32,000 nt of DNA from an uncultured Erysipelotrichaceae bacterium (lineage in GTDB: Bacteria > Bacillota_I > Bacilli_A > Erysipelotrichales > Erysipelotrichaceae), in the NCBI GenBank assembly GCA_964401865.1, contig CAYNZZ010000012.1, forward strand, positions 1,931 to 33,930, written 5' to 3'. Under the pieces are notes generated by a model, which was given only the letters and a program-made list of their open reading frames with translations, was not told where the DNA came from and did not search any database. Made by a program: the position numbers and the translations under genes. Below, piece by piece: positions 1-32,000 of this stretch; within the stretch, counting starts at the first letter, position 1, and every line of letters starts with the position of its first letter.

Positions 1-46
1 CTATTCCAATCAAAGAAGCAATCTTTAATCCTTTATTTTTCACAGT

Positions 47-2629
47 TTATTTCAACTCCTCTAATTTCTTCATCACAATTTCAAATGAATTCTTATTATT
101 TTCAAGCTTATTTTTTTCTTCTTGGATTTTCATCTCAGGAGCCTTGTTTAAAAAAGATTCATTAGACAAGATAGATTCTCCACGTTTAATTTCTTTTTGA
201 TAGAAATCTAATTGTTTTTTCAACTTAACAATCTCTTTTTCTTTATCAACTATTTCATCCAATTCAAAAATAATCTTTCCATCGGTTATTGGTCTTACCA
301 ATGTTTCGCCATTTATTTCATCAACCACAATTAATTTACACATCTTAAACAAGATAGCATTTAAAGATTCGTTCATTACAATTGAAGATTCGATTTTTAC
401 TTTTAACTCTTTAGATGGTTTAATATCATTATCACTACGTAATTCTCTTGATGAAAAGATGATTTCATTCAAAATATCAATTTGTTTAACTTTTTCCTCA
501 TCAATATCTTGACATAAACTCGGCCACTGAGCAATTGTTACCGAATGATTTTCATCATATAATTGTTGATAAATTTCTTCAGTTACAAACGGAATAAATG
601 GATGTGAAATGATTAAAATCTTCTCTAATACATATAACAAAACAGATAATGTATGATTTTTAACCTTTATATCATCACTATTCAATGCAGATTTAGAGTA
701 TTCGATAAACGAAGAACAGAAATCATTCCATACAAAATTAATTAATTCATTACCAGCGATACCAAATTCATAACGATCCAAATTTAATGTAACTTGATTA
801 ATTGTTCGATTTAGTTTAGAAATAATCCAATGGTCAGTTTCATCGATTAGTATATTTTCATCTCTAACAAAATTTTCATCAACATTCATCAGACAATATC
901 TAGAAGCATTCCATAATTTATTAATAAAGTTCCAAGCCGATTCAACCTTAACCGTTGAGAAATTCATATCTAAACCAGGTGTTGAATTTGTAAGTAAATG
1001 AAGTCTTAAAGAATCACAACCGTACTTATTGATAATCTCAATAGGATCAATACCATTCCCCAATGATTTTGACATCTTACGACCTTGTTCGTCACGTACT
1101 ATTCCATGCAATAAGCAATCTTTAAACGGTACATCGTTCATAAAATGGCGAGCACTAAACGCCATTCTTGCGACCCAAAAAAATAAGATATCCGAACCGG
1201 TTACCATGCAAGATGTAGGGAAATATCTAGTTAAATCTTCAGTCTTTTCAGGCCATCCCAAAGTTGAGAAAGGCCATAAGGCGCTTGAGAACCAAGTATC
1301 TAGCACATCTTCATCCTGTACGTAATTTTCTATATCTTTAGGCGCTTCTTCTTCACAATATATTTCGCCAGTTTTTTTATGATACCATACCGGAATTCTA
1401 TGTCCCCACCATAATTGGCGAGAAATACACCAATCTTCAATATTTTCTAACCATTGTTCAAAAGTCTTCTCAAAACGTTTCGGATAAAAATTGATTTTTG
1501 TTTTTTCGCTCTTTTGATTTTCCAACACTGCTTCAGCTAACGGTTTCATCTTTACAAACCATTGTTCAGACAAATAAGGTTCTACCATGCAATGCGTTCT
1601 TTCGGAATGACCAACATTATGTACTATATCTTCAATCTTTTCTAAATGACCTTCATTCTTGATTTTTTCAACCAATTTATCGCGACATTCAAAACGATCC
1701 ATACCAGCAAATTCAAGGCATAACTCATTCATTGTTCCATCTTCATTCATACAGATAGGCATCTGTAAATTATGTCTGATTGCTATCTGATAGTCATTAG
1801 GATCGTGAGCCGGAGTACATTTCATCGCACCGGTACCGAAACCTATTTCGATATAATTATCGCCAATAATAGGTAAAATATCACCATTGGCAGGATTAAT
1901 GCATTTTTTACCAATTAAATGATTAAGTTTATCATCTTTTGGATGCACCACAACGCAAACATCACCAAACATTGTTTCAGGTCGAGTAGTAGCTACTGTA
2001 AATATTTCATCACTGTCAACAACATTGTAATTAAAATAATACATTTTACCCTTTACTTCTTGATGTATTACTTCAACATTACTCAATGCAGTTTTTGCAA
2101 CCGGATCCCAATTAGTGATTCTTTTGCCCTTATAAATTAATCCCTCTTTATAATAAGTTACAAAAACCTTATTGACAGCTTTAGATAATCCTTCATCTAA
2201 AGTAAAACGTTCTTTTCGATAATCAACCGAAATTCCCAAAGCCTTCCATTGTTCGTGAATGAAATTAGCATATTCTTCTTTCCATGACCAAGCTTTTTCT
2301 AAAAACTTTTCTCTTCCGATATCATATCTAGATATACCTTGTTTGCGAAGTCTTTCATCAATTTTAGCCTGCGTAGCAATACCTGCATGATCCATTCCTG
2401 GAATCCACAATACATCTTCACCCTTTAGACGATGATATCTAGCTAAAATATCTTGCATCGTGTTATCTAGTGCGTGTCCGATATGAAGTTTACCCGTTAC
2501 ATTTGGCGGTGGAATAACGATACAGTATGGACTTTTAGATAAATCACCTGATTCAAAATATCCTTCTTTAATCCATTTGTCGTATTTACCACTCTCAACT
2601 TCTAAATTATTATATTTATTACTTAACAC
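47..2629 (-). CDS. valS: valine--tRNA ligase
   Basis: 860-aa ORF with class I aaRS HIGH-type motif (PNVTGKLHIGHAL) and KMSKS motif (GRKMSKSLGN), plus a C-terminal coiled-coil tail. GTG start follows GGAGGGAG. A T-box leader lies directly upstream. Confidence 0.97.
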   Translation of the reverse strand: MLSNKYNNLEVESGKYDKWIKEGYFESGDLSKSPYCIVIPPPNVTGKLHIGHALDNTMQDILARYHRLKGEDVLWIPGMDHAGIATQAKIDERLRKQGISRYDIGREKFLEKAWSWKEEYANFIHEQWKALGISVDYRKERFTLDEGLSKAVNKVFVTYYKEGLIYKGKRITNWDPVAKTALSNVEVIHQEVKGKMYYFNYNVVDSDEIFTVATTRPETMFGDVCVVVHPKDDKLNHLIGKKCINPANGDILPIIGDNYIEIGFGTGAMKCTPAHDPNDYQIAIRHNLQMPICMNEDGTMNELCLEFAGMDRFECRDKLVEKIKNEGHLEKIEDIVHNVGHSERTHCMVEPYLSEQWFVKMKPLAEAVLENQKSEKTKINFYPKRFEKTFEQWLENIEDWCISRQLWWGHRIPVWYHKKTGEIYCEEEAPKDIENYVQDEDVLDTWFSSALWPFSTLGWPEKTEDLTRYFPTSCMVTGSDILFFWVARMAFSARHFMNDVPFKDCLLHGIVRDEQGRKMSKSLGNGIDPIEIINKYGCDSLRLHLLTNSTPGLDMNFSTVKVESAWNFINKLWNASRYCLMNVDENFVRDENILIDETDHWIISKLNRTINQVTLNLDRYEFGIAGNELINFVWNDFCSSFIEYSKSALNSDDIKVKNHTLSVLLYVLEKILIISHPFIPFVTEEIYQQLYDENHSVTIAQWPSLCQDIDEEKVKQIDILNEIIFSSRELRSDNDIKPSKELKVKIESSIVMNESLNAILFKMCKLIVVDEINGETLVRPITDGKIIFELDEIVDKEKEIVKLKKQLDFYQKEIKRGESILSNESFLNKAPEMKIQEEKNKLENNKNSFEIVMKKLEELK

Positions 2630-2644
2630 AAAACTCCCTCCTTA

Positions 2645-2865
2645 AAAAATAAAAAGCGTCCCAAAGGACGCTTGCATGCGTGTTACCACCTTATTTCGCA
2701 GTTAAATAACTACCTCAAACCCTTAACGCGGATAACGAACAAACCTACTAAAATTCAATTTATTAACTCCAAGACTACTTTTCTTCTTCGATGCGTGTCT
2801 TTTTCACCTATCAAGACATCTCTTATGTCACTCTAAGAATACTTCCTTCTCTTCAAAGTCTATAA
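2645..2865 (-). promoter_or_regulatory. T-box riboswitch leader (tRNA-Val responsive) including its intrinsic terminator
   Basis: Minus strand reads AAUAAGGUGGUAACACG (T-box sequence, 2679-2695). It is followed by terminator hairpin AGCGUCC-UUUG-GGACGCU (2655-2672) and a U-run, then the valS RBS. Upstream are a GGUGAAA-type Stem I distal loop, an F-box-like CCGCGUUA, and a candidate specifier GUA (Val) at 2776-2778 in GAAAAGUAG. Confidence 0.85.
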
Positions 2866-2869
2866 AGAT

Positions 2870-2897
2870 ATTATAATTGAATGATTTAAAAAATCAA
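2870..2897 (-). promoter_or_regulatory. putative sigmaA-type promoter for the valS leader
   Basis: Minus strand TTGATT (2897-2892), 16-nt spacer, TATAAT (2875-2870). Confidence 0.45.
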
Positions 2898-3187
2898 GCC
2901 GTAATATCTTCGCCATCCTGTTTATCATACTCTTTGTCACAATAAGGGCATGTATTATTGTTCATCAACAAAGTAACAGATGGAATCGGTTTATTACAAT
3001 GAGGGCATCTTGTTAAAACGAATGTCGATGCTAAACTCAAAACAATAAGTATAGCAATAATAACTACTGTAACCACCAACAAATCATTTTTGATGATAAA
3101 ATCAGCCATTATCATACATGCGAACATAAATATAACTGGTAGCGCAGTTAACAATAAAGAAATGTTTCTTTTACTTTTAAAACTCAC
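2894..3187 (-). CDS. small membrane protein with C-terminal zinc-ribbon (unknown function)
   Basis: The ORF track gives 2894-3259, but that N-terminus overlaps engB. A GTG at 3187 lies 6 nt after AAGGAG and 1 nt after the engB TGA stop, giving 97 aa. The protein has two hydrophobic helices, then CPHC-x17-CPYC and an acidic tail. Confidence 0.55.
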   Translation of the reverse strand: MSFKSKRNISLLLTALPVIFMFACMIMADFIIKNDLLVVTVVIIAILIVLSLASTFVLTRCPHCNKPIPSVTLLMNNNTCPYCDKEYDKQDGEDITA

Positions 3188-3188
3188 T

Positions 3189-3761
3189 TCATTCTCCTTG
3201 TAGCAAGATATTTTCAATAATTGTTCGAGTATCCTGCATATTTTCTTTTTTAAGGGCACTCACTCTGATAATGCTTTTTTTAGGTACATCGAGTGTTGAA
3301 CTAATTAAATCAATAGATTTTAACGATTGAGAATATGATAATTTATCACTTTTATTAGCGATTATTAAAACTTTTTTATGACATTCTCTTAAAAAATCTA
3401 TCATTTCTATATCATCTTTAGTCGGCTTATGTCGAATATCAACTATCATTACAACTAAATCTAGATGTTGACGATTGGAAAAATAATTTTCCATCATATC
3501 ACCAAAATCAATGAGTTCTCTTTCGCTTCGATTGGCAAATCCATAACCCGGAACATCTACCGCCGTATATTTACTATCTACATCAAAGAAATTAATTAAT
3601 CTTGTCTTACCAGCTGTCTTGCCAATCTTAGCTATATTTTGATTATAAAGAGCGTTAATAAAGCTAGATTTTCCTACATTACTACGCCCCACAAATACTA
3701 CTTCATGTTCAGTCGAAGGCCAATCACTATCCAATTTTGAACTTTTTATAAATGTAACCAT
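3189..3761 (-). CDS. engB: ribosome biogenesis GTPase EngB/YsxC/YihA
   Basis: G1 GRSNVGKSS, G3 DVPGYG, G4 NKSD. The ATG at 3761 overlaps the lon TGA stop (TGATG); the ORF-track TTG at 3764 is less likely. The lon-engB order is typical of Firmicutes. Confidence 0.93.
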   Translation of the reverse strand: MVTFIKSSKLDSDWPSTEHEVVFVGRSNVGKSSFINALYNQNIAKIGKTAGKTRLINFFDVDSKYTAVDVPGYGFANRSERELIDFGDMMENYFSNRQHLDLVVMIVDIRHKPTKDDIEMIDFLRECHKKVLIIANKSDKLSYSQSLKSIDLISSTLDVPKKSIIRVSALKKENMQDTRTIIENILLQGE

Positions 3762-6067
3762 CAACCTATGAACGCCTCTTTAATTACTTGGTCAATTCTT
3801 TCAACCGGAATGAATTTAATATCATTTTTAACTGTATCTGGAACGTCATCCAAATCTTTAATATTTCCTTTAGGAAAAACAATGGTGTCAATTCCTGAAC
3901 GATGAGCAGCTAAAGATTTTTCTTTTAAACCACCAATCGGTAGCACATTACCCCTTAAAGTAACTTCGCCGGTCATTGCTAAATCTGACCTTACTTTAGT
4001 CTTAGTTATAGCACTTACTAAAGCGGTTGTGAGCGTAACACCTGCGGATGGTCCATCCTTTGGAACAGCTCCTTCTGGAACATGAATATGAATATCATGT
4101 GTTTCAAAGAAATCATTTTCAATTTTATATTTGTCAGCGTTAGCCTTAACATAGTCAAGTGCAATTTTAGCAGATTCCTGCATTACATCTCCTAATTGAC
4201 CGGTGACAATCAAGTTACCCTTTCCTTTGAAATAATTAACTTCAACCGGAAGAATATCGCCACCAAACGACGTATAGGCAAGTCCAGTAACTACACCGAT
4301 CTGATCGTTTTTCTCTTTAGCACCATAATCATAAAACTCATGGCCTAACCATTCATTAATCTTCTTTTTTGAAACTTTAATGGTCTTCTTTTCATCTTTC
4401 AGAATGCTGAGAACCGATTTGCGACATAACGAACCGATTACTCTTTCTAGTTGTCTAACACCAGCTTCTCTTGTATAGTGTCTAATTAAGTATAAAATTA
4501 ATTCATTAGATAAATTAAATTGTGACGATTTTAAACCATTGATCTCTAATTGTTTAGGAATCAGGTGTTTAATAGCAATCTGTTCTTTTTCAATTTCAGT
4601 GTAAGAACTCAAATTAATGATTTCTAGACGGTCTTTTAAGGCAGATGGTATATTATCAATGTAATTAGCAGTAGCAATAAATAGAACATTCGATAAATCG
4701 TAAGGCTCTTCAATATAGTGGTCTGAGAAGGCAAAATTCTGTTCAGGATCCAACACTTCTAGCATTGCGCTTGATGGATCGCCTTTATAATCGGAAGCCA
4801 TTTTGTCTATCTCATCAATTAAGAAAACAGGATTTAGTACACCGGCTTTTTTCATTCCTTGAATGATTCTACCTGGCATTGAACCAATATATGTTCTTCT
4901 ATGGCCTCTAATTTCTGCTTCGTCTTTAACACCACCTAATGATATTTTAACGAATTTGCGATCTAGAGCACGAGCTACCGATCTAGCCAAAGAAGTTTTA
5001 CCAACTCCTGGAGGACCTACAAGACAAATAATTGGACTCTTTAGACTATTAGTCATCTGTTTAACAGCCAAATATTCCAAAATACGTTCCTTTACCTTTT
5101 CAAGACCATAGTGATCTTCATCAAGTATTCTGGAAGCTAATTTTAAATCATCGTTATCATCAGACTTCTGATACCAAGGAATTTGTAGCAGCCATTCCAA
5201 GTAAGACCTAATCACTACAGCTTCACTAGAACTACTTGGCATCATATCATAGCGTTTAAATTCATCTAAAGCCTTTTCTTTAATATTTTCAGGATATGGT
5301 TCGCTCATTACTTTTTCTTTAAGGTCATCCATATCTCCAGATGAAGGCGCTTCATTTAATTCTTCTTTAATCGCCTTAATTTTTTCTCTTAAATAGTATT
5401 CTTTTTGACTATCTTCAATACGTTCTTTAATAACTGAGTTAATATGCTCTTCGATTTTTGCTACTTCTTTTTCTTTATATATCAATTCAAGAACTAACAT
5501 TAACCTTTCGCTTAAACTATTTTCTTCAAGAATTCTTTGCTTATCATATATATTCAAGACCATATATTGTCCAAATGAATAAACTAATTCATCAGATGAA
5601 AGCCCTGATTTTAATAAATCAATAATCTTAAATAAATTAGGATTGTTATTTAAGCTTTTCATCATCGAGATTTCATTGACGACTCTTTTTGTCAAAATCT
5701 CGACATTTGTCGCATCAACTTCAACATCTTCAATCTCTTCAACTTCAACAAAGTTTACACCATCTTTTTCTATATGGCGAATAATTTTAGCAACCTTTTT
5801 GCCTTCAAAAACAACACGATAGTGGTTTTCTTCTTTACGACGGAAATTCTTAATTATGCTCAAAGTACCATATTCAAAAATATCTTCGGCATCAGGTTTT
5901 TCTACACTAATATCTTTTTGCGAAACAATGAAAATCATTGAATCATCACGGCTAGCTTGTTCAACTGCATCAATACTAGGTTTACGTCCAACCTCGACAC
6001 TTAAATCTTGATTGGGAAAAATAACAGCTCCCCTAGTACATAATAATGGAACGATTTTTGTGTTCAT
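3761..6067 (-). CDS. lon: ATP-dependent Lon protease (LonA)
   Basis: N-terminal LON substrate domain, AAA+ Walker A GPPGVGKTS, and protease domain with PKDGPSAG catalytic Ser and a GGLKEK Lys. The ATG at 6067 is 8 nt after GGAGG, so the ORF-track TTG at 6073 is rejected. Confidence 0.96.
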   Translation of the reverse strand: MNTKIVPLLCTRGAVIFPNQDLSVEVGRKPSIDAVEQASRDDSMIFIVSQKDISVEKPDAEDIFEYGTLSIIKNFRRKEENHYRVVFEGKKVAKIIRHIEKDGVNFVEVEEIEDVEVDATNVEILTKRVVNEISMMKSLNNNPNLFKIIDLLKSGLSSDELVYSFGQYMVLNIYDKQRILEENSLSERLMLVLELIYKEKEVAKIEEHINSVIKERIEDSQKEYYLREKIKAIKEELNEAPSSGDMDDLKEKVMSEPYPENIKEKALDEFKRYDMMPSSSSEAVVIRSYLEWLLQIPWYQKSDDNDDLKLASRILDEDHYGLEKVKERILEYLAVKQMTNSLKSPIICLVGPPGVGKTSLARSVARALDRKFVKISLGGVKDEAEIRGHRRTYIGSMPGRIIQGMKKAGVLNPVFLIDEIDKMASDYKGDPSSAMLEVLDPEQNFAFSDHYIEEPYDLSNVLFIATANYIDNIPSALKDRLEIINLSSYTEIEKEQIAIKHLIPKQLEINGLKSSQFNLSNELILYLIRHYTREAGVRQLERVIGSLCRKSVLSILKDEKKTIKVSKKKINEWLGHEFYDYGAKEKNDQIGVVTGLAYTSFGGDILPVEVNYFKGKGNLIVTGQLGDVMQESAKIALDYVKANADKYKIENDFFETHDIHIHVPEGAVPKDGPSAGVTLTTALVSAITKTKVRSDLAMTGEVTLRGNVLPIGGLKEKSLAAHRSGIDTIVFPKGNIKDLDDVPDTVKNDIKFIPVERIDQVIKEAFIG

Positions 6068-6092
6068 ATACAAAACCTCCTTAACAATTTAT

Positions 6093-6113
6093 AAAAGACG
6101 CAACGCGTCTTTT
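6093..6113 (-). terminator. hairpin plus U-run between tig and lon
   Basis: Minus strand AAAAGACGC-GUU-GCGUCUUUU followed by AUAAAUU. It sits about 25 nt before the lon ATG. Confidence 0.5.
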
Positions 6114-6116
6114 AGA

Positions 6117-7382
6117 TTAAATGCCTTTAATAATGTCTAAAGCTTTACGCAATCTAACATCATGACGAGCTTGTTCAAACGGAATGTACTTCTTCAATTC
6201 CTCGATTTCCATTTCGTATAGCTCAGACATCTTTTTAAATTCTTCTTCTACTTCAACATCACTTACTTCAACTTTCTCAGCATCAGCGATTGCTTCAAGA
6301 ACTAAAGTAAGCTTAACCTTTTTAGAAGCGTCAGCCTTTAATGTATCTCTAAATTCATCACGTGTCTGTTTAGCGAATGTCAAATATTGATCAAGAGTCA
6401 AACCTTGTCCCATAAGTCTTTGTTCATAATTTCTAACCATATCATCAATTTCTTGATTAACCATTACTTCTGGAACATTAACAGTTGCATTATCTGATAC
6501 CTTATTCAACACTTCATCAGTAGCCTTATTAATTAGTTCGTTCTCTTTGTGATCGTAATGAGCTTTGCGAATATATTCTTTTAATTCGTCTAATGTCTTA
6601 ACATCTTTAAGTTTTAAATCAGCAATAAATTCTTCATCTATTTCAGGTAAAACCTTAAATTTGATTTCATGAACTTTAACTTTAAATACAACTGGTTGTC
6701 CTTTTAAATCATCGACATGATAGTTTTCTGGAAATGTAACATTAATTTCTTTTTCTTCTTCTGATTTCATACCAATTAATTGTTCTTCAAAACCCGGAAT
6801 GAACGAACCAGAGCCAATAACTAAATCATAATTTTCAGCTTTGCCACCGTCAAATGCAACACCATCTTTAAATCCTTCAAAATCAATTACAACAGTATCA
6901 CCATTTTCAACTGTGCCTTCTTCTTTAATTTCTAAATCAGCTTTTTGATCTTGAAGAAGTTTTAATTCTTCTTCTATCTCTTCGTCAGTGATAACGATTC
7001 CATCAATATGATATCCTAAATTCTTGTATTCGCCTAAAGAAACATCTGGTTTAACAGGACAAATAAATTTTAATGCACAAGTGTTTTCATCAACAGTATC
7101 AAATGCTAATTCAGGTCTGTCAATTAGTTCAACATTATGTTCTTTTACAGCATTGACCAAAGCATCTTGAGCTACCAATTCGACTGCTTCAAGAATAATT
7201 TGTTGTGCTGGCACATGCTGACGAATCATGTTCTTAGGAGCCTGTCCTTTTCTAAAACCTTTGATCTCAACTTTAGAAGCTAATTTATTAAATGATTTTT
7301 CTTGAGCTTGTTTCCAAACATCATCTTCAATAGTGACTTTTAATTCCACTTTTCCATCTTCAATTTTATTTAATTCAGCCAT
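6117..7382 (-). CDS. tig: trigger factor
   Basis: Ribosome-binding N-domain with the GFRKGQAP signature, a central FKBP-type PPIase (GDTVVIDFEGFKDGVAFDGG), and a helical C-domain. The ATG at 7382 is 9 nt after AAGGAG; the ORF-track TTG at 7403 lies inside the RBS region. Confidence 0.95.
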   Translation of the reverse strand: MAELNKIEDGKVELKVTIEDDVWKQAQEKSFNKLASKVEIKGFRKGQAPKNMIRQHVPAQQIILEAVELVAQDALVNAVKEHNVELIDRPELAFDTVDENTCALKFICPVKPDVSLGEYKNLGYHIDGIVITDEEIEEELKLLQDQKADLEIKEEGTVENGDTVVIDFEGFKDGVAFDGGKAENYDLVIGSGSFIPGFEEQLIGMKSEEEKEINVTFPENYHVDDLKGQPVVFKVKVHEIKFKVLPEIDEEFIADLKLKDVKTLDELKEYIRKAHYDHKENELINKATDEVLNKVSDNATVNVPEVMVNQEIDDMVRNYEQRLMGQGLTLDQYLTFAKQTRDEFRDTLKADASKKVKLTLVLEAIADAEKVEVSDVEVEEEFKKMSELYEMEIEELKKYIPFEQARHDVRLRKALDIIKGI

Positions 7383-7411
7383 TTTATTTTTCTCCTTTTT
7401 CAAGCTTTTGA

Positions 7412-7420
7412 ATTATATCA
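7412..7420 (-). promoter_or_regulatory. extended -10 promoter for tig
   Basis: Minus strand TGATATAAT (TGn + TATAAT), about 30 nt upstream of the tig ATG. Confidence 0.5.
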
Positions 7421-7474
7421 AAATATACAGTTTTTTACTAGACATATATATCGTTTTAGCACTAAATAAGCATC

Positions 7475-8170
7475 TTAATGCACAAAATTATTTTCATTTA
7501 TTATAGAATCGTGTAATGACTCTAAACCTTCTTTATCATCAAACAGTCTATACACATGTCTGATAATCATATAAGCCATATCTTCCGCTTCCTGCTCGTC
7601 AATATTAATTGGCAACGACTCATATGCCTTATTTGTAAATAATTGAACGGCCATTTTATAATAACTAGGATTTTTGAAAAGCTCTTTATCAAATATTTTC
7701 ATCGCCTTTAAATATCCGTCGCTTTCTTCGACTTTGATGATGTAATATGGAATAAATTTATAGTTCATTCCATCCTTGTTCATCTTTATTTCTTCCTTTA
7801 TCTCCTGATCGATAAGAGTGGATACTAACATCGTTTTAGCTTCATCATAACCATATTCGCTAAGCAAAAATTCTTCTATGACATCCAAATAATCACGCAC
7901 ATTTAAACGATCAAAATAATTAGCAGCAATAATCTGCTGTTGAAGATCTTTACTGTTTAAATAAGCGATGATCTCATCAATAGACAATTCTTTCTCCCTA
8001 GTCGGCGACAATTCATCAATCCTATCTAAAAATGTCAATAAAGTTTCTTCAACCGACATCGGCACATACGCCATAGTCAATTCATCATTAATTTTTTTAC
8101 GAGCTTCATCGTATTTTTTTTCTTCAATCAATTCTTTGATTGAACTAATTAATTCTTCATAAAAGTCCAT
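7475..8170 (-). CDS. acidic all-helical hypothetical protein (unknown function)
   Basis: Long ORF with ordinary composition (helix-rich by eye). The likely start is the ATG at 8170 (MDFYEE...), because the ORF-track TTG at 8185 lies within a TATAAT box. I could not identify any catalytic motif. Confidence 0.6.
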   Translation of the reverse strand: MDFYEELISSIKELIEEKKYDEARKKINDELTMAYVPMSVEETLLTFLDRIDELSPTREKELSIDEIIAYLNSKDLQQQIIAANYFDRLNVRDYLDVIEEFLLSEYGYDEAKTMLVSTLIDQEIKEEIKMNKDGMNYKFIPYYIIKVEESDGYLKAMKIFDKELFKNPSYYKMAVQLFTNKAYESLPINIDEQEAEDMAYMIIRHVYRLFDDKEGLESLHDSIINENNFVH

Positions 8171-8176
8171 AGTAAA

Positions 8177-8182
8177 ATTATA
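8177..8182 (-). promoter_or_regulatory. -10 box positioned for a leaderless transcript of the 7475-8170 gene
   Basis: Minus strand TATAAT, then 6 nt (TTTACT), then ATG. No Shine-Dalgarno. Confidence 0.4.
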
Positions 8183-8194
8183 CAATAAGTCAAA

Positions 8195-8263
8195 TAAAAA
8201 AGCGATTAAGACGCTTTAGTTGTATTGATAATCATAAAGTCTCCACAAGGAGGCTTTATGATT
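8195..8263 (-). terminator. tandem hairpins ending the hydrogenase operon
   Basis: A 15-bp stem (8230-8244 with 8249-8263, one mismatch on the minus strand) starts right after the hydA stop. It is followed by AAAGCG-UCUUAAU-CGCUUU plus UUUAUUU (8195-8217). Confidence 0.6.
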
Positions 8264-8266
8264 GAA

Positions 8267-10024
8267 TTATCTGTATTTTTCTTTTTTACTGTAAGTGGTA
8301 TGAAGCAATTCATGAGCTAAATGTCCATTTGGCTCGCCTAAGAATTCCTTATACAAAGCGATTATTTGAGGATTTTCATGCGATTTTCTAAGTGGCATAT
8401 TTTTATCTTCATCATATAACACTTTCGCACGTTTATTACGGTATGCATCCATACCATCTTTATTTTTAATAACACTAGACACAAATGGCTGACCACCACC
8501 ATTGATACATCCGCCAGGGCAACCCATTATCTCAATGAAATGATATGGCGATAAACCTTTACGAATCTGTTCTAGTAATGGTTTAGCATTAGCCATACCA
8601 GATGCCACTGCAATCCTAACTTCTAAACCATTGATATTTAAAGTGGCTTCTTTCACTCCCTTTAATCCTCTAACAATTTCGTAATCGACATTATCAAATG
8701 ACTTTCCTTCCAAAACTTCAGATACAGTTCTAAGCGCCGCTTCCATAACACCGCCAGTTGCTCCGAAAATCACACCCGCACCAGTATATTGACCGAATAA
8801 ATCTTGATCAAATTCTTCGTCAGCTAAATCAGCAAAAGGAATGCCGAAACGTTTAATTAATTCGCCACATTCTCTAGTTGTCAAAACATAATCAACATCT
8901 TGAATTCCACCGACATTTAGATTATCAGGCTTGTTGATTTCAACCTTTTTAGCACTACAAGGCATAATTGATACTACAACAATATTTTTAGGATCGATAT
9001 TATTGACTTTAGCAAAGTGATGCTTAACAATAGATCCCAACATCATATGAGGCGATTTGCATGAACTCAAATGATCCAAGATATCCGGATATTCAAATTC
9101 ACAATATCTAACCCATCCAGGTGAACAAGAAGTAATCATCGGTAATGTCTTATTGTTCTTGATACGATCTATAAACTCATATCCTTCTTCCATAATAGTT
9201 AAATCGGCACCAAAGTTAGTGTCATATACGCGATTAAAACCAATGGCTTTTAAAGCAGCGGTCATTCTACCGGTTACCGAAGTGCCGATTTCCAAACCAA
9301 ACTCTTCGCCAAGTGCTGCCCTTACTGCCGGAGCAGTCTGAACAACCACGAATTTATCAGGATCATTTAAAGCGTCGATCACATAATCAACATCATTTTT
9401 AACACTTAGTGCTGCTGTTGGGCAATTTATCACACATTGACCACACTGCATACAGTTGACTTCCGAAAACGACATATCCATAGCTGGACCAACAGAAGTC
9501 TTAAAACCGCGATTATTGAAACCTAAGATGCCTAAACCCTGAACTTTTTTACACGTTTCTACACAACGTCCGCACAATACACATTTAGAAGTATCTCTTT
9601 GGATAGAGATTGCCAACTCATCAATAACTCTAGGACTTTTTTCTCCAACATATTTTACTTCTTTAATACCTAATTCATCGGTTAATTTCTGAAGTTCACA
9701 TCTTTGATTACGGCTACACGACAAACAATCCTTTGAATGATTAGACATTATAAGTTCAACAGTATTCTTTCTGCCTTCTAAAGCTTTTTTTGAATGTGTA
9801 AAAACTTCCATACCATCAAAAATTGGATAAGTACAAGAGCTAACTAAAGTTCTAGCTCCTTTGACTTCAACTAAGCAGACACGGCATGCACCTGATTGGT
9901 TAATATCTTTTAAATAACAAAGGGTTGGAATATGAATATTCAAAGATTGACAAGCTTCTAGAATTGTTTGTCCATCATTTACTTCATATGTTTTACCATT
10001 TATTTTAATTGTAATTTTCTTCAT
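8267..10024 (-). CDS. hydA: [FeFe]-hydrogenase catalytic subunit (HydA/HndD type)
   Basis: N-terminal plant-type 2Fe-2S Cys pattern, H-x3-C-x2-C-x5-C cluster, and two CxxCxxCxxxC ferredoxin motifs. H-cluster motifs P2 MPCSAKKVE and P3 EIMGCPGGCINGGGQP are present. P1 is present but reads TSCSPGW. Confidence 0.95.
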   Translation of the reverse strand: MKKITIKINGKTYEVNDGQTILEACQSLNIHIPTLCYLKDINQSGACRVCLVEVKGARTLVSSCTYPIFDGMEVFTHSKKALEGRKNTVELIMSNHSKDCLSCSRNQRCELQKLTDELGIKEVKYVGEKSPRVIDELAISIQRDTSKCVLCGRCVETCKKVQGLGILGFNNRGFKTSVGPAMDMSFSEVNCMQCGQCVINCPTAALSVKNDVDYVIDALNDPDKFVVVQTAPAVRAALGEEFGLEIGTSVTGRMTAALKAIGFNRVYDTNFGADLTIMEEGYEFIDRIKNNKTLPMITSCSPGWVRYCEFEYPDILDHLSSCKSPHMMLGSIVKHHFAKVNNIDPKNIVVVSIMPCSAKKVEINKPDNLNVGGIQDVDYVLTTRECGELIKRFGIPFADLADEEFDQDLFGQYTGAGVIFGATGGVMEAALRTVSEVLEGKSFDNVDYEIVRGLKGVKEATLNINGLEVRIAVASGMANAKPLLEQIRKGLSPYHFIEIMGCPGGCINGGGQPFVSSVIKNKDGMDAYRNKRAKVLYDEDKNMPLRKSHENPQIIALYKEFLGEPNGHLAHELLHTTYSKKEKYR

Positions 10025-10029
10025 AATCT

Positions 10030-11829
10030 TTACCCTTTCTTAATTGCACCGAAACGACATGTTCCAAAACAAGTACCACATTTAATACATTTCTTAGTAT
10101 CAATATAGTAAGGAGTCTGGCCAGGAACACCAGATATCGCATCAACCGGACAACCTCTAGCACATAAAGAACACTTACGACACTTATCAGGATCAATAGA
10201 GTAATGAAGCAAGTCTTTACATACACCGGCAGGACAGCGTTTTTCAACAATATGAGCAATATATTCTTCTCTAAAGTTCTTTAAAGTCGAAAGAATTGGG
10301 TTAGCAGCTGTTTGACCTAAGCCACATAGTGAATTATTTTTAACGTGGTAACATAGCTTTTCCATTTCATCAAGCATTTCCATTGTTCCTTCACCTTTGC
10401 AGATTTTGGTGAGCATTTCTAAAAGACGTTTCGTTCCTACTCGACACGGCGTACATTTTCCACACGATTCCTCAACAATGAAATCTAAATAGAATCTTGC
10501 AACATCGACCATACAATTATCCTCATCTAAAACAATCATACCGCCTGATCCCATCATCGAACCTTTTTCAATCAAATTATCATAATCAATAGGAACATCC
10601 AAGTCTTTTTCAGTTAAACATCCACCTGATGGACCACCAGTTTGAACAGCTTTGAACTTTTTACCATTCGGGCATCCACCGCCAATATCATAAATAACTT
10701 CACGCAAAGTGGTTCCCATCGGTATTTCGACAAGTCCTGTATTAACTATCTTTCCTCCTAGAGCAAATACCTTAGTTCCTTTTGACTTTTCAGTACCGAT
10801 ACTACTAAACCAGTCAGCACCTTTCAAGATAATTTGCGGAACATTGGCATATGTTTCAACATTGTTGATGATAGTAGGTTTTCCCCATACACCAGATTTA
10901 GCTGGGAATGGTGGTTTTGGCACTGGATTACCGCGTTTTCCTTCAATCGAAGCAATTAAAGCGGTTTCTTCACCGCACACAAAAGCGCCTGCTCCAAGTC
11001 TTATTTCGATATTAAAGCTAAAACCGCTATTCAAAATATTCTCACCCAATAAGCCTAATTCATTAGCTTGTTTGATAGCAGTCTTTAATCTAGCGACTGA
11101 AACAGGATATTCAGCACGAATATAGATATATCCAAGTTTAGCGCCAATCGCATAAGCAGCTATAGCCATCGCTTCAATAACTGAATGTGGATCACCTTCT
11201 AGTATCGACCTATCCATAAATGCCCCTGGATCTCCTTCATCAGCATTACAGATCACATACTTTTCATCAGATTCTTCTATCGCAGCAAAACGCCATTTCT
11301 TACCGGTTGGAAAGCCTCCGCCTCCTCTTCCTCTCAATCCGGATTTTTCAATGATTTCAATTACCTCCATTGGTGTTTTATTCTCTAATACATCACCGAG
11401 AGCTAAATACCCATCTTTAGCAATATACTCATAAATATCCTCAGGATTAATTGTTCCGCAATTCTTTAGTGCGATACGCATCTGTTTTGCATAAAAAGGT
11501 ATTTTATTCACATCAAAAATCTTTTGCTTAGTTTCAGGATCAATATCAGAAAGAAGCAACCTTTCAACTGCTTTTCCTTTCAATAAATGTTCAGATACAA
11601 TCTCCTCTACGTCATCAACAGTAACATGCGAATAAAATACACCGTCAGGTTGAATTGCAACAATTGGCCCTTTTTGACAAAGTCCAAAGCATCCGGTTGG
11701 AACCATCTTTATTTCATCTTTAAGCCCATACTTAATAATCATCTCTTCGAATCTGTGATATACCAGCATTGAATTAGACGAAGCGCATCCGGCAACACCA
11801 CAGACCAAAACATTAATTCTTTCCATCAC
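10030..11829 (-). CDS. hydB: NADH-binding flavoprotein subunit of bifurcating hydrogenase (NuoF-like, HydB/HndC)
   Basis: N-terminal thioredoxin-like 2Fe-2S (CGVAGC...CFGLC), FMN/NADH site GRGGGGFPTGKKW, ESCGKCTPCR 4Fe-4S, and two C-terminal ferredoxin CxxCxxCxxxCP motifs. The start is either the GTG at 11829 or the ATG at 11826. Confidence 0.95.
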   Translation of the reverse strand: MMERINVLVCGVAGCASSNSMLVYHRFEEMIIKYGLKDEIKMVPTGCFGLCQKGPIVAIQPDGVFYSHVTVDDVEEIVSEHLLKGKAVERLLLSDIDPETKQKIFDVNKIPFYAKQMRIALKNCGTINPEDIYEYIAKDGYLALGDVLENKTPMEVIEIIEKSGLRGRGGGGFPTGKKWRFAAIEESDEKYVICNADEGDPGAFMDRSILEGDPHSVIEAMAIAAYAIGAKLGYIYIRAEYPVSVARLKTAIKQANELGLLGENILNSGFSFNIEIRLGAGAFVCGEETALIASIEGKRGNPVPKPPFPAKSGVWGKPTIINNVETYANVPQIILKGADWFSSIGTEKSKGTKVFALGGKIVNTGLVEIPMGTTLREVIYDIGGGCPNGKKFKAVQTGGPSGGCLTEKDLDVPIDYDNLIEKGSMMGSGGMIVLDEDNCMVDVARFYLDFIVEESCGKCTPCRVGTKRLLEMLTKICKGEGTMEMLDEMEKLCYHVKNNSLCGLGQTAANPILSTLKNFREEYIAHIVEKRCPAGVCKDLLHYSIDPDKCRKCSLCARGCPVDAISGVPGQTPYYIDTKKCIKCGTCFGTCRFGAIKKG

Positions 11830-11842
11830 TTTTGCTCCCTTC

Positions 11843-12193
11843 TTATTTTAGAGTATATTGAGAAAGCTCTTCGCCACTCAAAATATGCGAATTGAATATT
11901 TCGTTTAACTTTTTGATATCAACATTTACATACACACTCTTATTGCCAGCTTTATCCTCGACTATCATAACCGGTTCATATCCTCTAATCGCAACATTGC
12001 CATCATGTATAACAGCACATGGATAATTGTTTTCGGCATTAAGCGACACTAAACTGTTGAGTAATGTTCTTGATGTAGCAACATCATCTTCGCTCAGTGC
12101 TATACTTACACGATATTTTTTATCAGCATCTCTTAACTTAATCATCTTCGATGATTGTTCTTGAACTTTTTTTAGTTCTCCTAGACTTTTCAT
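11843..12193 (-). CDS. HndB-like small subunit, thioredoxin-like ferredoxin fold without cluster ligands
   Basis: 116 aa located between the NuoE-like and NuoF-like genes, as hndB is. It aligns by eye with the N-terminal domain of the adjacent HydB (EPVMIVEDKAGNKSVYVNVDIKKLNEIFNSHILSGEEL against GPIVAIQPDGVFYSHVTVDDVEEIVSEHLLKGKAV). It contains only one Cys. Confidence 0.7.
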   Translation of the reverse strand: MKSLGELKKVQEQSSKMIKLRDADKKYRVSIALSEDDVATSRTLLNSLVSLNAENNYPCAVIHDGNVAIRGYEPVMIVEDKAGNKSVYVNVDIKKLNEIFNSHILSGEELSQYTLK

Positions 12194-12238
12194 TCATTTA
12201 ACCTCGCATTAACATTTTTTATCTATCAATTTATCAAA

Positions 12239-12733
12239 TCAAACAGCTTCTCTTGCTTTTATTTCGTCAACAATATTCACAAGTACTGTTTTATCATTTA
12301 AATTGCCATAAACTTCGCCATCTACTACTACAACTGGCGCTAAACTACAAGCACCCAAACATCTAGTTGCATCAACAGAGAAAAGTCCATCTTCACTAGT
12401 CTTATTAACACTTGCTCCAGTTATTCTCAAAACTTCATCAAGCAAATCCTGCGCACCTTTTACATAACAAGCAGTACCGAGACACAAATTGATAACATGT
12501 TTACCTTTAGGCTCAGTAGTAAACTGCGTATAGAAAGTTACAACACCATACACATCCGCTAAAGATACATTAGCAGCTTCGGCAATTTTAACCATTGCCT
12601 CAAAAGGCACATACCCAAACTCTTCTTGAACCTCATGTAGCATCAGTTTCACTGGTCCTCTTTTATTACGATGTCTTTCAACAATCTGATCAATAGTCAT
12701 AATTGCGGCATTGTTTAACTTTAAAACTCGCAT
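12239..12733 (-). CDS. hydC: NuoE-like 2Fe-2S subunit (HydC/HndA)
   Basis: 164 aa with the NuoE signature CLGTACYVKGA ... RCLGACSLAPV. GAGG RBS. Confidence 0.93.
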   Translation of the reverse strand: MRVLKLNNAAIMTIDQIVERHRNKRGPVKLMLHEVQEEFGYVPFEAMVKIAEAANVSLADVYGVVTFYTQFTTEPKGKHVINLCLGTACYVKGAQDLLDEVLRITGASVNKTSEDGLFSVDATRCLGACSLAPVVVVDGEVYGNLNDKTVLVNIVDEIKAREAV

Positions 12734-12761
12734 TTGTTTTACCTCACTTTTTCTTTCTTTA

Positions 12762-12791
12762 ATTATATATGTATAGAGATAAAAATGTAAG
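12762..12791 (-). promoter_or_regulatory. putative promoter of the hydrogenase operon
   Basis: Minus strand CTTACA (12791-12786), 18-nt spacer, TATAAT (12767-12762). It lies about 30 nt upstream of the hydC ATG. Confidence 0.35.
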
Positions 12792-12852
12792 CGTTTTAAA
12801 TTTTATTTATCTTTAAAAAAATCAATACTTAACACAACTTTATTTTCGCTCG

Positions 12853-12861
12853 TGTTATAAT
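12853..12861 (+). promoter_or_regulatory. extended -10 promoter of the CofE-like/DUF1846 operon
   Basis: TGTTATAAT (TGn + TATAAT), 29 nt upstream of the ATG. RBS AAGGGAG at 12877-12883. Confidence 0.5.
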
Positions 12862-12890
12862 CAAATAGTTGTTATCAAGGGAGATTATTT

Positions 12891-13571
12891 ATGAGCAAAG
12901 ATAAAAGCGCCTTTATTGAAGTAAACGGAAAAAAATACGAAAGAGTTCCCGTTAAAACACATGTAGTTACCAATAAAGACGATATTGTAGAAGTGGTAAA
13001 AAAGTACACAAATAATAAATTAGAAAATGGCGATATTGTATTTATATCGGAAAAATGTGTTGCCTGTACTCAAAATCGAGCAATACCTCTAAAAGACATT
13101 AGACCAAGTAAATTAGCAACTTTTCTTTCTGGATTTGTAACAAAAACTCCTCACGGCATCGGCTTAGGAATGCCCGAAACAATGCATTATGCAATTAAGG
13201 AATGTGGTACTTTTAGAATACTAGTAGCCGCAGCAGCTGGTGCAATAGGCAAAGTTTTTCATAAAAAAGGCTGGTTTTATATTGTTGCCGGAAGAAAAGC
13301 GGCCTCAATCGATGGCCCTACCCCAAACACTTTGCCTCCATATAATGAATATGTAGTACTCGGCCCTTCTAATCCTAATGAAGTAGCCAGCAAAATAGCT
13401 AAAGAAATCGGTCACACAGTATGTATAGTTGACATCAACGATTTAGGTGGCAACATATTAGGATGTTCAGATAGTAAGTTAGATTTAGATTTAATATGCA
13501 AAATACTAAAAGATAATCCTTTGGGACAAGACCATGAACAGACGCCAATCGGCATAATTAAAGCGAGGTAA
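12891..13571 (+). CDS. CofE-like (F420-0:gamma-glutamyl ligase family) protein, function unknown in this context
   Basis: 226 aa. Resemblance to CofE-family blocks as I remember them: GDIVFISEKCVACTQNR, AASIDGPTPN, VCIVDINDLGG. The stop is 3 nt before the next ATG. Confidence 0.55.
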   Translation: MSKDKSAFIEVNGKKYERVPVKTHVVTNKDDIVEVVKKYTNNKLENGDIVFISEKCVACTQNRAIPLKDIRPSKLATFLSGFVTKTPHGIGLGMPETMHYAIKECGTFRILVAAAAGAIGKVFHKKGWFYIVAGRKAASIDGPTPNTLPPYNEYVVLGPSNPNEVASKIAKEIGHTVCIVDINDLGGNILGCSDSKLDLDLICKILKDNPLGQDHEQTPIGIIKAR

Positions 13572-13573
13572 AT

Positions 13574-15055
13574 ATGCATACAATTGGATTTGATAATGAA
13601 AAATATATTAGCTTACAATCTGAAAAAATATTAAAAAGAATTAAACGTTTTAACAAACTCTATCTAGAGTTCGGTGGCAAATTATTTGATGATTTTCATG
13701 CTTCAAGAGTAATACCTGGTTTTGCTCCAGATAGTAAAATCAAGATGTTGATGCGTATGAAAGATAAAGTCGAAATGATGCTAGTAATCAGTGCTGAACA
13801 CATTCAGAAAAATAAAGTTCGCGGAGACTTAGGAATTACTTATATTCAAGATTTATTTAGACTCATCGATGCTTTTCGTGAAGCGGGACTCTATGTCGGA
13901 AGTGTCATCATCACCCATTACAACAAACAGTTAGAAGCTCAAAAATTAAAGAGAAAATTAGAAAAAGACAATATTAAAGTAGCATATCACTACACTATCC
14001 CGAATTATCCAAGTGACATTGAATTAATTCTCTCGAAAGATGGCTTTGGTAAAAATGATTACATTAAAACGGAGAGAGAGCTGGTTGTCGTAACTGCACC
14101 AGGGCCTGGAAGTGGTAAAATGGCAACTTGCTTATCTCAGATGTATCACGATAATCTAAGCGGTATAAAAGCTGGTTATGCAAAATATGAAACATTCCCG
14201 GTTTGGAATTTACTTCTTAATCATCCGGTAAATTTAGCTTATGAAGCTGCAACCATCGACTTAGATGATGTTAATATGATTGATCCGTTTCATCTAGAAA
14301 ACTATGGTATTGTGGCCACAAACTACAATCGCGATGTTGAAGTGTTTCCGGTATTAAACGACTTACTAATTAAAATTAATGGTAAACAGATTTATAAATC
14401 TCCTACTGACATGGGTGTTAACATGATCGGTTCATGCATTATCGATGATAAAGTCTGTCAAGAAGCTTCAAAATTAGAAATCATTAGAAGGTACTACGAC
14501 ATTTTAGTATCCGTAAGAAAAGAAGAAGCTTCTGAAGAAATGCTTAGCAAAATTGAAAAAGTCATGTCTAAAGCTGGAGTTGATAAAAATTATCGCAAGG
14601 TTGCACTTATTGCCAATGAAATCGCTGAAAAAACTAAAGAACCTGCTGTAGCTATCGAGTTGAATAATGGAAAAATCATCACCGGTAAAACTTCTAAACT
14701 AATGGGAGCATCCTCGGCTTGCCTATTGAACGCTTTAAAGGAAATTGCTGGTATCGATGATGTCAAATTGCTGTCAAGTGAAATTCTAGAACCTATTCAA
14801 GAATTAAAAACTATTCATCTAAAAGGCAATAATCCAAGACTTCACACCGACGAAACTTTAATCGCTTTAGCAATTGAATCAAAATCATCGCCATTATGCA
14901 AAAAAGCTATGGATGCTTTAGCAGAGTTAAAAGATTGTGAAGTTCATTCAACTGTTATTCTATCAGCAGTAGATCTTGGAACCTTTAAAAAGCTTGGAAT
15001 GCGCGTAACTCAGGATCCGGTATATCAATATAAAAAATTATTCCACAAAAAATAA
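13574..15055 (+). CDS. UPF0371/DUF1846 family protein (unknown function)
   Basis: 493 aa. The N-terminus (IGFDNEKYISLQSEKILKRI...LYLEFGGKLFDDFHASRVIPGFAPDSKIKML) matches my recollection of the UPF0371 family in both sequence and length. GAGG RBS. Confidence 0.7.
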   Translation: MHTIGFDNEKYISLQSEKILKRIKRFNKLYLEFGGKLFDDFHASRVIPGFAPDSKIKMLMRMKDKVEMMLVISAEHIQKNKVRGDLGITYIQDLFRLIDAFREAGLYVGSVIITHYNKQLEAQKLKRKLEKDNIKVAYHYTIPNYPSDIELILSKDGFGKNDYIKTERELVVVTAPGPGSGKMATCLSQMYHDNLSGIKAGYAKYETFPVWNLLLNHPVNLAYEAATIDLDDVNMIDPFHLENYGIVATNYNRDVEVFPVLNDLLIKINGKQIYKSPTDMGVNMIGSCIIDDKVCQEASKLEIIRRYYDILVSVRKEEASEEMLSKIEKVMSKAGVDKNYRKVALIANEIAEKTKEPAVAIELNNGKIITGKTSKLMGASSACLLNALKEIAGIDDVKLLSSEILEPIQELKTIHLKGNNPRLHTDETLIALAIESKSSPLCKKAMDALAELKDCEVHSTVILSAVDLGTFKKLGMRVTQDPVYQYKKLFHKK

Positions 15056-15066
15056 TATTCTTAATC

Positions 15067-15099
15067 AAACCTAATTTATCAATGATTAGGTTTTTATTT
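15067..15099 (+). terminator. rho-independent terminator after the DUF1846 gene
   Basis: AAACCTAAT (15067-15075) pairs with ATTAGGTTT (15085-15093), followed by TTATTTA. Confidence 0.6.
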
Positions 15100-15121
15100 A
15101 TGTTATTCCGAGTAAGCAAAT

Positions 15122-15155
15122 TGAAAAGGTAGTGATAAGTCAAATTATCACTACC
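15122..15155 (-). terminator. rho-independent terminator after nth
   Basis: Perfect 11-bp stem GGTAGTGATAA (15128-15138) with TTATCACTACC (15145-15155), immediately after the nth TAG stop. It is followed on the minus strand by UUUUCAAUUU. Confidence 0.75.
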
Positions 15156-15156
15156 C

Positions 15157-15789
15157 CTACTTTTCATATTTTTTTCGTTTACAAATATCTATTAGCGGAC
15201 AATTATCGCAATTAGGATTTTTAGCTTTGCAGAAATATCGTCCAAAGAAAATCATCTGATGATGCGTTTTATTCCATAACTTCTTATCAATCCTCTTGCA
15301 CAATTTTTCTTCAATTTTCAAAACATCATCATCATATTTAGCCAATCCAAGTCTTTTACTGACTCTTGCCACATGAGTATCTACAGCTAATGTCGGCACA
15401 TCAAAGGCAACCGATAAAACAACATTCGCCGTTTTACGACCCACACCATCTAGGGTCATTAAATCTTTTCTGTTATTTGGTACCGTGCCATTATATTTAT
15501 TTACCAAATCTTTAGATATCGCAATAATATTTTTTGCCTTATTATGATATAAACCAATTGAATGAATAATCTTTTCAACTTCCCTAATATCTGCATCAGC
15601 TAATTTATAACAATCAGGATATCGAAGAAACAATGCTGGCGTTACTGTATTGACTCTTTGATCAGTCGTTTGAGCACTTAAAGAAACAGCTATCAACAAT
15701 TCAAAAGCATCCTTATGAATAAGTTCACAATGTGCATCGGGATATAAGTCTTCAAAAGTATCTAAAATTCTAATTACTTTATTATTCAT
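15157..15789 (-). CDS. nth: endonuclease III
   Basis: HhH-GPD motif (LMTLDGVGRKTANVVL) with catalytic Lys/Asp context, and a C-terminal 4Fe-4S loop C-x6-C-x2-C-x5-C (CKAKNPNCDNCPLIDIC). Confidence 0.93.
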   Translation of the reverse strand: MNNKVIRILDTFEDLYPDAHCELIHKDAFELLIAVSLSAQTTDQRVNTVTPALFLRYPDCYKLADADIREVEKIIHSIGLYHNKAKNIIAISKDLVNKYNGTVPNNRKDLMTLDGVGRKTANVVLSVAFDVPTLAVDTHVARVSKRLGLAKYDDDVLKIEEKLCKRIDKKLWNKTHHQMIFFGRYFCKAKNPNCDNCPLIDICKRKKYEK

Positions 15790-16279
15790 GATTATTCTTT
15801 AAGATTTTTTCAATATATGCAAAATTAAGTTTACGATATGCATCGGCATTCCTCAAGGCTTCAAGTATCTCACTTTCGCCATATTCACTAATAAGGTCAG
15901 ATAATTTCGCCATTTCAAAAGGACTTAGTGGTCTGGCAAATGAATCTTCAAACATTTTAAATATATCATTGCTTATATCTTCTTTGATATCATCTAACAA
16001 TTCAAAAATGCGATTGATATCATATCTCACTCCACTTTCACCAACATATATTTCTAGTATTCCCTTAGTAGATAAATCTTGAATAAGCTTATCCACCTTA
16101 TCTTGATTGAGACCAAGCTTGCTAGAGAGAAGTTCATAATTAATAGCAATATGGTTTTCATTAAAATAATCAATAAATAAGCACAGCAAAAGCTCTTCGG
16201 CATTTAAGTTAATATTTTGAGCATTTTCTAAAATCCAATTGCGACGATTTATATATGATTTTAAATACCATTCACTCAT
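15782..16279 (-). CDS. dnaD: DnaD-domain replication initiation/membrane attachment protein
   Basis: 165 aa with a winged-helix-like N-half and a C-terminal DnaD/DnaB-type domain (FARPLSPFEMAKL...FAYIEKILKN). The dnaD-nth adjacency matches Bacillus. The protein is shorter than B. subtilis DnaD. Confidence 0.7.
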   Translation of the reverse strand: MSEWYLKSYINRRNWILENAQNINLNAEELLLCLFIDYFNENHIAINYELLSSKLGLNQDKVDKLIQDLSTKGILEIYVGESGVRYDINRIFELLDDIKEDISNDIFKMFEDSFARPLSPFEMAKLSDLISEYGESEILEALRNADAYRKLNFAYIEKILKNNHE

Positions 16280-16947
16280 AAATCTAACTCTTCAATAACC
16301 TTTTTGGTATAATTTGCACTATTGATTGCTGCATGACCAACGAACTCATCAAAGTCAATCTCATTTCCCTCTTCAATTGTAACATCGGATATTGAGCGAA
16401 GAATTAAAAAATCAATTCCAAAATAAGTGGCCGTTTGAGCAATACTAGCACTTTCCATTTCAACACACAAGACACCAGGAAATTCCTTTAAAATCTTATC
16501 TGTTTGTTCCTTATGCATAATGAAACTATCACCACTTACCATTGGACCAAAATGACATTTTAGTTCAGTATCGACAATCTTAATTTTAGCCAAAAGCTCC
16601 CTATTGGTGTGGTAACAAGTTACACTTTGATTAAAGCCCTTTGGCCAATCAGGCACTTCAATATCATGGAAAGCAATATCGTTAGCAATAACTACATCGC
16701 CAATTCTTACATCTTTAGATAAAGAACCAGCTGAACCGATGTTAATTATTAAATGAATATCATATAGCAAAGCTAGCTTAGTGGTATTGATGGCTGCACC
16801 TACTTTACCTACTCCGCTTTTAGCTAATACAATATCTTTTTTAGCTAATTTACCAATAATGTAACCATTTTTATCAATTTTAACATCGCTCATCAGTCTT
16901 TTAAAAGCGTCAACTTCCACATCCATCGCTGCAATAATTGCAATCAT
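16276..16947 (-). CDS. mtnN: 5'-methylthioadenosine/S-adenosylhomocysteine nucleosidase
   Basis: 223 aa, PNP/UDP-1 fold signatures (IIAAMDVEV..., GVGKVGAA, VEMESASIAQ, SISD). Confidence 0.9.
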   Translation of the reverse strand: MIAIIAAMDVEVDAFKRLMSDVKIDKNGYIIGKLAKKDIVLAKSGVGKVGAAINTTKLALLYDIHLIINIGSAGSLSKDVRIGDVVIANDIAFHDIEVPDWPKGFNQSVTCYHTNRELLAKIKIVDTELKCHFGPMVSGDSFIMHKEQTDKILKEFPGVLCVEMESASIAQTATYFGIDFLILRSISDVTIEEGNEIDFDEFVGHAAINSANYTKKVIEELDL

Positions 16948-17648
16948 TTTTTCACCCCCATGACCAGTACTTTTTCATCTTTGATAAAATCTTCGACTAT
17001 CTCTGTTTCAAAACCGGCATCAATCATTTTTTTCTCAACATCTTCGATCTTAAAAACATTTTGCACATGATGTTCATTGACAATACCATCTTCCATATAG
17101 AAAGTGAAACGTTCCTGAAGTTCATTGCTCTCAGGATCTGAAATAATCGCCCATTGATAATCGGTATCTAAAACTCTACCTTCTTCAATATACTCGTCTT
17201 TAAATTCTTCAATTCTTTTCGTGCTATGCATATCAAAAAGAAATGTTCCACCATCATTTAAATGATTATAAACATTCTCAAACATCGTTTTCAATTCATC
17301 ATTATTTAAGTAATTGATGCTGTCACAAATACACAAGATAATATCAAATTTCTTATCCAGTTTGAAATCAATCATATTTAAAATCTGATATTCACCATCA
17401 AAATTAGCTTTTGCCGATTTTTTCATCGCCTCCGAAATATCAGATGCAATTATGTCATATCCTTTTTCCTTTAGAATTCTAGCCATAACACCTGAACCAG
17501 AAGCTAACTCTAAAACAGTATTGCCCCTTAATTCAAGAATATAATCTAACCAGAATTTTAGGCTTTCTTCATCTTGCAATAAAGCATCATAATACTTAGC
17601 TAAATATTCATAATTATCTACATCTTTAAAACGCCAAGATCCTTCCAT
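16944..17648 (-). CDS. yqeM: class I SAM-dependent methyltransferase (YqeM-like)
   Basis: Motif I VLELASGSG. It occupies the position after rsfS, as in the B. subtilis yqe operon. Confidence 0.8.
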   Translation of the reverse strand: MEGSWRFKDVDNYEYLAKYYDALLQDEESLKFWLDYILELRGNTVLELASGSGVMARILKEKGYDIIASDISEAMKKSAKANFDGEYQILNMIDFKLDKKFDIILCICDSINYLNNDELKTMFENVYNHLNDGGTFLFDMHSTKRIEEFKDEYIEEGRVLDTDYQWAIISDPESNELQERFTFYMEDGIVNEHHVQNVFKIEDVEKKMIDAGFETEIVEDFIKDEKVLVMGVKK

Positions 17649-17974
17649 AAGCCCTCCAAATCATAGTATTCTCTTTTACCATCATAAAATATATGAACAA
17701 TAATATCGTTTAAATCCACGAAAAACCAACCTGAATCTTTACTCTTATCAACATTGATTACATCTTGTCCTTTTTCTCTTGCAACCTTAATCGCTTCTTC
17801 AACCAATGAATTCGCAAGCCTCTCGTTTAAAGCTGACACAATAAACATATAGTCGTATAAAGGATTGGTATTTGAAAAGTCAATAACCACAATATCATCA
17901 CCAAGTTTTTCATCTAATTTATCATATAGTATTTTAACAAAATCATTTATGAGCACTATTAATATATTCCTCAA
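17618..17974 (-). CDS. rsfS: ribosome silencing factor RsfS (YbeB/YqeL)
   Basis: 118 aa, conserved DIVVIDF ... DYMFIVSA ... WFFVDLNDIIVHIF blocks. The start is uncertain: TTG at 17974 or GTG at 17956. Confidence 0.88.
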   Translation of the reverse strand: MRNILIVLINDFVKILYDKLDEKLGDDIVVIDFSNTNPLYDYMFIVSALNERLANSLVEEAIKVAREKGQDVINVDKSKDSGWFFVDLNDIIVHIFYDGKREYYDLEGLWKDLGVLKM

Positions 17975-18707
17975 CTTTCCTCTTTAGTTTTAAAAAAGCT
18001 GCATTAATATCAAGATAAGCCAATTTTAATATTTCATCATCAATATGACGATTGACTTCTCTTTTATCTGCGATATAGATTATTTTTGTAAGTAACGAGT
18101 TTGAACTGGCATCAGTATGGTGATATATACTTTCAAGAATATCTTTATCATATAATCCAAGTTTTTCTTTTATGTAATATTTAGCGACATAACCATGTTT
18201 AATTTTGTCATCGCTATCCAATTTTGAAATATCGTAATATTGCAAATAAGAATCCATATCTTGAATACTCATCTCTTTACATATATCATGCAACAAACCT
18301 GCTAAATAAGCCTTATTTTTATCATATCCATATCTTTTAGCAAGTTTATAAGCTTCGTCAGCTACTCCTAAAGTATGAATAAAACGCTTATTTGACATTT
18401 TTTTGCTAATCAGCTCTTTCATCAATTCGATATTATCAACAATTATTTGACGGCGATAATACTTGTAAATGTTATTAAAATCCAAGGGAATGTGAATATC
18501 CAATATAATATCAGCATCAGCCTTGTCTTCTGCAATAAATAAATAATCATATTCTTTAACATAACTACTTAAAATATCAATAAAACACCTATTTTCAAAG
18601 ACAAGGTAAATGTTAGCATCTCTGTTCTGTTTATGAATAGTTCTGATGGCTTTTATCTCATCGTAATTTAAAGGATAAAAATCTCCTTTTACATATATAT
18701 TTCTCAT
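17943..18707 (-). CDS. yqeK: YqeK-type HD phosphohydrolase with degenerate NadD-like N-terminal stub
   Basis: C-terminal HD domain (RFIHTLGVADEAYKL ... LLHDICKE ... HH). The N-terminal ~100 aa resembles a nucleotidyltransferase start (YVKGDFYPLNYDEI against GGTFDPxHxGH) but lacks the HxGH motif. Confidence 0.8.
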   Translation of the reverse strand: MRNIYVKGDFYPLNYDEIKAIRTIHKQNRDANIYLVFENRCFIDILSSYVKEYDYLFIAEDKADADIILDIHIPLDFNNIYKYYRRQIIVDNIELMKELISKKMSNKRFIHTLGVADEAYKLAKRYGYDKNKAYLAGLLHDICKEMSIQDMDSYLQYYDISKLDSDDKIKHGYVAKYYIKEKLGLYDKDILESIYHHTDASSNSLLTKIIYIADKREVNRHIDDEILKLAYLDINAAFLKLKRKVEEYINSAHK

Positions 18708-18991
18708 GGTAGTTTGATTAATTGTTCTTTAGAAGCTTTGTATAAAACAATGCTTCTGCCAATTACTTGAACGATTTCTGAATTGCTGTTAGCACTTAGA
18801 TCAATAGCAATTGTTCTTATCTCTTCGTCACAACTTTTCAATACTGATACTTTAACCAATTCTCTAGCATCTAAAGCATTCTTTAAAGTATTAAATAAAT
18901 TATAAGAAAGACCTTCTTTTCCAACTTGAACAATGGCTTTTTCTTTTGAAGCCATTGCTCTTAAAAATCTTTTTTGTTTACCACTCAACAT
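18704..18991 (-). CDS. yhbY: YhbY/YqeI CRM-domain RNA-binding protein
   Basis: 95 aa, LSGKQKRFLRAMA...VQVGKEGLS...ELVKV pattern typical of YhbY. Confidence 0.88.
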   Translation of the reverse strand: MLSGKQKRFLRAMASKEKAIVQVGKEGLSYNLFNTLKNALDARELVKVSVLKSCDEEIRTIAIDLSANSNSEIVQVIGRSIVLYKASKEQLIKLP

Positions 18992-20028
18992 TAAAATATT
19001 CCCTTTCTAACACAAATCTCTACACCTTCAATCATATCGATTTTTATACTATCAATATGATGAAAACTTATAAATCCTAAACCATTAATAACCAAATCTT
19101 GATAGTCATGCAATTTTATTGTTGAACTGTTCAATTTATAACCACTTTCAAATAATTCATAATTATTTTTCATATAATCATCAGCACGACTAGTTTTAAC
19201 ACGATGAAGTTTAACTTTTGGATCAAAATAAAAGATAACACTACTATTTTTTCTTGTTTTAACGTCTAAACGCATAATGCCTTCAATAAAGAAAGTCTGA
19301 TCCTCATAAACTTGGTAAACAAGTGGTCTAATAGTCTTTGATGGCACTAATGAAGTTATATCCTTAAACTGTAAGTGTTGCAAAATACTTCCTTCATCAA
19401 CCAAACCTGGCGTATCGACAAAATTATAATTTTCATATTCAAAAGTATTAAAATCTATCGTTGTACCAGGATAATACGAGGTAGTCAGTTTATTGTCTTT
19501 GACAATCTTGTTCAAAAGTGTGCTTTTGCCAGCGTTTGCCAGTCCAGTAAAGATATAAGTACCCATGCCCATATCTTTGATGTCTTCTAAAAATAAATCA
19601 TTGAAACCAATATCTTTGTCATAGGTAAGAATAACTGATGCAATTTTATTATTCTTAGCAATCATAGATAAAATATCTTTACAATATTTTTCGACTTTTT
19701 GAAAATTAATATTTGTTGGAAGTAAATCGATCTTATTAATTACGACCATTATTGGATAATCTGTTAAACTAGCAAATATTTTTTTGTTAACTTTACTAGC
19801 TAAATGTAAGATGTCAATAATCAACACTACTCCTGCATCATTATATTTTTTAATTTTATTTAAAACAAATTCTGGCGGTATAGCATCTTTCATATCAATC
19901 ATCAAATCGCCATAGTGAGCAAGTCTAAAACAACGCATACAATAATCTTGTTTTAACAATTTTACATAACCTATAGCTTTTGGATCTTGATCTTGTAAAC
20001 TAGCACCACAACCTATACATTTCTTCAT
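18991..20028 (-). CDS. yqeH: ribosome biogenesis GTPase YqeH
   Basis: N-terminal zinc finger CIGCG...CMRCF, and a circularly permuted GTPase (NKIDLL before GLANAGKST, then DTPG). Confidence 0.9.
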   Translation of the reverse strand: MKKCIGCGASLQDQDPKAIGYVKLLKQDYCMRCFRLAHYGDLMIDMKDAIPPEFVLNKIKKYNDAGVVLIIDILHLASKVNKKIFASLTDYPIMVVINKIDLLPTNINFQKVEKYCKDILSMIAKNNKIASVILTYDKDIGFNDLFLEDIKDMGMGTYIFTGLANAGKSTLLNKIVKDNKLTTSYYPGTTIDFNTFEYENYNFVDTPGLVDEGSILQHLQFKDITSLVPSKTIRPLVYQVYEDQTFFIEGIMRLDVKTRKNSSVIFYFDPKVKLHRVKTSRADDYMKNNYELFESGYKLNSSTIKLHDYQDLVINGLGFISFHHIDSIKIDMIEGVEICVRKGIF

Positions 20029-20513
20029 TAATAATGCCTCATAATAAATTTCTCGATTTTACGATTTATCTTTGTTGAAAAAGAATCTTTATCAACAAGC
20101 GGTTTAGTATAATATACTCGCATATTCGCAAGTCTTGCAGCGATAACATCAGTTAAAACCTGATCGCCCATACACAAAACATTAGTTTTTCTAATATTTA
20201 AACGTTTAGCTATTCTGTTATATGCAAATGGGAAAGGTTTTAAAGCGAAGTACTCATAATCCAGATTTAAAGAATCAGCAAAAGTCTTAACTCGCTGTTT
20301 TTTATTATTAGAAACAAGCACCACACTAATTCCATTCTTTTTTAATTCATTAATGAAATCAATAGCATTTTTATCGGCAACTTTTTCATAATAGGGAGCT
20401 AAAGTATTATCGATATCCATAAAAATATGAGTTATGCCACATCTTTTTAATTCTTCAATATCCAAGTCTTGATATCGATCTAAAATTCTATCTGGTTTAA
20501 ATAATTTCAACAT
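20028..20513 (-). CDS. yqeG: YqeG-family HAD phosphatase
   Basis: HAD motif I FMDIDNTL, motif II VSNN, motif IV MGDQVLTD. Confidence 0.88.
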   Translation of the reverse strand: MLKLFKPDRILDRYQDLDIEELKRCGITHIFMDIDNTLAPYYEKVADKNAIDFINELKKNGISVVLVSNNKKQRVKTFADSLNLDYEYFALKPFPFAYNRIAKRLNIRKTNVLCMGDQVLTDVIAARLANMRVYYTKPLVDKDSFSTKINRKIEKFIMRHY

Positions 20514-20520
20514 ATTCTAT

Positions 20521-20529
20521 ATCATACCA
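20521..20529 (-). promoter_or_regulatory. extended -10 element in the 19-nt parC-yqeG gap, placed for a leaderless yqeG transcript
   Basis: Minus strand TGGTATGAT, then 7 nt (ATAGAAT), then ATG. No Shine-Dalgarno. Confidence 0.4.
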
Positions 20530-20532
20530 TTT

Positions 20533-23034
20533 CTAGAATAAAGATGTCTGATTATTGCCATCTTCTTCAATTACAAAATCAGCAGGAAAATCTTTGATTT
20601 CTACAGTTCTTATATCGTTATTGCCGGTATTCAAGACAAAGAAATGTTCTTTGACATCAATTGGTGAAGAAAAAGTTGCATCAATAGACATAAACGGAAT
20701 ATCTTTAACGGCTAAAAGTTTTAATTCACCATCAAATATCTTTAAATTATCATATGCTTCAATTGAAGATACACACTTTATAAACTGTGGATTAGTCTTA
20801 GTCTGCTTATAAAGCCTTCCACCCTTAGCACGACGTTTAGTATGTTCTAATTCACTAATATGAATTCGTTTAAAATTTCCTCTTTCACTTATAACCATCA
20901 ACGACTCATCGCCATGATTAAGAGCAAGTGCATCAACTACTTCATCATCAGGTTTAAGATCTATTCCATAAACACCCAAGGCCTTTACAGCTAAAGGTGA
21001 TACTTCATCATGATGATAATAATTGTAGAACCCATTCTTTGATACTAACAATACATCATCGTCTTGATACGCAACGAAAGCTTTGATTAATTCATCATTA
21101 GCTTTTAATTTATGAGCTTGTAAAACCTTTGAGTTTCTTGTGACATTCCACAAAGGAAGTAAAGTCTTTTTAATCATTCCCTTAGCAGTAACGGTAAATA
21201 TGTAAGCATACGATTCAAAACTCTTAACAATTAAAGCACTGACAATTTTTTCTTCACCATCACTTTTTATATAGTGAGAAAAATGAAATCCTAAATCCTT
21301 CCACTTAGATTCTTCCAAATTATAAATCGGAATAAGGCCATAATTACCCTTGGATGTAAAAATTAATAATGTATCCAATGTTTCACACTGTTTGATGCCA
21401 ATTAAGCTATCATTCTCTTTGAAATAAGGAATCGTTCCCTCATTTGATTGATAAGAACGAGAAGAAAAGCGTTTAATATAACCATCTTTACTGATTGAAA
21501 GATAAACAGATTCATTAGATATCATCGACATCTTGTCAATTACTATATCACTTACTTCGCTTTCAATCTTTGTCTTTCTATCGACGCCATAATCTTTTAT
21601 AACCTGTTTTAAATCATTCACAATAACACGATTCAGCAAATCATTAGATGATAAAATGGCCTCAAGTTCCGATATTTCATTGATTAGTTTGGCATATTCA
21701 TCTCTCAATATTTTTATATCAGTATTTGATAGACGATATAATCGCATCATAACAATGGCTTCAGCCTGTTCGTCACTAAAAAGATATGCCTCACGAAGTT
21801 TTGATTTCGCATCAGCTTTATCTTTAGAATTTCTGATCAGTTCAAGTACAGCATCAAGTATTGAAATAGCCTTCATCAGACCTTCCAAAATATGAATTCT
21901 TTCTTTTTTCTTATCCTTCAAATATCTGGAAGCATTAATAACCACTTCTTTTCGATGAGCAATAAAAGCATCAATACCGGTTGTTAAATTAATTAATACC
22001 GGAGCGTGATTGACAATAGCAATCATATTGTAGTTGTAGTTAATCTGTAAATCGGTGTTCTTATATAGATAATTGAGTACAACATTAGCATCGATATCTT
22101 TTTTTAGATCAACAACTATTCTCAAGCCATCTCTGCCTGATTCATCTCGTACATCAATAATGCCATCCAATTCCTTGTTAAGTCTGATATCATCGATCTT
22201 TTTAACTAAATTCTTTTTTACTACTTCATAAGGTATTTCACTGACTACAATCGAATTGAGCGTCTTGCTTTCGACTATTTCACATTTTGAGCGAACTATA
22301 ACTTTTCCTTTGCCAGTCTTAAAGACTTCTTTAATACTTTCAATACCTTGAACAATACCACCAGTTGGAAAATCCGGTCCTTTCACAAATGCCATCAGAT
22401 CTTCCACACTGCACCCAGGATTAAAAATGCGATAAATAGTCGCTTCTATTATTTCATTCAAGTTGTGTGGTGCAATATTAGTTGCATAGCCGGAAGCAAT
22501 ACCGGTAGAACCGTTTACCAAAAGAAGCGGAAATCTTGCCGGTAAAACAGTAGGTTCTAACTCGGTGTCATCATAGTTATTAGTCATTACAACCGTTTCT
22601 TTGTCAATATCCTCCAATAGTAAAGAAGCATACGACGATAGACGAGCCTCAGTATAACGCATAGCTGCGGGTGGATCATCATCAAGACCGCCATTATTGC
22701 CATTCATATCAATAAGTGGAAGATTCATTTTCCAATCTTGCGACATTCTGACCATAGCATCATATACTGATGTATCACCGTGTGGATGATAGGTACCGAT
22801 AACAATACCAACCGTTTTTGCGCTTTTGCGGTGAGGCTTGTCAAATGTATTACCTGCTTCATTCATGGCGTATAATATTCTTCTTTGAACAGGTTTTAAA
22901 CCATCTCTAGCGTCAGGTAAAGCTCTTTCTTGAATAATGTATTTTGAATAACGCCCAAAACGATCGGACATTATATCATCCAAACTCCAAGAAATGTTAT
23001 TTTCTACAATTGTTTTATCTTTCTTACTTGCCAT
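20533..23034 (-). CDS. parC: DNA topoisomerase IV subunit A
   Basis: GyrA/ParC N-terminal domain (RFGRYSKYIIQERALPDARDGLKPVQRR; active-site AAMRYTEARL) and a beta-pinwheel C-terminal domain. I call it ParC because of the plsY-parE-parC neighbourhood. The ATG at 23034 overlaps the parE end by 11 nt; the alternative is the TTG at 23043. Confidence 0.85.
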   Translation of the reverse strand: MASKKDKTIVENNISWSLDDIMSDRFGRYSKYIIQERALPDARDGLKPVQRRILYAMNEAGNTFDKPHRKSAKTVGIVIGTYHPHGDTSVYDAMVRMSQDWKMNLPLIDMNGNNGGLDDDPPAAMRYTEARLSSYASLLLEDIDKETVVMTNNYDDTELEPTVLPARFPLLLVNGSTGIASGYATNIAPHNLNEIIEATIYRIFNPGCSVEDLMAFVKGPDFPTGGIVQGIESIKEVFKTGKGKVIVRSKCEIVESKTLNSIVVSEIPYEVVKKNLVKKIDDIRLNKELDGIIDVRDESGRDGLRIVVDLKKDIDANVVLNYLYKNTDLQINYNYNMIAIVNHAPVLINLTTGIDAFIAHRKEVVINASRYLKDKKKERIHILEGLMKAISILDAVLELIRNSKDKADAKSKLREAYLFSDEQAEAIVMMRLYRLSNTDIKILRDEYAKLINEISELEAILSSNDLLNRVIVNDLKQVIKDYGVDRKTKIESEVSDIVIDKMSMISNESVYLSISKDGYIKRFSSRSYQSNEGTIPYFKENDSLIGIKQCETLDTLLIFTSKGNYGLIPIYNLEESKWKDLGFHFSHYIKSDGEEKIVSALIVKSFESYAYIFTVTAKGMIKKTLLPLWNVTRNSKVLQAHKLKANDELIKAFVAYQDDDVLLVSKNGFYNYYHHDEVSPLAVKALGVYGIDLKPDDEVVDALALNHGDESLMVISERGNFKRIHISELEHTKRRAKGGRLYKQTKTNPQFIKCVSSIEAYDNLKIFDGELKLLAVKDIPFMSIDATFSSPIDVKEHFFVLNTGNNDIRTVEIKDFPADFVIEEDGNNQTSLF

Positions 23035-24964
23035 GACTTTCAACCTTAAAATCTTCTTCTAGTGTAAAATCAATATTTTTTTCAATCCAGTCTCTTCTAA
23101 GATCAGCCTTATTACCCATTAAAACCGATATTTTACGTTCACACATCGCCGCATCTTCTATAGTAACTTGAATCAATGTTCTTTGAGCAGGATCCATTGT
23201 AGTGTCCCACAATTGATCGGCATTCATTTCACCTAATCCCTTATATCTTTGAATATCAATCTTACCCCATTTTTCTCTACATTCTTGCAATTCTCTATCG
23301 CTATGACAGTATTTGAATTCCTTACCTTTGCTGGCACGATATAATGGTGGCATCGCAATATAGACATGTCCTTGTTCGATAAGTTCGCGCATAAAGCGGT
23401 AGAAGAAAGTCAATAATAAAACTTGAATATGAGCACCATCAGTATCAGCATCGGTCATGATGATAACTTTGTTATAATGAATATCTTTAACATCAAAATC
23501 AGCGCCAACACCGGCTCCTAGTGCATGTACAATAGTATTTAATTCTTCATTTTTTTCTATTTCATTTAATGAAGCTTTTTCAGTATTTAAAACCTTACCT
23601 CTTAGTGGAAGAATAGCTTGAAAATTAGAATCTCTACCTTTTTTAGCACTGCCGCCTGCCGAATCTCCTTCGACTAAAAATAATTCTAATTTGCGGTAAT
23701 CTTTGCTTTGAGCATTTGATAATTTACCGCTTAATATCTTTTCGGCTTTATTGGAGTTCTTTTTCCCTTTTCTAGCCTCTTCTTTAGCTTTTCTGGCCGC
23801 TTCTCGAGCTTGTGAAGCTCTAAAAATCTTCTTGATAATCATTGAAGCCGTTTCTTTATTCTCGGTCAAAAAGTATAAAAGATGTTTTGAAACTAATGAT
23901 TCAACGGAATTTTTAGCTTCAGGAGTCCCAAGTTTTGACTTTACTTGCCCTTCAAATTGTAGCAAATGTTCAGGAATTGAAATTGAAATTATTGAAGTTA
24001 AACCCTCTCTAATGTCGTTGCCATCAAAATTTTTATCCTTTTCTTTTAAAATGCCAATTGTTCTTGCATAATCATTAATAGTTTTAGTGAAGCCATTTCG
24101 ATATCCAACTTCATGCGTACCACCATCTTTTGTTCTAACCAAATTGACAAAAGAAAACATATTTTCCTGATATGAATCGGTGTATTGAAAAGCTACATCA
24201 ACCTTTATTTCATTAGCAACGCCAGAAAAAGTTACAGTTTTATGCAATACATCTTTATCTTCATGTAAGTAATCCATAAAAGCCGATAAACCATCATGAT
24301 ATTTAAAAGTATTCTTTGTATCATTTTTATCGATGACACTTATAGCGACATCCTTTAATAAAAAAGCCTGTTCTTGGGCACGTGATAATACTGTTTGATA
24401 TGAAAATTCGGTTGTTTGAAAAATTTTGGCATCTGGTTTAAAAGTAACTTTAGAACCTGTTTTATTACTGGTACCAATCTGTTTTAAAGGTAATATTTTT
24501 TTACCGCCATCTTCAAATCGGATAAAGTATTTTTTATTATCTCTGCAAACTTCCACTTCGAGCCATTCACTGAGCGCATTAACAACCGACGCACCAACAC
24601 CATGCAAACCGCCAGATGTTTTATATCCAGCTCCTTCAGAAAATTTTCCACCAGCATGTAAAACAGTAAAAATCACTTCCAAGGCACTTTTACCGCTACT
24701 ATGTTTATCTACCGGCATTCCACGTCCATAGTCCTGAACCGTGACCGATCCATCATTATTCAATTTAATAATTATTTCATTTCCATAGCCATTTAAAGCT
24801 TCATCAATAGAGTTATCAACAATTTCCCAAATCAAATGATGCAAACCACGTGAATCAACAGATCCAATGTACATTCCAGGTCTTTTTCTAACCGCTTCAA
24901 GTCCCTCTAATATTTGAATACTATCGGCGCTATAATCATTAATTTTAGCGTTATCTATTTGCAT
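23024..24964 (-). CDS. parE: DNA topoisomerase IV subunit B
   Basis: GHKL ATPase (EIVDNSIDE, GLHGVG), Toprim EGDSAGG, PLRGK, and DADTDGAHI. Confidence 0.88.
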   Translation of the reverse strand: MQIDNAKINDYSADSIQILEGLEAVRKRPGMYIGSVDSRGLHHLIWEIVDNSIDEALNGYGNEIIIKLNNDGSVTVQDYGRGMPVDKHSSGKSALEVIFTVLHAGGKFSEGAGYKTSGGLHGVGASVVNALSEWLEVEVCRDNKKYFIRFEDGGKKILPLKQIGTSNKTGSKVTFKPDAKIFQTTEFSYQTVLSRAQEQAFLLKDVAISVIDKNDTKNTFKYHDGLSAFMDYLHEDKDVLHKTVTFSGVANEIKVDVAFQYTDSYQENMFSFVNLVRTKDGGTHEVGYRNGFTKTINDYARTIGILKEKDKNFDGNDIREGLTSIISISIPEHLLQFEGQVKSKLGTPEAKNSVESLVSKHLLYFLTENKETASMIIKKIFRASQAREAARKAKEEARKGKKNSNKAEKILSGKLSNAQSKDYRKLELFLVEGDSAGGSAKKGRDSNFQAILPLRGKVLNTEKASLNEIEKNEELNTIVHALGAGVGADFDVKDIHYNKVIIMTDADTDGAHIQVLLLTFFYRFMRELIEQGHVYIAMPPLYRASKGKEFKYCHSDRELQECREKWGKIDIQRYKGLGEMNADQLWDTTMDPAQRTLIQVTIEDAAMCERKISVLMGNKADLRRDWIEKNIDFTLEEDFKVESHGK

Positions 24965-24987
24965 TATTACCTCATTTCAACCAAGAT

Positions 24988-24996
24988 ATTATAACA
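24988..24996 (-). promoter_or_regulatory. extended -10 promoter for parE-parC
   Basis: Minus strand TGTTATAAT, 23 nt upstream of the ATG. The leader contains GAGG. Confidence 0.5.
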
Positions 24997-25010
24997 TAAT
25001 TTACCTTTTA

Positions 25011-25019
25011 TGATAAAAT
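25011..25019 (+). promoter_or_regulatory. putative extended -10 promoter for plsY
   Basis: TGATAAAAT, 16 nt before the ATG at 25036. Confidence 0.35.
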
Positions 25020-25035
25020 ATCGGTGAGGTTAAAT

Positions 25036-25650
25036 ATGGAATTTTTATGGATTATAATATGGATGATATTAGGATATATCATCGGCTCAATATCATGGGC
25101 ATTAATTATTGGAAAAGTCTTTTTTCACAAGGACATAAGAGAATATGGATCGGGGAATTTAGGCGGCACTAATGCTGGTAGAGTTTTAGGAAAACCAATA
25201 GGCATTATTGTCATTGTGTTAGATGCTTTAAAAGCTTTCTTGATAATGTGGGCTTGCTCATATATCTTTCCACCTGCAATACCATTTGCTGGTTTGGCAG
25301 TCAGTATTGGACATTGTTTCCCAATATTTGCGAATTTCAGAGGCGGAAAAGGAGTTGCCTGTGCAATTGGATATCTGTTAGCGATGGGATTATTTGTAAC
25401 ACATGATGTCGTATTTATCTTTGTCTATCCGGTTTTAATTTTCTTTTTTGTTTTAGGACTTTCAAAGATGGTTTCCATCTCTTCAATGATAGCTTTAATA
25501 TCGGCAACAATCATTGCCTTTATTACTTTTAAAAATACTACTTATGCTATATTAATCCTTATCTTAACAATTTTAGTTATATTTAGACACACACCTAATA
25601 TTAAAAGAATTATCAAGGGCAAAGAAAATAAAATTTCATTTATCAAATAG
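25036..25650 (+). CDS. plsY: glycerol-3-phosphate acyltransferase PlsY
   Basis: Polytopic membrane protein with GSGNLGGTNAGR and FRGGKGVA motifs. The ATG at 25036 is 6 nt after GGTGAGG; the ORF-track GTG at 25024 lies inside the RBS. Confidence 0.93.
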   Translation: MEFLWIIIWMILGYIIGSISWALIIGKVFFHKDIREYGSGNLGGTNAGRVLGKPIGIIVIVLDALKAFLIMWACSYIFPPAIPFAGLAVSIGHCFPIFANFRGGKGVACAIGYLLAMGLFVTHDVVFIFVYPVLIFFFVLGLSKMVSISSMIALISATIIAFITFKNTTYAILILILTILVIFRHTPNIKRIIKGKENKISFIK

Positions 25651-25651
25651 C

Positions 25652-25688
25652 AAAATAACGGCGCAGTTCAATACTGTGCCGTTATTTT
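25652..25688 (+). terminator. rho-independent terminator after plsY
   Basis: AAAATAACGGCGCAG-TTCAATA-CTGTGCCGTTATTTT (one G-U pair), with a U-run built into the 3' arm. Confidence 0.75.
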
Positions 25689-25704
25689 AATGCATATAAT
25701 TATT

Positions 25705-25732
25705 TAAATAAAAACATCAGCTTAGCCGATGT
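25705..25732 (-). terminator. rho-independent terminator after yneF
   Basis: Minus strand ACAUCGGC-UAA-GCUGAUGU (25714-25732), followed by UUUUAUUU. Confidence 0.7.
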
Positions 25733-25942
25733 TTATTGTCCCATAGATTTCATAATAGAACGAATTTGTGCTTCAGATGGTTTTCTTCCCATTTGAAGGA
25801 ACATTGCTCTAACCATCTTTTCAGTAATAGGTGGATTTTCTTTTATTTGTTTTTCAAAATAACGTTTTGTTAAAAAGAAACCGATTAAACCACCGATTAA
25901 ACCGCCAATGACCAAATACATAATTGATGTCCAAACATTCAT
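25733..25942 (-). CDS. yneF: UPF0154 family small membrane protein (YneF-like)
   Basis: 69 aa with a single N-terminal TM helix rich in G/I/L, then the block KENPPITEKMVRAMFLQMGRKPSEAQI typical of the family. RBS AAGAGGTG. Confidence 0.8.
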   Translation of the reverse strand: MNVWTSIMYLVIGGLIGGLIGFFLTKRYFEKQIKENPPITEKMVRAMFLQMGRKPSEAQIRSIMKSMGQ

Positions 25943-25979
25943 TTTTTTACACCTCTTTCAATATTTACTGTTAGTTTAT

Positions 25980-26008
25980 ATTCTAACTAAAAAATACTAC
26001 ATTGTAAA
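25980..26008 (-). promoter_or_regulatory. putative sigmaA promoter for yneF
   Basis: Minus strand TTTACA (26008-26003), 17-nt spacer, TAGAAT (25985-25980). Confidence 0.5.
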
Positions 26009-26150
26009 CCTGATGGGGGGTAATTCCCTGACCCTCCCAGGTGGTTCATCTATACATCCCTTTAGGATCCTCACTTATAGCGAGTCTTCAACACCAGCAT
26101 GTAACACGAATAGAACCATAATAAACATGTAGGAATTAAGAACCATCAGG
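26009..26150 (-). ncRNA. unclassified structured RNA candidate (~142 nt)
   Basis: GC-enriched island in an AT-rich 266-nt gap. Fully nested helices: P1 26143-26150/26009-26016 (8 bp), P2 26131-26138/26021-26028, P3 26125-26129/26098-26102, P4 26092-26097/26037-26043, P5 26080-26084/26070-26074, P6 26065-26068/26056-26059. G-U pairs in P5 and P2 would be A-C mismatches on the plus strand, which favours the minus strand. A TATAAT sits at 26163-26158, 7 nt upstream of P1. I could not match any Rfam family by eye. Confidence 0.55.
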
Positions 26151-26208
26151 CAATATGATTATAATATATAATTTTTTAAATATATAGTCTTGACAAGATA
26201 TTTTAATA

Positions 26209-26766
26209 TTACTTTGCGAAATCCTTCATAATTCCAACATAGATTTCTTTTAATTCTTTAATGGAATCTTCACTTGGATTTCCAGCTACCCAAGAGTTTA
26301 CCACTGAGATATGGCCTTCTTGAGGCACGCCATTAACAATTGAAAACACATGAGGAGTATAAATAGTCTTTTCACCTAATTCATTTGTCCTCAATATCGG
26401 TTCAAGAATATCAACCACTTTTTCAAACGTTTCGCCTTTCAAAGGATATCTTTCACTTGTGCAATCTAAATAATAAACAGTTACGTCGAGTTCTTCAGCA
26501 ACTTCATTTACATATTGAGCTGCTTCTTGGCAAACATCGCAACCTTTATAACCCATAAATATAATTGCAGAATTACCATCTTCAACAACTTTCATCATTT
26601 CATCAGGACTAATTCCTCTAAAATTGTGTTCAGTTGAGCTAAGACCTTTATATCCGCTCATATCCACCGGATAAGATTCAATCTCCTTTACATTTAACTC
26701 CACATTTGACTTTGCACACCCAAACAAAGTGAATAAAACAATTAAATAAAACAGTAATTTTTTCAT
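26209..26766 (-). CDS. thioredoxin-fold lipoprotein with CxxC motif
   Basis: Signal peptide plus lipobox LFGC, then GYKGCDVCQEA (CxxC) in a thioredoxin-like context. The ATG overlaps the pfkB stop (ATGA). GGAGG RBS. Confidence 0.7.
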   Translation of the reverse strand: MKKLLFYLIVLFTLFGCAKSNVELNVKEIESYPVDMSGYKGLSSTEHNFRGISPDEMMKVVEDGNSAIIFMGYKGCDVCQEAAQYVNEVAEELDVTVYYLDCTSERYPLKGETFEKVVDILEPILRTNELGEKTIYTPHVFSIVNGVPQEGHISVVNSWVAGNPSEDSIKELKEIYVGIMKDFAK

Positions 26767-27668
26767 CCTTTAAAACCTCCGACATTTAACCTATTGAAAT
26801 TTTCTTCTGTAGCTTCTCTTGTAGCTAAATTACCCGTAAGAACTGTCGCGACACTCGCAGCATTGGCATATCTGAATGCTTCAATCGGTGAAGCACCTTT
26901 TTGAATAGCATATAAATAACCAGCAACCATGCTGTCAGCCATCCCAGCGGTATTAGCCTTATCTTTTTCATCGTGTAAGCATTGATATAAACCTTCACTA
27001 CATGCAAATATCGAACCGAACTCACCAACAGGCACTATTAAATTATTAATACCATTTGCAACTAAATACTTCATCGTTTCAGCTTTATCCTTGTTTTTTC
27101 CAAGCTTAAGCAAATCATCCTCGTTTAAACGCACAAGATATGGTCTATATTTCAAACAATTCTCAACCAATTCCACGCTTGTATCTAACACTATCTTTAT
27201 ACCATTACTTGATAAATCACAAATCAAATCAACCATTTTATCAAATATTTCAGTCTGAACATTACCGCTCAATACAAAAATATCATTCGGATAGATACGA
27301 TATAATCGCTTCCTAAAACGATCGAATTCTTCTTCGCTGATGTGTGGGCCTTTCGCATTGATATCAATAGCCTCATTAGCGAATATCTTTAAATTAATAC
27401 GTGTATTATCTTTAATACTGGTAAAAAGTGGTTCAATATAAGAATATTTCTTAATAAAAGACAGATAATAATCTTTAGTAAAGCCACCAAGAAAACCAAG
27501 CGCAACATTTGGAATCATTAAATTGTTTAAAACGATCGATACATTCACTCCTTTTCCACCTGCATCATAATCTTCTTTTAAAGCACGGTTAATGGTTCCG
27601 CCTTGTATATTAGAATCAAATGTTAAATAATAATCCAAAGATGGATTAACTGTACATGTATAAATCAT
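26763..27668 (-). CDS. PfkB-family sugar-phosphate kinase (1-phosphofructokinase / tagatose-6-phosphate kinase type)
   Basis: N-terminus MIYTCTVNPSLDYY typical of FruK/LacC, DAGGKGVNVS, and a C-terminal anion-hole region NTAGMADSMVAGY (variant of GAGD). Confidence 0.85.
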   Translation of the reverse strand: MIYTCTVNPSLDYYLTFDSNIQGGTINRALKEDYDAGGKGVNVSIVLNNLMIPNVALGFLGGFTKDYYLSFIKKYSYIEPLFTSIKDNTRINLKIFANEAIDINAKGPHISEEEFDRFRKRLYRIYPNDIFVLSGNVQTEIFDKMVDLICDLSSNGIKIVLDTSVELVENCLKYRPYLVRLNEDDLLKLGKNKDKAETMKYLVANGINNLIVPVGEFGSIFACSEGLYQCLHDEKDKANTAGMADSMVAGYLYAIQKGASPIEAFRYANAASVATVLTGNLATREATEENFNRLNVGGFKG

Positions 27669-27674
27669 AGCTAT

Positions 27675-27685
27675 ATTTTATACCA
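27675..27685 (-). promoter_or_regulatory. extended -10 element placed for a leaderless pfkB transcript
   Basis: Minus strand TGGTATAAAAT. The hexamer is TATAAA or TAAAAT, 6-8 nt from the ATG, with no Shine-Dalgarno. Confidence 0.4.
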
Positions 27686-27715
27686 ATATACTTTTTTATA
27701 AAAGCGTAACATAAA

Positions 27716-27724
27716 TGATATAAT
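27716..27724 (+). promoter_or_regulatory. extended -10 element placed for a leaderless GT39 transcript
   Basis: TGATATAAT, then 7 nt (TTGGTTT), then ATG at 27732. No Shine-Dalgarno. Confidence 0.45.
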
Positions 27725-27731
27725 TTGGTTT

Positions 27732-29543
27732 ATGGAAGAATTAAGCTTATTTTTATTTGCAAATAAAGAATTATTAAACATAGTTTTTATCTCTGCTATC
27801 CTAATTTTAGGACTCTATCTATTGCTTTATAAACATCTTAAAAAACATTTTTTCATTATCGCTCTCACATGCGTATATGCTGTTTTATCCTTTTATAAAC
27901 TAGGCTCTTTAAAATCTACAAATACTTTTTATGAAGTAACCAAACAAGATTCTTATGTCATTATGGAAATCCTTGATGAAAATAAACAGTTTGATAAAAT
28001 TTACACCACATCACTAGAAGGAATCTCTAATGGTGATGGGCGTTATCAAATTTACTATAACGAAATAATAATTGAAGGAAGTAATGATTTAAATAACTAT
28101 GAATATATCACTATTTTAATTGATAAAGATTTCGGCAAATGGAATGTCTATGAATCCGAAAACATCCTATCGTATAAATATATTAGATTATCTTTTCATA
28201 GTACAAAATCATTGATCAACGAGATTGCTTTATATAATTCAGACCAAAAAGAACTTAAGAAGCTCGAAATTTATGAAGCTAGCGATACTACTTATAACCC
28301 GAATAATCTAATTGACGAAAACGATAGTGTTGAAATAGATTTCGATTATCAAAACGAAACGTTTTTTGATGAAATATATCATGTGCGAAACGCTTATGAA
28401 ATAGTAAATCACTTGCCATTATACACTGCTGTTCATCCACTACTCGGTACTAGATTTATCGCTTTAGGCATCAAACTATTCGGCATGAGTCCATTTGGTT
28501 ACCGTTTTTTCGGTTCGCTTGTATCAGTGCTTTTGATTCCTATTATCTATTATTTAGCTATACTCCTATTTAAAAAGGAAAAATGGGCCAATATAACATC
28601 ACTTTTATTCGCCTTAGACTTTATGCATTTAACAACCGGAAGAATTGCAACTCTTGAACCGTTTACTATCTTATGGATTCTTTTAATGTATATATTTATG
28701 GTTAAATTCGCTCAGACAAATTACCTAGATAAACTTGAAAAAGCGATTTTATATCTGTTTTTATCCGGTTTGATGATGTCGTTTTCTTGGGCTACAAAAT
28801 GGACAGGAATTTATGCGTCAATTGGTTTAGCTCTGCTATTTTTCTATAGTCTTTGTAAACGATTCAGGCAAAGCAAAGATACAAATAAAATCAAAAAGAC
28901 AATTATCATTTTATTACTGTGCATAATATTCTTCGTAATTATTCCGTCTGTCATATATGTCTTATCATATCAAGGCATATACATCTATGATGAATTGCCT
29001 AGTTCAATTCCTGAAGCAATTAAACAAGTCAGCGATTATATAGGATACTCATTTAAATATCATAGCGGATTAGATAGCACGCATCCGTATTCGTCCAAAT
29101 GGTATATGTGGCTTTTTGATATAAGACCAATTTGGTACTATGTCAATCGTTTAGATCAAAATATTCAAACCATTTCTTGTTTCAACAATCCAATAATTTC
29201 TATTGTTGGTGTTTTCACAATGATTTATACAATTTATTCAGCGATTAAAAGAAAAGACGAAACTGCTATTGCTATTTCTTTAGCTTATCTTTCATCATTA
29301 GTCCCTTGGATTTTCATTTCACGAACAACTTTTGCATATCACTACTACCCATGTATTCCTTTTTTAATTCTCGGAATTATATATTACTTTAAAAATAATA
29401 AAAAAGAAAAACTACTTAAAGTTTTTCTTTTAATCGCAATTGTTTTATTCGTACTATTTTTACCAGTAATTACCGGTTTTGAAACTTATACTTTCTATGT
29501 ATCAAAAATTCTAAGATTCTTACCAACTTGGTATTTTGGCTAA
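27732..29543 (+). CDS. GT39 (PMT-type, lipid-carrier dependent) glycosyltransferase with discoidin-like insert
   Basis: Polytopic membrane protein. It carries the PMT loop-1 DE motif FFDEIYHVRNAYE followed by HPLLGT. Residues ~62-205 look like an F5/8 type C domain (YIRLSF...LINEIALYN). Confidence 0.8.
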   Translation: MEELSLFLFANKELLNIVFISAILILGLYLLLYKHLKKHFFIIALTCVYAVLSFYKLGSLKSTNTFYEVTKQDSYVIMEILDENKQFDKIYTTSLEGISNGDGRYQIYYNEIIIEGSNDLNNYEYITILIDKDFGKWNVYESENILSYKYIRLSFHSTKSLINEIALYNSDQKELKKLEIYEASDTTYNPNNLIDENDSVEIDFDYQNETFFDEIYHVRNAYEIVNHLPLYTAVHPLLGTRFIALGIKLFGMSPFGYRFFGSLVSVLLIPIIYYLAILLFKKEKWANITSLLFALDFMHLTTGRIATLEPFTILWILLMYIFMVKFAQTNYLDKLEKAILYLFLSGLMMSFSWATKWTGIYASIGLALLFFYSLCKRFRQSKDTNKIKKTIIILLLCIIFFVIIPSVIYVLSYQGIYIYDELPSSIPEAIKQVSDYIGYSFKYHSGLDSTHPYSSKWYMWLFDIRPIWYYVNRLDQNIQTISCFNNPIISIVGVFTMIYTIYSAIKRKDETAIAISLAYLSSLVPWIFISRTTFAYHYYPCIPFLILGIIYYFKNNKKEKLLKVFLLIAIVLFVLFLPVITGFETYTFYVSKILRFLPTWYFG

Positions 29544-30397
29544 AAATTAGCTTCATCAAGTATTCTTAAAGCCAATTTCTTAGTCATATCACCTACATCA
29601 TTCAACGGATTATATTCAACCAAATCGAATGAAACGATATAATCGCGATACTCTTTAAAAGATATCAGTAAATCTTCATAATCTTTTAAACTGCCACCAT
29701 TCAAAACATCAGTTGAAACACCAGGAGCAATACTTGGATCAAGAAAATCTAAATCGTAACTTAAATGGATTCCGGTAGTGTTTTTATTGGCAATTGCTAT
29801 CGCTTCTTTCATTATCACTGGAATGCCTCTAGATTTGACTTCATCCATTGTATAAATTTTTACATTGGTTTTAGCAAGATTAATATATTCTCCATCGTCA
29901 ATACTCCTAGCACCAATAATGACAGTATTATCTGATTTGATAAAGCTATCTAGATGATAATCAAATAAATCATTTGCACCAAATCCATTTATACAAGCAC
30001 AAGGCAAACCGTGTAAATTACCAGAAGTGGTAGAAGCCATAGTGTGATAATCAGTATGAGCGTCAATCCATATTAGTCCAATTTCACCATTACGGTGTAC
30101 GCTCGATAAAGCACTTGGTATCGCAACGCTGTGATCACCACCGATTAGCGAAACAAATTCACCCTTGTCATAAGTATTCATATGATTATACAAGGTTTTT
30201 AAATAATCATATAATTCATTAAAGTTTTTCTTTAAATCACGCTTATCTAGACTCTTTTTAACATTAGGCATATCAAAATACTTAATATTAACATTTCTAT
30301 CTTTAAACAAAACCCTAGGGCCTTTAGAAGCACCATCAATATGCACACCCAAATCTGAGCATGCGCCTACATAGTTAATTTTCATACTCTCAATCAT
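29540..30397 (-). CDS. rocF: arginase
   Basis: Ureohydrolase Mn-binding motifs GGDHSVAI, DAHTDYHT and SYDLDFLDP, plus the arginase-type SGNLHGLP. Confidence 0.85.
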   Translation of the reverse strand: MIESMKINYVGACSDLGVHIDGASKGPRVLFKDRNVNIKYFDMPNVKKSLDKRDLKKNFNELYDYLKTLYNHMNTYDKGEFVSLIGGDHSVAIPSALSSVHRNGEIGLIWIDAHTDYHTMASTTSGNLHGLPCACINGFGANDLFDYHLDSFIKSDNTVIIGARSIDDGEYINLAKTNVKIYTMDEVKSRGIPVIMKEAIAIANKNTTGIHLSYDLDFLDPSIAPGVSTDVLNGGSLKDYEDLLISFKEYRDYIVSFDLVEYNPLNDVGDMTKKLALRILDEANF

Positions 30398-30438
30398 AAT
30401 CTATAAAGATATTTTTTTCAATATCACATAAAATAATC

Positions 30439-30444
30439 TATAAT
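30439..30444 (+). promoter_or_regulatory. -10 box close to the murE start
   Basis: TATAAT, then 9 nt (AGAAGATGT), then ATG. No clear Shine-Dalgarno. Confidence 0.35.
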
Positions 30445-30453
30445 AGAAGATGT

Positions 30454-31890
30454 ATGAAAAAACTAAGTGAATTATTTCCTGATTATCAAATTGAAAATGA
30501 TGTCGAAATACACGGAATCAAGACATCATCGAACGAAATTGAAAATGGTGATTTATTTTTATGTATTAAAGGATTAAATGCGGATAGACACGATTATATT
30601 GAAGATGCGATAAAAAAAGGAGCAGTAGCATTGGTCGTTTCAAAAGATGTAAAATCATCAATTCCCTGTATCAAAGTCGAAAATACAAACAAAATCATTG
30701 ATGAATTATATAGAACGTTTTACGATAATCCCCAAGAAAAATTAAAAATCATCGGCATAACAGGTACCGACGGAAAAACTTCATCTGCGACAATTATTCA
30801 AACTCTAATAGGAAACGATATATGTGGATATATCGGAACAAATGGCTACGGTTGTAAATCCTTTAACAAAAGTACAAACAATACCACTCCTGATAAAGAT
30901 AAACTATATGGATATTTTGATGAATTTGTAAAAGCAGGATGTAAATATGTCGTAATGGAAACATCGTCCGAAGCGTTTTATTACCATCGATTAGATGGAA
31001 TTAAATTTGAAATATCGGGTATTACAAATATCAGTTCTGAGCATTTAAATACTCATAAAACATTGGATAACTATATCGATTGCAAAAAACAGCTTTTCAG
31101 ACAAACAAAGAAAGATGGTTTTTGTGTATTAAATCTTGATGATCCCCATTTTTGTGATGTACTAGATGTAGTAAATAATAAAGTCACATATGGAAGAAAT
31201 CCAAATTGTGACTTATACATAAAAAAAGAAGAACTATATCCAAACAAATCTGTCATTACTTACGAATATAAAGATAAAGAATATATCATAGATTCACCCC
31301 TTTTAGGTGCATTTAATACTGAAAATTTAGCTTTAGCTTTACTGATATGTTTAAAACTTGGTTTTAATATCAAAGATTTAATAGAGAATATCGCAAATCT
31401 AAATATATCAGGACGTATGGATGTGGTTGATTTAGGGCAAAACTTCTATTGTTTGGTTGATTATGCCCACACGCCTAATGGCATAAGCAAATTACTAGAA
31501 TTCATCAAATCTTTAAGAGTCAACAAATCAATTGTTGTAATTGGACAAGCCGGCGAAAGAGATCCGTATAAAAGACATGATGTTGGAAGAATAGTGGCAG
31601 AATATGCAGATTTAGCGATATTTACATATGAAGATCCAAGGAATGAAGATTTAAAAGAAATATTTAATGATATGACTCAAGATATCAAGGATAGAGATAA
31701 TTATTTAATCATCGAAGATCGTCATGAGGCAATTGTTAAAGCCATTAATTTAGCTAATGAAAACGATATAGTAATGGTATTAGGCAAAGGAAACGAAACA
31801 TACCAGAAAATAAAAAATTCAAAAATTTATTTCAACGATGTCGAAGAAGTAAAAAAAGCGATCAACAATAGATTAAATACCAATAAATAA
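30454..31890 (+). CDS. murE: UDP-N-acetylmuramoyl-L-alanyl-D-glutamate--(2,6-diaminopimelate or L-lysine) ligase MurE
   Basis: Mur ligase P-loop GITGTDGKTS, central and C-terminal Mur domains. EDPR aligns with the DNPR motif of meso-DAP-adding enzymes; this substrate call is tentative. Confidence 0.9.
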   Translation: MKKLSELFPDYQIENDVEIHGIKTSSNEIENGDLFLCIKGLNADRHDYIEDAIKKGAVALVVSKDVKSSIPCIKVENTNKIIDELYRTFYDNPQEKLKIIGITGTDGKTSSATIIQTLIGNDICGYIGTNGYGCKSFNKSTNNTTPDKDKLYGYFDEFVKAGCKYVVMETSSEAFYYHRLDGIKFEISGITNISSEHLNTHKTLDNYIDCKKQLFRQTKKDGFCVLNLDDPHFCDVLDVVNNKVTYGRNPNCDLYIKKEELYPNKSVITYEYKDKEYIIDSPLLGAFNTENLALALLICLKLGFNIKDLIENIANLNISGRMDVVDLGQNFYCLVDYAHTPNGISKLLEFIKSLRVNKSIVVIGQAGERDPYKRHDVGRIVAEYADLAIFTYEDPRNEDLKEIFNDMTQDIKDRDNYLIIEDRHEAIVKAINLANENDIVMVLGKGNETYQKIKNSKIYFNDVEEVKKAINNRLNTNK

Positions 31891-31905
31891 TAAAAACCTA
31901 TATTA

Positions 31906-31949
31906 AAAGTAGACAACGAAAAATATATCATATGTCTACTTTTCTTTTC
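31906..31949 (+). terminator. hairpin terminator after murE
   Basis: AAAAGTAGACA (31906-31916) pairs with TGTCTACTTTT (31933-31943) across a 16-nt loop, then CTTTTCC. Confidence 0.5.
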
Positions 31950-31954
31950 CCCCA

Positions 31955-31985
31955 AAATAAAAAAACCTCACTATTGCTAGTGAGG
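31955..31985 (-). terminator. rho-independent terminator of a minus-strand unit lying beyond the window end
   Basis: CCTCACTA-TTGC-TAGTGAGG (31966-31985). On the minus strand it is followed by UUUUUUUAUUUU. Confidence 0.65.
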
Positions 31986-32000
31986 AATTACCCGGCGATG

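Follow-up and report, generated by a model that had tools for sequence, protein, structure and literature searches.

A probable compact 6S RNA gene between a lipoprotein gene and yneF in an Erysipelotrichaceae bacterium

6S RNAs are described as 160-200 nt long (PMC8414754). Those of lactic acid bacteria measure 183-195 nt, and their usual neighbours are the genes rarA and uspA. The Firmicutes type is marked by a hairpin in the 3' strand of the central bubble (PMC8876501, PMC8414754). The short product RNA (pRNA) has two hallmarks, an adenine adjoining its start and a GG at positions 4/5 (PMC8414754). In gamma-proteobacteria, an extended hairpin in the 3' bubble strand drives the release of 6S. 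Engineered truncated 6S-1 RNAs of 78 and 82 nt, with short arms around the bubble, carry out the 6S cycle in vitro (PMC8876501).

The sequence analysed here is a stretch of 32,000 nucleotides, called the window below, from an uncultured Erysipelotrichaceae bacterium (contig CAYNZZ010000012.1). A preliminary description, made from the letters of the window, had proposed a new multi-branched structured RNA in one of its intergenic spacers. From the comparative analysis given below, we conclude that this element is very probably a 6S RNA gene (ssrS type) of compact size, about 145-150 nt, the product of which would bind RNA polymerase. The spacer is bounded by the following two genes.

Lipoprotein gene: 26209-26766, minus strand
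yneF/UPF0154 gene: 25733-25942, minus strand

The spacer covers positions 25943-26208 (266 nt). The G+C content of the candidate, 26009-26150, is 44% against 32.5% for the window, with a peak of 48% in the stretch 26000-26099, so that both the 266-nt gap and the local GC island of the preliminary description are confirmed. Folding of the minus strand gave -47 kcal/mol and a z-score of -2.49, 3 of 200 shuffles being equally good, compared with a z-score of -0.98 for the plus strand. This single-sequence signal is modest; it fits the choice of the minus strand and proves nothing alone. The minus strand had been assigned correctly, and the decisive evidence for a real element is that from relatives, given below.

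RNA positions are numbered from nt 1 = 26150 on the minus strand. The UUCU/CCCC internal loop, CAUGU/ACAUG, CUCGC-UAUAA-GUGAG and AUCC-UAAAG-GGAU were all located on this strand, as were GGGAGGG (nt 113-119) and CCCCCC (nt 131-136). Of the minus-strand elements listed earlier, all could be found in the window except 'GGGGAAUUA', which is absent from the sequence; the true letters are GGGAAUUA. A plus-strand open reading frame of 74 amino acids (25908-26132) was rejected as coding, since homologues differ there by indels of 1-6 nt, often not multiples of three, and the substitutions are paired.

Relatives of the element were collected in two ways. A query with the lipoprotein gave only eight homologues from the word index, on contigs L001-L008, all of which keep the gene order pfkB, lipoprotein gene, spacer and yneF, as well as the core of the spacer. 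A further 20 loci (L009-L028) were obtained with a pattern made from three conserved blocks, with which one genome per species was scanned. The pattern demanded TTCCTACA, ATCCTNAANG and GATGNNNCACC, and the invariance of these blocks in L009-L028 is therefore partly by construction. The helices discussed here fall at positions that the pattern left free, and AATTCCTACA was already invariant in the seven loci reached via the lipoprotein, independently of the pattern. According to their titles, 15 of the 20 pattern loci are from Erysipelotrichaceae, and the others are from Candidatus Colivicinus, Solobacterium or uncultured Firmicutes; where a source is named, it is mostly the rumen or gut of cattle, goat or horse. 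The full set comprises 27 copies (the window and 26 related loci) with 26 distinct sequences, and the covariation alignment contains 24 distinct homologues.

The lipoprotein gene lies directly upstream of the RNA in 26 of 26 related loci, at identities down to 31% (tblastn). yneF is found downstream in every locus that reaches far enough, with the exception of L009 and L022, in which the RNA is followed by the gene of an unrelated membrane protein of 603 amino acids. The RNA is better conserved than the flanking lipoprotein, the identity of which is 31-46% in most loci. A covariance model of the clade, R1 (149 positions, 40 pairs), was used with cmsearch and gave exactly one match per locus across 194 kb. 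Its match in the window and the -10 hexamer in front of it are as follows.

RNA gene as delimited by R1: 26007-26152, minus strand, 118.4 bits; predicted 5' end G26151
-10 hexamer TATAAT: 26158-26163, minus strand, 7 nt upstream of helix P1

The hexamer reads TATAAT in 26 of the 27 loci, the exception being L023 with GATAAT. No variation is seen among the seven protein-derived loci, and the search pattern did not impose it. The element is an independent conserved RNA gene on the minus strand, present in a single copy per locus searched, because the TATAAT is conserved, each locus holds one copy, the lipoprotein gene is always upstream and the downstream gene differs in L009 and L022.

A consensus fold was derived independently of Rfam, using RNAalifold on a structure-blind MAFFT alignment of the 24 distinct homologues. 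It shows a rod: the closing arm leads into a large central bubble, and this is followed by an apical arm that ends in a loop. The parts of the rod are given in order from the closing arm.

P1, 5' strand CCUGAUGG: 26143-26150, minus strand, nt 1-8, paired with nt 135-142
P1, 3' strand CCAUCAGG: 26009-26016, minus strand, nt 135-142
4x4 internal loop (UUCU/CCCC): minus strand, between P1 and P2
P2, 5' strand UAAUUCCU: 26131-26138, minus strand, nt 13-20, paired with nt 123-130
P2, 3' strand GGGAAUUA: 26021-26028, minus strand, nt 123-130
Central bubble, 5' strand ACAUGUUUAUUAU: 26118-26130, minus strand, nt 21-33, unpaired in RNAalifold and aligned to the bubble of RF00013
Central bubble, 3' strand: minus strand, nt 109-122, opposite nt 21-33
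Inner stem, 5' strand GGUUC: 26113-26117, minus strand, nt 34-38, paired with nt 104-108
Inner stem, 3' strand GAACC: 26043-26047, minus strand, nt 104-108
Apical-arm helix, 5' strand UACAUGCU: 26096-26103, minus strand, nt 48-55, paired with nt 91-98
Apical-arm helix, 3' strand GGGAUGUA: 26053-26060, minus strand, nt 91-98
GA/UC pair step: between the apical-arm helix and the terminal hairpin
Terminal hairpin CUCGC-UAUAA-GUGAG: 26070-26084, minus strand, nt 67-81, the P5 of the preliminary description

In P1, both sides change in 7 of the 8 pairs and 95.8% of the alignment cells are paired; G26151 and U26008 can form a ninth pair. For P2, the paired cells amount to 85.9% on the MAFFT alignment (A3) and 93.1% on a model-fitted alignment (A6), and the helix is mostly invariant, in part because the search pattern demanded TTCC. 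The bubble measures 13-14 nt on each side in the RNAalifold consensus. The inner stem is paired in 100% of the cells, with one pair switching from C-G to U-A (17:7). Compensatory changes on both sides are found in 7 of the 8 pairs of the apical-arm helix (94.3% of cells paired) and in 3 of the 5 pairs of the terminal hairpin (100%).

For the whole rod on the MAFFT alignment, paired cells amount to 94.2%, both sides change in 19 pairs and the covariation score is 0.340; shuffles score 0.164, and none of 500 reached the value of the rod. When the partners were slid against each other, pairing fell to 35-56%. The model-fitted alignment, which leans towards the structure, gave 94.6% paired cells and both-sided changes in 21 of 40 pairs. 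The minimum-energy fold of the window sequence alone is branched and contains no clean rod. A chance fold in a spacer without function could be argued from the single-sequence z-score of just -2.49; against it stand the conservation of the RNA, higher than that of the lipoprotein, and the widespread compensatory changes, and we regard its probability as negligible.

The rod was compared with the earlier multi-branch fold, in which P1 and P2 close a junction bearing P3, P4 and two small hairpins. Both models were counted on the same structure-blind MAFFT alignment of 24 distinct homologues. The multi-branch model has 83.1% of its cells paired, scores 0.164 and counts 13 both-sided pairs. Of this fold, the relatives support P1, P2 and the terminal hairpin. 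P3 (CAUGU/ACAUG) is not supported, being paired in just 54% of the homologue cells, and neither is the AUCC/GGAU hairpin, with 60% of its cells paired and one pair that only 1 of 24 sequences can form. The apical-arm helix (nt 48-55/91-98) takes up the nucleotides of P3 and of this hairpin instead. For P4, of which the preliminary description gave no letters, we took GGUG/CACC. This pairing crosses the covarying inner stem. Because it is invariant, it is uninformative, and the comparison speaks neither for nor against it as an alternative pairing or a tertiary contact. We rejected the junction that P3, P4 and the second hairpin would form, as the rod covaries better (0.340 against 0.164).

With Rfam at gathering scores, the whole window gave a T-box elsewhere and nothing more. 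When just the 361 nt of 25900-26260 were searched in E-value mode, RF00013 (6S/SsrS) matched 26003-26155 on the minus strand, with model positions 1-187 aligned, at 28.9 bits and E = 3.1e-4. The gathering score of this family is 46.4 bits, and the E-value scaled linearly to the window is about 0.03, which would not be significant for a whole genome. In a search of the whole 32-kb window in E-value mode, with stricter filters, the 6S match was not listed. Since the match comes up only in the search of a short stretch, the element looks unannotated. The preliminary description had reported no match to 6S and had named a confident hit to a known family as a refuting result; RF00013 is a known family, and it is the only one in Rfam that matched the element.

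The orthologues in L001, L004, L007 and L008 were matched by RF00013 at 33.2, 38.5, 34.4 and 36.8 bits, respectively, and the one in L005, where the locus is cut at the contig end, at 17.8 bits. The orthologue in L026 reached 46.5 bits, above the gathering score by just 0.1 bit. For L014, which belongs to the largest subclade, no RF00013 match was found at E <= 10, only matches at chance level such as RsaE (E = 0.47); the model thus fails to see every member of the clade. The RF00013 matches always fell on the same element and strand, and no other family came close.

The segments that pair in the RNAalifold rod are those that pair in the Rfam 6S alignment. The blocks GGUGU.G.A, A.CCUAAA and CCACCU are common to the element and the 6S consensus. 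Across homologues the length is 146-154 nt, taken from the ends of P1 with 2 nt added on each side. The closing arm has about half the length of that in the model, around 18 model positions per strand being deleted; on the 5' side the deleted ones are 13-21 and 36-42, and their partners are missing as well. It is mainly because of this short arm that RF00013 sees the clade only marginally.

A new class of RNA with the multi-branched fold could still be defended on three grounds: all the proposed helices exist in the window sequence, its own minimum-energy fold is branched, and it scores below the Rfam gathering score. This explanation is hardly credible, in view of the poor pairing of P3 and AUCC/GGAU among homologues, the lower totals of the model as a whole, the use of the same nucleotides in a helix with 7 of 8 compensatory pairs, and the repeated matches to 6S.

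Besides the rod, a small hairpin can form on the 3' side of the bubble.

3'-bubble hairpin CCUGG-GAGGG-UCAGG: 26027-26041, minus strand, nt 110-124

A CCUNNN/NNNAGG pairing can form after CACC in nearly all of the sequences, examples across the homologues being CCUGG/CCAGG, CCUUUU/AAAAGG, CCUGA/UCAGG, CCUC/GAGG and CCUGGGC/GCUCAGG. On an alignment anchored by hand on this hairpin (A4), 88% of the cells are paired against 72% in shuffles, and 3 of 3 variable pairs change on both sides. The hairpin excludes the top two pairs of P2, because its 3' arm uses the G residues that pair with CCU.

The 5' strand of P2 and the adjacent bubble contain the most conserved part of the molecule, AAUUCCUACA.

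Putative pRNA template AAUUCCUACA: 26128-26137, minus strand, nt 14-23, invariant in the seven protein-derived loci, independently of the pattern

The hallmark 5'-UUCCUAC|A is present here and is likewise invariant in the seven loci that were collected independently of the pattern. From this motif the pRNA is predicted to start at C22 (26129), with A23 as the adenine adjoining the start, and to read 5'-GUAGGAAUUAAGAACC. The predicted pRNA has GG at positions 4/5, from the CC in the template.

As a 6S RNA, the element would be expected to work as follows. The bubble would mimic an open promoter. In competition with promoters, the RNA would sit in the active site of RNA polymerase holoenzyme with the housekeeping factor sigma-A, and under nutrient scarcity this would lower sigma-A transcription. 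During recovery, the enzyme would copy the 5' strands of the bubble and of P2 into a short product RNA, starting at C22 and reading 5'-GUAGGAAUU... Synthesis of this pRNA would unwind P2 (the 'downstream duplex') and free GGGAAUUA. The freed 3' strand of P2 could then re-pair locally, either in an extended 3'-bubble hairpin or in the alternative hairpin seen in relatives, and the refolded RNA would leave the polymerase. This course of events is drawn by analogy from what is known of E. coli 6S and B. subtilis 6S-1 (PMC8414754, PMC8876501).

The refolding step was examined in the sequences. With the 5' strand of P2 blocked, RNAfold gives a hairpin with 7 bp or more, UGAGAAA/UUUCUCA, among the relatives, in 9 of 24 sequences. 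The energy of the alternative duplex beats that of composition-matched shuffles in 11 of 20 distinct sequences, the window sequence not being among them, and compensatory differences between clades are seen in this duplex, with UUGGAA/UUCCAA in L009 and L022. An alternative pairing of the G-run with the C-run had been suggested for the window. It is indeed present, with an energy of -10.8 kcal/mol where shuffles average -8.9 (p = 0.13), and it is non-significant in the subclade of the window; the analogous pairings UGAGAAA/UUUCUCA and UUGGAA/UUCCAA are significant in sister clades. Because of this p-value, the refolding step is only plausible for the window sequence.

The TATAAT that the preliminary description had placed 7 nt before P1 is found at 26163-26158, read in the direction of transcription, and, as given above, is conserved in relatives. 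A canonical -35 hexamer at the usual distance from it was not found in the window. Two further sequences belong to the promoters of the locus.

GTCAAGACT box: 26186-26194, minus strand, about -43 to -35, with 22 nt between its end and the -10 hexamer
yneF promoter TTTACA-17-TAGAAT: 25980-26008, minus strand, directly after P1 and outside the RNA

The GTCAAGACT box is exact in 24 of the 27 loci, at a spacing of 21-23 nt to the -10 hexamer as judged by eye. L009 and L022 are without it and have an ordinary TTGAAC-16-TATAAT instead. The window contains one exact copy of the box, with one-mismatch matches at chance level, and an extended 11-mer occurs at most once in any locus. By eye, we know of no regulator site that it resembles, among them cre, the Spo0A box and WalR.

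The yneF gene was correctly described as having a promoter of its own directly after P1, at 26008-25980, and 18 loci have a matching promoter, T[TA][TG]ACA-17/18-TAnnAT, in the interval from the RNA to yneF. The conserved -10 hexamer and this separate promoter support the earlier proposal of an independent small structured RNA, as a candidate transcript. In L007 and L027 no promoter was found between the two, and co-transcription of the RNA and yneF is likely there. In the window no intrinsic terminator was found between the RNA and yneF, the only terminator-like site being located after yneF; the 3' end therefore probably arises by processing, or there is some read-through.

A cis-acting leader or riboswitch-like element controlling yneF would agree with the position of the RNA, which in all loci with both lies 28-86 nt ahead of yneF, and with L007 and L027, in which no intervening promoter was found and a ribosome-binding site follows close behind. 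We consider it very improbable: 18 loci have the intervening promoter, L009 and L022 keep the RNA before the unrelated membrane protein gene, no terminator or hairpin sequestering a ribosome-binding site was found between the RNA and yneF in the window, and no riboswitch family of Rfam was matched in 25900-26260.

A rod-shaped look-alike of 6S, distant or convergent, with a different partner or role, has a slim chance of being the better explanation. It would account for the sub-threshold scores, the unmatched orthologue in L014, the truncated closing arm and the unusual promoter with the GTCAAGACT box in place of a -35 hexamer. The RF00013 model is aligned end to end with congruent helices, however, and sequence blocks in the apical arm and in the 3' strand of the bubble are shared with 6S; one of the orthologues scores above the curated threshold, and both the hairpin in the bubble and the hallmarks of the template agree with Firmicutes 6S. 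A more speculative idea, for which we see a rather low probability, is that Erysipelotrichaceae carry a natural 'mini-6S' lineage, characterised by a half-length closing arm, a pRNA start about 22 nt from the 5' end and a promoter without -35 in which the GTCAAGACT box might be an activator site tying the amount of 6S to a signal. In a less likely version of this idea, the RNA would have turned to a partner different from the sigma-A holoenzyme. The literature was searched for 6S RNA in Erysipelotrichia, with nothing specific found.

With the assignment to 6S, an apparent 'orphan structured RNA' is removed from the list. In this uncultured lineage from gut and rumen, the 6S genes do not reach the gathering score of Rfam and would be missed by routine annotation; the 27 copies, the structure supported by covariation and model R1 can be used for annotating 6S in Erysipelotrichaceae. 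The naturally short closing arm bears on the minimum helix that a 6S RNA needs, which is a minor lead, and the conserved GTCAAGACT box is a small lead on the regulation of 6S. Existing knowledge of how 6S works is unchanged by this element.

The element resembles the RF00013 family in its end-to-end alignment, in the layout of the rod and in the common GGUGU, CCUAAA and CCACCU, with the L026 orthologue reaching the gathering score. It differs from it in the score of the window sequence (28.9 against 46.4 bits), in the shortened closing arm and in its length of 146-154 nt. Compared with the 6S RNAs of lactic acid bacteria, the RNA is shorter and its neighbours are the lipoprotein gene and yneF. 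By description, it shares with these RNAs and with B. subtilis 6S-1 a large 5' bulge opposite a small 3'-bubble hairpin, which can already form in the free RNA. The adenine adjoining the presumed pRNA start and the GG dinucleotide in the predicted pRNA are also as in Firmicutes 6S; the GG is at positions 4/5, as in E. coli, Aquifex and Rhodobacter, and not at 5/6. No helix of the central-bubble-collapse type, which would join the 5' strand of the bubble to the 3' strand of P2, was found.

The element is like E. coli 6S in the GG at positions 4/5, and also in that the 3' strand of P2, after unwinding of P2, might pair anew with the 3' strand of the bubble, with the difference that in the window sequence this alternative pairing is no better than in shuffles (p = 0.13). 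The pRNA of E. coli 6S starts at U44, whereas the start predicted here is about 22 nt from the 5' end. The truncated 6S-1 RNAs are laboratory constructs with about 10-fold lower affinity, while the present element is natural and conserved and is short only in its closing arm. As such constructs work in vitro, a short closing arm is compatible with function. The range of 160-200 nt is descriptive and sets no mechanistic limit, and we take the length below 160 nt as a difference that does not remove the element from the family. In all probability the element is a compact and divergent member of the known 6S family, not a new kind of RNA.

The compact, divergent 6S RNA candidate (window 26007-26152, minus strand) is flanked in the window by the following features, where the loci counted are the window and 26 related loci.

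26209-26766, minus strand: lipoprotein gene, 185 aa, with a CxxC motif
26186-26194, minus strand: GTCAAGACT box, invariant and found at the equivalent place in 24 of the 27 loci
25980-26008, minus strand: yneF promoter, abutting the 3' end of the RNA

In each of the 26 related loci the RNA is immediately preceded by the lipoprotein gene, with 31-68% protein identity. No Pfam match was found for the 185 aa protein, and a word index of 5.8 billion proteins contained only 8 homologues. The lipoprotein appears to be lineage-specific and to have kept its linkage with 6S.

The GTCAAGACT box often follows immediately on the lipoprotein stop codon. It ends 22 nt (range 21-23) before the TATAAT that is conserved in the RNA gene promoter, and so covers approximately -43 to -35. 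In the loci carrying the box, a canonical -35 hexamer at normal spacing was not found in the RNA gene promoter, and the box may be an activator site. Two related loci without it (L009 and L022, from Candidatus Colivicinus equi and a relative) have TTGAAC-16-TATAAT instead, and there the RNA promoter has its -35 hexamer within the final lipoprotein codons. The gene downstream of the RNA in the same two loci is not yneF, it encodes a 603 aa multi-pass membrane protein (L009, 5576-7387).

The yneF promoter, conserved in 18 loci, has the form TTTACA or TAGACA, a spacer of 17-18 nt and TAnnAT. Two other loci lack it (L007, 2195-2230, and L027, 2858-2890), and in these the RNA is followed within about 30 nt by the yneF ribosome-binding site, an arrangement which suggests that 6S and yneF would be co-transcribed in these species. 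In a further locus (L012, approximately 3988-4020) the promoter is unreadable because a run of N masks the sequence just downstream of the RNA.

When the window was compared with Rfam, a single match exceeded its gathering score.

2661-2865, minus strand: T-box leader (RF00230), 108.1 bits, E = 3e-23

The mir-71 family of animal microRNAs also gave a weak match (15115-15172, minus strand, 28.5 bits, E = 0.051), which is almost certainly due to chance.

For the orthologue in L014 (3800-4200), a member of the largest subclade, no match to the Rfam 6S model (RF00013) was found at E <= 10, and the same orthologue scores 165 bits with R1, the clade covariance model. Part of this clade is therefore missed entirely by the Rfam 6S model.
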